Assembly (NCBI GenBank): GCA_963765675.1
Contig: CAVXXK010000001.1
Span: 128,001-192,000, forward strand
Length of the DNA stretch: 64,000 bases
Reading direction: 5' to 3'
From: an uncultured delta proteobacterium
GTDB taxonomy: Bacteria > Desulfobacterota > Binatia > Binatales > Binataceae
Part shown: in pieces, positions 1 through 64,000 of the stretch
How positions within the stretch are numbered: the first letter of the stretch is position 1
How the letters are laid out: each line of letters starts with the position of its first letter
Program-made: the position numbers and the translations under genes
Notes under the pieces: generated by a model
What the model was told of the DNA's origin: nothing
Databases searched by the model: none
What the model saw: only the letters and a program-made list of their open reading frames with translations

Positions 1-369
1 CATATCCAGTCACATTCGGATCGAGATGATTTAGGTTTCGCCTCATCGTTTCTTGGCTCAAATCCCGCGCTTCATACCAATCCCCGATTAGAAGGGACCG
101 AAATCGACGGCACATTTTGACGGCGAATACGGTCGAAACCACTACGCCGCGCCTCGAGTTCATAGCTCCGCGACTCCCGTCGAGGTACTTTGGGAAAGAT
201 GAGGTTGGAATCTGACTGTGGGGGATTTTGTGGGGACCCTCGGTCACATTTGATATCGCTCGGTGGCAGCAGTCGTCCCTTTCGAAATAGGAGAGAACCC
301 TTCGCGCACAATGACTACATGCGTATCTGGTGATACCGAGCAATACCGGTTAAAACCTGTCTTCAACGC

Positions 370-414
370 CTGTTAACCGTCGGGTCGCTGGTTCGAATCC
401 GGCCCGGGGAGCCA
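370..414 (+). tRNA. 3' half of tRNA-Asn(GTT), truncated; probable attachment-site duplication
   Basis: CT-GTT-AA anticodon loop, CCGTC stem arm, T-arm GCTGGTTCGAATCCGGC and acceptor 3' strand ending GCCA. No D-arm or 5' acceptor strand upstream. Confidence 0.8.
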
Positions 415-446
415 ATCATTTTCTGGCACATAACAGATGCCTTCCG

Positions 447-1094
447 ATGACCCCCACCATTACCGCCTTTGAACGGTCGCCCGATGGCGGCAAGGGGCTC
501 GCGCGCGACACGCGCGTTCGCTGGGCGCTGGAAGAAGTGCGCCAGCCTTACAAGGTTCGGCTTGTCTCGTTCAAAGCGATGAAGGAACCCGCGCATCTGG
601 CGCTTCATCCTTTCGGTCAGATTCCGACCTATGAAGAAGGTGACCTCGCCCTGTTCGAGACGGGGGCGATCGTGTTCCACATCGCGCAGCGCCATGCGGG
701 CCTGCTGCCAGACGATGCAAATGCTCGGGCACGCGCGATCACATGGATGTTTGCCGCGCTCAGCACGATAGAGCCGCCGATCCTTGAACGCGAAAACGCC
801 AGGCTCCTTGAAGGTGACAAGCCCTGGTCCGCGCAGCGCATGCCTGCGGTCGAGGATCGCATCCGTAACCGGCTGGGCCAACTTTCCAGTCGTCTTGGCG
901 ATGCCGACTGGCTCGACGGTGCGTTCAGCGCGGGTGACCTGATGATGGTGTCGGTGCTTCTCAGGTTGAAATCATCGGGTATGCTGGACGAATACCCGAA
1001 CCTCGCCGCCTATGTGGCTCGCGGCGAAGCGCGGCCCGCCTACAAGCGTGCGTTCGAGGCGCAATTGGCGGTCAACAAGCCACCGCCCGGCTGA
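447..1094 (+). CDS. Glutathione S-transferase family protein
   Basis: HPFGQIP and LFETGAI GST N-terminal motifs; helical C-domain with FSAGDL. Confidence 0.9.
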   Translation: MTPTITAFERSPDGGKGLARDTRVRWALEEVRQPYKVRLVSFKAMKEPAHLALHPFGQIPTYEEGDLALFETGAIVFHIAQRHAGLLPDDANARARAITWMFAALSTIEPPILERENARLLEGDKPWSAQRMPAVEDRIRNRLGQLSSRLGDADWLDGAFSAGDLMMVSVLLRLKSSGMLDEYPNLAAYVARGEARPAYKRAFEAQLAVNKPPPG

Positions 1095-1150
1095 GCGGAC
1101 GCACAAGTCGCGCGCCATCTCCTACCATGCTCCGAAGGGAATGCCCCGGC

Positions 1151-2188
1151 CTACTCGCGCGACCGATGCGCGGCTTCGGTCATGAGTATCTCGAGCGTCA
1201 GCCGCTCGGTGCCGCGAATCACGGTGACCGGCGTGCGCACTCCCACCAGGCTCATCGTAAGCTGGCGCTGCAGGTCGTCGATACCGGCGATCGCAGTGTC
1301 ACCGAGCCGGATCAGCAGGTCGCCCTCTTTGATTCCGCCGAGCGCCGCCGGGCTGTTCGCCTCAACCGACGCGACCCGGACCGCGGTCTCCGCCGACAGC
1401 CGATAGAAGCGCACGAACCGGCGCGGCAGCTCCACATTGTGGCCCGCGATTCCCAGATAGCTCCTGCTGATCTTGCCGTCCTTGATCAGAAGGCCCGCAA
1501 CCAGCTTGGCGCTGTTGATCGCAATCGCGAAGCAGATTCCCTGCGCCGGCAGGATAATCGCCGTGTTGACTCCGATCACCTCGCCGCGCGAGTTCACCAG
1601 CGGTCCGCCGGAATTGCCCGGATTGAGCGCCGCGTCGGTTTGGATAACATTGTCGACCAGCCGGCCCGATCCGGTCCTGAGCGATCGGCCAAGCGCACTC
1701 ACGACGCCTGCCGTGACCGTGCATTGGAAGCCGTACGGATTCCCGATCGCGATCGCGATCTGGCCCACGTGAATCGCCTGCGAATCGCCCAGCGCGACCG
1801 CGGTCAGGTTCGAGCCGGTCATCCGAATCACGGCCAGGTCGGTATCGGGATCGTCGCCAATCAGCTCCGCCGCCGATTTGCGCCCGTCGGAAAGCGTGAC
1901 CGAGATTCGCGATGCTCGGTGAACGACGTGGCTATTGGTAATGATGTATCCGTCGGGCGCGATGATAAAGCCCGAGCCGCTCCCTGACGGCACATTCTGC
2001 GAACCACCCGCCTGCGGTCCCGCCGCCTGCGCGACCTCGATATTCACCACCGCCGGGCTGACGGACTCGGCCGCGCCCATCACGGCCCGCGAATATGCGT
2101 CGAACAGATGATCGTCAGACGAATCGTGAGAGAGTCCGCTGATAGGAGCGCCGTTATCCAGAACCATCTTCAACGATGAACGCATCAT
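1151..2188 (-). CDS. HtrA/DegS-like trypsin serine protease with PDZ domain, no signal peptide
   Basis: TNSHVV, DLAV and GNSGGP catalytic motifs; C-terminal PDZ; AGGAG RBS before ATG at 2188. Confidence 0.9.
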   Translation of the reverse strand: MMRSSLKMVLDNGAPISGLSHDSSDDHLFDAYSRAVMGAAESVSPAVVNIEVAQAAGPQAGGSQNVPSGSGSGFIIAPDGYIITNSHVVHRASRISVTLSDGRKSAAELIGDDPDTDLAVIRMTGSNLTAVALGDSQAIHVGQIAIAIGNPYGFQCTVTAGVVSALGRSLRTGSGRLVDNVIQTDAALNPGNSGGPLVNSRGEVIGVNTAIILPAQGICFAIAINSAKLVAGLLIKDGKISRSYLGIAGHNVELPRRFVRFYRLSAETAVRVASVEANSPAALGGIKEGDLLIRLGDTAIAGIDDLQRQLTMSLVGVRTPVTVIRGTERLTLEILMTEAAHRSRE

Positions 2189-2305
2189 GGATACTCCTGG
2201 GGAGTAAACATAATCACGAAATCCGTTTTGCAAACGTACCCGATCCGCAGCTCGCAGCTCGGCCGGAGCATCCTGGTCGCACGTGGCATCTGCCCCTTGC
2301 CGGAT

Positions 2306-2746
2306 TCAGTGTCCAATCTGCACGATATGCAGGCCGAGGCTCGACGCAGCGGCGCCCTGCTTTCGATCGGCGGTGACAAACGGCAGCGCTATCCCGGCCT
2401 CCTTTTGGAACAGAAGAGCCGAGGCAAGATGCAACGCGTCGAGTGTTCTCACCGGCGCGTGGTGCAGCAAGTCTTCGGCACGCGCAACAACGCTGGAGCC
2501 AAGTTCGACCAGTTCCCAGTAGTCGCGGTCGGCGCGAATCCTCACGATGATCGCGTCGAAGTCTTCTTGCGCCAACTCGGCCAGGCTGCGGCGACGGCAC
2601 AGCGCTGAAACAGCTTCCACCGGAGCAATCGCCGAGGTGACAATCCGGTAGCGGCCGAGCATCCGGCGCGCGCGGGGTGAATCGATCTCCTGTACGTAGC
2701 GCTTTATGATTACGCTGGTGTCGAAGTATGCCCACTCGGCCATCAT
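2306..2746 (-). CDS. vapC: VapC PIN-domain toxin
   Basis: YFDTSVIIKRY, RTLDALHLASA and FVTAD PIN motifs. Confidence 0.88.
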   Translation of the reverse strand: MMAEWAYFDTSVIIKRYVQEIDSPRARRMLGRYRIVTSAIAPVEAVSALCRRRSLAELAQEDFDAIIVRIRADRDYWELVELGSSVVARAEDLLHHAPVRTLDALHLASALLFQKEAGIALPFVTADRKQGAAASSLGLHIVQIGH

Positions 2747-2770
2747 GCTCGCCCTGCCGAGCCGCGATGG

Positions 2771-3064
2771 TTAGCGCTGTTCGCGTTCAGCTTCGATGGT
2801 CTCGGCCACTGGGACGCCGACGATTTTGCGCGGGCTCCATCGCGGAAGACGCCCGTTCTTGGTTGCGGCCCGCAATACTCCCTGTCCCTCGAGTCGCCGA
2901 ACCTCACGGCCGACGGAGTCGCCTTCGGCGTCATCGGATTCACTTATCGGAGTGAGCCTCGCCACCGGGCGGCCTCGTTCGGTCAGGATCACCTCCGCAC
3001 CGCCGCGAACGGTTTTCATCAGGCGTGAGAAATGTTGATTGGCTTCACGCAGTCCAATGCGCAT
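2771..3064 (-). CDS. Phd/YefM family antitoxin
   Basis: IGLREANQHFSRL...EVILTERGRPVARL Phd signature; upstream of the PIN toxin. Confidence 0.88.
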   Translation of the reverse strand: MRIGLREANQHFSRLMKTVRGGAEVILTERGRPVARLTPISESDDAEGDSVGREVRRLEGQGVLRAATKNGRLPRWSPRKIVGVPVAETIEAEREQR

Positions 3065-3084
3065 AATTTAGTCCCACCACCTAG

Positions 3085-3100
3085 GTAGTGACATCACTAC
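3085..3100. promoter_or_regulatory. Palindromic TA operator GTAGTGA-CA-TCACTAC
   Basis: Inverted repeat ~20 bp upstream of the antitoxin start, with an adjacent half-site TAGTGACATC. Confidence 0.6.
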
Positions 3101-3189
3101 TTTAGTGACATCCGATCAAAATGCCAACCCTTCGGAAAGATTATCTTTGGTCCTCTCAGGTATCTTATCTCCTCCATCCGGCGCTTACT

Positions 3190-3205
3190 CGGCATCGAAA
3201 TTGCT
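3190..3205 (+). promoter_or_regulatory. Putative sigma54 promoter for tadE-tadE-tadG
   Basis: CGGCATCGAAATTGCT = GG-N10-GC with TTGC at -12. Confidence 0.6.
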
Positions 3206-3403
3206 TTTCTTGTGGCCAGGAACAGAAAAGCCGCCAAATCGGTCGAATGGTCGCCAAAAATGCTACGAGCTGTAGCAGGATCGCGACTCTACGGACGATT
3301 TGAGTAGCTCCAGGTCAACACGGCGCCTCCTCTGGGGCACGGCGGTGCCAGAGGTTTTCGAGCTATGGCTTTTCGCCGAGGTTGTTGCAGAGGACGGGCC
3401 GCT

Positions 3404-3916
3404 ATGCCCCTTTCGTTTCGAACATCCCGCGCCCGATCGACCAAAGGCCAGACCATGGTCGAATTCGCGATGGTTGCGCCGCTGTTCCTATTACTCATCT
3501 TCGGGGTGATGGACTACGCCTGGCTGATGTTCGCGCAATCGAACATTCAACAGGCCATCGATGATGGCGGTCGGTACGCCTCCACCGGACAGGAATCCGG
3601 CGGCACCGGAACCCGCATAACCTCGATCATCGCCAAGGTCCAGAGCGAAATAAGCGTCCCCGGGGTGAGCGCGTCGAACATGACAATTTGTAGCGTTCCG
3701 CCCGGTGGAGGGACTTCATTGTGCTGGAACTCGGGGGCCGATAACGGCAACACCGGCGCGGCGGGCGGACCCGAGTACACCGAGACCTTGACCCTCACCA
3801 CCACCTTGCCGCTGATGACCCCTCTAATTGGTCAGTTCTTTCCGGCGGCCGGCTACACTTTCACCTCGAGCACCACCTTCATGAACGAGCCCTTTGACCC
3901 GTCCACGACCAACTAG
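3404..3916 (+). CDS. tadE: TadE/TadG-like minor pilin (pseudopilin)
   Basis: KG|QTMVEFAMVAPLFLLLIFGVMDY prepilin motif followed by a TM helix. Confidence 0.88.
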   Translation: MPLSFRTSRARSTKGQTMVEFAMVAPLFLLLIFGVMDYAWLMFAQSNIQQAIDDGGRYASTGQESGGTGTRITSIIAKVQSEISVPGVSASNMTICSVPPGGGTSLCWNSGADNGNTGAAGGPEYTETLTLTTTLPLMTPLIGQFFPAAGYTFTSSTTFMNEPFDPSTTN

Positions 3917-3929
3917 GGAATAGAAGAAC

Positions 3930-4511
3930 ATGTCACTCTCCTATCGCTCGGCCCGCGCAAAGCTTATCGCCAACGAATCTGGCCAGGCAGTGGTCGAGAC
4001 TGCTTTCGTTGTGACCCTGCTCCTCCTTCTCATGTGCGCAGCGATCGATTTCGGCCGTGCCCTGCACACCATGCAGGTGGTGACCGAGCTGACCCGGCAA
4101 GGCGCGAATCTGGCCCTACGCGGGGAAGGCACCTCAAGCTGCGATAATTTGTGCACCGCCGTGTCCTCCCTGTTGTCGGGGAGTTCCGGCCTGAACCTGT
4201 CGAGTAACGGCAAAGTAATCATTACGTCACTCACCGAAACCTTAACCGGAAACGAAACTGTCGGTCCCTCCGGCGGTCCTTATAAGATTGCTGAACAAGA
4301 CGTGTCGTCGGGAGGCATTACGGAATCAAGTAAACTAGGGTCGACGGTCGGTGCGAACGTGAATATACCCGGAGCGCCAGGGCTCCAGACGGGACAGTAT
4401 CTATACGTTGCGGAGATTTACTACAGCTTCACGGCCGCCACTCCGATCGGAAAACTAACCAACAGCGCCGTCAACATGCCGTCGGTGCTTTATGACATCG
4501 CGTATTTCTAA
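3930..4511 (+). CDS. TadE/TadF-like minor pilin
   Basis: SG|QAVVETAFVVTLLLLLMCAAIDFG prepilin motif. Confidence 0.85.
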   Translation: MSLSYRSARAKLIANESGQAVVETAFVVTLLLLLMCAAIDFGRALHTMQVVTELTRQGANLALRGEGTSSCDNLCTAVSSLLSGSSGLNLSSNGKVIITSLTETLTGNETVGPSGGPYKIAEQDVSSGGITESSKLGSTVGANVNIPGAPGLQTGQYLYVAEIYYSFTAATPIGKLTNSAVNMPSVLYDIAYF

Positions 4512-4523
4512 CCCCAGGTTGAG

Positions 4524-5972
4524 GTGAGGCTCTTGCGGGCTAAAATTATAAAACCCCAGCGCGGGCAGATTTTTCTCCTGCTCGCTATCCTGGTACCTGT
4601 CCTGATCGTTCTCGCCGGCTTCGGACTTGACCTCGGTATAGCCTATGTCACGAAGTCCACGCTCTCGAAGTCAGTTGATGCTGCCGCGCTTACCGCGATG
4701 AAAAACATCAACTTGGGGACCGGGAGTCTTCCCAATTGCAGTCTAACCAGCGCAGCGGCAGCCGTCGGCCTGGAAACCTTCAACGTCAATTATCAATCAG
4801 TACCCGGGCTTGGTGCGCCTCCGACACCCAGCATCTGCTTCACTACCGACTCCAACAACAATACGATTGTCAACGTCAGCGCCACGGCCACGATCAATAC
4901 TTACTTCCTCCGTGCGATTTCCATCATTCCCGGCATCAGCACCAACTACAATACTTTGAGCGTCAGCGCCTCCGCGACCGCTCAACGCAACCCAATGATC
5001 ATGTCGCTGGTGCTCGATATCTCGTATTCCATGGAAAACAATGGCGGATCGACTGCGCTTGCGCCCGCGGTGGAAGACTTTATCGCTGACTTCGATCCGA
5101 ACAATAACGACACGATCGACTACGCCTCGATGGTGACGTTTGGAACCTCCGCGGTGGTCGATGTTCAAAATACGCAACCCTTCAAGAACGCAATCGACAC
5201 CGCGGTCAGCCAGAAATTCTGGGCAAACGGAATTATCAACTACACCAATTCACAAGCAGGGCTGTTGGACGGACAGACTCAAATCGCCGATCAGGCCGCA
5301 AATGTGCCCTCGGGTGAGAACGTTATCAAAGTGCTGGTCTTTTTCACCGACGGCTGGCCAAATATACAACAGGACACTCTGACCTGTCCGGCTGCTACCA
5401 AGGGCGGGTCAACAACCACCGCCAATCTCCTGTATTGCGGTTGCGATCCCGGGGATGAGTCGCTGAATTTGTGCCAGTCCTCCGGCGGCGTATTCTTTGC
5501 ACCCTCCACCTGCAGCACATCCAACAATAGCTGTAGCAAACCCACCAGCGGATGCGGCTCAAGCAGCACCACTGCACAACTCCCCCAGAATTTCCCTGAT
5601 CAGCAGACCAATTCGACCGAACCGCTGGTCGTCGGCTCCAATTTCAATATCGAGTATTGCGGCGGCCAGACTCCCGCCTCCGGCCAAACCCTGGCCAGCG
5701 ATGCGATGTATCGCGCGGTCCAAGTGTCCACCAACTCCTCCACCGGCCTCCTGTCCCAAGGGGTCTATGTTTACGCCATCGGCATGGGCTCCGCGATCAC
5801 CAGCCAGCCTGCCGCACAGGAATTCCTGCGCGAGATCGCCAACGATCCCTCCGCTTCTACCTACAACCCCAACCTGCCAATCGGAGAAGCCGTGTTTGCC
5901 TCTAATTCTTCCGATCTGGACCAGGTGTTCCAGACGATCGCTTCCAAGATCCTTCTGCGACTCTCAAGATAG
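4524..5972 (+). CDS. tadG: TadG-like pilus tip protein with VWA domain
   Basis: RGQ...LDLG...DAAAL Tad N-terminus; MIDAS DISYS and FFTDG; Cys-rich insert. Confidence 0.85.
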   Translation: MRLLRAKIIKPQRGQIFLLLAILVPVLIVLAGFGLDLGIAYVTKSTLSKSVDAAALTAMKNINLGTGSLPNCSLTSAAAAVGLETFNVNYQSVPGLGAPPTPSICFTTDSNNNTIVNVSATATINTYFLRAISIIPGISTNYNTLSVSASATAQRNPMIMSLVLDISYSMENNGGSTALAPAVEDFIADFDPNNNDTIDYASMVTFGTSAVVDVQNTQPFKNAIDTAVSQKFWANGIINYTNSQAGLLDGQTQIADQAANVPSGENVIKVLVFFTDGWPNIQQDTLTCPAATKGGSTTTANLLYCGCDPGDESLNLCQSSGGVFFAPSTCSTSNNSCSKPTSGCGSSSTTAQLPQNFPDQQTNSTEPLVVGSNFNIEYCGGQTPASGQTLASDAMYRAVQVSTNSSTGLLSQGVYVYAIGMGSAITSQPAAQEFLREIANDPSASTYNPNLPIGEAVFASNSSDLDQVFQTIASKILLRLSR

Positions 5973-5995
5973 TAGATAAGCATCCAATTCCTTTC

Positions 5996-6027
5996 CCGGT
6001 GGCACAGGCTCTAGCCTGCGCCACCGG
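5996..6027. repeat. GTGG-type REP palindrome (GTGGCACAGGCT..AGCCTG); may also terminate tadG
   Basis: CCGGTGGCACAGGCTCTAGCCTGCGCCACCGG; relatives at 7732, 10315 and 62631. Confidence 0.7.
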
Positions 6028-6204
6028 TGCCGCTTTCTCTCCCTTGACACGAAATTTTTTATGCTCCGCGACGACAAATCTCTTCGCGGATGAAAAATAA
6101 TCTCCGTGCAAGTCCCCTCGATCGTTGTCGATGCTGCAGGCCGTTGTTAGCGTCTCGAACCCTGTCGATTCGGCCGCACGGCGCGCGCCGCGGAGGAAAT
6201 CAGC

Positions 6205-7623
6205 ATGGCGGAACCGTTTCCTGGCGATCCTTATCTGAGCGGAGGTTTTGAGCCGATCCGGATGGAGTGTGACTACGCGGATCTGATTGTGGAAGGCGAG
6301 GTTCCCGCCGATCTCGATGGCTCATTTTATCGCGTCGGACCCAATCCCCAGTTCGCTCCGCGTTGCCCCTACAACCCGCTCCTCGGCGACGGCATGGCGC
6401 ACGCCTTCCATCTGCGCGATGGACGAGTCTCGTACTGCAACCGGTGGGTCCGGACGCTTCAGTGGAAGCTCGAGCGCGAGGCCGGCCGAGCGCTGTTCGG
6501 ACCTCCCGGCTTCCCCGCCCTCTCCGACCCGAACGTGGCGGGCATCGCCACCGATGGCGTCGCGAACACCAATCTCGTATGGCACGCGAACCGGCTGCTC
6601 GTGCTCGAGGAAGGCCACGCGCCGATCGAGCTCGATCCCTTGTCGCTCGAGACCATCGGCCCCTGGCGCTTCGACGATCGGTTGCCGCGTAACATGACCG
6701 CGCATCCGAAGATCGATTCGGAGTCGGGCGAAATGTTGTTCTTTGCGAATCTTCCGAAAGGCCGCCTGAACGGCGAGATCGCATTCTACGCCGCCAACCG
6801 GGCCGGCATCCTTGACCATTCCGGGCTGTTCAAAGGACCGTTCCCGTCCCTGGTGCATGATTTCGCGATTACCCAGGACTTTCTCATTTTCCCGATCTGT
6901 CCCGTGACCCTATCGATCGAGCGCGCGAAGGCGGGCGCTCCGCTTATCACGTGGGAGCCGGAAAAAGGAACCCACGTGGCGATCATCCCTCGCTCCGGCG
7001 GGGTCGAAGATCTGCGATGGTTCAGCGGCGCTCCGTGCATGGCATGGCATTCAATGAACGCCTTCAACGATGGAGACAGAATCACCGTCGATGTCTGCCA
7101 GCAGGCTGCCGCTGCATTTCCTCTCGCCAACGGGTCAATGCCGGACCAGCGCAAGACCTCGCAGTACCTCACCCGCTGGACCTTCGATTGGTCGAAAGCC
7201 GGTGGGTTCGAAATGGAGCGACTGAGCGACGTTCGATGCGAATACCCGCGAATCGACGAGCGGCGCACGGGCCGGAATTATCGGCATGGTTACCTCGCGT
7301 GCGAAGGCGGTCCCGGAAGCGGCGATCCGTTCCATCGCGGAATCGCGCACTTCGATCACCTCACCCGCCGGATGAGGACCTATTCCACCGGTCCCAGATG
7401 CGCCGTGGCCGAGCCCGTGTTCGTCGCCAAAAACCGCGATGCGCAAGAAGGCGAAGGGTATCTGCTGACCAATATTTTTGATGAACAACGTAACGCGAGT
7501 CATCTCGCAATCTTCGACGCCGAGGATATCGAGCGAGGCCCCGTTGCACGTGCGCATCTGGACCATCGCGTGCCCGTCGGCTTCCACGCCTGTTGGCGTC
7601 CCGGCAACACAAAGCCCTCGTGA
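6205..7623 (+). CDS. Carotenoid oxygenase / lignostilbene-alpha,beta-dioxygenase family (RPE65)
   Basis: GDGMAH, TAHPKID, VHDFAIT, AWHSMNA, EYPRID, EPVFV and VGFH motifs with four Fe-binding His. Confidence 0.9.
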   Translation: MAEPFPGDPYLSGGFEPIRMECDYADLIVEGEVPADLDGSFYRVGPNPQFAPRCPYNPLLGDGMAHAFHLRDGRVSYCNRWVRTLQWKLEREAGRALFGPPGFPALSDPNVAGIATDGVANTNLVWHANRLLVLEEGHAPIELDPLSLETIGPWRFDDRLPRNMTAHPKIDSESGEMLFFANLPKGRLNGEIAFYAANRAGILDHSGLFKGPFPSLVHDFAITQDFLIFPICPVTLSIERAKAGAPLITWEPEKGTHVAIIPRSGGVEDLRWFSGAPCMAWHSMNAFNDGDRITVDVCQQAAAAFPLANGSMPDQRKTSQYLTRWTFDWSKAGGFEMERLSDVRCEYPRIDERRTGRNYRHGYLACEGGPGSGDPFHRGIAHFDHLTRRMRTYSTGPRCAVAEPVFVAKNRDAQEGEGYLLTNIFDEQRNASHLAIFDAEDIERGPVARAHLDHRVPVGFHACWRPGNTKPS

Positions 7624-7673
7624 CGTGTCGCAACTCCTGTCCCGAGCCGTCCCTGGGAGCCCGATTGGAATTC

Positions 7674-7753
7674 GTAGGGGCGCGTCGCGACGCGCCCGTC
7701 TTGCGCGCGCCGATAATCGAGCGCATGACGCGTGGCACAAGCTTCAGCCTGTG
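7674..7753 (+). repeat. Cluster of REP palindromes (GTAG type and GTGG type)
   Basis: GTAGGGGCGCGTCGCGACGCGCCC at 7674 and GTGGCACAAGCTTCAGCCTGTG at 7732. Confidence 0.65.
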
Positions 7754-8074
7754 TCTTCCCTCAGAACGACACTGCGGGAATCGGGTCCAAACATGACGCT
7801 GCAAGCGCGCAACGTCTTCCGAGAGGCCAGATTCCCGCGCTATTATTGCTACGACAGGCAAATGATTTTCGACCTTGCGTCCGGGCGCAAATGTACGAAA
7901 TTCACAAATCTTTTTAACGGGTTAGCACATCTCTTGCTGTGTTACGTGACGCTGCGGATTTGCATCACTACCGTCTTTAGGCGGATGCTGCTTGCAACAC
8001 CCCCGTATTGACTATGCTCTTGGCCGGTAACACAATACGCCTCCGCCCGTTTTGTCCCTCACGGGCGCAAAAGA

Positions 8075-9592
<1,518 letters not shown>

Positions 9593-9663
9593 CGCAGTCT
9601 GATCCCTCGCCCTTTCAGGGCGAGGAATCAGACAGGGCGCGCCGCCAGGCGCCAGTCTTGCCG

Positions 9664-9757
9664 GATACCCTCTCCCTCCGGGAGAGGGCGACGCGGCGCG
9701 GCGATTGCTCTTTTTAGCAATCGCCGTGACGCGTGGGTGAGGGTGCTTGCTCTGCTC
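9664..9757 (+). repeat. BoxC-like structured repeat, copy A
   Basis: CCCTCTCCC-TCC-GGGAGAGGG hairpin, inner GGCGATTGCT..AGCAATCGCC hairpin, GGGTGAGGGTGCT tail. Confidence 0.85.
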
Positions 9758-9830
9758 TTTTAATCGCGGCGCTGAAATCGGTCCCTCACCTAACCGCGCG
9801 CCAGTGGCACCTTCCTTTCAGGGCGCGGGA

Positions 9831-10199
9831 TCAGACAGCGCCAATCGGAAAGACAGTCACGAACACCGCCTGCCAGCGGTTTTCACGCTTCGAGTACACG
9901 CGCAGGTAACGTTGATCGACCACGCGATCGGGATGCTGAATGCGGACCCGGCCCCACGTTGCCGCAGTGGGCGTGAACATCTGCATACCCGCTTCACTGA
10001 AGAACACCTGCGCTCCCTCGGGTGTCGGCCGCATCATGTCGATTTTGCCGCCCGTTCGGCCGTCAGAAAGATTAACGCGAAAATCGTCAGCCAGGATTTC
10101 GGCGAAGGCCGAACGATCATTACGCAGATAAACCTCGTTCCATGACCGGTCCAGTTCTCTGACCGCTTGTTCGTCCGCCGAAAGGGTATTGTGATCCAT
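9831..10199 (-). CDS. Nuclear transport factor 2-like (DUF4440) protein
   Basis: ELDRSWNEVYLRNDRSAFAEILADDF...YLRVYSKRENRWQAV pattern. Confidence 0.75.
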   Translation of the reverse strand: MDHNTLSADEQAVRELDRSWNEVYLRNDRSAFAEILADDFRVNLSDGRTGGKIDMMRPTPEGAQVFFSEAGMQMFTPTAATWGRVRIQHPDRVVDQRYLRVYSKRENRWQAVFVTVFPIGAV

Positions 10200-10314
10200 C
10201 GGATCTGGCCACCACGAAATATTGTTTCGCAGCATAATCGCCGATCGCGGTATGCGCCAGAATGGGTGACATGAATCGAGCACGAGTCATACTAAGAAAC
10301 CTGATTGAGGACTG

Positions 10315-10336
10315 GTGGCACAGGCTTTAGCCTGTG
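10315..10336 (+). repeat. GTGG-type REP palindrome
   Basis: GTGG-CACAGGCT-TT-AGCCTGTG. Confidence 0.7.
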
Positions 10337-10402
10337 TTCCCCCGTCGGCTACGGAGCAGAATCAATTTGTATTGGCGCGTCGTGAGGCGCCCGTCTTTGC
10401 GC

Positions 10403-10495
10403 GATACCCTCTCCCTCCGGGAGAGGGCGACGCGGCGCGGCGATTGCTTTTTTTAGCAATCGCCGTGACGCGTGGGTGAGGGTGCTGCTCTGCTC
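10403..10495 (+). repeat. BoxC-like structured repeat, copy B
   Basis: Near-identical to copy A at 9664. Confidence 0.85.
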
Positions 10496-10572
10496 TTCAA
10501 GCACGGCGCGGCGCGCTGAATCAGGATTTTTTTGAAGCCCGTTCCTTGCTCTCAGGCAAAGAGAACGACAAC

Positions 10573-11949
10573 TCATCCGGCCCGAGCTTTTAGAATCACC
10601 GGCATCCCGTCCGACGGCCCGATCGCTATGCTGACCCGCACCGGCCGCGCAGTGTGACTGCGCACTGGCGCAATATCGAAACGCCGGATCACTTCGGCCA
10701 GCACGATCTTCATCTGGTAGGTCGCGAATGCCGCGCCCAGGCATCTGCGCGTGCCGCCGCCGAACGGAAAGAAATGGTAGGGACTCGGACGCGAATCGAT
10801 GAAGCGGGAGGGATCGAATTTTTCCGGATCGGACCAAAGGTCCGGACGCCGTTGCACGAGGTATATACAAAGCGCCACCACGACGCCCTTCGGCAACGCG
10901 CACCCCGCTATTTCCATCGGAGCCTGCAGCTCGCGTCCGATGTTGGGAACCACCGGACAGAGCCGCATCGTCTCGTTAACCACGGCATCGAGGTAATGCA
11001 TCGACGCCGGGTCGGCGTCTTCGGGCATCCGCGCCAACTCCTCGCGCGCGGCGCGTGTGACGTCAGGATGCAGCGCCAACTGATGCATCGCCCATGCGAG
11101 CGACGCGGCCGTGGTTTCATGGCCGGCGAGCAGGAGCGTCATCATCTCGTCCCGCAGGACCATGTCGCTTATCGGACGACCGTTTTCGTCGTGTGCGGCG
11201 AGCAGAATCGAAAGGATATCTTCGCGGTTACGATCGGGTGACGCCCGTCGCTTCGCAAATTCGGCGAACAGCGCACTTTCCATCTCGCGGTTCAGCCGAA
11301 CCACACGCCCCCATGGACTCCATGGACCAAGGTCGAGGCGGAATGCGGATACCGGGAACAGGCTCGCGAAGCGGCCCGAATAGAGCGCGAACAACCGCGC
11401 GATGAGGTCCTTCAGGTGTGCCGATTCCGCGGATTCGTCCAGGCCGAAAGCCGCGCGCATGATGACGTCGAACGTAATCGATCGCATCGACGGATAAACC
11501 GCGAAGGCCTCGCCAACCGGCCACTTCGCTATAGCGGCGCGCGCGATCGATCGCATCACCGGCCCATACGCGCGCATCCTCTCGCCCCCAAACGCCGGCA
11601 GAATGAGCCGGCGGTCGTGCAGATGCGCCTCGCCATCGAGGAACAGCACGGAACGCTCGCCCATGAAGACGCCTAGCGGACGATTTGCTTTGCCTGCGTG
11701 AAGCAGCTCGGGATTGCCGAGAAAGATTTCGCGGATCGCGGCCGGTTCGCTGGTGAAGACGAACGGGCTGACGCCGGGAACGCGAATCGTGAACCAGTCG
11801 CCGTAGCGGCGCGCGCACTGGTCGAGAAAACGATACGGGTTGCGCACGAAACCGAACGTCGCGACGGGCCCGGGCCCGGATGGAAGCGTCGCCGATTTGC
11901 CGCCACCCCAATGCACGAGTGCCGAGTACCACGGCACCGGTATCGTCAC
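10573..11949 (-). CDS. Cytochrome P450
   Basis: AGHETT, ETMR (ExxR) and FGGGTRRCLG heme-thiolate motif. Confidence 0.93.
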   Translation of the reverse strand: MTIPVPWYSALVHWGGGKSATLPSGPGPVATFGFVRNPYRFLDQCARRYGDWFTIRVPGVSPFVFTSEPAAIREIFLGNPELLHAGKANRPLGVFMGERSVLFLDGEAHLHDRRLILPAFGGERMRAYGPVMRSIARAAIAKWPVGEAFAVYPSMRSITFDVIMRAAFGLDESAESAHLKDLIARLFALYSGRFASLFPVSAFRLDLGPWSPWGRVVRLNREMESALFAEFAKRRASPDRNREDILSILLAAHDENGRPISDMVLRDEMMTLLLAGHETTAASLAWAMHQLALHPDVTRAAREELARMPEDADPASMHYLDAVVNETMRLCPVVPNIGRELQAPMEIAGCALPKGVVVALCIYLVQRRPDLWSDPEKFDPSRFIDSRPSPYHFFPFGGGTRRCLGAAFATYQMKIVLAEVIRRFDIAPVRSHTARPVRVSIAIGPSDGMPVILKARAG

Positions 11950-12276
11950 AATCTGGCGAAGCGAACGACTCTAATTCGTGGCGATCCGGCGATGGAGCTC
12001 TGCAAACAGGCCTCGAACTCGCGATTTATCGACGCGTCCATTTTGGAGGGGGCGGGCGGTCAAGTCGATCTTCAGAAGTAACAAAACCCTTGGCGCACAG
12101 GCTTTTCATGCCATTTTGACGCCTCGCCGTTTCCCTAACGATCGTTCGGGTTTTTGCCAGATTTGTTCATGGCTGAACTGTTCAGCCTTATGCCCAATTC
12201 CACTTCGTGCAAAAGTGATCGCGTGGAAGCATCCGGCACACAGTACCGCTTCGCTCTGGGCCGCGTTCCTTCGCAA

Positions 12277-12427
12277 GCAGAGCAGCACCCTCATCCGGCG
12301 CTGCGCGCCACCCTTCGACAGGCTCAGGGCAGGCTCTTCTCACGGAGGGAGAAGGATCAGAACATGCCCGAATGCCTTCTCTCTCCAGGAGAAGGTGCCC
12401 GAACGGCGGATGAGGGTGCTGCTCTGC
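12277..12427. repeat. Inverted pair of variant BoxC-like repeats (MITE/REPIN-like) with a nested second repeat
   Basis: Perfect terminal IR GCAGAGCAGCACCCTCATCCG/CGGATGAGGGTGCTGCTCTGC, internal CTTCTC..GAGAAG hairpins, insert CCTTCGACAGGCTCAGGGCAGG at ~12312-12333. Confidence 0.75.
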
Positions 12428-12763
12428 CAGCGGCGACTCAGCTTCAAGAGTTGGAACTATAAGAATGGATCGCCGCGCCCGAGCGTCCAAAAATCGATGA
12501 CCAAAAAAGCTGCTAAAACGAACCCAATGCCCCGAATTCCGCAGCATCTACAAGTAGTTTATTTTTTGAGCCAATAAAAAAGATACCAAACGAACCCACC
12601 GAATTTGCCCGAGATCAAAAAATCCGAGGCACTACCTTGCCCAGAATCAATCATGTTTCTATTTAGGGGAGGGCCCCGGACCCGAGCGTTTCCGCATCGG
12701 GTCCGAGGCGCCTGGGAGAGGACTTGTTCAGCTCTGCCCCGCGAACGCCGTGGTGACGGCCTA

Positions 12764-13702
12764 TCAGACGCCGCCGATCGTCCGGATGACCTGGATCATC
12801 GCCGGTCCAACGATCACCGCGATCATCGCGGGCAGGATGAAGAGCACCAATGGAAACAGAATCTTGATCGAGGCCTTCTGCGCCTGCTCCTCGGCGTGCA
12901 GACGGCGGCGAGTGCGCAACGCGTCGGAACTGGCATGAAGCGCAGGTCCGATCTGTGCGCCCAATTGCTCACTCTGGATAAGGGTCGCGGCCAGCGGCTT
13001 GATATCGTCGACCGCGGTCCGCTCGGCAAGGCTGCGCAGCGCTCCGCCCAGCGATGCGCCGGCGGAAATGTCGCTCGCGACCAGGCTGAGCTCGGTGCCG
13101 ATCTCCTGGCCCTGCCGCTCGCATTCGGTGCCGACGATCCGGATTGCCTCATACAGCCCGAGTCCTGCCTCCACGCAGACCACCAGCAAATCGAGCACGT
13201 CGGAGAGCTGGCGCGCGATATTGCCTTGGCGGATACGGGCGCGGCGGCCGATGTAGTAGCTCGGGACGAAGATTCCGACTGCGGCGCCGCCCAACCCGAA
13301 CAGGAACGGCTGCGCCACCGAATCATGCAGCACCACCCCGATCAACAATCCGAGCGCGCCGCATCCTACCGCCAGCAGCACGCGCACGACCTGATAGAAG
13401 TGCGGTGCGCCGCCCTTGAGAAAGCCGGCTTGCGCGAGCGTCTGTGCGAGTTTCTCGCCCTGCGGAGTATCAAGGTCGGGAACCGGAACTTTTTTGGACG
13501 CCCATCTGAAGATCATCCGCAGCAGGTTGGGATCATATTCGCCGGCGTTCTCGAGTGCGCCCTGCGTCACCCGCATCTTGACCGCCAGGTCGGCAAAACG
13601 ATCGTCAACCGGGCGATGGCCGGCAAACACTCCGACGTACAGCGCCAGGGCTGCCGCGCCGATCAGGAAGAAGAAAGCGATACTGATGAAAAGTGCGCTC
13701 AT
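12764..13702 (-). CDS. tadC: Tad pilus inner-membrane protein TadC
   Basis: LDLLVVCVEAGLGL...KASIKILFPLVLFILPA T2SSF motifs. Confidence 0.92.
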   Translation of the reverse strand: MSALFISIAFFFLIGAAALALYVGVFAGHRPVDDRFADLAVKMRVTQGALENAGEYDPNLLRMIFRWASKKVPVPDLDTPQGEKLAQTLAQAGFLKGGAPHFYQVVRVLLAVGCGALGLLIGVVLHDSVAQPFLFGLGGAAVGIFVPSYYIGRRARIRQGNIARQLSDVLDLLVVCVEAGLGLYEAIRIVGTECERQGQEIGTELSLVASDISAGASLGGALRSLAERTAVDDIKPLAATLIQSEQLGAQIGPALHASSDALRTRRRLHAEEQAQKASIKILFPLVLFILPAMIAVIVGPAMIQVIRTIGGV

Positions 13703-13703
13703 A

Positions 13704-14651
13704 TCAGTAGCTCACGCGCAGCAATCGCCGGATGGTCAGGATTGCCGCGAGGTCCATCCCCATCGCGAACTTCAGAATCTTCTGTCCGGTGGGATCGTAA
13801 AACAGCTCTTTGGTGTAGCCCGGCTGGATCAGCGTAAACGCGCCCAGCACCAGCACCGGCAGGATGCCGACCACCCATCCGCCCATCCTTGCCTGCGCGG
13901 TCAGCGCGCGGATTTGGAGGCGCAGACGCTGGCGGATGCGGACTATCTCGGACAGCCGTCCGACAATCTGCGCCAGCGACGATCCGACCTCGCTCTGCAC
14001 TTTTACCGCCACCGTCAGGAGCCGCAGATCGTCTTCGGGCACGCGCTTCAACATATCGTCGAGCGCGCGCGGCAACGGCAGACCGATGCGGCTCTGCTCG
14101 AGCACGGTGCGAAACTCGACTCCCAGCGGATCGGAGAATTCGCCGACCACGACCTGCAGCGCGCGCTGGAGCGAGTGCCCCGCTTCGAGCGACGACTTGA
14201 TCAGGTCGAGCGCAAATGGAAGCTGGCTGCTAAAGGCTTTCAGGCGGCGTTTCTTTTTGAACTGGATGTACACCAGCGGCATCGCGGCGAAGATGATCGC
14301 GGAGCCGAGGCCGAACAGCATGTCGCCGAACATCGCGTCACCCAGGAACAGTCCCCCGCCGAACAGCATCACGATGATCAGCAGCACGTCGCCGACTCGG
14401 GTGTACATACCGGCCTGCCACATCATTTCCTCGAGGCGGCGCAGCAGGTTCAACTCGTACACGACGCCGAGCAGCTTGCCTTCGTCGGGCCGGCGTTTGC
14501 GCATGATCCCGAGGTCGATGTCGTCAGCCGGGCGGGTCAGGCGGCGCGAGATTTCGCTCTTCTGTTCGGTCTCGGTCTTGGTCCCGGTGATAAACACCAG
14601 TGCGAAGACAAAGATGATCGCGAAAATTGCGGATGCGATTAAAAAATCCAT
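13704..14651 (-). CDS. tadB: Tad pilus inner-membrane protein TadB
   Basis: QLPFALDLIKSSLEAGHS...IRALTAQARM. Confidence 0.92.
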   Translation of the reverse strand: MDFLIASAIFAIIFVFALVFITGTKTETEQKSEISRRLTRPADDIDLGIMRKRRPDEGKLLGVVYELNLLRRLEEMMWQAGMYTRVGDVLLIIVMLFGGGLFLGDAMFGDMLFGLGSAIIFAAMPLVYIQFKKKRRLKAFSSQLPFALDLIKSSLEAGHSLQRALQVVVGEFSDPLGVEFRTVLEQSRIGLPLPRALDDMLKRVPEDDLRLLTVAVKVQSEVGSSLAQIVGRLSEIVRIRQRLRLQIRALTAQARMGGWVVGILPVLVLGAFTLIQPGYTKELFYDPTGQKILKFAMGMDLAAILTIRRLLRVSY

Positions 14652-14655
14652 CGTT

Positions 14656-16032
14656 TCATCCCACCACTGCGTTGGCCCGGAACAGCCGCGCGTCGAGCTT
14701 CATGCCCGCCGCTTCCAGACGCTGCGAATAAGTCGAGCGGATGCCGGTCGAGACGAAATTTCCTTTTACCTCGCCGTCGGACCCCACTCCGGTGCGTTTG
14801 AACTCGAACAGATCCTGCATCATCACCATCTCCCCCTCCATTCCGCTGATCTCGGAAATCTTCATTACTTTGCGGGTACCGTCAGACAGGCGCGAGACGT
14901 GGACGATCATGTTGAGCGCCGACGCGATCTGCTGGCGCATCGCGCGCTGCGGGATGCTGATCCCCGACAGGAGCATCATCATCTCGAGCCGGCCCATCGC
15001 GTCGCGCGGTGTGTTGGCGTGGATCGTTCCGAGCGAGCCGTCATGGCCGGTCGACATCGCCTGGAGCATGTCGAACACTTCGGCGCCGCGGACTTCGCCG
15101 ACGATTATCCGGTCCGGCCGCATACGCAGGGTGTTCTTCACCAGGTCGCGCTGGCTGACTTCGCCCTTGCCCTCGACGTTGGCGGGCCGGGTTTCCAGGC
15201 GGACAACGTGCGGCTGCTGCAGCGAAAGTTCGGCCGAGTCTTCGATCGTCACGATCCGCTCGTCGGCCGGCACGAACGCCGACAGGCAATTGAGCATCGT
15301 GGTTTTCCCCGAGCCGGTGCCGCCGCAGATGATGATGTTCAGACGCGCCTTGACGATAGTTTCGAGAAACTCGACGATCTCGGGCACCACCGATCCCTTG
15401 TCGACCAGGTCCTGCACCGCGTAGCGGCGCTTTCCGAAACGCCGGATCGAGAGCGACGGCCCGTCGAGCGCAAGCGGCGGAATGATCGCGTTGATACGCG
15501 AGCCGTCGGGCAGGCGCGCATCGACCATCGGCGACGATTCGTCGACCCGGCGTCCGACCTGCGAGACGATCCGGTCGATGATCAGCATCAGATGCGCGTC
15601 GTCCTGGAACTTGACCTCGGTCGGATGCAGGCGGCCGTGTTTTTCCACGTAAACCTGGCCATGTCCATTGACCAGGATATCGGTGATGTCGTCGTCCCAG
15701 AGCAGCGGCTCGAGCGGTCCCAGGCCCAGGAGCTCGTTCTTGATCTCCTCGACCAGCCGGGTCTTGTCGGTGTCGGTTAAAAGGCGGCCGTCCTCGTTCA
15801 GGATGTCCGTGATCGCGCTGGTGACTTTGGCCGAGGCCAGAGTGGGCTCCAGGCTCTCAAGGCGCGAGACGTCAAGCGTCTCGAACAGGCGGTTGTGAAC
15901 CGCGAGCTTGAGTTGCGAAAACCCCTCGGACTGCGGGTCCTTGGCCTTCTTGGGGCCGGCGCCAATCAGCGAGCGCTGGAACTGCGCGGGAGCCTGGCTG
16001 TTTTGCTGCGAGATTCTATCGACCAGCTTCAT
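14656..16032 (-). CDS. cpaF: Tad pilus assembly ATPase CpaF/TadA
   Basis: GGTGSGKTT Walker [29 protein letters not shown]. Confidence 0.95.
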
Positions 16033-16039
16033 GGCGACC

Positions 16040-17269
16040 TCAGGTGCGCGCACCGATCACGTTGAGCAGTTTCGAAACGAATTTTGATCCGTCTGGGGCG
16101 CCGTCGCTGGCGAAGCTGGTGTTGCTGCTGGTGATACGGCGCGCGATTTCCTCGACGCTTTTTGCCAGCGGAGAGTTCGGCGCCACCTGCCACAAATCCT
16201 GCGCGCTTAACTGAATCCGCTCGAGAATCTTTTCGTCGCGCGGCACCTTGGCGAAGATTGGCTGCGCCAGAGTATGGCTTAGCTGATCCTCGCCGATTGG
16301 ATGATTCATCACATGACGGCTCAGCACGAAGGTCGGCTCGACATTGCGCAGACCCAGGCGCTGCACCAGATCGACGAATCGCCACGCGCAGCGCGCGGCG
16401 CCGATTGACTGATCGAGCACATAGAAGAGATGCTTGGAGCGCTCCCATGCGGCGACCGAATTCGCGTCGATATGGGTTCCGCAATCGACGATCACGTAGT
16501 CGAATAGCTGGCGCATCAGGTCCAGCACGCCGCCGACCGCGGCGTCGGTCACCATCTCGCTATCCTCGATCCGCTTGGGCGCGGCCATCAGGTACACGCC
16601 CGAGGCGTGCTTGGAAAGCGCGCCTTCGAGCTGAATCGAATCGAGTTTCTTTCCGCCTTCGGTAAGCGCCATGATCGTGCGTTCGGGTTCGAGATTCAAA
16701 AAGACCGAGAGCCCGCTGGTCTGCAGATCGAGATCGACCACCCCGACCCTCTTGTCCATCACGTAGCGCAGTGCGAGCGCCAAGTTACCCGACAGGCTGG
16801 TCACACCGGTGCCGCCGACCAGGCTCACGATCGAAACGATCTGTCCGCCCTCGTGATGCTCTTCGCGGCGGCGCGCCTCGCTGATCTTGAGCAATGCCCG
16901 GGTCACGTCGCCGGGATCGAGCGGCAGAAACAACAGTTCGTCGGCGCCGGCCCGCAGCACCCGTTTCATCAACTCCGGCGAGCGCTCCTCGAGCAGCGCG
17001 AACACCAGCGGCGCCGGACTGAGCTGGGTTTCGCGCTGCAGGCAACCCAGCGCCGTATCTTCATCTCCGTTAAACACCACCATGGTTACGTCGGCCGGCA
17101 CCAGATCGGTGGTATCGGTGTCGGGTTCGAATTCCGCGATATCGAGCGGCGGATCGCCGAGCGCGGCGAGCTCGGTTCGCACCTCGGTGCGCTGCTGCTG
17201 CGCAGCGCACACGAGGTGGACCTTTAGAGCTCCTCGCCGGCTCCCGTTGTTTTGCTTCAGTACTGACAC
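16040..17269 (-). CDS. cpaE: Pilus assembly protein CpaE/TadZ (REC-like + MinD/ParA-like)
   Basis: RAGADELL receiver-like part, GGTGVT deviant P-loop, VDLDLQ and YVIVDCG; position between cpaC and cpaF. Confidence 0.88.
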
Positions 17270-17312
17270 TGCTTCCTCTCCCTGTTGGCAGTTTCAGTGC
17301 CTGACGGACCGG

Positions 17313-19466
17313 TTAGAACCGGGGACGCGAAGCGTCATACGTCGGCAGCTGCTGAGTCTTGATCGACTCCGGAGTTAGCGGACCCACGTCCGTCGGATTG
17401 TAAGTCTGCGCTCCTTCGGGCAGCGGATGTACGATTTGCGGCGTCACGCTCATCACCAGATCGGTTTCCTGCATCGAGTGCGAGGTCGTGCGGAACAGTC
17501 CGCCGAGATACGGCACATCGCCAAGGTACGGAACCTTGTTCACCACCGAAATCGGATTGTGCAGAATCAGGCCCGCGATGATCAGCGTCTGATTGTCCTT
17601 GAGCCGGACCATGGTTTCCGCGCGCCGGGTCACGAACGCCGGGATGGTGAAACCGAACATGCTCACGCCGTGAGCATAGTCGGGCTGCGAGACTTCGGGT
17701 TTGACCAGCAGCTCGATATTGTTGCGTCCGACCACGGTCGGCACGAACTGCACCGAGGTTCCGAACTGCTTGAACACGATCGAGGTGTTGAGCGCCTGCG
17801 CGATGACGATCGGAATCTCGCCGCCGGACAGGAACTTGGCTTCCTCGCCCGAATTGGCCAGCAGATGCGGCTGGGCGAGGATCTTGGCCAGGTTGTGGGT
17901 CTCGAGGAACTGGAAAAAGCTCTGGGTCTGCACGTTCGAGTTTCCAGCCGCAAGTCCGTAGGTCATGTTCTGCGACAGCAGGAGCGGAATCAGCGAGCCG
18001 CCAGGAGGCAAGGTAGCGGAGCCGCCCGAAACCGTCGTTCCATTGGGCAGCACCTCAGTCAGCGAGCTCTGCGGGCTGAACGGCGTCGCCACCGCACCCG
18101 GCATCCCGAACATCGACACGCCATAGTTCGAGAGCGCGAGCGAAAGGTTCACGCCCTGATTTTCGATATTGCTGCGATCCAGCTCGGCGACCACGCAATT
18201 GAGCAACACCTGCTCTTTTCCGCTCGCGTCGATCCGGACCTGGCGCTCGTCATAGCGCCCCTGGTTGTTCCAGACCGCCAGCGTGGTGAATCCGGGCTTG
18301 TGTCCGATCAGATTGATCTGGAACGGATTGATCACCTGGATATCCGCGATATTGGTATCGGCGATCGAGACGCGCCGAATCCGCGCGGGAAAGTCGATGA
18401 TCTGCGAGGTGCCGGTCATCATGTCGATCGTGTCTTCGGGCAGCGGATGAGTTCCGCCCGAAACCGCGGTGGTCGGATAATCGCCGCCGGACATCGCGAT
18501 CGACGGATCGGTGCGAAACTTCTCCGTCGAATTCTCCGCCGCCGCCTGGCTCGGAATTACCGGGTTGATCGGCTGCGCGCCCGCACCCAGTGCGGGAGGC
18601 AGCGTGGCCGCCGCAGCCATAGGAGCGGAGACAGAAGGAGCCGATATCGGAGCTGCCGCCGCAATCGGCGCTGAGGGGCTTGCGGCAGCAGCGGCCGACA
18701 CGTCAGCCGTCGCACTTGCCGCAGGCGCGCTCGGCGCCGGAGCGATGTCGGTGATCGGTTCGATAGTCGACGAGCTGGACGGAGCCGCCGTCGGAGCCGA
18801 CGCCGCAATCGCCGCCGGCGAGGTCTCGGCTGCTGGTGCTGACGCGCTCGTATCAGAGCTGGCCGACGGTGAAGCCACCGCCGCAGCCGCGCTCGCGGAA
18901 GCAGCAGCGGAAGCCGCCGCCGACGCCGCGGTATCAGAAGGAGCGCTCACCGCCGGAGCAGACGCACCCGGAACATCGGCCGCCGTTACCGGCGGACTGT
19001 CGCTGGTGCTGGTGACCGGACCGGTGCCCGGATCCGCCCTTGCGATCACTGGAGCCGCGGAGCCGGATTTAAGTCCGGTGCCCGCGATCGCCGGCGGCGC
19101 GTCGCCGGGCTTGTTGATATCGCCGCTGTTGGCGACTGCATTGACGGTTACGTCGTACACGGTATCGCCGCTCGCGGTCTTGAGCGTCACCGCCCATTCG
19201 CCCGACTCGGCGCCGAGCAGCACTACTTTGCCCGGGTCTTCGTTGTGCACGACCAGCGCGTGAGGATTATTGATCACACGCACTCCCGGCGTGGCGCCTG
19301 GAGCGACATTGTCGATTACGTAGGTTTCGCCCGCATTGAGCGACACCGAGATCTGCGAGCCGCCGTCGGCAGCCGCAAAGGACAGGCCCGGCCGAAACAG
19401 GAGCAGGCTAATGGCGGCCGCCAGCCACGGAAGGATTCCACATCCTCGTTTTGGTTTCATTGTCAT
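17313..19466 (-). CDS. cpaC: Tad secretin CpaC/RcpA with long Ala/Ser/Pro linker
   Basis: Signal peptide; pil_N domain (RRVSIADTNIADIQ); secretin motifs FLSGGEIPI and KVPYLGDVPYLGGLFR. Confidence 0.9.
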   Translation of the reverse strand: MTMKPKRGCGILPWLAAAISLLLFRPGLSFAAADGGSQISVSLNAGETYVIDNVAPGATPGVRVINNPHALVVHNEDPGKVVLLGAESGEWAVTLKTASGDTVYDVTVNAVANSGDINKPGDAPPAIAGTGLKSGSAAPVIARADPGTGPVTSTSDSPPVTAADVPGASAPAVSAPSDTAASAAASAAASASAAAAVASPSASSDTSASAPAAETSPAAIAASAPTAAPSSSSTIEPITDIAPAPSAPAASATADVSAAAAASPSAPIAAAAPISAPSVSAPMAAAATLPPALGAGAQPINPVIPSQAAAENSTEKFRTDPSIAMSGGDYPTTAVSGGTHPLPEDTIDMMTGTSQIIDFPARIRRVSIADTNIADIQVINPFQINLIGHKPGFTTLAVWNNQGRYDERQVRIDASGKEQVLLNCVVAELDRSNIENQGVNLSLALSNYGVSMFGMPGAVATPFSPQSSLTEVLPNGTTVSGGSATLPPGGSLIPLLLSQNMTYGLAAGNSNVQTQSFFQFLETHNLAKILAQPHLLANSGEEAKFLSGGEIPIVIAQALNTSIVFKQFGTSVQFVPTVVGRNNIELLVKPEVSQPDYAHGVSMFGFTIPAFVTRRAETMVRLKDNQTLIIAGLILHNPISVVNKVPYLGDVPYLGGLFRTTSHSMQETDLVMSVTPQIVHPLPEGAQTYNPTDVGPLTPESIKTQQLPTYDASRPRF

Positions 19467-19490
19467 CTCCTCAACCTTCTTCCACCTGCG

Positions 19491-20630
19491 TCATGGGACA
19501 TCGATAGTTTTTGGCGACGGCGTATATGAGGGCATCGAGCCTGTCATCGAGGCGTCGCCAGCGGTTACCGCGACTCCGTGCGGAGCGGGCAGTGGCGCGG
19601 CGGTGGATACCGCGGCGTCCTTGGCCGGGCTGGAATCGTTCTCGGAGACCTTCTCGGCGCCGCTCGCCTCATCATGATCGTCAGACGCGGCCGATGCGGT
19701 CTTGTCCGGCGCCGCAGCTTCGGTATCGGCGGTGGACGCGGTCTTCCGATGCCGATGCGGCTGTTCGCTGGCGGCCTCGTTGATAAAGGACATGGACTCG
19801 GAGCTCTTGCCGTTGCGATAGATCTCGACCTGGAACGGCTGCCGCCGCGGAGCCGCCGGCGCGTAGGCGCGGCGCGGTGCGGGCTGCGGAGACATCACCG
19901 GAACGTCGGGCTCAAGGCTGTAGGCGCGTAGCATTTGCGCAACGTCAGAGCCGCTGGTGAGCACAATCTTGTTATCGTTGTAATTACGCATCGCCAAACG
20001 CAGCGACCCTTCACGGCTAGCCAGCGCAAGGCGTTCGGCCTCCTGCGGCGATACCAGCAGGGTCACGACCTTAACCACCTCGGGCGCGTCCTTCTTCATC
20101 TCGATTTCCTGCGCAACCGCAAGAACCTCGACATTCTGGAGAACGATCTTCGCCAGCGGCTTGCTGTTCGCGTCCGAACCGGTGAGCGCGACCAGCACGT
20201 CGACACGGGTATGCGGCAGAACGAAACCGGCGATGTCGCTGACTTCGTCAACCGGCACCGATACCGCGCGCATCCCGAACGGGATCAAGAGCGGCATCAC
20301 GCCCGCCGTCTTCTGGCCCAGGAACAGCTTGTTGGCCACGATCGGCTCGTTGGACACGAACTGGCTCTTGACGTAGCTGCCAATTGCCTGATGCATGTCG
20401 GTGTACGCGCCCTCGGGAATCGCGTCGCTGGACCACTTGGCCAGCTTGAGCTCACTCGCTTCGATCTTGGTGCCGAGCGGCAAGTCGTAGGCCGCCACCA
20501 CGATCTCGACATTCTTGGCAAGCGCCTGCTGGACCTCGGCCTCGCGCCGTTTGAGCGCCGAGTAGACCACCACCGCAGCCAGCATCGCCGCCAACCCCGC
20601 GAGCACGACGAATACTATCGGTCGTCTCAT
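19491..20630 (-). CDS. cpaB: Flp pilus assembly protein CpaB/RcpC
   Basis: VVVAAYDLPLG SAF domain, GMRAVSV, AGFVLPHTRVDV, LQNVEVLAV. Confidence 0.92.
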   Translation of the reverse strand: MRRPIVFVVLAGLAAMLAAVVVYSALKRREAEVQQALAKNVEIVVAAYDLPLGTKIEASELKLAKWSSDAIPEGAYTDMHQAIGSYVKSQFVSNEPIVANKLFLGQKTAGVMPLLIPFGMRAVSVPVDEVSDIAGFVLPHTRVDVLVALTGSDANSKPLAKIVLQNVEVLAVAQEIEMKKDAPEVVKVVTLLVSPQEAERLALASREGSLRLAMRNYNDNKIVLTSGSDVAQMLRAYSLEPDVPVMSPQPAPRRAYAPAAPRRQPFQVEIYRNGKSSESMSFINEAASEQPHRHRKTASTADTEAAAPDKTASAASDDHDEASGAEKVSENDSSPAKDAAVSTAAPLPAPHGVAVTAGDASMTGSMPSYTPSPKTIDVP

Positions 20631-20735
20631 TTCACCCCTCCCCGCCGGCGGCGCTAGCGCGCGCCGGTCGCCAGTCTATTCTCCGTCAATTAGTCACTCC
20701 GCCCTCCCGGCGGCCGTGAGCATTGAAGTTAGTAC

Positions 20736-20750
20736 GCAAGTTAAGTGCCA
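20736..20750 (-). promoter_or_regulatory. Sigma54 promoter for the cpaB operon
   Basis: Minus strand TGGCAC-TTAAC-TTGC, a consensus -24/-12 match. Confidence 0.8.
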
Positions 20751-20893
20751 CCACTGTCTATTTTCTGGCTATTTGCATTATACCCAGTTTTAGTTCCACG
20801 GCCGTCCCGAGCACTGGACGGACCAATGCACCCCGAAGCTTAAGCGTCGTGCCCCTCGATCAAACAGGAACTGTCGGGATGAATTGTCGCTGA

Positions 20894-21061
20894 CTAAAGG
20901 AGAGGACCCACCTTGTTGACGAGCGTCGTCAGAACGGTGCCCGCGCTCGTGTACAAGGAGACCAACACGGCCGCGACGGTTGCTAGGATCAGGGCGTACT
21001 CGGTCATGGTCTGGCCACGGCTCGCTCGGCTCATGCTGGATATCGAAGAGTTCTTGCTCAT
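20894..21061 (-). CDS. flp: Flp pilin 3 (divergent; not in ORF track)
   Basis: MSKNSSISSMSRASRG|QTMTEYALILATVAAVLVSLYTSAGTVLTTLVNKVGPLL; GGAGG RBS. Confidence 0.85.
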   Translation of the reverse strand: MSKNSSISSMSRASRGQTMTEYALILATVAAVLVSLYTSAGTVLTTLVNKVGPLL

Positions 21062-21097
21062 CACGTCCCCTCCCAGGGAAATTGGCTATGGGTCGAA

Positions 21098-21136
21098 TTT
21101 ATTGAAGAGGGCCCTAATCGAGCCCTCTTCAATAAA
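21098..21136 (-). terminator. Hairpin/terminator downstream of flp2
   Basis: 15-bp perfect IR TTTATTGAAGAGGGC...GCCCTCTTCAATAAA. Confidence 0.6.
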
Positions 21137-21166
21137 ACCGGCTGAAGCCAGGCGTGCGGCTATCCC

Positions 21167-21337
21167 CTAGAGCTGGCCGTCGACACCGGTCAACAGGCTC
21201 GAGATGTCGGTACCCATGGTCTGGTAGCCGACGAACACGACCACCGCGACTGCCGAGAGGATCAACGCATACTCAGTCATCGTCTGACCGCGCGAAGCCT
21301 CCCGAGCCTTCACGTACACTTTAGCGAGCCAGTTCAT
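21167..21337 (-). CDS. flp: Flp pilin 2 (not in ORF track)
   Basis: MNWLAKVYVKAREASRG|QTMTEYALILSAVAVVVFVGYQTMGTDISSLLTGVDGQL; AGGAG RBS. Confidence 0.9.
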   Translation of the reverse strand: MNWLAKVYVKAREASRGQTMTEYALILSAVAVVVFVGYQTMGTDISSLLTGVDGQL

Positions 21338-21405
21338 CCCGATCTCCTGGTGTTAGGTGCGGTAGCGCGGACGGCCGGAGATTTCCGGCCGCCCGCGGTT
21401 TTGCT

Positions 21406-21579
21406 TTACAGCTGGCCGTCAACGCTGGTGAGCAGTGATTTGATATCAGTGCCCATCGTTTGGTAGCCGACGAATACGACCACCGCGACTGCTGAGAGGA
21501 TCAACGCGTACTCAGTCATCGTCTGACCGCGCGAAACCTCGCGAGCCTTCACATACATCTTCGTTAAAAAGTTGCGCAT
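21406..21579 (-). CDS. flp: Flp pilin 1
   Basis: RG|QTMTEYALIL Flp motif; AGGAGG RBS before ATG at 21579. Confidence 0.92.
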   Translation of the reverse strand: MRNFLTKMYVKAREVSRGQTMTEYALILSAVAVVVFVGYQTMGTDIKSLLTSVDGQL

Positions 21580-21860
21580 ACCATGTCCTCCTGGGTCTGG
21601 TTTTTCCTGGCCGAAATTGGCCATTGTCCCCGATCGTTAAATTTGGCTCGGTACCGATTACCAAGTAGTATTAAACTTGGTAATCGTACCGGCGCCGAAA
21701 CCCCCACTCTTCCTTCCCACCCCTTCGCGCAAGCTCGCGCCACATGCGGACGCGTCTTCCTCCCCCGTAATACCGACAAGCCACCGTCACCAAATTCCCG
21801 TCCAGGCATACCGAACTGGGCGGGAGCGTGTTTTAGCGACCTAATCGCGTCATCGGATGG

Positions 21861-21876
21861 AGCATCTCTTGTGCCA
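21861..21876 (-). promoter_or_regulatory. Sigma54 promoter for the flp pilins
   Basis: Minus strand TGGCAC-AAGAG-ATGCT (GG-N10-GC). Confidence 0.75.
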
Positions 21877-22192
21877 GAACCAAGGCCTCGCGAATTGTAG
21901 GGTTTCCGTACCTGAAGTACGGCCAATGCAGGCGGCCGTGCAACTTTTGGTTGCTGGAACGCAACATAATGTAGGAAAAACCCCGTTGGAGGTGGGAAAA
22001 GCGTGCTAAGGCTAGTGATGCAGCTTCACAGCACTACGATGAGTAGCATTAATGCTACGGAATGTAGGAAAATGACGGTCGGCTTAAATGATAAGACGCT
22101 GCTAATCGTGATGTAACGCGCCTCGCGATGTAATTCCGCCAAGGGCGTTTTTTGGCAACGCTGATGGAAGTCGAGGATGTCCCGGAAGGCCG

Positions 22193-22224
22193 AAAAAAGC
22201 CGCGCGGGATGCCCGGCGCGGCTC
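22193..22224 (-). terminator. Rho-independent terminator
   Basis: GC-rich hairpin AGCCGCGC...GCGCGGCT followed by a T-run on the minus strand. Confidence 0.7.
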
Positions 22225-22251
22225 TGAATCGAACGACTGTCAGGATGCCCG

Positions 22252-23010
22252 CTAAGCCGCGACTTTGGTCGTCCCCTGCATCGCGGGTAGTTCTGGATTG
22301 CAGATATAGCGGATATGCGGGAGCGTCATGTCGGCGGTCGCGAAACAGGCCATGATCGGATTCATTAGGCGCAGGCTTGAGGCAGTGGCGCCAAAGGCGG
22401 CCGGATCGATCGTGACCACGCGTGGCTTGCCGCGCTCGGCCTTTGAGAAAGTATATTCGGGATCGACCTGGACCAGCACCAGCTTGCCGTCGTCGCTGTT
22501 ACGCGCCAGATGCATCGAGGCGATGTACTGGATGTCGGCGCCGGATATGGCGTCGCGATCCAACAACTCGACCTCGAGAGCGGTCTTGCCGCCGACCACG
22601 ATCTTGCCGACGATTCGATCGTGGCGCAGCGCGATACTGACCGTCCCCGGCGCAACCGGGTAGCCCCATCTGGCCGCCAACTCCTTGCGCGCAGCGTCGT
22701 TATCGCAGTAGCTGCGCAGAACGAAGCCGCGCGGGCGCACGCCGGTGCGTCCGGCGACTCGAACCTCTCCAATCGTAAACGGGCCCCACGGACTCGCGGG
22801 CGCATGCATCAGGTTCAGGATCGCGTACGCAGGAATCGCGGGATGCATCGTATGCGGGATCAGCGCGTCGGCGGGATCGTCGTCGATCTCGTTGTGAAGC
22901 TCGAGAATCTGCACGCCCTTGAGCACGAGCTGATCGGTCTTGTAGCCATTGATCGCGGAAGCGAACTTGGCGAACGAATTCAAATCCAGGTTTCCCAAAC
23001 GCGGCGGCAT
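22252..23010 (-). CDS. Acetoacetate decarboxylase-like superfamily protein
   Basis: ALIPHTMHP, SPWGPFTIGE and ELAARWGYP motifs; ATG overlaps the upstream stop (TGATG). Confidence 0.7.
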   Translation of the reverse strand: MPPRLGNLDLNSFAKFASAINGYKTDQLVLKGVQILELHNEIDDDPADALIPHTMHPAIPAYAILNLMHAPASPWGPFTIGEVRVAGRTGVRPRGFVLRSYCDNDAARKELAARWGYPVAPGTVSIALRHDRIVGKIVVGGKTALEVELLDRDAISGADIQYIASMHLARNSDDGKLVLVQVDPEYTFSKAERGKPRVVTIDPAAFGATASSLRLMNPIMACFATADMTLPHIRYICNPELPAMQGTTKVAA

Positions 23011-24122
23011 CAGCGGCCTCCTGCGGCAGCGGCGGCGGCGTCGCCCTTGGTCTGAAACTGCGGCATCACTTCTTTGGCGAAGAGGCGCAAGCTCGCGAGG
23101 ACTTTTTCCTGCGGGATAGTCTCGAGCGCGTTCAGCAGGAAGTTGACGCGATCGACGCCGCACGCTTCCCATTTCTTGAGCTCGCGAGTGATTCGCGCGG
23201 GATTGCCGATCGCGATTCCTTCGGGCGCGCCGGATTCGTCGCCGGGTCCCGCCACGTCGCGCCTGAGCGACGGCAGCAGTCCGAGCGAAGGATACGACTT
23301 GGTCGGATAGGCCTCGCGCGCGGCCAGCAACTGCGCGGCAAGGTAGTTGAACGATCCCGTCATCCGCTTGCCGATCTTCACGCCCTCGGCATCGTCCTCG
23401 TGACAATAGAGGAAATTGACGGTCGACACCGCCTCGTTGACGAATGAACCGACCGGCGTGCAGTTCTTGATGATCTTGCGATAGCGCTTGACCTTTTCGT
23501 CCTGCTCGGCGAATCCGCCGAAGGTCAGACCAAGGCTGCCCATCCCGCGCTCGGCGGCGTCGATTTCAGTACCCGGACTGGTGACGGCGACCCACATCGG
23601 CGGATGCGGCTTCTGGAACGGTTTGGGCACGATGGTCCGCTGCGGCATCGACCACGAGCGGCCCTCGTACGAATAGCGTTCCTGGGTCCACATCTTGGGC
23701 AGGCAGTGGACGAACTCGTCCCAGGTCTTTTTGGTCTCGTCGGGATTGGCGCGGAAACCGCCCAACTCGGTCCAGGTGGCGGAACGTCCGGTGCCGACCT
23801 CGAGGCGTCCGCCGGAAAGGATATCGAGCACAGCGGTGCGCTCGGCAATTTTGATCGGATGATTGAACTCGGGCACGCAGACGACGATTCCGTGGCCGAC
23901 CCGGATTCGCTTGGTAATCATCGCGCACGCGGTCAGAAACAACTCCGGCGCGGGACAATGCGAATACTCTTCGAGGAAGTGATGCTCGACGGCCCAGACA
24001 TTATCGAAGCCGAGTTCGTCGGCGAGCTTCACCTGTTCCAGACAGCGATCATAGACGGTTTTTTCCGTGTCAGGACCCCATGGACGCGGCACGGAAATTT
24101 CATAGAAGAGACCGAATTTCAT
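23010..24122 (-). CDS. LLM-class flavin-dependent oxidoreductase (luciferase-like)
   Basis: MKFGLFYE, ADELGFDNVWAVEHHF, HPIKIAERTAVLDILSGGRLEVGTGR, PKPFQKPHPP. Confidence 0.92.
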   Translation of the reverse strand: MKFGLFYEISVPRPWGPDTEKTVYDRCLEQVKLADELGFDNVWAVEHHFLEEYSHCPAPELFLTACAMITKRIRVGHGIVVCVPEFNHPIKIAERTAVLDILSGGRLEVGTGRSATWTELGGFRANPDETKKTWDEFVHCLPKMWTQERYSYEGRSWSMPQRTIVPKPFQKPHPPMWVAVTSPGTEIDAAERGMGSLGLTFGGFAEQDEKVKRYRKIIKNCTPVGSFVNEAVSTVNFLYCHEDDAEGVKIGKRMTGSFNYLAAQLLAAREAYPTKSYPSLGLLPSLRRDVAGPGDESGAPEGIAIGNPARITRELKKWEACGVDRVNFLLNALETIPQEKVLASLRLFAKEVMPQFQTKGDAAAAAAGGR

Positions 24123-24211
24123 GGATTCACCTCCGGCGGATGGCGCTCCATCCATACCGACCGTTTAGCGCAATCCTGCGCCAAGCGGAAGTCCTGCGCG
24201 CAACAGGACAG

Positions 24212-24607
24212 TCAGCGGTTCGCGAGCGTATCAACCGCGCCGGCGGTGATCAGATTCCGGTCAGCGGTTACGAGCGTGAGCTCGTAGGCGCGCGCCGTCG
24301 CGACAAGCAGTCGATCGATCGGGTCGCCATGCGGAAGGATAAACCGCGCCGCTTCGAGCGCGACCTGGTTGGTTAGAGTAGCTTCGTGAAAACCGGCGAT
24401 CCCGATACTCTCGGAGACCCAAACACCAAATTCCTTCTCGATCGCAATTCTGCGCTTCGCGACCAGATTGTAGAACTCGAGAATGCTCAGAGGTGAGAGC
24501 CATTTTTCATTGGCGGAGTCCGCGAGGACGCGAGTCAGATTCGCCGAGAGCCGCTCGGTTTCGAACATGCCCCAGAGCCAAATGTGCGTGTCGAGCAGGA
24601 GCCTCAA
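24212..24607 (-). CDS. vapC: VapC PIN-domain toxin
   Basis: LLLDTHIWLW, HGDPIDRLLVATA, LVTAD. Confidence 0.9.
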   Translation of the reverse strand: MRLLLDTHIWLWGMFETERLSANLTRVLADSANEKWLSPLSILEFYNLVAKRRIAIEKEFGVWVSESIGIAGFHEATLTNQVALEAARFILPHGDPIDRLLVATARAYELTLVTADRNLITAGAVDTLANR

Positions 24608-24873
24608 TCGTCTTTGAACGCGTAGGGATATTTGAACGCGTCGTAGTCTTCGATGGGAACGACGGGCTCAATTATGTCGCCGATGATGCGCGCGGTACCT
24701 GCCATCGAGCCAAGCCATTGTCTGGCAGCGGGTTTCTCCTCGAGCGGAGAAATTTGAGCGACGGGTTTTCCGAATTTCGTGATCACAACTGGCTTTCCTG
24801 TTCGGTGGACGCGATCGATAATCTTCAGGCAGGTCGCCTTAAACTTCGACACCGATATCGATTGCGTTGCCAT
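24604..24873 (-). CDS. Phd/YefM family antitoxin
   Basis: ISVSKFKATCLKIIDRV...VVITKFGKPVA; overlaps the toxin start. Confidence 0.9.
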   Translation of the reverse strand: MATQSISVSKFKATCLKIIDRVHRTGKPVVITKFGKPVAQISPLEEKPAARQWLGSMAGTARIIGDIIEPVVPIEDYDAFKYPYAFKDD

Positions 24874-24882
24874 GCGCTCATT

Positions 24883-24907
24883 TGACCATAGTCGATGACC
24901 ATGGTCA
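24883..24907. promoter_or_regulatory. Tandem palindromic TA operator
   Basis: TGACCATAGTCG followed by perfect palindrome TGACCATGGTCA, just upstream of the antitoxin ATG. Confidence 0.65.
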
Positions 24908-24921
24908 AAACGTCCGCGATC

Positions 24922-26160
24922 TCAACGCGTATGCAGGTCGACGCCCATACGTTCGCGGCCCAGCAGAATCACGACCGCCGCCGTTAGCATCACGATCGCG
25001 GCGACGCCGGCGAGCGCGGTTTGATAGCCGAAGGTCTGGGCGATCAGCGCTTCGCCGAACGCGGCGTAGGACGCGAACAGCACGCCGAGCTGATACGCAA
25101 CGCCGGAGAATAGCCCGCGCGCTTCCGGCGGCGACATCTCCGCCAGATGCGCCGGCACAACGCCCCACGCGCCCTGCACCATGAACTGCATCAGGAATGC
25201 GCCGAACGCGAGCCAGATGAGCGATTGCGGGTAGATCCAAAGCGGAATCACCAGGCCCGCCATGATCACCGACGCCGCCATCGTGTAGCGCCGTCCGATC
25301 CGGTCCGACCAGTAGCCGAAGAACAGGCCGCCCAGAATCGCGCCCACGTTGTACACCACCGCAATCGTCGCGACGGTACGCGCGTCGAGTCCGCGCGCCT
25401 TTTGCAAGAAGGTCGGATACAGGTCCTGGGTTCCGTGCGATACAAAATTCATCGCCGTCATCAGCACGATCAGATAGATGAACGGCTTCAGGTCGCGGCG
25501 AATCGCGCCTGCGATCGCGTGACGATCCGGGCGGGTGCGTTCCCACGATTCCGACTCGGGCACTTTGCTGCGGATGTAGATCGTCAGCAGCGCCGGCAAT
25601 CCACCGACGAAAAACATCGCGCGCCATCCGAAGTACGGAAACACGAAAAAGAACGCACCCGCCGCCAGCAGGTATCCGACCGCGTAACCTTCCTGAAGCA
25701 GACCCGAGAAGAATCCGCGCTGGCGGTTCCCGACCGCTTCCATCGCAAGCGACGCGCCCACACCCCACTCGCCACCCATCCCGATTCCATACAGCGCGCG
25801 CAGGATCAGGAACACGGTGTAGTTGGGCGCGAAGCCGCTGGCGACTTCGATGATCGAGTAGAAAACGATATCGATCATTAGAGGAACGCGGCGTCCGTAG
25901 CGATCCGCGATCCATCCGAACAACACCGCGCCAACCGGACGCATCGCAAGCGTCGCGGTGATCGTGAAGGCAACGTCGGCGACCGAGCGATGGAATTCCT
26001 TTGCGATCGTCGGCAGGACAAAGACCAGGATGAAGAAATCGAACGCGTCGAGCGTCCATCCGAGGAAGCTCGCGACGAGCGTATGCGCCGCTTCGCTGCG
26101 CGTGAGCGCGCGCGGCTCGGCCGCGGGAGTTCTCGCACCGTCCGGATTCATCGCGTGCAA
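24922..26160 (-). CDS. MFS transporter, SHS (carboxylate/sialate:H+ symporter) family
   Basis: GWTLDAFDFF, ADRYGRR, GMGGEWG, SHGTQDLYPTFL. Confidence 0.9.
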   Translation of the reverse strand: MHAMNPDGARTPAAEPRALTRSEAAHTLVASFLGWTLDAFDFFILVFVLPTIAKEFHRSVADVAFTITATLAMRPVGAVLFGWIADRYGRRVPLMIDIVFYSIIEVASGFAPNYTVFLILRALYGIGMGGEWGVGASLAMEAVGNRQRGFFSGLLQEGYAVGYLLAAGAFFFVFPYFGWRAMFFVGGLPALLTIYIRSKVPESESWERTRPDRHAIAGAIRRDLKPFIYLIVLMTAMNFVSHGTQDLYPTFLQKARGLDARTVATIAVVYNVGAILGGLFFGYWSDRIGRRYTMAASVIMAGLVIPLWIYPQSLIWLAFGAFLMQFMVQGAWGVVPAHLAEMSPPEARGLFSGVAYQLGVLFASYAAFGEALIAQTFGYQTALAGVAAIVMLTAAVVILLGRERMGVDLHTR

Positions 26161-26195
26161 TCTTTATTGGAACGCACGCGCGAAAAACAGCCGCG

Positions 26196-26657
26196 TCACT
26201 TGCCTGGTATCACCAGCGCCGCGCCGTGCGGAACGATCAGGAACGCGAGAATGCTCGCCGGCTCGGTCTTGCTGGCGTTGCGCGAAACCTTGTGGAACGC
26301 CTTGGGCTCCTCGTACCACATCTGGCCTTTTTCGTACTTGACGATCGGACCGGGCGCGACCTGGCTCTCGATCGCTCCGTCGAGCACATAGACGAATGCC
26401 GACCCCGGATGATGATGCGGCGACGACGCGGCTCCCGGCGCGTAATCGACCCGCACGACGATACCGTTGGAACCGGGAAGCTCTTCGATTGGATAGTCAT
26501 AGACCTTGGTCACGGTCACGCCGGCGTCGGATTTGCCGGAAGCGTTTTTATCCGCGGCGCGCACTGCCGGCGAATCCGCAAGCGCGCCCAGCAATCCCAC
26601 AGCGAACAACGCTGAGCCGATGCCCGCTGATTTCATCATCTCGCGTCGAGTGATCAT
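26196..26657 (-). CDS. Cupin domain protein with probable Tat signal
   Basis: TRREMMK twin-arginine leader; HHHPG...YVLDG...WYEEPKAFH cupin motif. Confidence 0.8.
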   Translation of the reverse strand: MITRREMMKSAGIGSALFAVGLLGALADSPAVRAADKNASGKSDAGVTVTKVYDYPIEELPGSNGIVVRVDYAPGAASSPHHHPGSAFVYVLDGAIESQVAPGPIVKYEKGQMWYEEPKAFHKVSRNASKTEPASILAFLIVPHGAALVIPGK

Positions 26658-26768
26658 CGTAATGTGCAATCTCCTTTTCCGTTTTGCGAGACGGTTCAAA
26701 TAAAATTACTCGCGCCGCGCATCGGGCAAGGAATATATTAGAACATTGTCTGGAAGTCGCGAGGCCTC

Positions 26769-27665
26769 ATGCAGGAAAATCAGCAAGCATTGTCGCGGGA
26801 TCGAGAGGGCTTTATCGCCGTGACCGGCGGCCGCGTATGGTACCGGATCACCGGCGAGGGCTCGGGAATCCCGCTCCTGCTGATGCATGGTGGCCCCGGA
26901 GTTCCGCACGACTACCTCGAGCCGCTCGAGGCGCTTGGCGACGAACGACCGGTCGTGTTCTACGATCAGCTCGGATGCGGCCGCTCGGACCAGCCCGACG
27001 ACCCGAGCCTGTGGCGCCTGGAGCGGTTCGTCGCCGAGGCGGCGCAGGTGCGCGCGGCGCTGGGGCTGCGCCGCGTGCATATTCTCGGACAATCCTGGGG
27101 AACGATTCTCGCCGCCGAATATCTTCTCGGCAGACCGGCGGGAGTGGCAAGCGTCGTCATGGCGAATCCGTGCCTGTCGGTCCCGCGCTACCTTGAAGAC
27201 ATGAAGCGGCTATGCGCCGACTTGCCGCTCGGGGCGCGCGAGGCGATCGCTCACGCCGATGTGCACGGCGGCGAGGATACGCCTGAGTATCAGATAGCGA
27301 CGTTCGCGTTTTACCGGCGCCACGTGTGCAGGCTCCAGACCTGGCCCGACGCTCTGAATCGCTCTGTCGCGGGGACCGGAGCGCAGCCTTACCAGACGAT
27401 GTGGGGAGCGAACGAGTTCACCTGCACCGGTAATCTGCGCGAATACAACAGCACCGCGGGGCTGAACAAAATCGAGATTCCAGCATTGTTCCTGGCCGGA
27501 CGTTTCGACGAAACCACTCCCGAAGCGACCGCGTGGTACCAAAGCCTGGTGCCAAACTCCGAGCTTGCGATCTTCGAGCACAGCTCGCACATGCCTCAGC
27601 TCGAAGAGCCCGCCCGTTACCTCTCGGTAGTGCGCGACTTCCTCCGCCGCGCCGACGCTCGCTAG
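26769..27665 (+). CDS. Proline iminopeptidase-family alpha/beta hydrolase
   Basis: HGGPG, YDQLGCGRS, GQSWG nucleophile elbow, SSHMP. Confidence 0.9.
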   Translation: MQENQQALSRDREGFIAVTGGRVWYRITGEGSGIPLLLMHGGPGVPHDYLEPLEALGDERPVVFYDQLGCGRSDQPDDPSLWRLERFVAEAAQVRAALGLRRVHILGQSWGTILAAEYLLGRPAGVASVVMANPCLSVPRYLEDMKRLCADLPLGAREAIAHADVHGGEDTPEYQIATFAFYRRHVCRLQTWPDALNRSVAGTGAQPYQTMWGANEFTCTGNLREYNSTAGLNKIEIPALFLAGRFDETTPEATAWYQSLVPNSELAIFEHSSHMPQLEEPARYLSVVRDFLRRADAR

Positions 27666-27723
27666 AAGCGCACTGGTCCGCGGCTTTCGATGCTGATAGC
27701 GTTCAGTACGGGAATCCCGTATA

Positions 27724-28011
27724 ATGGCTGAAGCACTGCGGTTCGAATGGGACGAGGTCAAGAGCGAGCGAAACCTGCGCGACCGCGGATTTGGATTTGA
27801 CTATGCTGCGCAGATCTTCGCCGGAGACGTGATCGAGGAAGAAGATCGCCGCAGAGACTACGGTGAACCCCGAACCATAGCCACGGGCGAATTCGGCGGC
27901 AATATATTCGTGGTCGTATATACCTGGCGCGCTGGTCGGCGACGCATTATTTCTGCACGCCGCGCAAATCGGAGAGAACGTGATGCCTACCGTACGTCGA
28001 TCCCTGAATGA
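27724..28011 (+). CDS. BrnT family toxin
   Basis: FEWDEVKSERN..RG, DYGEPR, RRIISARRANRRE. Confidence 0.9.
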   Translation: MAEALRFEWDEVKSERNLRDRGFGFDYAAQIFAGDVIEEEDRRRDYGEPRTIATGEFGGNIFVVVYTWRAGRRRIISARRANRRERDAYRTSIPE

Positions 28012-28351
28012 GATTCTGAAGTCAAAACCGCGAGCGGATCTCGCGAAAATCCGTGCAACCACCGATAAAGACATCGCACGGATGACCGCGGAGGATCCGG
28101 ACACCGCGCCGGACATGTCCAAAGACCGCGACTGGCGTAAAGTAAGAGTTCCTCGTCTGCCCGATGTCCGCGCTATTCGGCGCAAACTCGGCATCTCGCA
28201 GGGACAGTTTGCGAAACGATTCGGCTTTAGCGTTCGCACCGTCCAGGAATGGGAGCAGGGCCGTGCGATCCCGGATCGTCCAGCGCGGATTTTGCTTCGT
28301 GTGATCGAGCAATCGCCCAAGGCGGTCGAGCGCGCCGTCGCGGCGTCGTGA
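27980..28351 (+). CDS. Xre/HTH antitoxin
   Basis: DVRAIRRKLGISQGQFAKRFG..RTVQEWEQGR HTH; overlaps the toxin end. Confidence 0.85.
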   Translation: MMPTVRRSLNEILKSKPRADLAKIRATTDKDIARMTAEDPDTAPDMSKDRDWRKVRVPRLPDVRAIRRKLGISQGQFAKRFGFSVRTVQEWEQGRAIPDRPARILLRVIEQSPKAVERAVAAS

Positions 28352-28433
28352 TCCGCGCGGCTTGAGTTTCACTGCCCGCCTGCGCGATATATCGAATCGC
28401 GCGATTCCGATTCTCTCGCGGGAGTCATAAGCC

Positions 28434-29561
28434 ATGTACAACGGAAGCAAAGTTATCGACGCCGATGGCCACGTGATGGAGCCCAACGAGCTCTACGATC
28501 AGTATATCGATCCGAAGTTCCGCGCCGACCTGGACGAGCTCAAGAAAGTCGCGGAGACCCGCACCTCGAAATTCTTCTTCGGCTTCTTTCATCAGCTCGA
28601 TACCGGCCGCCCGCTCGGCGTGGCGCAAATCGATAAGCCGCTGGTGCGCTCGGGACGCAAACCCTCGGGCGAGATTCCCGACATGCGCGGCGGCCACGAC
28701 CCGCACATCCGGATCAAGGACATGGAGCGCGAGGGAATTGATGTCGCCGTGATCTTCGCAACGGTGGTGTCGAGTTTTTGCGCGCTCAAGTCGGTGGATT
28801 TCGAGATCGCGATGATCCGCGCGTACCATCGATGGCTCGCCGATTACTGCTCCGCGTATCCCGCGCGGCTGACCGGCGTCGCGATCGTGCCGATGCGCGA
28901 TCCCGAGCGCGCCGCCGAGGAGATCCGCCGCGTCGCCAAAGAGCCGTGGTGCGTCGGCATCTACCTGTCCGCGCATATGGAAGACAAGCTGCTCGACCAT
29001 CCTGCATTTCATCCGATCTGGCGGGCCTGTGAAGAGACCGACCTGCCGGCCTGCTTCCACGGCGGCACCGCACGGCCGCCCTATGGCCTCGGCACTTTCG
29101 AGATGGGCAACAATCTTTTCATTCAGCACTCAGCGACCAATCCATTCGAGGTGATGCGCGGGATCGCGGCGTTCGTCGGCGGCGGCGTGCTCGATCTGTT
29201 TCCGAAGCTCCGCTGCGCGTTTCTTGAGGCGGGCGTCGGATGGCTGCCGTTCTGGATGGAGCGGCTGGACGAGCATTACGAGCTGATGCCCGAGTACGTG
29301 CCGAACCTGAAGCGCAAGCCGTCGGAGGTTATCCGCTCGGAGAATTTTTTCATCTCCTGCGATCCCGACGAGGAGACGCTCCCGTATGTCGTCGAGCACG
29401 TCGGCGCGGATAGGATTCTGTACGCGTCGGACTATCCGCACTTCGACGGCCGCTTTCCCGACACGGTAAAGTTCACGGCGGGCCGCAAAGAATTCTCGCC
29501 GGACGTGCGCCGCAAGATCCTGCACGAAAATCCGGCGCGGTTGTACACGCGCCTGGCGTAG
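28434..29561 (+). CDS. Amidohydrolase family protein (Amidohydro_2)
   Basis: IDADGHVME, LEAGVGW, ASDYPHFD. Confidence 0.9.
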   Translation: MYNGSKVIDADGHVMEPNELYDQYIDPKFRADLDELKKVAETRTSKFFFGFFHQLDTGRPLGVAQIDKPLVRSGRKPSGEIPDMRGGHDPHIRIKDMEREGIDVAVIFATVVSSFCALKSVDFEIAMIRAYHRWLADYCSAYPARLTGVAIVPMRDPERAAEEIRRVAKEPWCVGIYLSAHMEDKLLDHPAFHPIWRACEETDLPACFHGGTARPPYGLGTFEMGNNLFIQHSATNPFEVMRGIAAFVGGGVLDLFPKLRCAFLEAGVGWLPFWMERLDEHYELMPEYVPNLKRKPSEVIRSENFFISCDPDEETLPYVVEHVGADRILYASDYPHFDGRFPDTVKFTAGRKEFSPDVRRKILHENPARLYTRLA

Positions 29562-29603
29562 CAGCTGTTCCGAGTGTTGCGCGTCTGATTCGCTTAGCGT
29601 GCG

Positions 29604-29690
29604 GCAGCGCAGCACCCTCACCCACGCGTCACGGCGATTGCAAAAAGAAGCAATCGCCGCGCCGCGTCGCCCTCTCCCGGAGGGAGAGGG
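29604..29690 (-). repeat. BoxC-like structured repeat, copy C
   Basis: Reverse complement of copies A/B: AGCACCCTCACCCACGCG...CCCTCTCCCGGAGGGAGAGGG. Confidence 0.85.
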
Positions 29691-29893
29691 GATGGGGCAT
29701 CCGCTGGCGGCGACGACACTGGTGGGCCAGACGACCGCCCCACTATCTCCTGCTAACGCCCGAAGCGGTGGTTCACCTTGACTGCAAAAGCTTGCGGCCC
29801 TTATAGTTGCGGTGCGAGTTCGATGCGTGCCGTGGCCGGTGCGCGAGCTTCAGAAACCTCAATCCTGACACGGGAATTTGTGCTGGTTGTAAA

Positions 29894-30607
29894 ATGAAAC
29901 GACGCGAGGAAATGACCTTTTCGGAGCGGATCTATCTGCCCGAAATCCTGCGGGGTCTCGCGATTACCAATTTCCATTTCATGCGCAATTTCGCGCTCAA
30001 CTTCGCGCACCTGTTCGGCCTGGCAAAATCGCGCCGCGCCTCGGCCACGGTCCAGTATCCGGAAGAGCGCAAACGGTACTCCGACAACTTTCGCGGCAGC
30101 CATCGCCTGACGATCCGCGAGGACAACTCCGTGCGATGCACCGCGTGCTTCCTGTGCGCGACCGCATGCCCCGCTCAATGCATCTATATCGAGGCGGGCG
30201 AGGCCGCCGATCCGCATGTCGAGAAGTTCCCAGTGCGCTACGAAATCGACACACTCCGATGCATCTACTGCGGGCTGTGCGTCGAGGCGTGTCCGTGCGA
30301 TGCGATCCGGATGGATACCTACGTGCATCCGCGCATCTGGGGTTTCGACCGCAAGGATTTCGTCGAGACCAAGGAGATGCTGATGCATCGCTCGCGCGTG
30401 ATCGCCAAAGACGGACGCGACGGCAATATGAACGAGATGCTGGCGTGGTACCGCGAGCAGGATGCGCAGGTTTTCGATCCGCTGCGGCCGGAGCTGCGCA
30501 AGTACACCGAGCGCGGGCTGCCGGAAGATCAAAAAGATTACGAAGAACCTGCGGAGCAGGTAAATCTGCCGGTGATCGATCGGCATAACGTCCACGGCCG
30601 CGAATAG
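29894..30607 (+). CDS. nuoI: NADH-quinone oxidoreductase subunit I (stand-alone)
   Basis: TVQYPEE, FRGSHRL, CTACFLCATACP and CIYCGLCVEACP; exact start uncertain. Confidence 0.85.
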   Translation: MKRREEMTFSERIYLPEILRGLAITNFHFMRNFALNFAHLFGLAKSRRASATVQYPEERKRYSDNFRGSHRLTIREDNSVRCTACFLCATACPAQCIYIEAGEAADPHVEKFPVRYEIDTLRCIYCGLCVEACPCDAIRMDTYVHPRIWGFDRKDFVETKEMLMHRSRVIAKDGRDGNMNEMLAWYREQDAQVFDPLRPELRKYTERGLPEDQKDYEEPAEQVNLPVIDRHNVHGRE

Positions 30608-30641
30608 CCCCGCAATCGGCGGCCAGCGTTAAGTAAGACAG

Positions 30642-30887
30642 ATGACTCGCGTCACGATCCTGCTGACTCTCATCGGACTCGCAATTTTGTTCGTCGCGTA
30701 TGGGTACGGCGTGCACGTGATTCACGGCGGCAGCGTGCTCTCGCACATGTACTGGGCTACGGCCGCGATGTTTTTCGTCGCGCTGGCGAATTTTATCGCG
30801 ATCGCGCATCTGGCGCGCTCCGAGCGGATGATTCGCGAGCTGCGCACGCTGTGTGAAAAAAATGGCATCGCCTACGGCGAGGACTAG
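30642..30887 (+). CDS. Small two-TM membrane hypothetical protein
   Basis: 81-aa ORF with two hydrophobic segments, between nuoI and thiC. Confidence 0.6.
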   Translation: MTRVTILLTLIGLAILFVAYGYGVHVIHGGSVLSHMYWATAAMFFVALANFIAIAHLARSERMIRELRTLCEKNGIAYGED

Positions 30888-30935
30888 AATAGGTTGTGAT
30901 CGCGGACGGCGCGTTTCGTCCGCCGAGGTGTCGAG

Positions 30936-32265
30936 ATGACCCAGATTGAATCCGCGCGCAAAGGAATTATCACCCGCGAAATCGGCGAAGTCGCCGAGGA
31001 CGAAGGGCTTACGCCCGAAGAAATCCGCGCGCTGGTCGCTTCCGGCGAGGTGGTGATTCCGCATAACCAGCATCATCAGTTCCGCGCAATCGGAATCGGC
31101 AAACGGCTGCGGACCAAGGTCAACGCCAATATCGGCGCCTCGAATTTCCATCAACTGCTCGAAGAGGAAGTCGAGAAGCTCTACACCGCGGTGCGCTACG
31201 GCTCCGACTCGGTGATGGATCTTTCGACCGGCACCGACCTCGACAAGATTCGCGGCGAGTTGCTCTCGCGATGCCCGATAATCCTCGGCACCGTACCGAT
31301 CTACCAGGTCGCGTCGGAGCATTCGATCATGGATCTCGACGCCGAGTATTTTCTCGAGGTGATCGAGCGGCAGGCGCGCCAGGGCGTCGATTACATGACG
31401 CTGCATTGCGGCGTCACGCGTGAGTCTGTGCAGATGCTGCGGCGGCATCAGCGGATCGAAGGAATCGTGTCGCGCGGCGGCGCACTGCTGGCCGCGTGGA
31501 TGGAGCGAACCGGCAACGAGAATCCGCTCTACGAGCATTACGACGAGGTCTGCGCGATCCTGCGCGAGCATGACGTGACGATCTCTCTCGGCGACGGACT
31601 GCGTCCCGGCGCGACCGGAGACGCGACAGACCGCGGCCAGCTTGCGGAGCTGCTGGTGCTGGGCGAGTTGACCGAACGCGCGCGTGCTCAAGGCGTGCAG
31701 GTGATGATCGAAGGTCCGGGGCATGTTCCGCTCGATCAGATCGAGGCGAACGTGAAGCTCGAAAAGCGCGTATGCGGCGGCGCTCCGTTCTATGTGCTGG
31801 GACCGCTGACCTGCGATGTCGCGCCGGGTTACGATCACATCACCGGCGCAATCGGCGGCGCGATCGCGTCCGCCGCCGGAACCGATTTCCTTTGCTACGT
31901 AACTCCCGCCGAGCATCTGCGGCTGCCCGATATCGACGACGTGCGCGAGGGCGTGATCGCGACCCGAATCGCCGCGCATTCCGGTGACCTGGTAAAGGGC
32001 GTGCGCGCGGCCAAGGTCTGGAACGACCAGATGTCGCGCTACCGCAAGTCGCTCAACTGGGAAGGGATGTACGCGATGGCGATGGACCCCGACAAGGCGC
32101 GACGCTACAAAGAGGAAAGCGAGGCGTCCGGCTCCAACGTCTGCTCGATGTGCGGATCGCTGTGCTCGATCAATATCGACAACGCCGCGATCAAGTTCAC
32201 CCAGCGCCGCGCGATCGCCGAGACTCATCCCGAAGCTCATGCCAGAGGCTCAGCCGCATGCCTGA
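30936..32265 (+). CDS. thiC: Phosphomethylpyrimidine synthase ThiC (short form); apparent frameshift near 32244
   Basis: KVNANIG, MDLSTG, SRGG, EGPGHVP, YDHITGAIGG, CYVTPAEHL, CSMCGSLC; as assembled the ORF runs on to 32474. Confidence 0.85.
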
Positions 32266-32746
32266 AGATCGCAACGGAAAGCCTGAACCAAATCTCGCCG
32301 CCGGGCTCGCGCTCGAGCTGCGCGACGATCGTAGCGAAGCGCGCCGTCTTTCGGATTATCGTGGGCACAACGTCGTGCTGTATTTCTATCCGATGGACGA
32401 TACGCCCGGATGCACCGTCGAGGGCAAGGAGTTCCGCGATCTCTTCGATCAGTTCGCCGCGCTCGACACGGTGATAATCGGCGCCAGCACCGATTCCGTG
32501 CAGCGTCATCGCGCTTTCTCCGACAAGCACGCGTTTCCATTCATGCTGCTCTCGGATCCCGACGGGCAGCTCGCCCAAGCGTTCGGGGTTCTGGCCGGAG
32601 GCCGTGCAGCGCGCTCAACTTTTGTGCTCGATCACGACCTTCACCTGCGCCGTGCGTTTCACGACGTGACGCCGCGCGGGCACGCCGCCGCGATCCTGAA
32701 TTTCGTGCGCACTCTGGTCGAATCGCATCGGATGCTGGGCGGCTGA
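32258..32746 (+). CDS. bcp: Peroxiredoxin (BCP/PrxQ)
   Basis: VVLYFYPMDDTPGCT, LLSDPD, RSTFV. Confidence 0.85.
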   Translation: MPEDRNGKPEPNLAAGLALELRDDRSEARRLSDYRGHNVVLYFYPMDDTPGCTVEGKEFRDLFDQFAALDTVIIGASTDSVQRHRAFSDKHAFPFMLLSDPDGQLAQAFGVLAGGRAARSTFVLDHDLHLRRAFHDVTPRGHAAAILNFVRTLVESHRMLGG

Positions 32747-32844
32747 GCGGCCGTCTGCCGCTCAACCGAGCGGCGCGCGTGCTTCGCGATGGTTATAGCT
32801 ATATAGAGGAATGAGAATCCGCCCCGAACGGAGCGAGAAAGCGT

Positions 32845-34083
32845 ATGGCCAAGACTTCGAAAAATATTCTCGACGAAGCGCGCAAAGAAATTAAGCAAAT
32901 CGATATCGACGAAGCGCGCCGGCTGCTCGACAAGGGCGCCAAGATTATCGACGTGCGCGAGAGCGACGAATGGCGCCAAGGGCATATCCCGCAGGCGATC
33001 GGAATCCCACGCGGATTCCTGGAGATTCGCGTCGAAGAGAAAGTGCCCGACCGCAAGACCCCGGTGATCATGCAGTGCGCCTCTGGCACCCGCTCGGCCT
33101 ACGCTTCGCGCGCGATGCGCGAGCTCGGGTACGAGAACGTGTACAACCTGACCGGCGGCTTCAACGCGTGGAAAGATCGCGGGCTGCCATGGGAAGCCGA
33201 CCGCCAGTTCACGCAGGACGAGCTCACCCGCTACTCGCGCCATTTTGTGATTCCCGAAGTCGGCGAGAAGGGACAGGCGAAGCTGCTCGACTCGAAGGTG
33301 CTGCTGCTCGGCGCCGGCGCGCTCGGCTCACCGGTTGCGTTGTACCTCGCGGCGGCGGGAGTCGGCACGCTCGGGCTGGTTGACTTCGACGTGGTCGATC
33401 TCTCGAACCTGCAGCGCCAGATCATCCACACTGTCGATCGTATCGGAACTCCCAAAACCGAGTCGGCGCAAAAACAGATCGCGGCGATGAACCCCGGCAT
33501 CAAGGTGATTCGCCACGACGTGCGGCTCACCTCTGAGAACGTGATGGAGATTATCGCGCCGTACGACGTGATCGTGAATTGCGGCGACAATTTCCCGACC
33601 CGCTACCTGATCAACGACGCCTGCGTGTTCGCGAAAAAGCCGCTGGTCGACGGCGCAATCTTCCGCTTTGAGGGCAACGCGACCGTTTTCTATGCCGACA
33701 AGGGCGGTCCCTGCTATCGATGCCTTTATCCGGAGCCCGCTCCCCCCGACATGGCGCCGTCGTGCGCGGAAGCCGGAGTGCTGGGCGCGCTGCCGGGCCT
33801 TATCGGATCGATCGAGGCGCTCGAAGCGATCAAGCTTCTGCTCGGCGCAGGGCATCCGCTTATTGGCAAGATGGTCTACTTCGACACGCTGTCGGATCGT
33901 GACTACGTGCGCATTCTGAAGATTCGGAAGGATCCTTCCTGCCCGGTCTGCAGCGAGCATCCGACCCAGACCGGCCTTATCGACTACGAGGCATTCTGCG
34001 GACTCGGACCTAGCGCGGACAATGGCGCGTCGTCGGACGCGCACGCCGCGCCGGCGCAGGCTGCGAGCGCCGCGGCTCGCTGA
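32845..34083 (+). CDS. moeB: Rhodanese-fused ThiF/MoeB adenylyltransferase (MoeZ/MoeBR-type)
   Basis: N-terminal rhodanese (DVRE, GHIP, CASGTRS); RYSRH, GAGALGS, SNLQRQ, PCYRC, SCAEAGVLG. Confidence 0.9.
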   Translation: MAKTSKNILDEARKEIKQIDIDEARRLLDKGAKIIDVRESDEWRQGHIPQAIGIPRGFLEIRVEEKVPDRKTPVIMQCASGTRSAYASRAMRELGYENVYNLTGGFNAWKDRGLPWEADRQFTQDELTRYSRHFVIPEVGEKGQAKLLDSKVLLLGAGALGSPVALYLAAAGVGTLGLVDFDVVDLSNLQRQIIHTVDRIGTPKTESAQKQIAAMNPGIKVIRHDVRLTSENVMEIIAPYDVIVNCGDNFPTRYLINDACVFAKKPLVDGAIFRFEGNATVFYADKGGPCYRCLYPEPAPPDMAPSCAEAGVLGALPGLIGSIEALEAIKLLLGAGHPLIGKMVYFDTLSDRDYVRILKIRKDPSCPVCSEHPTQTGLIDYEAFCGLGPSADNGASSDAHAAPAQAASAAAR

Positions 34084-34105
34084 TTTCGCGTACATAGCAA
34101 AGCCC

Positions 34106-34137
34106 AAAGCGGGCGCCTGAGGGCGCCCGCTTTTTTT
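34106..34137 (+). terminator. Rho-independent terminator
   Basis: AAAGCGGGCGCC-TGAG-GGCGCCCGC followed by a T-run. Confidence 0.8.
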
Positions 34138-34201
34138 GGGGTCGCTTTTTTTCGAAGGGCCGCCTATCTTGAGGGCGCGCGCTTTCTTCTGGGGTCTAGT
34201 G

Positions 34202-34893
34202 ATGGCTCTCGGACCGTTCTACGTGGCTCAAAAGCTTACACAAACAGCCGGGCTAAGGGGCGTCGCGCTCATGATGCGCCACGGCGAGACCGCGTGGAAC
34301 CGCTCCGGACGCGTGATGGGCCGAAATCCGATCGAGCTCGACGCGGAAGGCCGCGCGCAGGTCGAGCGCGCTGTTCCCTTCGCGCGCGAGCTCGCGATCG
34401 ACCTGATCGTCGCGAGTCCCCTGCCGCGGGCGCGCCAATCGGCGGAGATTATTGCAGCGGGAATCGGCAGCGCTTCGATAAGTGAGGACCCGGAGCTTTC
34501 CGAAGTGCAATACGGCCGATGGGAAGGAATGGTCTTCGATGATCTGATCAAGGATCCCGAGTACGTGCGCTACCGCGAGCATCCGCTGGATCACCCGACG
34601 CCCGGCGGCGAGACGATTCTGCACGTGCAGACCCGCGGGGTCGAGGCCATCACCCGCGCGATCGGGGCGAACCCCGGAAAGCGAATCCTGTTCGTCTCGC
34701 ACGGCGATATAATCCGCACCGTGCTGACCCGCTTCATGGGCTTGGAGCTCTCGCAATTCCGCCGCCTCCGAATCGACAATGCGACCTTCTCGGGATTTCA
34801 GCTCGCGGGCGATTTCGCCGAAATCAAGTTCCTTAACCTCCTGCCCGACCCGGCCGCGCCTTCATCGCTCCGTTCACCCCCAAGTCCGCTTGA
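34202..34893 (+). CDS. Histidine phosphatase (phosphoglycerate mutase family); probable frameshift near 34852
   Basis: RHGETAWN, SPLPRARQS, GRWEG, VSHGD; tail of the assembled ORF runs into AT-rich intergenic DNA. Confidence 0.8.
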
Positions 34894-35067
34894 GGCCAGG
34901 GGCCCAGGAGCACCAAACCCATTGTTCCGATGGAACTTTCCAGCATTTCCGGAAATATTTTTCCGGAATGCAAGGAAAATTTACCAAACGAACCCATCGG
35001 AATTTCCTTCCGCATGCTATTGGTCTGCCATACTCGCGGGCTTTGACTCAGTTGCAAAGCTGATCTA

Positions 35068-35083
35068 GTAACTAACCAGTTAC
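35068..35083. promoter_or_regulatory. Probable TetR autoregulatory operator
   Basis: Palindrome GTAACT-AACC-AGTTAC abutting the ATG at 35084. Confidence 0.65.
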
Positions 35084-35797
35084 ATGGCACCTCGGCTTCC
35101 ATCCGGACGGCGCGCTGTCATTCGCCGAAGAGCGCCAGCCATATCGCGCACGCCCCGCTCGAGCGTGCCTGCCCGCGACTCCCAGCGCAGCCAGGAGCGG
35201 ATTCTCGCCGCGGCGCTGGCCGAGTTCTCCGAGCACGGCTTCGCCGGAGCGCGGGTCGACCGAATCGCGCGGCGTGCGCGAATCAACAAGCGGATGCTGT
35301 ACTGCTATTTCGGCGACAAGAACGCGCTCTACCGCGAGACGATGCGCCGGCGCTTCGCGCTGCGCGCCGCGCAAATCGAGCGCTCGCCCTACGGCGACCC
35401 GGAAGGCGCCGCCGCTTTCTGGTGGCGCTTCGGATGCGAGGACCCGGTCTGGATGCGGCTGATGGGATGGGAAGCGCTCGACGCGCAGGCGCGCGCGACC
35501 ATCTGCCGCACCGAACGCAGCCGCGCCTATAAGCGCGCGGTCATGCAGTTCCGCCAGTTTATCGCCCGCGGCGATTTGACCAGCAAGATCGATCCGCGAT
35601 ACGCGCTGTTGCTCAACATGGCGCTGACCGGTTTTCCGATCGCGTTTCCGCAATTGACCCGGCTGGTCACCGGCGTCGGACCGGAGAGCCGCCGTTTCCA
35701 ATCCGAGTGGAACGATTTCCTGCGCATCATCATGCGCCAGTTGAAGCCCGCGCCCGCCGCGCGGCGCCGAAAGCTGCAAGCATCAGGGGACGCGTAA
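35084..35797 (+). CDS. TetR/AcrR family transcriptional regulator
   Basis: ILAAALAEFSEHGFAGARVDRIA...MLYCYFGDK HTH. Confidence 0.9.
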   Translation: MAPRLPSGRRAVIRRRAPAISRTPRSSVPARDSQRSQERILAAALAEFSEHGFAGARVDRIARRARINKRMLYCYFGDKNALYRETMRRRFALRAAQIERSPYGDPEGAAAFWWRFGCEDPVWMRLMGWEALDAQARATICRTERSRAYKRAVMQFRQFIARGDLTSKIDPRYALLLNMALTGFPIAFPQLTRLVTGVGPESRRFQSEWNDFLRIIMRQLKPAPAARRRKLQASGDA

Positions 35798-35798
35798 G

Positions 35799-38700
35799 AT
35801 GTGGATCGTACAACTCGCCCTTAGAAGGCCGGTCACCATCGCGGTGATGGCGGCGTTGATGCTGCTGCTCGGGATCGTCTCGCTCAGCACCATGAACTTC
35901 GACATCTTTCCGGCGATCGATGTGCCAGTGGTCGATCTGGTCTGGAATTATCCGGGACTCTCCGCCGAAGAGATGGAGCAGCGCGTCGTCAATATCAGCG
36001 AGCGCGCGTCCTCGACCACCGTCAACGGCGTTGATCATATCGAGTCGGTATCGCTCAACGGCATCGGGCTTTTGAAATTCTACTTTCAGCCCGGCGCCGA
36101 CACCGCGCTCGCGATCGCGCAGCTTACTTCCGTTTCCGAGGCGATCAAAAATATTCTGCCGCCCGGGATCAACCCGCCCAGCGTGATCGATTACAACGCG
36201 ACCAATGTGCCGGTCGTGTACATCGTCTATTCAAGCGAGATCCTATCCCAGAGCCGGATTTACGACTTTGGCGCGAATTTCGGACGCCTGTTCCTGTTCA
36301 CGATTCCCGGCCTGTCGACGCCCGCGCCGTTCGGCGGCGCTCAGCGCCAGGTGATGGTTAATATCGATCCGTCGCAGATGTACTCGCGCGGCGTGTCGCC
36401 TGCCGACGTGGTCAATGCGCTCCAGCGGCAGAACGTGATCATCCCGGGCGGCACCGCAAAGATCGGCAACACCGAGTATGACGTGGTGATGAACGGCAGC
36501 CCGGTCACCGTCGCCGCGCTCAACCGCCTGCCGATCAAGTACGTGGACGGCGCCCCGGTGTATATCGGCGACGTCGCGAAGGTCAGCGACAGCCACGCGG
36601 TGCAGACCGACGTAGTGACGGTCGACGGCAACCCCGCGACCTACATGCTGATTCTGAAGCATCCAGCGGCTTCGACCCTCAGCGTAGTTGATGCGGTCAA
36701 GAAGGTGATGCCGCAGATGCGCGCGATCGCGCCCAAGGGGCTGGATATCAGCCTCGCGTTCGATCAATCGGTGTTCGTCCGGCGCGCACTCGACGACGTG
36801 CTGCAGGAGGGCGTGCTCGCCGCCGCTTTGGTCGGAGTGATGGTGCTGCTGTTCCTCGGCTCATGGCGCTCGACGCTGATCGTCATTCTGTCGATCCCGC
36901 TTGCGATCTTCACTTCGATCGTCGGGCTCAAACTTTCCGGACAGACGATCAACATCATGACGCTCGGCGGACTCGCACTCGCGGTCGGGATGCTGGTGGA
37001 CGACGCCACCGTCGAGATCGAGAACATCCATCGCAACCACTCGATGGGCAAGCCGCTCGGCGTCGCGATTCTTGACGGAGCGCGTCAGATAGCGGTCCCC
37101 ACGTTCGTCGGCACGCTTGCGATCTGTATCGTGTTCTCGCCCGTCATCGGACTTTCCGGAGTCGCGCGCTTTCTGTTCATGCCGCTCGCGCTGGCGGTGG
37201 TGTACGCGATGCTGGCGTCGTACCTGCTCTCGCGCACTCTCGTGACGAGCATGGCGCTGCATCTGCTCGCGGAGGAGCCGGAGGAGCATCATGCAAGCGG
37301 ATGGCTCGGCGTCATCACGGTCGGTTTCGAGCATTGGTTCGAGCGCCAGCGTTCGCGCTACGAGCGCGGCCTCACCAGTGTGATGCGGCATCGCGGGCTA
37401 GTGCTCGGATGCATCAGTGTGATCGTCGTCGCCTCGATGCTGCTGATGCCGCTGGTGGGCGAGGATTTCTTTCCGAAGGTCGACACCGGGATGATCCGCC
37501 TGCACGTGCGGGTTCCGGTCGGCACCCGGATCGAGGAGAGCGCGCGAATCATGAACGGAGTCGAGCGCACGATTCGATCGGTGATTCCGCAAAACGAACT
37601 CGCGCTGATGACCGATCATATCGGGCTGCCGGTCTATTGGGCACTGCTGTTTTACCAGACCGATTCGATCGGCCCGCAGGACGCAGACCTGCAGATTCAG
37701 CTCACGGAAAATCATCATCCGACTGACGGCTATATCAAGGCGATTCGCAGCGCGGTCCATCGCAATTTCCCCGACGTTACGATCTATCCGCAAGCCGCCG
37801 ACATCATCAGCCAGGTGCTGAGCTTCGGGTTGTCGGCGCCGATCGACGTGCAGATCGTAGGAAAAGATCTCTCGAGCGATTTCAAAATCGCCGAGGAGCT
37901 GAAGTCTCAGGTCGAAACAATCCCCGGCGCCGCTGACGTGCGGATCGCGCAGGTGCTCAATTATCCGACGCTGCGGGTCAAGGTCGATCGCGACAAGGCC
38001 GTCCAGCTCGGCATCTCACAGCTCGACGTCACCAGCAGCATCCTGACCTCGCTCAGCTCGAGCGTGGTGACTTCGCCCAACCAGTGGCTCGACACGAAAA
38101 ACGGCGTCAGCTACAGCGTTGCGGTGCAGACGCCGCAGCATGAAGTCGATTCGATCCAGGCGATAGGCCGCACGCCGATAACCGGCACGCTACCCAACAC
38201 GCAGCCCGGTGATCCGCAATTTCTTTCCAACCTGTCCGGCGTCAGCCATGAAATCCAGGCGCAGGGCATCAACCATTACACCGTGCAGCGCGTAGTCGAT
38301 TTGAATTTGGGCGTCGAGGATCGCGACCTCGGCAGCGTGACCGACGCGGTGCAGAGGAAGATCAACGCGCTCAAGGACGTGCCGCGAGGAACCAGGATCG
38401 CAATCGCCGGCGAAAGCGCCGCGATGCATCAGTCGTTCAACAGCATGGCGTCGGGGCTGATCCTCGCGATCATCCTCGTCTATCTGCTGATGGCGACCAA
38501 TTTCCAGTCGTGGCTCGACCCTCTGATCATCATGATGGCGGTGCCGGGCGCGCTGGCCGGTGTGCTGTGGATGCTGATGTTCACGCACACGACGGTGAAC
38601 GTCGAATCGATGATGGGCACGATCATGGCCGTCGGGGTGGGCGTCGCCAACGGCAACCTGCTCATCACCTTCGCCAACGACCTGCGCGAGCAGGGGCTCG

Positions 38701-38987
38701 ACGCGGTCAGCGCCGCGATCAAGGCGGCCGAGGTGCGGATGCGCCCGGTCATCATGACCGCGCTTGCGATGATTCTCGGGATGCTGCCGATGTCGCTCGC
38801 AATGGGAGAAGGCGGCGAGCAGAATGCACCGCTCGGCCGCGCGGTTATCGGCGGACTGATCGCCGCGACCTTTATGACCCTGGTAGTGGTGCCGGTCGTA
38901 TACTCGATGTTCACGCATGAGCGTATCGGCAAGCGCCAGCGTGACGCGCAGATCGGGCGATTGGTCGAGCAGGCAGAGAAAGATTGA
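35799..38987 (+). CDS. RND efflux transporter permease (AcrB/AcrD/AcrF family)
   Basis: 1062 aa; AVGMLVDDATVEIENI, RMRPVIMTA, PLGRAVIGG. Confidence 0.93.
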   Translation: MWIVQLALRRPVTIAVMAALMLLLGIVSLSTMNFDIFPAIDVPVVDLVWNYPGLSAEEMEQRVVNISERASSTTVNGVDHIESVSLNGIGLLKFYFQPGADTALAIAQLTSVSEAIKNILPPGINPPSVIDYNATNVPVVYIVYSSEILSQSRIYDFGANFGRLFLFTIPGLSTPAPFGGAQRQVMVNIDPSQMYSRGVSPADVVNALQRQNVIIPGGTAKIGNTEYDVVMNGSPVTVAALNRLPIKYVDGAPVYIGDVAKVSDSHAVQTDVVTVDGNPATYMLILKHPAASTLSVVDAVKKVMPQMRAIAPKGLDISLAFDQSVFVRRALDDVLQEGVLAAALVGVMVLLFLGSWRSTLIVILSIPLAIFTSIVGLKLSGQTINIMTLGGLALAVGMLVDDATVEIENIHRNHSMGKPLGVAILDGARQIAVPTFVGTLAICIVFSPVIGLSGVARFLFMPLALAVVYAMLASYLLSRTLVTSMALHLLAEEPEEHHASGWLGVITVGFEHWFERQRSRYERGLTSVMRHRGLVLGCISVIVVASMLLMPLVGEDFFPKVDTGMIRLHVRVPVGTRIEESARIMNGVERTIRSVIPQNELALMTDHIGLPVYWALLFYQTDSIGPQDADLQIQLTENHHPTDGYIKAIRSAVHRNFPDVTIYPQAADIISQVLSFGLSAPIDVQIVGKDLSSDFKIAEELKSQVETIPGAADVRIAQVLNYPTLRVKVDRDKAVQLGISQLDVTSSILTSLSSSVVTSPNQWLDTKNGVSYSVAVQTPQHEVDSIQAIGRTPITGTLPNTQPGDPQFLSNLSGVSHEIQAQGINHYTVQRVVDLNLGVEDRDLGSVTDAVQRKINALKDVPRGTRIAIAGESAAMHQSFNSMASGLILAIILVYLLMATNFQSWLDPLIIMMAVPGALAGVLWMLMFTHTTVNVESMMGTIMAVGVGVANGNLLITFANDLREQGLDAVSAAIKAAEVRMRPVIMTALAMILGMLPMSLAMGEGGEQNAPLGRAVIGGLIAATFMTLVVVPVVYSMFTHERIGKRQRDAQIGRLVEQAEKD

Positions 38988-39023
38988 GCTGAGAGCGCCT
39001 CGCAATGAAAATGGAGCATCATC

Positions 39024-40154
39024 ATGGCTGATACCAGGGACAACGCGCCGAAGAAGACGGGCACCCTGCTCTACCTGGGATGGATCGGTGCGGTGGTGAT
39101 CGTGCTCATCGCGCTCGGGGGGCTGGTGCTCGCGCGCGATCTGCAAATCTCTCAGCAGACCGGCGAGCTGCAGCATCAGGAGGATCTCGGGCCGCTGGTG
39201 ATGGTGGCGCCGGTCGAACGCGCGCCGATGAAACGCACGATCAGCTACCCCGGCTATGTCCACGGCTTTTTCGAAAGCGCGATCTATCCAAAGGTCGCCG
39301 GTTACGTGAAGTCGATGCTGGTCGACAAGGGAATGCGCGTGAAGCAGGGCCAACTGCTCGCGGTGATCGTCTCGCCCGAGCTCGATCAGCAGGTCGCCAA
39401 TGCGCTGGCTACCTATCGGATCGCCAAGCTCACCGACGACCGCTTTCAGCGGCTGGTCCGGCAGCAGGTGGTGCCGCAGCAGACCGCCGACGAGTCGCAC
39501 GCAACGATGCTCGCGGACAAGGCGCAGTGGGATTCGCTGCGCGCCCAGCAGGGATACGAGCGTGTGACCGCTCCGTTCGACGGAGTAGTCACCGGCCGCA
39601 ACCTCGACCCGGGAGCGCTGGTTGCGATGGCGACGGCTCAGGCCGGCGCGGTGCCGATTTTCACTATGGCGACGCTCAAGCCGGTCCGCGTTTATATCAA
39701 CATGCCGCAGGATGACGCGGTCTTCATGCGCGACGGCGACGCCGCACGCGTCACCGTTACGCAGTATCCGAATCGCGCGTTTTCCGGCACCGTCACGCGC
39801 CATCCCGAGGCGCTGCTTACCGCCTCGCGCACGATGCTGGTCGAGGTGGATCTACCCAACAACGACAAGTCGCTGCTGCCCGGCATGTACGCGCATGTCG
39901 ATATCTCGCTCAACGGAAATTCAGGAGCGCCGATGGTCGCCGACGACGCGCTGGTGTTCAACGGCGGCAACATCTTCGTACCCGTCGTCGCGAACAACCA
40001 TGTGCATCTGGTCAAAGTGAAACTCGGCCTCGACGACGGGATCAAAAGCGAAGTGGTGGAAGGTCTGACCGGAAACGAGATGGTCGCGATCAATCTCGGT
40101 CAGGTCGCACGCGACGGACAACTGGTCCGCACCGCCGAAGAGCCGCAGCGCTGA
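39024..40154 (+). CDS. RND periplasmic adaptor (membrane fusion protein)
   Basis: N-terminal TM; KVAGYV..VDKG..VKQGQLL lipoyl halves; APFDGVV; LLPGMY. Confidence 0.92.
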   Translation: MADTRDNAPKKTGTLLYLGWIGAVVIVLIALGGLVLARDLQISQQTGELQHQEDLGPLVMVAPVERAPMKRTISYPGYVHGFFESAIYPKVAGYVKSMLVDKGMRVKQGQLLAVIVSPELDQQVANALATYRIAKLTDDRFQRLVRQQVVPQQTADESHATMLADKAQWDSLRAQQGYERVTAPFDGVVTGRNLDPGALVAMATAQAGAVPIFTMATLKPVRVYINMPQDDAVFMRDGDAARVTVTQYPNRAFSGTVTRHPEALLTASRTMLVEVDLPNNDKSLLPGMYAHVDISLNGNSGAPMVADDALVFNGGNIFVPVVANNHVHLVKVKLGLDDGIKSEVVEGLTGNEMVAINLGQVARDGQLVRTAEEPQR

Positions 40155-40163
40155 ACGCCGCAG

Positions 40164-41336
40164 TCAGGGAGCATCGGGCCCTGATGCGTAGGCGCGCGCT
40201 CCGCCTACTTCCACACCCTTGCGCACGCGCACCGCGGCATCCGCATGCGTCGGAACGTCAACGTGAACGCTGCGATAGCCGCCGGCCGACGCGTCCGGAG
40301 CGACAAACCCAATAGTGTACTGCTCGCGAAGTTCCAGGCTGATCTGCTCGCACGCCGCGCGCAACTGCGCGCCGTCTCCAACCTGGTGGATGATGTAGGT
40401 GCGCGCTCCGGTCTCTTTCGACAATGTGGTCAACGTGGCCGCATCGACGCGCTCGATTCCGCTACCGCCCAGCACGAACGGGCCGATTGCCAGGCTCGGC
40501 GAGAACTCAGACGCGTTCGGATCTCCGATTCCGATCGAGTAAACCAGCACACCCAGCCGGCGCGCCTCGCCGACGACACCTTCCACCGTCTCGCGGCTCT
40601 GATTGTCCATCCCGTCGGTCACGACCAGCAGCGCCTTCTTGTCGTAGCGTCCATGCTCGACCATCTCCAAGCCGCGCATGATCGTATCGAACAGTGCGGT
40701 CTCGCCGTTGGCGCGCAACAGCCCGAGCTTCGCCATCACCAGCGAGTGATTCATCGTGAACGGCTGCAACAGATAGGGTCGGTCGGAAAATGCGAACAGA
40801 AAAACGTCGTCGCGATCATTCAAATCACGCAGAAATTGTGCAATCGCGATTCGCGCCTGTGGAATCTTGGGCTGCATGCTGCCTGAAGTATCCACCACGA
40901 TTCCGACCGAGACCGGGGTGTTCGTGTCCTGCCGAAAGAACTGGATCGGTTGCATATGACCGTCGAGTTGGAGCTTGAAGTCGTCCTTCTTGAGCCCGGT
41001 AAGATAGCTCCCGCGAGGGTCGGTCACCGTAACCGTGACCTGCGCGTAGCCCGGCTGTTCGCGCAACTCGCGGGTCGGCAATTCGAGTTCCTGCCCTTGC
41101 TGCGGCTGCTGAAGCTGCGGCGGGATATTCAGCGACGCGCTGGGCTGTTGTGGCGTCGTAGGCAGTTCGAGCGTCGATCCGGCAGCGCCGCCCTGGCTCT
41201 GCGGAATTACCATCTGCTGTGTCGCCTGCGCCGACGCAACTGGTGCCCACACGCAGGCCGTCAGCAGCATTATGTTGAGCGCAATAGCTATACGATGCGC
41301 ACCAATGCCCGTTCGAGTGTAGGTGGTGGTCTCCAT
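40164..41336 (-). CDS. Secreted VWA-domain protein
   Basis: Signal peptide; VTVTD..GLKKDDF; MIDAS DTSGS; TALFD; VTDGMDN. Confidence 0.85.
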   Translation of the reverse strand: METTTYTRTGIGAHRIAIALNIMLLTACVWAPVASAQATQQMVIPQSQGGAAGSTLELPTTPQQPSASLNIPPQLQQPQQGQELELPTRELREQPGYAQVTVTVTDPRGSYLTGLKKDDFKLQLDGHMQPIQFFRQDTNTPVSVGIVVDTSGSMQPKIPQARIAIAQFLRDLNDRDDVFLFAFSDRPYLLQPFTMNHSLVMAKLGLLRANGETALFDTIMRGLEMVEHGRYDKKALLVVTDGMDNQSRETVEGVVGEARRLGVLVYSIGIGDPNASEFSPSLAIGPFVLGGSGIERVDAATLTTLSKETGARTYIIHQVGDGAQLRAACEQISLELREQYTIGFVAPDASAGGYRSVHVDVPTHADAAVRVRKGVEVGGARAYASGPDAP

Positions 41337-41576
41337 TGCCTTGCGATCGATCTTCCTATGACAAGCCGCGTCACACAACAGGTCGCCGTGCGTGATGACG
41401 TGATCTGTTAGACGTACCGTCCGGCGGGACGCTTCAGGCAGAGTCCGCTACGCCATGAAAATTGGCGCAATCGCGCGGCGGAGATTGAATGACCGTGCCG
41501 ATTGCCCGCGCCCGATTGCCCGCGAACCGATTTCGCGGCATGATCTTCGAGCGACCCGGCGCGTCCGGCAGCGAAG

Positions 41577-41942
41577 ATGAACAAGAATTCAGAGTCTGCG
41601 CAACCCTCTGTCCCAGGTATGCGGAGGCCGGCGTTCGTGATGGACGGCGCGGGTATCGTGGTCGATTGGAGTAGCGAGGCTGAGCAGCAGTTCGGATGGT
41701 CGCGGAGCGAAGCGATTGGCCGCAAGCTCTCCGAACTGATTATCCCTGAGCGCCATCGCACCGCGCACGAGGCCGGACTTAAGCACTTCATGCTGTCAAA
41801 GGGACGCGGCGCGCTGCTTGATCGCAAGCTGGAACTGGTGATGCTGCATCGTGATGGCCGCGAGTTTCCATTGGCAATAACGATTGGCTCGCAAGAAAAC
41901 GGAAGCGCGCACCTGTTTCCAACCTATATCGAGCGCGACTGA
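41577..41942 (+). CDS. Stand-alone PAS domain protein
   Basis: WSSEAEQQFGWSRSEAIGR..LIIPERHR..HRDGREFP. Confidence 0.85.
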   Translation: MNKNSESAQPSVPGMRRPAFVMDGAGIVVDWSSEAEQQFGWSRSEAIGRKLSELIIPERHRTAHEAGLKHFMLSKGRGALLDRKLELVMLHRDGREFPLAITIGSQENGSAHLFPTYIERD

Positions 41943-42051
41943 GAGCGTGCGCCCCTGAGCAATGGCAATAACCGGGGGCATCGGGTACAAAAAGATTCCG
42001 GGAATCAACGCCAAACGCCTCCCGTGTTGATCGGCGCCTCCTCCTGATGGC

Positions 42052-44382
42052 ATGGCTGTTGCTCTGGGGATCAGACTGATCAAATTTCCTATGCCTACAG
42101 CACCCGAAAACTCCGCAAACGCGGCTGCTCCTTCGATCTTCTCAGCGAACTCGGCGCTGGAAGTTGCACGCACGCGACAGAATGCGCGCGTGCAGGAAAC
42201 GTCTCGCGCGGCCACCGCTCCTGACAATCGTGAGGGAGCGCTGCGCGTCACCGCGGGCGCGCTGATCTTTTTGGCGGTTCAGTTCGTTTATATCCACGGC
42301 GACATGGGGCTGGCGCACGGTCTGAGAGAATCATTCGTGCTGCGTCATCTCGCCAACGTCCTCGTGATGGCGCTGTGCGCCTGCGCGATGTTGCATCCGC
42401 GGCTGGTCCCTTACTGGCGGCAAGTCGCACTCGCGGGATGCAGCTTTATCGCGTTCAACGGCGCGTACTCGGGCCTGATTCTCCACTCGCCGCTCAATCA
42501 GCTCTTCGCGGTGATTGTCATCGCAGTGGGAAGCGCCGCCCTGCTGCCGTGGAACGGATGGTGGCAAGGCGCAATGAATGCGGTCTGCACCGCAACCTTC
42601 GCGATCGCGCAACTTGCGGCGTCGCGGGGCAATATCAACTCACCGTTCTGGGCGGTCTTGATTGGCGCGATCGCCGTCGCGCAAGCCACCACGGTGTTTG
42701 CCGAACGGATGCGGCGTGAGCGGCGCAGCTTCGAACGCGCGCTACGTGAAAACGCGGCAAAGTTCGAAAGCGTCTTCCGTCACAGTCTCGATCCGATCTT
42801 GATTCAGAACCTGGCCGATCTCAAATTCATCGACGTGAACAACGCCTTCCTGCGCGCATCGGGGTATTCGCGCGAGGAAGTGCTCGGCCACGACCCGTTT
42901 GAACTCAACATGATCGCGTCGAACGAAGAATTGTCGCGGGTAGGCGTCGCCCTTGCCAAACACGGCAAAGCCCACAATGTCGAAGTGCGGTTCCGCAAGC
43001 GCGACGGCGAGACTTCGCCGACTCTGGTTTCGGCTTCGATCCTCGAGCTCGGCGGCTTTGACTGCGTACTCGTAATCATGCGCGATATCTCCGCGCTCAA
43101 GCAGGCGGAGGCGCAAATCGTCGCCGCAAGCGTTGCCGCGCAAGCGGCGACCCGCGCCAAGTCGGAATTTCTGGCCGGAATGAGCCACGAAATCCGCACT
43201 CCGATGAACGCCATGCTAGGGATGGCCGATCTGCTGTGGGAATCGCGGCTCGGCCCCGAGCAGCGCGAGTACGTACGGATCCTCCGCACCACCGGCAACT
43301 CGATGCTGAAGCTGATCGACGACATCCTGGATCTCTCCAAGGTAGAAGCCGGACGCCTGACATTGGAATCCGCCGATTTCGATCTGCGCGAGAGTATCGC
43401 CAACACCATCGAGGCGCTGGAGATTCGCTCGCGCGGAAAAGGCCTCGCGCTGACCTGCGAGATCGATCCCGACGTGCCGGCAGTCGCAACCGGCGACGCC
43501 CTGCGCCTGCGCCAGATCCTGTTCAATATAGTTGGCAACGCGATCAAGTTTACCGAACGCGGCACCGTCGCGGTGCGGGTTACTCCGGCCGTTGCCGCCG
43601 ATGGCACGCGCGCAATCCGTTTTGCGGTTAGCGATTCTGGAATCGGAATCCCTCCCGACCGGATTCAGCAGATTTTTGAAGAGTTCACGCAAGTCGATTC
43701 CTCGACCACCCGAAAATACGGCGGCACCGGCCTGGGCCTGGCAATCGCAAACCGCCTCGTTCACCTGATGGGCGGAACAATCGAGGTCGAGAGCGAACTC
43801 GGCCGCGGCAGCACGTTTCATTTCGTAGTCCCGCTCGTTCCCGTCGTCGCGCCCGTCGCCGCGCACGCCGCCGCGCCGGAAACGGCTGCGCTTGCACGCT
43901 CCGCGGCTGGAGCGACCCAATGGCGAGCGCTCAGAATTCTGCTGGCCGAGGATGCCGAGGATAATCGCGCGCTGATTCGCGCCTATCTGGCGAAGACTCG
44001 CCACGTGCTCGACACCGCTGAAGACGGCGCCGCGGCGGTCGAGAAATATCGCACCGGCAAGTACGACTTGGTCCTGATGGACGTGCAGATGCCGGTGATG
44101 GACGGGCACAGCGCGGCGCGCGCGATTCGCGACCTCGAGCATGAGACTGGCAGGCCGCGCGTCCCGATCTATGCGCTGACCGCGTTTGCTTTTCGCGATG
44201 ACGCCGAAAAGACGCGCGCCGCCGGCTGCGACGGCCATCTGACCAAGCCGATCAAGAAGGCCACGCTGCTCGCGCTGCTCGAAGATCATCTGCGTACTCT
44301 CGCCGAACAACGGCTCTCCGCCGGGGCTCCTCGAGTCTCCGCGCCTGCTTCATTTTCTCGCGTCCTCAAAATTCGCCCCTGA
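42052..44382 (+). CDS. Membrane hybrid sensor histidine kinase (TM-PAS-HisKA-HATPase-REC)
   Basis: MSHEIRTPMN, NAIKFT, DSGIG, GGTGLGL, LMDVQMP. Confidence 0.93.
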   Translation: MAVALGIRLIKFPMPTAPENSANAAAPSIFSANSALEVARTRQNARVQETSRAATAPDNREGALRVTAGALIFLAVQFVYIHGDMGLAHGLRESFVLRHLANVLVMALCACAMLHPRLVPYWRQVALAGCSFIAFNGAYSGLILHSPLNQLFAVIVIAVGSAALLPWNGWWQGAMNAVCTATFAIAQLAASRGNINSPFWAVLIGAIAVAQATTVFAERMRRERRSFERALRENAAKFESVFRHSLDPILIQNLADLKFIDVNNAFLRASGYSREEVLGHDPFELNMIASNEELSRVGVALAKHGKAHNVEVRFRKRDGETSPTLVSASILELGGFDCVLVIMRDISALKQAEAQIVAASVAAQAATRAKSEFLAGMSHEIRTPMNAMLGMADLLWESRLGPEQREYVRILRTTGNSMLKLIDDILDLSKVEAGRLTLESADFDLRESIANTIEALEIRSRGKGLALTCEIDPDVPAVATGDALRLRQILFNIVGNAIKFTERGTVAVRVTPAVAADGTRAIRFAVSDSGIGIPPDRIQQIFEEFTQVDSSTTRKYGGTGLGLAIANRLVHLMGGTIEVESELGRGSTFHFVVPLVPVVAPVAAHAAAPETAALARSAAGATQWRALRILLAEDAEDNRALIRAYLAKTRHVLDTAEDGAAAVEKYRTGKYDLVLMDVQMPVMDGHSAARAIRDLEHETGRPRVPIYALTAFAFRDDAEKTRAAGCDGHLTKPIKKATLLALLEDHLRTLAEQRLSAGAPRVSAPASFSRVLKIRP

Positions 44383-44484
44383 AAGATTTTCTCTCGCCTC
44401 TCGTCGCATACGCATGTTACGCTCGCGGCTGCGCGGGAGCTGCGCTAGCGCGGCGTCGAGCACGATCCGCGTGGGCAGTCCGCG

Positions 44485-46630
44485 ATGCAGCAGCTAACCG
44501 AAATCGAAATCATTCGATTCCTGTTCCAGATCGGCCTTCTGCTCGCCGTCAGCCGTATCCTTGCCGACCTGATGAAGCGCATCGGCCAAGCCGCCGTGAT
44601 TGGCGAGCTCCTGGCCGGAATCCTGCTCGGCCCGTCGCTTTTGGGACAGCTCGCGCCCGGGCCTTACGCGCTCATCTTTCCGGAGAGCCTGGTCGCGATG
44701 CATCTGCTCGAGGGAATCGCGTGGGTCGGCGCAGTGACTCTTCTGCTGTTCATCGGACTGGAGACCGACCTGAGCCTGCTGCGCGGAAAGGGACGCGCGG
44801 TTACGTTGGTCTCGGGCTTCGGGATCTCGATTCCGCTCGTGAGCGGAGTGATCCTTGGCCTGCTGATTCCGGCCGATAACCTGGTCGCGCCCGAGCATCG
44901 AATTATCTTCGCGCTGTTTCTTGGCGTCGCGATTTCGATCTCCGCGGTTCCGGTAATCGCGAAAATCCTGCTCGATCTCGGTCTGATGCGCCGCGACCTC
45001 GGGATGCTGATCCTGGCCGCCGGAATCTTTGACGATTCGATCGGATGGCTCTTGCTCTCGATTGTCGCGGGACTGGCCGAGCGCGGAGTGATTGACGTGA
45101 TCTCGGTCTCGAAACTGGCGTCCGAGACCGCCGCGTTTCTGGGTTTCTGCTATTTCATCGGCACTCCGCTCGCGCGGCGGTTCTTACGCTGGGTTGATGA
45201 TCGGACCTACGTCGAGCATGCGAAGCTGAGCGCGATGCTGGTGATCGCTATGTTATGCGCGGTGATCGCGCAGGCAATCGGACTGCATGCAGTGTTCGGC
45301 GCATTTATCGCCGGTCTGATGATGACGCAATCGGCGCGCGTAAAACCCGCCGACATCGGCGAGATCGAGGGAATCGCGACCGGATTCCTCGCACCGATTT
45401 TCTTCGCATACTCGGGCCTGCGCGCGGACCTCTCGGCGCTCAAAACTCCCGGCGTCGCGATCCTCATCCTGGCCATCGGATGCACCACCAAGCTTTTCGG
45501 CTGCGGCGTCGGCGGCAAGCTCGGCGGACTTAAATGGCGCGAGGCGCTGGCCGTCGCGATTGGGATGAACGCGCGCGGAGGAATGGGAATTATCGTCGCG
45601 CTGGTCGGACTGACGCTCGGCGTTCTAACGCCCTCGATGTACACCGTGCTGCTGTTGTTCGCGATGGTCACGTCGCTGATGACGCCGCCACTGCTCAGTT
45701 GGGCGATCGGCGAAACCACGCAGCAACCGAGCGAAGCCGATCGTATCGAGCGGGAAAAACTGCTTGCGCGGCTGCCGTTCTCGCACGAGGGCACCAAGCT
45801 CCTGGTGCTGAGTGGCGGCGGTCCGCACGCTGATCTCGCCGCGCATCTGGCAGCCGCGCTCGCCAACGACAAGGACTGCGAGCATCACCGTGTTCCGCGC
45901 GGTGACTCCCGGAACGCCGGCGAAGTCGGCCGAGTTCGACGCGCAGTTCACGCGTCTAAAGGCGATCGCCGAACAGGCCGGGGCGAAAAACGTCCACCAG
46001 CGCGTCGCCAGCGCGGACTCGGTCGCCGAAGCGATCACCGGCGAGGCCGCGCGCGGCTACGACGCGATCTTCGCGGGCGCATCGCACCTCGGCGGCTATG
46101 ACAACCTGGGTGGCGACGTTCTGCGCAGCCTCGTCAGCACCGCGCGTGCGCCGGTGGTTATCGTGCGCGGAGGCGACACCTCGGTGCCGTTCATGCGCGT
46201 GCTGACGCCCACGACCGGAGCGGCGTTCGCGCGCCTGGGCGCGACCGTCGCGATGCACTACGCGCGGGTGTTCGGCGCGCAGGTGACGGCGCTCTATGTG
46301 CGCGAGGCCTCGATGATCCCGCTGCCGATCTTTGGCGCAAGCAAGTCTCCCGACGCCGACGAGGGGCGCGAATTCGTCGAGGAGATTTCCAAACTCGGAC
46401 AGGAACTCGGCGTCAACGTCGAGGCCCGCCTTGGCTCGGGCCGCAAAATCGAAAATGTGATTCTCTCCACTGTCGCAAAAGACGACGTCGGACTGCTGGT
46501 GATGGGCGTGCTGTTTCGCTCCTCCGACGAGCGGCTGTTCTTCGGTCGCAAGGTCAGCGAGATTGTCCAAAAAGCCCGCTGCGCCGTCGCCGTAGTGGTA
46601 CCGCCCCAGCAGACCAACGGTGGCGCCTAG
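44485..46630 (+). CDS. Cation:proton antiporter (CPA2) with C-terminal universal stress protein domains; frameshift near 45877
   Basis: GELLAGILLGPS, GMNARG; USP-like tail in ORF 45812..46630 (ARCAVAVV); removing one base joins the frames as KDASITVFRA. Confidence 0.85.
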
Positions 46631-46633
46631 CGA

Positions 46634-47848
46634 TTGGACGGCGAGCTATCGCCGATGCTACTCAAACCGCTGGAGGCCTCGATGGATCCGCATCAGGAGA
46701 TTTGCCGCGCAATCGACGCGTACCGCGAAACCGCGGTCGCAACCAGCCGCTCGATTCATGATCGTCCCGAGCCCAGATTTGAAGAAGTTTTCGCCGCCGA
46801 GCAATTGAGCGGCGCCGCCGATGCGCTTGGGTTGCATGTCGAGCGCGGAATCGCCGGGCTCAAGACCGCGTTTCGCGCCGAGTTCGGTGGACACGGTCCA
46901 ACCGTCGCGATTTTCGCCGAGTACGACGCGCTGCCCAACGGCCATTCCTGCGGGCACAACCTGATCGCCGGCGCCGCGCTAGCCGCCGTCGCGGGATTGC
47001 ATGCGATCGCCCCTCAGTTGAAGGGCAAGATCGTTTTCATGGGAACGCCGGCCGAAGAAGGCGGCGGCGGAAAAGTCATCCTGATGAATCGCGGCGCGCT
47101 CAAGGGCGTCGACGCCGCGATGATGGCGCATCCGATGGACGGCGAATGGTCCACGATGCCTGCGCTCGCGACGCACGGCGTCCGCCTGAAGTTTCGCGGC
47201 AAAGCCTCGCACGCGGCAATCGCTCCGTGGGACGGGTCGAGCGCGCTCGCCGCGATGCTCTTGACGTTTCACGCGGTCGATATGGCGCGGCTGCATTTTC
47301 GCGACGGCTCGCGCGTCCACGGAATCATCACCAATGGCGGACAGGCCGCGAATATCATCCCCGAGATGACCGAGTGCCAGTTCACCACGCGCGCATACAC
47401 CAGCAAGTACGCCGAAGAGATGGCGCAACGAGTGATCCAGTGCGCGCGCGGCGCCGCGATGGCGGTAGGTACGCAAGTCGAGGAGACGAATTTCAGCGGC
47501 TACAAGAACATGGTCTCGAACCTGACCCTCGCGCATCGTTATGCCGCGCATTCGCAGGCGCTTGGAACGCCAACGCCCGATCCGCCGCACGGCCTGCCGA
47601 CCGGCAGCACCGACATGGGCGATATCAGCCATCGCATGGTCGCGATTCATCCAGTCTTCGCGATTTCGACCCCCGGCGAAGGCACCTGCCACGAAGACGC
47701 ATTCGTCCGCCACGCGGATTCTCCTCGCGGCTACGACGCGATGATCCGGGTAGCGAAGGCGCTTGCGATGACCGCGTACGATCTACTCGCCGAGCCCGAG
47801 CTTCTGGCCGCGGCCAAAGCGGAATTCTCTGCAAACAAAGAGACCTGA
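46634..47848 (+). CDS. M20 family metallopeptidase/amidohydrolase
   Basis: AEYDALP, HSCGHN, GTPAEEGGGGK, GSTDMG; true start may be 46655 or 46682. Confidence 0.9.
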   Translation: MDGELSPMLLKPLEASMDPHQEICRAIDAYRETAVATSRSIHDRPEPRFEEVFAAEQLSGAADALGLHVERGIAGLKTAFRAEFGGHGPTVAIFAEYDALPNGHSCGHNLIAGAALAAVAGLHAIAPQLKGKIVFMGTPAEEGGGGKVILMNRGALKGVDAAMMAHPMDGEWSTMPALATHGVRLKFRGKASHAAIAPWDGSSALAAMLLTFHAVDMARLHFRDGSRVHGIITNGGQAANIIPEMTECQFTTRAYTSKYAEEMAQRVIQCARGAAMAVGTQVEETNFSGYKNMVSNLTLAHRYAAHSQALGTPTPDPPHGLPTGSTDMGDISHRMVAIHPVFAISTPGEGTCHEDAFVRHADSPRGYDAMIRVAKALAMTAYDLLAEPELLAAAKAEFSANKET

Positions 47849-47890
47849 GACGGCAGGAGCGGTCACGCACGGGTCGGGGCGCTTCGCGCC

Positions 47891-48005
47891 AGCCGACGGG
47901 CCGTCGGCTACCACTGACTAAAGGAAATTTCACGGCGAGGTACAGCTAAATCGCCGTCCAACCAAATATTTTTTTCTGTCAGTGGTGGCGGACGGCCCGT
48001 CCGCC
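47891..48005. repeat. Inverted pair of REP palindromes between convergent genes
   Basis: AGCCGACGGGCCGTCGGCTACCACTGAC ... GTCAGTGGTGGCGGACGGCCCGTCCGCC. Confidence 0.65.
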
Positions 48006-48008
48006 TTC

Positions 48009-48416
48009 TTACACTCGCAGCCGCGCCGGAAGCTCAAACGATCCGTCGGCGGCGCAGGGGAATTCGAGCACTTCCGTCACCGCGTCGAGATTCAATTCAC
48101 CGTACAAATGCGGGAACAGTCCCGCGCGAGGCTCGCCGTCCGCCCAGCCTGTCGGCAGTGCGGCGGGTTCATAACGCAGCGGCGCGGTGAGTTTGCGCTC
48201 ATCGATGTAGAGCAGAACCAAATCGCGTTGGCCGTGAAAAAATCGGTTGGCAGTCTCGATAGCTTGCGCGAGGGTCGAGCAGTGGATGAAACCATCGCGC
48301 TCGAAGCTGGAAGGCCGGTAAGCATCCCGCGCGCTCTCCCATTCGGCGCGCCTGGCGATGTGCAGGATCACGCGCCGCCTAGTGGCAGGCGCATCCGCCG
48401 CCGCAGCATCCGCCAC
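48009..48416 (-). CDS. DUF952 domain protein
   Basis: ILHIA...W, DGFIHCST, FPHLYGELN. Confidence 0.85.
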   Translation of the reverse strand: MADAAAADAPATRRRVILHIARRAEWESARDAYRPSSFERDGFIHCSTLAQAIETANRFFHGQRDLVLLYIDERKLTAPLRYEPAALPTGWADGEPRAGLFPHLYGELNLDAVTEVLEFPCAADGSFELPARLRV

Positions 48417-48633
48417 CGCCCGTGAAGCGGCCCGCGTTGCTCGACGCTATCGCCTGCACGCCGGCCGCCGCAGCGTCGGCGCTAGAGCCGCGCGACGCAA
48501 AGGTGGACATCTCGCGTGCCAGGTGCGCGCCGCCGCATCGCGGGCACTGTGCGCCGTCGTCGCCGCGGCCCGGCCGCGCGAAGCTCTCGAACGAGCGGTC
48601 GCAATCGGTGCATCGGTATTCGTAGATCGGCAC
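48379..48633 (-). CDS. FmdB family zinc-ribbon protein
   Basis: PIYEYRCTDC...CPRCG; C-terminal GGCCGGGCAC. Confidence 0.85.
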   Translation of the reverse strand: MPIYEYRCTDCDRSFESFARPGRGDDGAQCPRCGGAHLAREMSTFASRGSSADAAAAGVQAIASSNAGRFTGGGGCCGGGCACH

Positions 48634-48645
48634 GATAATTATTCC

Positions 48646-49062
48646 TTAGATTGGCTCCGCGGATTCGGGTGGCTGCGCGTACTCGACCAGCACGCCGCGC
48701 GTCGCCTTGGGATGCAAAAAACAGATCATCCCGGCCAGTCCCGCGCGCGGCTTCTGATCGATCAACTGAATGCCCTTGGCCTTCGCTCCGTCGAGCTCGC
48801 GCTCGACGTCGTCGGTCTCGAAACACACGTGATGCAGTCCGCCGCCGCGGCGGGCGAGGAACTTGGCGACGCCGCCGTCGGGATTGATCGGCTCGAGCAG
48901 CTCGATCTCGCTCTCGCCGACTTTGAGCAGGGCGGCGCGCACGCCCTGCTCTTCGATCGTGGCGCTTTTGGTCAAGCGGAGCCCCAGAGTGTCGCGCCAG
49001 AACTTGAGTCCCGCATCCAGGCTTGGCACGACCACGCCTACATGATGAATCCGCTTGAGCAT
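48646..49062 (-). CDS. mce: Methylmalonyl-CoA epimerase
   Basis: IHHVGVVV, EIELLEP, GLHHVCFETDD, FLHPKATRGVLVE. Confidence 0.85.
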   Translation of the reverse strand: MLKRIHHVGVVVPSLDAGLKFWRDTLGLRLTKSATIEEQGVRAALLKVGESEIELLEPINPDGGVAKFLARRGGGLHHVCFETDDVERELDGAKAKGIQLIDQKPRAGLAGMICFLHPKATRGVLVEYAQPPESAEPI

Positions 49063-49075
49063 CGCACCCGCTTGC

Positions 49076-51466
49076 CTACTTCTTCAGACAAATCTTCTTC
49101 TGCAACAGATCCCATCGCGAGAGCATCTCGGGCGAACCAAGGGTCGGATGCTCGGCGCGGGTCGACGCGAGCTTGTTGCACGCGCCGGCGATATTGCCCT
49201 GTTTCGAATAAATCTCCGCGATCTGATACTTGGCCTCATACCACAGCGGGTCGGACTCGGCCGCCGTGCTTTCGACGTTGGTCCACAAAGTGACCGCGTC
49301 TTTGAGATCGCCCTTGGCCTGCGCGATACGCGCCAGACCGGCGTTTGCATCGGGCGACGCGGCATCGGCCTTCACGACTTGGTCGAAGATGGTCTTGGCC
49401 TTGTCGACGTTGTTCTGCGCGATATACGCCTGACCAAGGATCGACAGCGTACCGGTCAGGTTCTTGGCCGGAGTCTTGCCCGACATAACCTGATCCTCGA
49501 AGAAATCGTACGCGGTCTGGGTCAGCTTGGCGTTGGCGACATAGGCCTTCTGGTCGCCCTTGGCCTGCGCCTCCTGCGCAGCGTGCCAGAAGTCCAACCC
49601 CAACTCCTTGACGAAGTCGGTGTTGGGGTTTTTCATCGTCTTGTATCTTGCCACCACGGACTGCACATCTTTCTCCACGTCGTCGTAGCGGCCGAGATGA
49701 TCGAGCGCCGTGATGCGCCATTCCTGCACATCGCTGAACTTGTCGCTCATCGCTGGATACTGCTGTTCGTAGTTCATCAGCAGATCGGCGATTTGCTTGG
49801 GATCGGCGTTCTTCTGGCCCTGGATCAAACCGGCGAGCATATAGATAGCGCGGCCCTTGGTCTCGTGGATGAACTTCTTCTGCGCAGCGCTGCCGGCGGT
49901 GCGCTCGGCCTCGGGCTCCATCCGGATAGTATCCTGCAGGTCCTTGACCGTCTGCGCGCGGAGCTGATCCATGTTAACCGGCGGCGCGTTCTTTTCGTTC
50001 TTATTGCCTGCGGCGGCGAGCGCCTGGTAGTCGCACTCGGCCGAATTGTACTTCGCGGTGAAGCTGTACTCGTTGTTGCCGGTCACCTGCTGATACATCT
50101 TGGAGGCTTCGAGGAAGTTGCCCTGGCGCTGCATGCGCTCGGCCAGGCGGAAGCGCATTTCGGGCGCGTACTCGCCGCCTGAGTATTTCGAGACATAATC
50201 GGTCGCGGCCTTGACCCACTGGTCCTCGAGCTGAGTGTTCTTCATCCCGCTCGACTCCCACTGGCCCCGCGGGAGCTTGTACTTCATGTAAGCGGCCCAC
50301 TGCGCATCGGCGCCGCCGGCGCGCTCGACGTCGGTCAGGAGCTGCTCGACCTGGTCGAAGCGCTTTTCATTGAAGTAGATATCGGCCGCGTAGCGATAGC
50401 CCTTGGCATACTTCGAGCTGCCGCGCGCCGCGTCGACGTAATACTTGGCCGCGCCTGCCTGATCCTTGCGCGCAAGCAGCACGTTGGCCGTCAGCCACTT
50501 TTCAAACGGATCGTTCGAGCTGCCGAATTCCTGGGTCACGCTCTGCGAGTACTTGGCCACTGCGGCAACCGCGATCGCCCATTTCTCCTTGTCGCCTTCC
50601 ATGGTCTTGAGCTTAGCGACGATCTGCTGGTGGTAAGCAGCCTTCTTCGCGGAGTCATGGGTGGCGTTTTCCGCAGTGAACAGCGCCTGCAGCTGCAGCA
50701 TCTCGCCGCCACCAGTGTTGGTTGCCTGCGCGCCCATGCACTTGGCGCCCTCTTCGCTGTTGCCCATCTGCATATAGGTCGTGCACAACCCCTGATGGGC
50801 GGGATTGTACTGCGCGGTCTCGGCGCCGCCTTCCATGATCTGCTTGAAATCGGCGATCGCCTTGTCGTACTCCGACTTGTCGAACTTGCCGAGCTCGCGT
50901 TCGGCGTACGCTCGGCCGAGCAGGTTCTCGCGCACCAGGTTGGGCTCGAAGATCACCAGTGTGCTCTCGGTGAAGCCGTCGATCGCCTCGTTGAGCAGTT
51001 TCTTGGACATCGTCGAGTCGCCGGAATAAACCGTGGTCGCGCCCTGGAACCGCAGCCATGAAAGCGGATACAGCGCCTGCAGCGAGAGCTTCTCAGGCTC
51101 GGTGTAGTCGCACTGGCCGCCGTTATCCATCTGCTCGATACAGTCGTCCTTCTTTTTCTTCCACGTGCTGTACATCGTGCTGAGCGCGTCATCGAGCTGA
51201 TTGTACGTCGGTCCAAGGGCCGACCGATCAACCTTGCCGCTCGAAGAAACTTTGGCGAACTGCGCCTCGAGCCGGTCGAGATCGCTGATTACCTCGCCCG
51301 CCGTGGTCGGATCGGTCCTGGCCGCAGACATCTTGCCCTGGATACTGGAGAGCTGGGACTGGATGTCGCCCAGGCTCTGCGCACGTACGGCGCTGGTGGC
51401 GAACACCAACGCGCCGACAACCGCAATTGTCACCGACGCGCGGTGAACCATCGAAAGTGACTTCAT
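49076..51466 (-). CDS. Large secreted tetratricopeptide-repeat protein
   Basis: Signal peptide ending AVRA; Ala/Tyr-rich helical repeats; C-terminal WYEAKYQIA..AC. Confidence 0.75.
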   Translation of the reverse strand: MKSLSMVHRASVTIAVVGALVFATSAVRAQSLGDIQSQLSSIQGKMSAARTDPTTAGEVISDLDRLEAQFAKVSSSGKVDRSALGPTYNQLDDALSTMYSTWKKKKDDCIEQMDNGGQCDYTEPEKLSLQALYPLSWLRFQGATTVYSGDSTMSKKLLNEAIDGFTESTLVIFEPNLVRENLLGRAYAERELGKFDKSEYDKAIADFKQIMEGGAETAQYNPAHQGLCTTYMQMGNSEEGAKCMGAQATNTGGGEMLQLQALFTAENATHDSAKKAAYHQQIVAKLKTMEGDKEKWAIAVAAVAKYSQSVTQEFGSSNDPFEKWLTANVLLARKDQAGAAKYYVDAARGSSKYAKGYRYAADIYFNEKRFDQVEQLLTDVERAGGADAQWAAYMKYKLPRGQWESSGMKNTQLEDQWVKAATDYVSKYSGGEYAPEMRFRLAERMQRQGNFLEASKMYQQVTGNNEYSFTAKYNSAECDYQALAAAGNKNEKNAPPVNMDQLRAQTVKDLQDTIRMEPEAERTAGSAAQKKFIHETKGRAIYMLAGLIQGQKNADPKQIADLLMNYEQQYPAMSDKFSDVQEWRITALDHLGRYDDVEKDVQSVVARYKTMKNPNTDFVKELGLDFWHAAQEAQAKGDQKAYVANAKLTQTAYDFFEDQVMSGKTPAKNLTGTLSILGQAYIAQNNVDKAKTIFDQVVKADAASPDANAGLARIAQAKGDLKDAVTLWTNVESTAAESDPLWYEAKYQIAEIYSKQGNIAGACNKLASTRAEHPTLGSPEMLSRWDLLQKKICLKK

Positions 51467-51534
51467 TTTTATACGCCCCACGTGGTCTGGCCTGGAAAAG
51501 GCTCGCCCTAAATAAGGATAATCCCCATAGATCG

Positions 51535-52254
51535 TCAAGCGATCTTCAATCTTTGCGTAACCATGCCGAGATTGGCAAGCGCGTTGATTCGAGCCGCGCG
51601 AGCCTCGCATAGCTGATCCGCAGGCAGCTTTGGATCGAGCAGAACCGCGAAAAACCCGAGCTCGCGCGCAGGCTCGAAGTCATGATGCGTCGAATCGCCT
51701 ACGTGCATCGCCTCAGCGGCGCCTATCCGATGCCGCGCGAGGGCGGCGTCGAAAATCTCGCGCCGCGGCTTCGCGTAGCCTGCTTCCGAAGAAATGGTAA
51801 TCGAGTCGAAGTACGCGGCGAGCCCAAGCCCTTCGAGCAGTCCGTAGAGCCGAAAATCGAAGTTCGAGATGACGCCCAGCTCGAACCCGGCCCGCTTCAG
51901 ACCACGCAGCGTCGATACCGCCGCGGGATCCGCTTCCCAATGCGCAGGCTCGGCGAAGTATGCAAATAATGCCTCGAAGCATCCATCCAGATCGAATGCG
52001 CCCAATCCCGCGAAGCTCTCTGCGACTACCGCGCGCCACCATCCGCGCTCAAGCGCGCGGAGCTCATCGGCTCGATGGCCACGGCCGAACGCGATTACCG
52101 GTGCGGCCGCGAACGCGCGCCTGAAGCCCTCGATCACCGCCGCCTCGGGCGCGTCGAGACCGTGCTCGCGCGCGATTCGCGCGTAGGTGCGTCCGACAGG
52201 CTCGCGCGCCTCGAACAGGGTCCCGGCCGCGTCGAAGAAAATCGCCTTCAGCAT
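51535..52254 (-). CDS. HAD-IA family hydrolase
   Basis: FFDAAGTL, ISNFD, KP, HVGDS..HD. Confidence 0.9.
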   Translation of the reverse strand: MLKAIFFDAAGTLFEAREPVGRTYARIAREHGLDAPEAAVIEGFRRAFAAAPVIAFGRGHRADELRALERGWWRAVVAESFAGLGAFDLDGCFEALFAYFAEPAHWEADPAAVSTLRGLKRAGFELGVISNFDFRLYGLLEGLGLAAYFDSITISSEAGYAKPRREIFDAALARHRIGAAEAMHVGDSTHHDFEPARELGFFAVLLDPKLPADQLCEARAARINALANLGMVTQRLKIA

Positions 52255-52269
52255 GATTCGCGGCGTGGC

Positions 52270-53151
52270 CTACTCTTCCTGCTCCGCGCTCCAGAGCTGG
52301 ATCAGCACGCCAAACGCGTCGCGCGGCGACACGTAGGCCTCTTTCTCGCCGCGCCAGTTGATCGATTCATCGACCACGCGCACGCCGCCCGCCTTGAGCT
52401 TCGCCACGGTCTCGTCGAAGTCCTTCAGCACCAGCGTGATGTGATGCATCCCCTCGCCGTAACGGTCGATAAATTTGGCGACGAAATCGTTTTTCGACCC
52501 ACCCGGCGGGCTCTGGATAAACTCGACCTTCAAACCCGCGACCTGCATATGGCCAAGCGCAAAACTGCCGTCGTCGACCAGATGCTGATCGTGATCGATC
52601 GAGGTCGGGGTAAAATATTTCGTGAAGAAGTCGTAAGCCTGGTTGATATCGCGTACCGCCAACGACACGTGATCGAACTTCGCGCGGTCGTCGCGCGGCG
52701 GATTCTGCTTATGGTCGGCGTCGAAGTCGGGGACTTGCCAGAACTGCACCAGCGCGCCGAATGCCGAGCGCGGCGAGATGAACGCGGTTGCGGAACCGGA
52801 TGGATATTTCTGCTCATCGACCACCCGCACTCCACCCGCGCGTAGCCTCGCGACGACCGGATCGAGATGGTCCACCTCGATCGACAGATGATGCATCCCC
52901 TCGCCGTGCTTCTGGATGAACTTGGTCACGAAGCCGGGCTGGCCCGGCAGATCCTCGATCAGCTCGACGACGAATCCGCCGAGATGAAAATCCTGCCAGT
53001 AGAAAGCGCCGCTCACCTGATCGTCGCGCGTCTTGGGGCTGCGCTGGATCGCGGGAAAATAGCGCGTGAAGAACTCGGCCGCGCGATCGATTGATTTAAC
53101 CGCGATCGACACATGATCGAAACGCATCCGCACCTCTGTTGCCGCTGCCAT
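52270..53151 (-). CDS. Tandem VOC-domain protein (methylmalonyl-CoA epimerase-like, duplicated)
   Basis: Two repeats of FDHVS.AV...GEGMHH...VRVVDE...SPR.AFG. Confidence 0.85.
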   Translation of the reverse strand: MAAATEVRMRFDHVSIAVKSIDRAAEFFTRYFPAIQRSPKTRDDQVSGAFYWQDFHLGGFVVELIEDLPGQPGFVTKFIQKHGEGMHHLSIEVDHLDPVVARLRAGGVRVVDEQKYPSGSATAFISPRSAFGALVQFWQVPDFDADHKQNPPRDDRAKFDHVSLAVRDINQAYDFFTKYFTPTSIDHDQHLVDDGSFALGHMQVAGLKVEFIQSPPGGSKNDFVAKFIDRYGEGMHHITLVLKDFDETVAKLKAGGVRVVDESINWRGEKEAYVSPRDAFGVLIQLWSAEQEE

Positions 53152-53494
53152 CGTGAACCGATCTCCTTTCCGGGCGTCGAAATCCGCGTATCCGATGCGG
53201 TTGTCCGCGCCCGCCCGCGCCGCGTGCCATGAGATTTTCGCCCGCGGGATAGCGATTATGATTCCAAGGATTTCGCGGCGCGAACGCGCCGGAAACAGCC
53301 ATGGTTCGAGAGCCTAGAGAATCATGTTTAGCGCCGCCGGTCGAGTTCCCGCCCCGTTTCATCGGCGCGAAAAAACACGCGGCCGGTGACGCGCCAGCAA
53401 CCGAAACGTGCTCCGCCAGACCATCGGCCATCCGTTGTGAAGCTTGCTCGCGTACACGCCGAGCGATTGTCCCGCGCGCGAAAGTGTCGGCACG

Positions 53495-54151
53495 TCAAAG
53501 AAACTCGAGCCGGGCGCTCAGTCCCGACTCGCCGCCCGTCACGACGATATAGCCGCCGCCCTTGAACGGTCCGGCGTTGAAGATGCGCGTAGGGCCGATC
53601 ATGTCCTCGCCCGCGGACTCATGGATATGGCCCGAGATGCAGATGTCGGGCTTGAACTCCTCGATAAACCGCCGCGCGGCGGTGCTGCCGACCGATTTAC
53701 CCGACGATATCCGATCGCATTTGGTATCGATCGGCGGCGGATGACAGATCATCAGCGCGGGACGGATGCCGGAAATCTGCGCGTAGCCCGCGCATAGCGC
53801 GGCGTAGATTTCATCTTCGGTCAACTCGGTCGGAGTGTGGAACGGCGTGATATTCGAACCGCCGCATCCGAAGATCCCGATCCCGTTAACGATTCGGCCC
53901 GTTCCATGAAGCGCGATTCCCTCGGCCTCAAGAAACGGAATCGTCTCGCGCCGATCGAGGTTGCCCGGCAGCGCGAGGATATTGGGACATGCGCGGCGAA
54001 CGTCATCGAGGACCACGCGCATCTCGTCCGGTCCGCCAAAGTTGGTCAAATCTCCCGACAGGATAACAAGATCGCAATCGCGCATGACGGAGCCCATCCG
54101 CTCAAGATTGCGCGTAGCCATATGCACATCACCGAACGAGACGATCTTCAT
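53495..54151 (-). CDS. Calcineurin-like metallophosphoesterase
   Basis: GDVH, GDLT, GNLD, HPPP, GHIHE. Confidence 0.88.
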   Translation of the reverse strand: MKIVSFGDVHMATRNLERMGSVMRDCDLVILSGDLTNFGGPDEMRVVLDDVRRACPNILALPGNLDRRETIPFLEAEGIALHGTGRIVNGIGIFGCGGSNITPFHTPTELTEDEIYAALCAGYAQISGIRPALMICHPPPIDTKCDRISSGKSVGSTAARRFIEEFKPDICISGHIHESAGEDMIGPTRIFNAGPFKGGGYIVVTGGESGLSARLEFL

Positions 54152-54246
54152 CGGACATCCACCACGATTCGAGCTTACCGGAGCGGGGACTGACCGGGTA
54201 GTCCGCGCGTCGCCACTGACACAGGCTTAAGCGAAGATCACGCGGG

Positions 54247-54275
54247 AGACGGCCGGTTCGCAAGCCGCCCCTACG
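54247..54275 (-). repeat. GTAG-type REP palindrome
   Basis: Minus strand CGTAGGGGCGGCTTGCGAACCGGCCGTCT, resembling the 7673 copy. Confidence 0.6.
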
Positions 54276-54315
54276 AAGACAGATTTGTTTCGCTTCGTTT
54301 CGAACGGGCGGATCG

Positions 54316-54412
54316 CCTGCAGATACCCTCTCCCTCCGGGAGAGGGCGGCGCGGCGCGATGCTTGCGATTCTTTTTCGCAAGCATCGTGACGCGCGGGTG
54401 AGGGTGCTGCTC
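54316..54412 (+). repeat. BoxC-like structured repeat, copy D (abuts the DUF559 stop codon)
   Basis: Same outer architecture as A/B with a different inner hairpin CGATGCTTGCGA..TCGCAAGCATCG. Confidence 0.85.
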
Positions 54413-54781
54413 TTACTCCTCCAGCACCGCAAGAATTTGCTTGATGACGGTATCCGTTTCGCGTAAGACCACATCGTTCCCGAACCTGACTACGCGATAG
54501 CCTTGCGTCTCGAGGAACTCCTCGCGCTCATCGTCGTAAACCTGCTGCTCGACATGCTGTCCGCCATCGAGCTCGACCACCAGCTTTCTTTCAACGCAGC
54601 AGAAGTCGGCGATATAAGGACCGATCGGGAATTGGCGGCGGAATTTCAGGTCAGCGAAACGCCGTCCGCGTAGATGTTTCCAGATCGTACGCTCCGCGTC
54701 GGTCATTTCGCGGCGCAGTTTGCGCGAGTTTGTGAGCGCCTTCGCCGAGAGTAGTGGCTTATGCGTATGTGTGCGCTTCAT
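54413..54781 (-). CDS. DUF559 (Vsr-like restriction-fold) endonuclease
   Basis: LRREMTDAE..W..LR, KFRRQ.PIGPYIADF, LVVELDGGQH, GYRVVRF. Confidence 0.9.
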   Translation of the reverse strand: MKRTHTHKPLLSAKALTNSRKLRREMTDAERTIWKHLRGRRFADLKFRRQFPIGPYIADFCCVERKLVVELDGGQHVEQQVYDDEREEFLETQGYRVVRFGNDVVLRETDTVIKQILAVLEE

Positions 54782-54791
54782 GAGAAAAGGC

Positions 54792-54890
54792 GCAGAGCAG
54801 CACCCTCACCCACGCGTCACGGCGATTGCTGAAAAGAAGCAATCGCCGCGCCGCGTCGCCCTCTCCCGTGGGGAGAGGGTATCTTGCAGG
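54792..54890 (-). repeat. BoxC-like structured repeat, copy E (inverted relative to D)
   Basis: GCAGAGCAGCACCCTCACCC...CCCTCTCCCGTGGGGAGAGGGTATCTTGCAGG, starting 10 bp upstream of the DUF559 ATG. Confidence 0.85.
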
Positions 54891-55176
54891 AAATCCAGAA
54901 TATAAATCGGAAGGGCGGTGTTGCCACCGCCCTTCCCCGTCACCACATCCGCCACCCCACCACACACTTTTCGGCGCGCCACGCGCGCTGCGTTTTGGGT
55001 GGGCCCCGGAGGAATCACCAAGCCGATTCCGCGATTACCAAAGTCTCCCCGAAAATCGTCCGATGATTCTCCCCGACCGCGCCGGAAACCGGATTAAAGT
55101 TTTCGTCCGCCCCCATCCCCGCCGTCCGATTCCTCCAGCGCCCTCACTCCCCACAACCTCCGGGGCCCCAAATTCG

Positions 55177-55440
55177 TCAGGCCTGTGCGGCGGCAGGATG
55201 CCGCGCGCATTCAGGGCCAATCGTTGATACCGTTTCTTCCGTCTCGACTATCTCCCACTCATCGCGGCCCTCGAGCTCGAACACCGCCGTGCATTCATCG
55301 CATTCGATCCACGCGCGGCTCGGCTCGCACTCGTCGCCGTCAACCCTCGCGATCAGATGCAGTCCTTCCGCGCGATGACTCCGCGCGATCGCGCCGAACG
55401 CCTGCGACTCGAAAATCTCCTTGCTTCCACCGCTCATCAC
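55177..55440 (-). CDS. Small hypothetical protein downstream of nrdJ (Cys-containing)
   Basis: GAGG RBS right after the nrdJ stop; CDEC motif. Confidence 0.55.
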   Translation of the reverse strand: MMSGGSKEIFESQAFGAIARSHRAEGLHLIARVDGDECEPSRAWIECDECTAVFELEGRDEWEIVETEETVSTIGPECARHPAAAQA

Positions 55441-55449
55441 CGCACCTCC

Positions 55450-58275
<2,826 letters not shown>

Positions 58276-58359
58276 CGGCCCCCACCTCCGCCTCTTTGCG
58301 TGCCTGTTAAAAACTGCCCCCAGCCCGTTGGGCTAAATCGCCGCTGATTGCCCTTGGGA

Positions 58360-58486
58360 CCACCACATATAGGGCTGAGCCATTCAGCGGCGTGGGCGGA
58401 AATATGCGCTCTCGCATAGCTGAATGTCAAGTCCAAAAGCGCAACCTGTAGTGTGGAAGACCTTGTGCACAACCTATATATTAGGC
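58360..58486. promoter_or_regulatory. NrdR boxes upstream of nrdJ
   Basis: CCACCACATATAGGGC (58360), GCGCAACCTGTAGTGT (58439) and AACCTATATATTAGGC (58471) resemble acaCwAtATaTwGtgt; the last two are 32 bp apart. Confidence 0.7.
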
Positions 58487-58495
58487 TGTGGATAA
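58487..58495 (-). promoter_or_regulatory. DnaA box
   Basis: TGTGGATAA = perfect TTATCCACA on the minus strand. Confidence 0.6.
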
Positions 58496-58664
58496 TATTT
58501 CGTAAACCCTTCGCCCACGTAGTTCCGCTTTTCATTCGAGAGGTTGAAAATTAGAGTACCTAATTCATTGACGAGGCCCGGAAGACACTCTCCGAGCAGA
58601 TCGGATAGGCGCATTTTACCGCGTCATTTCAGGCTGGATTGATCCGCGCTATCGTAAACCCGCG

Positions 58665-59111
58665 ATGGCATCGAAACGTTCGCGTCCGCTGGTCACGATC
58701 GCATCGGCCCTACAGCCGATTCTCGATCGCCTGGATATCGAAGGCGAGTTCGGACTCGGCCGCCTGATTCGCGCATGGCCGGAGATCGCGGGCGAGACGA
58801 TCGCGCGGCGCACCGAGGTGGTGTCGCTCAAATTCCACACCGCTGTGATTAAAGTTTCAGGCGCGATGTGGATTCAGGAATTGAACCTGATGAAGGCGCA
58901 GATCCTTGCGCGTGTGCGCGAGACCGTCGGCGACGATATCGTGCGCGACATCCGCTTTATCGCCGGACGCCTGTCGCGCAGAAATCCACCGAAGCTGCGC
59001 ACCGTGCCGCGTCCGACGCGCTACGCGTTCGAGCTTCCGCCGATTCGCGATCCCGAGTTGAAGCGCGCCTTCGAGCGCCTGATCGAAGCGTGGGGCCGCG
59101 CGGGAAATTAG
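58665..59111 (+). CDS. DUF721/DciA family protein
   Basis: WPEIAGETIARRT...WIQELNLMKAQIL..V.DIRF. Confidence 0.8.
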   Translation: MASKRSRPLVTIASALQPILDRLDIEGEFGLGRLIRAWPEIAGETIARRTEVVSLKFHTAVIKVSGAMWIQELNLMKAQILARVRETVGDDIVRDIRFIAGRLSRRNPPKLRTVPRPTRYAFELPPIRDPELKRAFERLIEAWGRAGN

Positions 59112-59228
59112 CGGCCGCACACAGTCTGTGGATTGTCCCAAATTCGCGCCTAGCGCTATTGGCGCGCGTTTGTGGCAAGATTCGCACGAGCAAAATTTTT
59201 TCATCCGGAAACATACGGGGACCTATCG

Positions 59229-60311
<1,083 letters not shown>

Positions 60312-60329
60312 AAAAAGAACGGGGGGATG

Positions 60330-60400
60330 CCCGGGAACGCCAATCTCCTGATTGGCGGATTGTGCCCACGCACGCCAATCGGGAGATTGGCGCTCCCGGG
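60330..60400. repeat. REPIN-like doublet between convergent genes
   Basis: CCCGGGAACGCCAATCTCCTGATTGGCG ... CGCCAATCGGGAGATTGGCGCTCCCGGG. Confidence 0.75.
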
Positions 60401-60404
60401 TTTT

Positions 60405-61384
60405 CTACATTCCCGCTTGCAGCGCGGCGAGGAGCGCCGGGCCGTGGAGCGCGAGCAGGCGCGAGAGCTCGAAGCATAGGCCGAACAGGGCGCCGAAGAT
60501 TCCGCCGTTGACGCGAATCCAGTCCAGATGCGTCCGCGTCTTGGTCTCGATCTGAAACCTAATCTGATCGTCGGTCAGACGCGCCAGGTTGTCCTTGACC
60601 ATCTGCGTGATCTGCCCGCGACTCGCCTCGACCGCCCGCCGCACCATCGCCGCCATCATCGCGCTGGCTTTCTCGTGCGCGAAGCTGGCGGGCTTTTGCA
60701 GCTCGGCGCGCGAGCTCGTGAACCGCGCCCTCGAGCGTGCTCATCAGGCTCGGGATCGTCGCGCAGCTCGGGCAATCGATGCCGCAGGTTCGCGACGATC
60801 CGCGAGCTCAGCGAGCGCACGCCCACCCGATTGAGTGCGGCGTAAATCCGGGTGAAGGTCTTCGGCAGCACCTTGCGCAAAATCGCGTCGAGCCGGTCCA
60901 GCGCCTGCTCGGATTCGAGCGCCGCCGTCACGCGATCCATCACGTGCCCGACCGCCTCACTGCCGAGCACCTCGTCGATTTTGACTTCCGTCAGATACGC
61001 GCCCGCGCGCGCAACTAGATCCATCTCGCCGAGCTTGCGCCCGATCATCTCGGGCGTGAGCCATTCCTTTTCGATCGTCACCGCGATTCCGTCGATCAGC
61101 TTGACCCGGTTTCGCGGCAGCACGCCCGAGTTGGGCAGATACCATCGCCGCTCGAAGATCATCTTGAGCGCGATATAGTCGCATAGCCCGCCGATCAGAG
61201 CCGCCTCGCCCATCGCGCGCACGACCTCGCCCGCGATCGTAAGCGTGGTGAAGCGAAGGATGATCCAGCCGGCGATATAGCCGACCGCCGAGAGGGCAAG
61301 CGTCAGATCGCCCTTGCGCGAGAAGAGGAACTCGTTCCAGGTCGCGGGCGCGCGCCGTGCGACCATAACTTGAGCACTATCCAT
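60405..61384 (-). CDS. DUF445 family protein, two apparent frameshifts at ~60748 and ~60708
   Basis: EAALIGGLCDYIALKMIF..GVLPRNR N-terminus and LDWIRVNGGIFGALFG C-terminus in different frames. Confidence 0.75.
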
Positions 61385-61512
61385 GCTTAAGATTGTGGCC
61401 CGACCGGCGCGCTAATCAAGCCGCCCTGATGCAGTCAAAACATTGCTACCGTGCGCTAGTCAGAGTGTGGTATTGCATTCCACGCTGCGTCATCAGCAAA
61501 AGGAGCGCATCG

Positions 61513-62628
61513 GTGCAATTACGCGGCATCTGCGGACTGATTTTGATTGCGGCAGTTCTGGTCTGCGCCGGATGCGCCACCAATCGATCCACTAGCGCTC
61601 CCGTCGCAATCGCGACGGCCGCCGCGCCGGCGCCGCTTGACCTCTGCCCCGAACCCACCGAGAGCCAATCGGACGCGCCAACATCGGTGGCGAATCAGCC
61701 TGGATACACGCAGCTTGCGATATCGGTTACCGACGCTTCTGGAAAGCCGCTCCCGGGCCTGCGCCAATCCGATTTCAGCGTGGACCTTCCTGGACAGCAT
61801 CTGCCGATCGTCTATTTCGCCAGCGAGGAGCACACCGCGCCAACTTCGCTCGTGATCGTGATCGACGAATCGGGAAGCATGCATGGAAAGCTGGTCGCGC
61901 CGAACGATATGCTCCCGGCGATCCGTGGCAAAATTTCGGGTGTGGTCGGAACGCTGAACCGATGCGACGAGTTCGCGATCGTGATGGCATCGGGCGCTCT
62001 CCTGACTGGCAACCAATCAGAAACGAACAAGGTCCGCGTCCTTCAGCCGTTCACGACCGACCACGGGCTCCTGTTAAGCGATATTTACGCCTACACGCCG
62101 CAAGGCGAGACTTCGCTTTACGACGCGATCGATATGGGCTTGAAGACGGCGGAAGGGGCGCACTATCACCAACGCGCTCTGATCGTAATCACCGACGGAA
62201 TCGACAACACCAGTACCACGAAAAAGGACCAATTGACCGCTAGCTTGCGACGCTCGCGAGTCGAGCTCTTTGTCATCGGAGTGGGAGATCCGTCCATCGG
62301 CGTAAATTCGGCGCCGATCGCAATCGGTCCATTTCTGGTCGGGTCACAGTCTGACCTCGTGAGGTTGGGCGCAAAAAGTATGAGCGATCTGTCGGCCGCC
62401 GCGAATGGCCAATTCATCGAGGCCCAAGCGGTTACAAAAGATCAGGGCGCATCGTTCGCTCAGGCTCTGCAAAGGGTTAGCGATACTCTTGGCAGCAGTT
62501 ATTTGATTGGTGTCGTTGTTCCGCCGCGCGTCGAGGCGCCGAGCGCGCCGCCCAACGTAACCTTGCGGAGTCATCCCGACGCCATCGTGAAGACGCGCGT
62601 CGTGCCCGCACAATCTCCGAGTTCCTGA
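61513..62628 (+). CDS. VWA-domain lipoprotein
   Basis: AGGAG RBS with GTG start; lipobox-like CAGC; DESGS MIDAS; TSLYDA; ITDGIDN. Confidence 0.8.
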   Translation: MQLRGICGLILIAAVLVCAGCATNRSTSAPVAIATAAAPAPLDLCPEPTESQSDAPTSVANQPGYTQLAISVTDASGKPLPGLRQSDFSVDLPGQHLPIVYFASEEHTAPTSLVIVIDESGSMHGKLVAPNDMLPAIRGKISGVVGTLNRCDEFAIVMASGALLTGNQSETNKVRVLQPFTTDHGLLLSDIYAYTPQGETSLYDAIDMGLKTAEGAHYHQRALIVITDGIDNTSTTKKDQLTASLRRSRVELFVIGVGDPSIGVNSAPIAIGPFLVGSQSDLVRLGAKSMSDLSAAANGQFIEAQAVTKDQGASFAQALQRVSDTLGSSYLIGVVVPPRVEAPSAPPNVTLRSHPDAIVKTRVVPAQSPSS

Positions 62629-62630
62629 AA

Positions 62631-62681
62631 GGTGGCACCGGCTTTAGCCGGTGCGGGCCACAGGCTGAAGCCTGTGCCACT
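62631..62681. repeat. REPIN doublet of GTGG-type REPs
   Basis: GTGGCACCGGCTTTAGCCGGTG-cgggc-CACAGGCTGAAGCCTGTGCCAC. Confidence 0.75.
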
Positions 62682-62771
62682 AATTCCGGAAAGTCTGCCA
62701 ACGAACCCACCTAACGTATTCCTATCCTGCCAGTGGGCAGGCGCGGCTCGCTTGGCTAAGATAAACTTCTC

Positions 62772-64000
62772 ATGCGCTGGACTACCGCCAATATCCGTCA
62801 GTCGTTCCTCGATTTCTTCAAGGATCGCGGCCATACCGTCGTGCCCTCGTTCTCGCTGGTGCCCAAGGGCGACCCGACCCTGCTGTTCGTCAACGCCGGG
62901 ATGGTTCCGTTCAAAGATTATTTCCTGGGCGTGCGCACTCCTGCGCATCGCCGCGTCGTCGACGTGCAGAAATGCCTTCGGATCAGCGGCAAGCACAACG
63001 ACCTCGAAGCCGTGGGCCGCGATACTTATCATCACACCTTCTTCGAGATGCTCGGCAACTGGTCGTTCGGCGACTACTACAAGACCGAGGCGATCGCCTG
63101 GCACTGGGAGCTGATCACCAAGGTCTGGGGCGTCGATCCGAGGCTGCTCTACGCGACGGTGCACAAGGACGACGACGAGGCCCGCGGCATCTGGCTCAAG
63201 ATGGGCGTGCTGCCGCCCGAGCGTATCCTGACTTTCGGCGACAAGGAAAATTTCTGGGAGATGGGCGAGACCGGCCCGTGCGGCCCATGCTCCGAGATCG
63301 ATATCGATCGCGGCGCGCCCGCCTGCGACGGCGCCGGGCATCCGGGAGTCGCGTGCGGGGTCAACGTCGACGGATGCGAGCGGTTTATCGAGCTCGGCAA
63401 TCTCGTCTTCATCCAGTACAACCGCGACGCGTCGAAAAAATTGACCCCGTTGCCGATGAAATGCGTCGATACGGGCACCGGCCTCGAGCGCGTCGCCGCC
63501 GCGCTGCAAAGCCTCGAAACCGGCCGCGTCCTCGGCAACTACGATATCGATCTGTTCCAGACGATCATCTCGAAGGTCAGCACCGCGGCGTCCGAGCTGG
63601 GCTCTGGAGCACGCTACGGCGAGAATGCCGAGAGCGACATCTCGTTCCGCGCGATCGCCGATCATGCGCGCACGATGACCTTTCTGATCGCCGAGGGCGT
63701 GATGCCCGGCAATAGCGATCGCGAGTACGTTCTGCGCCGGATTATCCGCCGCGCCGCGCGCCACGGCCGCTACCTCGGGATTCATCGCCCGTTCCTCGCG
63801 GGGGTGCACCAGGGCGTGGTCGAGGCGATGGGCGCCGCGTATCCCGAGCTTCGGGAGAACAGCGCAAAGATCGCCGACGCGATCACGCAGGAAGAAGCGC
63901 GCTTCGGTGAAACGCTCGATCGCGGCCTCGAACTGATCGAGCAGGAGCGCGCGCGGCTGGCGAGATCGGGAGGCAAGACGCTTTCAGGCGAAGTCGCGTT
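62772..64000 (+). CDS. alaS: Alanine--tRNA ligase (5' part, runs off the window)
   Basis: MRWTTANIRQSFLDFF..HTVVPS..DPTLLFVNAGMVPFK, HHTFFEMLGNWSFGDYYK, DTGTGLER. Confidence 0.96.
   Translation, partial: MRWTTANIRQSFLDFFKDRGHTVVPSFSLVPKGDPTLLFVNAGMVPFKDYFLGVRTPAHRRVVDVQKCLRISGKHNDLEAVGRDTYHHTFFEMLGNWSFGDYYKTEAIAWHWELITKVWGVDPRLLYATVHKDDDEARGIWLKMGVLPPERILTFGDKENFWEMGETGPCGPCSEIDIDRGAPACDGAGHPGVACGVNVDGCERFIELGNLVFIQYNRDASKKLTPLPMKCVDTGTGLERVAAALQSLETGRVLGNYDIDLFQTIISKVSTAASELGSGARYGENAESDISFRAIADHARTMTFLIAEGVMPGNSDREYVLRRIIRRAARHGRYLGIHRPFLAGVHQGVVEAMGAAYPELRENSAKIADAITQEEARFGETLDRGLELIEQERARLARSGGKTLSGEVA

Follow-up and report, generated by a model that had tools for sequence, protein, structure and literature searches.

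A DUF559 nuclease gene and BoxC-like, predicted triplex repeats form a widespread gene–repeat module in bacteria

A gene for a DUF559 protein in the genome of an uncultured delta proteobacterium of the Binataceae lies between two inverted structured repeats, and copies of the same repeat occur elsewhere in this genome without the gene. This raises the question of whether the nuclease and the repeat belong together and, if so, what the one does to the other. DUF559 is known as an orphan family (PMC1189080), and repeats of the BoxC/triplex type have been known since the 1990s; the accessible text of a 2015 survey gives neither their function nor their means of spread and leaves the matter open (PMC4666352). 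Both the repeat family and the protein family are already known, and their pairing is new. No paper linking DUF559, COG2852 or ycjD to BoxC, PIT, TM or flanking repeats was found within a literature coverage outside which most subscription papers and the supplement of the 2015 survey lay. An earlier note on this DNA had proposed that the nuclease serves the repeat much as RAYT serves REP sequences. The window is the whole stretch of DNA analysed (64,000 nucleotides), and coordinates are positions within it.

The window's cassette and its repeat unit

The open reading frame at 54413–54781 (minus strand) matches Pfam DUF559 (E = 2.5e-43), the sole Pfam family over the cut-off, and encodes a YcjD-like protein of 122 residues that consists of a Vsr/EDxHD-type nuclease domain only, with E30, D59, E70, D72, H76 and D83. 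Its neighbours are a class II ribonucleotide reductase region and a metallophosphoesterase. The gene was said to lie between two inverted repeats of about 95 bp, and it is indeed enclosed by two inward-facing units of about 97 nt each. The 3'-flanking unit (54316–54412, plus strand) comprises an outer end (54316–54325), a hairpin (54326–54346), a 49-nt loop-2 hairpin (54347–54395), a third strand (54396–54404) and a subtype-A tail (54405–54412); its last base adjoins the stop codon, as had been claimed. The 5'-flanking unit (54792–54890, minus strand) comprises a tail (54795–54802), a third strand (54803–54811), a 47-nt loop-2 hairpin (54812–54858), a hairpin (54859–54879) and an outer end reaching 54890. 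The claimed start of this repeat 10 bp before the ATG holds for the extended tail, whereas the 8-nt tail shared by both units lies 13 nt from the ATG; the outer ends given for both repeats agree with the sequence.

The window's units contain the hairpin of BoxC, PIT and TM_ECO elements, CCCTCNCCC and GGGNGAGGG separated by a loop of 3–6 nt. This pattern matches the window at five places (9668, 10407, 29670, 54326 and 54859), and none of 100 shuffles contains any match. An Rfam scan of the window found no family, and a direct blastn search of the cassette against E. coli gave no match. The order within a unit is a short outer end, a C-rich arm, a 3-nt loop, a G-rich arm, loop 2, a second G-rich strand and a subtype tail, and 41 of 74 long-loop units have GATA, AATA, TATA or CATA as the outer end before the stem. 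The loop-2 stem contains the same opposed G.A and G.T in 68 of these 74 units. Homologous loci keep the structure rather than the sequence. In another subtype of the window's genome, and in 121 of 196 flank units elsewhere, loop 2 measures 3 nt.

ViennaRNA folding predicts the two hairpins only. The stretch beyond them, which the earlier note treated as a tail, is by its sequence a putative triplex third strand that mirrors the purine arm. Among 262 flanks examined, 183 of 226 flank hairpins have at least 8 positions at which the gene-facing strand mirrors the purine arm, compared with 38 on the outward side. The third strand also covaries with the purine arm: across 61 distinct arm/strand pairs, with kinship ignored, the mean mirror score is 7.08 out of 9, against 5.80 ± 0.17 (maximum 6.52) in 5000 shuffles.

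The resemblance to enterobacterial BoxC that had been pointed out is supported by the hairpin and by a further G-rich strand that could form antiparallel pairs with the purine arm. Like BoxC, PIT and TM_ECO elements, the window's units have a C-rich 9-nt arm, a short loop, a G-rich arm and a second G-rich strand; they are intergenic, often form inverted pairs of two unit types, vary patchily in copy number and collapse from pairs into a single hairpin (PMC4666352). The BoxC/PIT/TM_ECO motif forms a purine-type intrastrand triplex in vitro, as judged by CD and NMR, but the same study detected no footprint of it in vivo. Two differences stand out. Loop 2 is a hairpin of 47–49 nt in the window's units and 3 nt in TM_ECO, and window-type units bracket a nuclease gene, whereas Holder et al. 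(2015) found no mobility gene for TM_ECO repeats, and the accessible text of their paper makes no mention of ycjD (PMC4666352). Because its loop 2 is 47–49 nt instead of 3 nt, the window's repeat is classed as a long-loop variant of BoxC/PIT/TM_ECO with a predicted triplex and not as a strict member.

Gene-less copies had been listed at 9664, 10403 and 29604. All three are present, as subtype-A units at 9664–9755 (plus strand), 10403–10493 (plus strand) and 29604–29694 (minus strand), but the first is not strictly solo: a degenerate short-loop unit of another subtype (about 9783–9830) faces it 39 nt downstream, and a lone hairpin (about 9604–9625) precedes it. The variant pair reported at 12277 is real (12277–12430, no strand assigned); its units face outward and have CTTCTC/GAGAAG stems, with the third strand mirrored accordingly. 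A 134-aa open reading frame, which by its appearance we take to be SnoaL/DUF4440-like, sits between two same-direction units at 9760–10403. A second family of dispersed repeats, sharing an exact core of 26 nt, is found at 12162 and at 20 other places in the genome (21 copies) and adjoins triplex units at several sites. An 11-nt motif at 12587 and 34985 has 48 copies in the genome and belongs to yet another repeat family. Both in this genus and in E. coli, an intergenic spot that carries one palindromic repeat family in one genome can carry a different one in another; at the window sites 12277 and 29604, a different palindrome family occupies the spot in a close relative.

The window's genome contains 156 hairpins, against one match to the reversed control pattern, and 109 distinct full units. 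It has five DUF559 loci, all with a hairpin on each side, and two of the five are broken. In the three unbroken cassettes, the third strands are 398, 397 and 397 nt apart, and the tails differ. Hairpin pairs 300–1500 nt apart enclose DUF559 in three of seven cases. A facing partner lies within 260 nt of 44 of the 109 units, compared with 103 of 5000 random placements, and the spacers between facing units cluster at 58–63, 83–84 and 118–129 nt. Six gene-less doublets share the left and right unit types of cassette B together with about 20 nt of its inner ends, including its last codons; the middles of the doublet spacers cannot be aligned with each other. By sequence, these six doublets show the pattern of non-autonomous derivatives of cassette B. 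The proposed autonomous/non-autonomous anatomy is supported. Because two loop-2 variants are shuffled among the tail subtypes of this genome, an exchange of parts between unit copies is suggested. A RAYT was also considered as the partner of the repeat and, for this genome, rejected: the three distinct RAYT-like loci of the window's genome (C1:652526, C1:912829 and C7:68913) each have their own REP type, and no triplex hairpin lies within 600–700 nt of them. A further RAYT-like match on C10 equals that at C1:912829 in score and length and may reflect a duplicated contig.

Flanking and abundance of the repeat across genomes

The pairing extends far beyond this genome. Loci were chosen for their similarity to the query or the Pfam model; a 60-bit profile cut left 136 of 139, full flanks were available for 130, and 1215 displaced windows served as controls. 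The loci come from Binatia, Desulfobacterota, Alpha- and Gammaproteobacteria, Chloroflexota, Nitrospirota, Planctomycetota and Patescibacteria. DUF559 genes are flanked by inverted repeats far more often than the controls: with some duplicates and kin included, the inverted-repeat flank score reaches at least 30 at 100 of the 130 loci and in 12 of the 1215 controls, and a C-rich/G-rich hairpin is present on both sides at 104 loci and in two controls. A further set of Caulobacteraceae loci passes the flank test in 27 of 30 cases. One weak DUF559-like domain in a long open reading frame, below the 60-bit cut, has no repeats. For named relatives, labelled Candidatus Binataceae or uncultured delta proteobacteria, protein identity is 76–89%. 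At 5 of 30 Caulobacteraceae loci, compared with 2 of 240 control windows, a GTTC-N7-GTTC box is found in the interval from the 5' unit to the gene, at most 110 nt upstream; we take it to be the alphaproteobacterial LexA consensus.

E. coli YcjD, Caulobacter VsrA (CCNA_02930) and Neisseria NGO0050 (PDB 3hrl) belong to the same protein family as the window's protein. The window's gene has a unit on both sides, whereas ycjD, a vsrA orthologue and the Neisseria homologue have a clear unit on one side only. YcjD is itself a DUF559 protein and is 49% identical to the window's protein; a degenerate hairpin overlaps the last codons of its gene, a full BoxC element lies about 165 nt downstream, and there is no unit upstream. 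Just downstream of ycjD, on the side of fabI, some 25 nt of its 3' end are present a second time. Most DUF559 genes of Enterobacteriaceae retain, as judged by eye, only the 3' unit. Upstream of enterobacterial ycjD-like genes, which have no 5' unit, a CTGGAA/TTCCA-type palindrome and a CTGGCA motif are shared. At the Neisseria homologue, a triplex-type unit adjoins the 5' side. The vsrA orthologue, located through the primers given in PMC12907096, ends inside a triplex-type unit at its 3' end, and a second unit faces that one.

The presence of the gene also goes with the number of repeats. A genome was scored as repeat-rich at 10 or more hairpins, and the gene was called in relatives at E ≤ 1e-20. 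The comparison is affected by a hairpin pattern that misses divergent subtypes, by the many draft genomes, which lose repeats, and by kin that are not independent. The repeat is not equally abundant without DUF559; it is much rarer in all four genome sets. Among relatives, 19 of 21 genomes with the gene and 2 of 20 without it are repeat-rich (medians of 51 and 1 hairpins). The corresponding fractions are 19/21 and 11/150 in Enterobacteriaceae, or 18/19 and 11/75 when only genomes of at least 3.5 Mb are counted, and none of the 11 enterobacterial genomes that reach 40 hairpins lacks the gene. In Caulobacteraceae they are 80/87 and 10/24 (medians of 37 and 5.5), and in a phylum sample of 151 genomes, from which five fragment-bearing ones were set aside, 24/40 and 19/106 (medians of 13 and 1). 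However, the highest hairpin numbers without a detected gene are 38 in Enterobacteriaceae, 39 in the phylum sample and 172 in Caulobacteraceae.

The gene itself is patchy, being present in 21 of 171 Enterobacteriaceae. E. coli K-12 carries ycjD and 27 hairpins, and ycjD is present in 3378 of 5426 E. coli genomes; in several phylogroups it is replaced by eefRABCD (PMC12817139). In a spread of 60 E. coli rows, from which one plasmid row was dropped, 37 ycjD-positive records have 16–32 matching places each, one of which is ycjD itself, whereas 22 ycjD-negative chromosomes have 2–23 (median 5). Ten of these 22 show 10–23 places, and two of them that were checked have 15 and 25 hairpins and no stand-alone DUF559. 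Gene presence predicts repeat abundance, yet because gene-less genomes can hold many repeats, the gene is not needed for their persistence. The idea that loss of the cassette depletes its own subtype found no support: a cassette-less relative keeps 31 subtype-A tails, compared with 20–35 in four relatives with the cassette and 63 in the window's genome.

This link could also arise if the enzyme were a caretaker to which the genome becomes addicted: slippage or recombination would spread the repeats, their folds would obstruct replication, and the nuclease would resolve the folds without propagating the repeats, so that repeat-rich genomes would keep the gene. Such a caretaker predicts the same association between presence and abundance as well as purifying selection on the gene, and both the LexA-type box in Caulobacteraceae and the block to DNA polymerase that PIT/TM elements cause in vitro (PMC4666352) are in its favour. 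However, it explains neither the physical bracketing of the gene, nor several paralogues per genome with a subtype of their own, nor the relocation of cassettes and their residence inside other genes described below, and gene-less genomes with many repeats also argue against it. We consider it unlikely, though foremost among the alternatives.

Divergence, relocation and collapse of cassettes

Repeat and protein appear to diverge together. When 47 proteins of the window's class are placed on a tree, supported clades hold, as judged by eye, to a single type of tail or third strand in their different host genomes, and one genome carries several protein clades.

Cassettes also move, invert and collapse. 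At the window's locus, the cassette is found in the same orientation in three relatives, one of which has an early stop, and is inverted in another; the closest relative has only a fused single-hairpin scar, one relative has another context, and two could not be anchored. One relative carries two highly similar cassettes at unrelated loci, with homology that stops about 5 nt outside the hairpins. Paralogue C is found in two genomes at loci unrelated to each other, and a site that paralogue C occupies in the window's genome is taken by a different paralogue in another. Some cassettes, with their repeats translated, sit in frame within HsdR, HsdS and DUF1156 genes. The loop of one cassette's 3' hairpin is interrupted by an apparent insertion-sequence end.

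The earlier note had proposed aligning relatives to look for empty sites. No clean empty site was found at 30 loci of two close relatives or at four window sites, two of which lacked an anchor on at least one side; most of the sites compared with the two close relatives are inherited or collapsing. By eye, no target duplication is seen at six doublets, two relocated cassettes and two E. coli sites. Pfam detects no DDE-type transposase in the cassette, so that neither hallmark of an IS or a MITE is seen. In E. coli, a BoxC doublet and a palindrome-bearing segment stand in for each other at yggL–yggN (65 of 5426 genomes with the doublet) and barA–gudD (189 of 5426), the replacement being readable in either direction; the palindrome in these segments is presumably REP-like. 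Both doublets were first found in ycjD-less query strains.

These events could instead be the work of host enzymes or of a separate trans-acting enzyme that recombines the repeats, with DUF559 hitchhiking as passive cargo and having an unrelated activity. Host recombination acting on inverted or direct repeats yields inversion and collapse, triplex units swap with other palindrome families at the same intergenic spots, and repeats persist without the gene. However, the bracketed gene family is one and the same across many phyla, while the repeat sequence varies from one protein clade to the next; hairpin pairs in the window's genome enclose no other recurrent gene family, and the RAYT-like genes of that genome carry other repeats. 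Mere hitchhiking comes second among the alternatives and is likewise improbable.

The enzyme and the proposed mechanism

The predicted structure of the window's protein has a pLDDT of 85.7. Its closest solved folds are Neisseria NGO0050, the catalytic domain of the homing endonuclease I-Bth0305I (3r3p; profile E = 1.4e-4, Foldseek E = 3.6e-4) and Vsr (1vsr; Foldseek E = 0.03), so that the Vsr-like nuclease fold ascribed to it is confirmed by Foldseek and profile matches to EDxHD/Vsr structures. E30, D59, E70, D72, H76 and D83 are each at least 99% conserved in 204 domains. Values of dN/dS are 0.04–0.18 among five orthologues, which shows purifying selection on the gene. At position 101 (codon at 54481), the window's protein has Gly, whereas its four orthologues have Trp. 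Members of the family are seldom found on phages (2 records) or plasmids (30 records, many of them chromosome-sized).

EDxHD homing endonucleases and Vsr share the nuclease fold and the catalytic residues with the window's protein. However, EDxHD homing endonucleases reside in an intron or intein, whereas the window's protein is a 122-aa single domain, free-standing between repeats; I-Bth0305I (PDB 3r3p) has an N-terminal DNA-binding domain that the DUF559 family lacks (PMC3239194). Vsr is linked to a cytosine methylase, whereas structured repeats and no methylase lie beside the window's gene.

Caulobacter VsrA, the only member for which genetics was found in the literature, is induced by damage, and scmA mutants require it for their SOS response; it has been proposed to act in T:G-mismatch repair (PMC12907096). 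By extension, DUF559 would nick T:G mismatches that arise from methylcytosine deamination, and the repeats would only regulate the gene or happen to flank it. The Vsr-like fold, the SOS requirement and damage induction of VsrA and the presence of all five proposed active-site residues in the vsrA orthologue, one position earlier than published, are consistent with very-short-patch repair; it is nevertheless the weakest of the alternatives and quite improbable, because the source paper calls the repair role a hypothesis and its accessible text reports no nuclease assay (PMC12907096), a triplex-type unit overlaps the end of the vsrA orthologue itself, the window's neighbours are not methylases, and multiple paralogues, broken copies (2 of 5 in the genome), patchy presence (21 of 171 Enterobacteriaceae) and subtype matching are not predicted.

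The closest parallel in organization is RAYT/TnpA(REP). As in those systems, a single small gene is flanked by its own palindromic and also dispersed repeats, gene-less inverted doublets keep their ends while their variable spacers appear to favour certain lengths, more than one gene–repeat subtype exists per genome, and the mostly chromosomal modules are vertically kept and sometimes lost (PMC3333891, PMC3116915). The layout is RAYT-like without an HUH enzyme, as had been anticipated: the gene is flanked by cognate dispersed repeats, and neither Pfam nor the fold reveals an HUH/Y1 tyrosine transposase. RAYT is an HUH/Y1 enzyme that cleaves and recombines BIMEs (PMC3333891), whereas DUF559 is of PD-(D/E)XK type by sequence and fold. 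REPINs are mainly inverted doublets, whereas only 44 of 109 units in the window's genome have a facing partner, and the predicted triplex third strand distinguishes the DUF559-associated repeat from RAYT-associated REPs (PMC3333891, PMC3116915). By analogy, the DUF559 system would rather probably resemble RAYT–REPIN in anatomy and a homing endonuclease in chemistry, in that a cut would be followed by host repair.

Pairing of gene and repeat, subtype matching, copy-number correlation, relocation, inversion, collapse, in-frame residence, intact catalytic residues and purifying selection are all observed features of this module. We infer from them that DUF559 may bind or nick the hairpins and propagate them. 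In somewhat stronger terms, it has a slightly better than even chance of being, together with YcjD, the cognate enzyme of BoxC/triplex repeats, which would nick the folded unit and leave host repair to copy, swap or delete units. It is about equally plausible, as part of the same reading, that the repeat–gene–repeat arrangement is a cassette, selfish or domesticated, with gene-less derivatives. A unit that becomes single-stranded would fold into a hairpin and a purine-motif triplex, to which the nuclease would bind. The enzyme would then nick in or beside the folded unit. Vsr nicks at T:G, and the conserved G.T opposition in the loop-2 stem is for this reason a candidate nick site in this subtype. 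Host recombination or repair would use another unit as template, so that units would be copied, swapped, inverted or deleted, and the whole cassette may occasionally be moved in the same way. The copying would have to fall to the host because, to our knowledge, the DUF559-type fold has no strand-joining chemistry; the PD-(D/E)XK enzymes we know of hydrolyse without joining strands.

A bolder version of the cognate-enzyme reading is possible but rather doubtful, namely that the module represents a new class of mobile element, in which a PD-(D/E)XK nuclease would read a DNA triplex and nick it, and host repair would spread repeats and cassette, even in frame; ycjD would then be the mobiliser of BoxC, and VsrA would be selfish rather than a repair enzyme.

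The gene–repeat module is real and widespread, and its function as outlined here is inferred. The link makes both the spread of the repeats and the role of DUF559 directly testable in E. coli K-12 and in Caulobacter, in which a vsrA deletion strain exists (PMC12907096). As a candidate agent for the spread or maintenance of BoxC-type triplex repeats, DUF559 can be put to the test. If the proposed relationship is true, DUF559 would join RAYT as the second class of enzyme that runs a family of bacterial repeats, and it would be a candidate for a protein that naturally partners an intramolecular DNA triplex.
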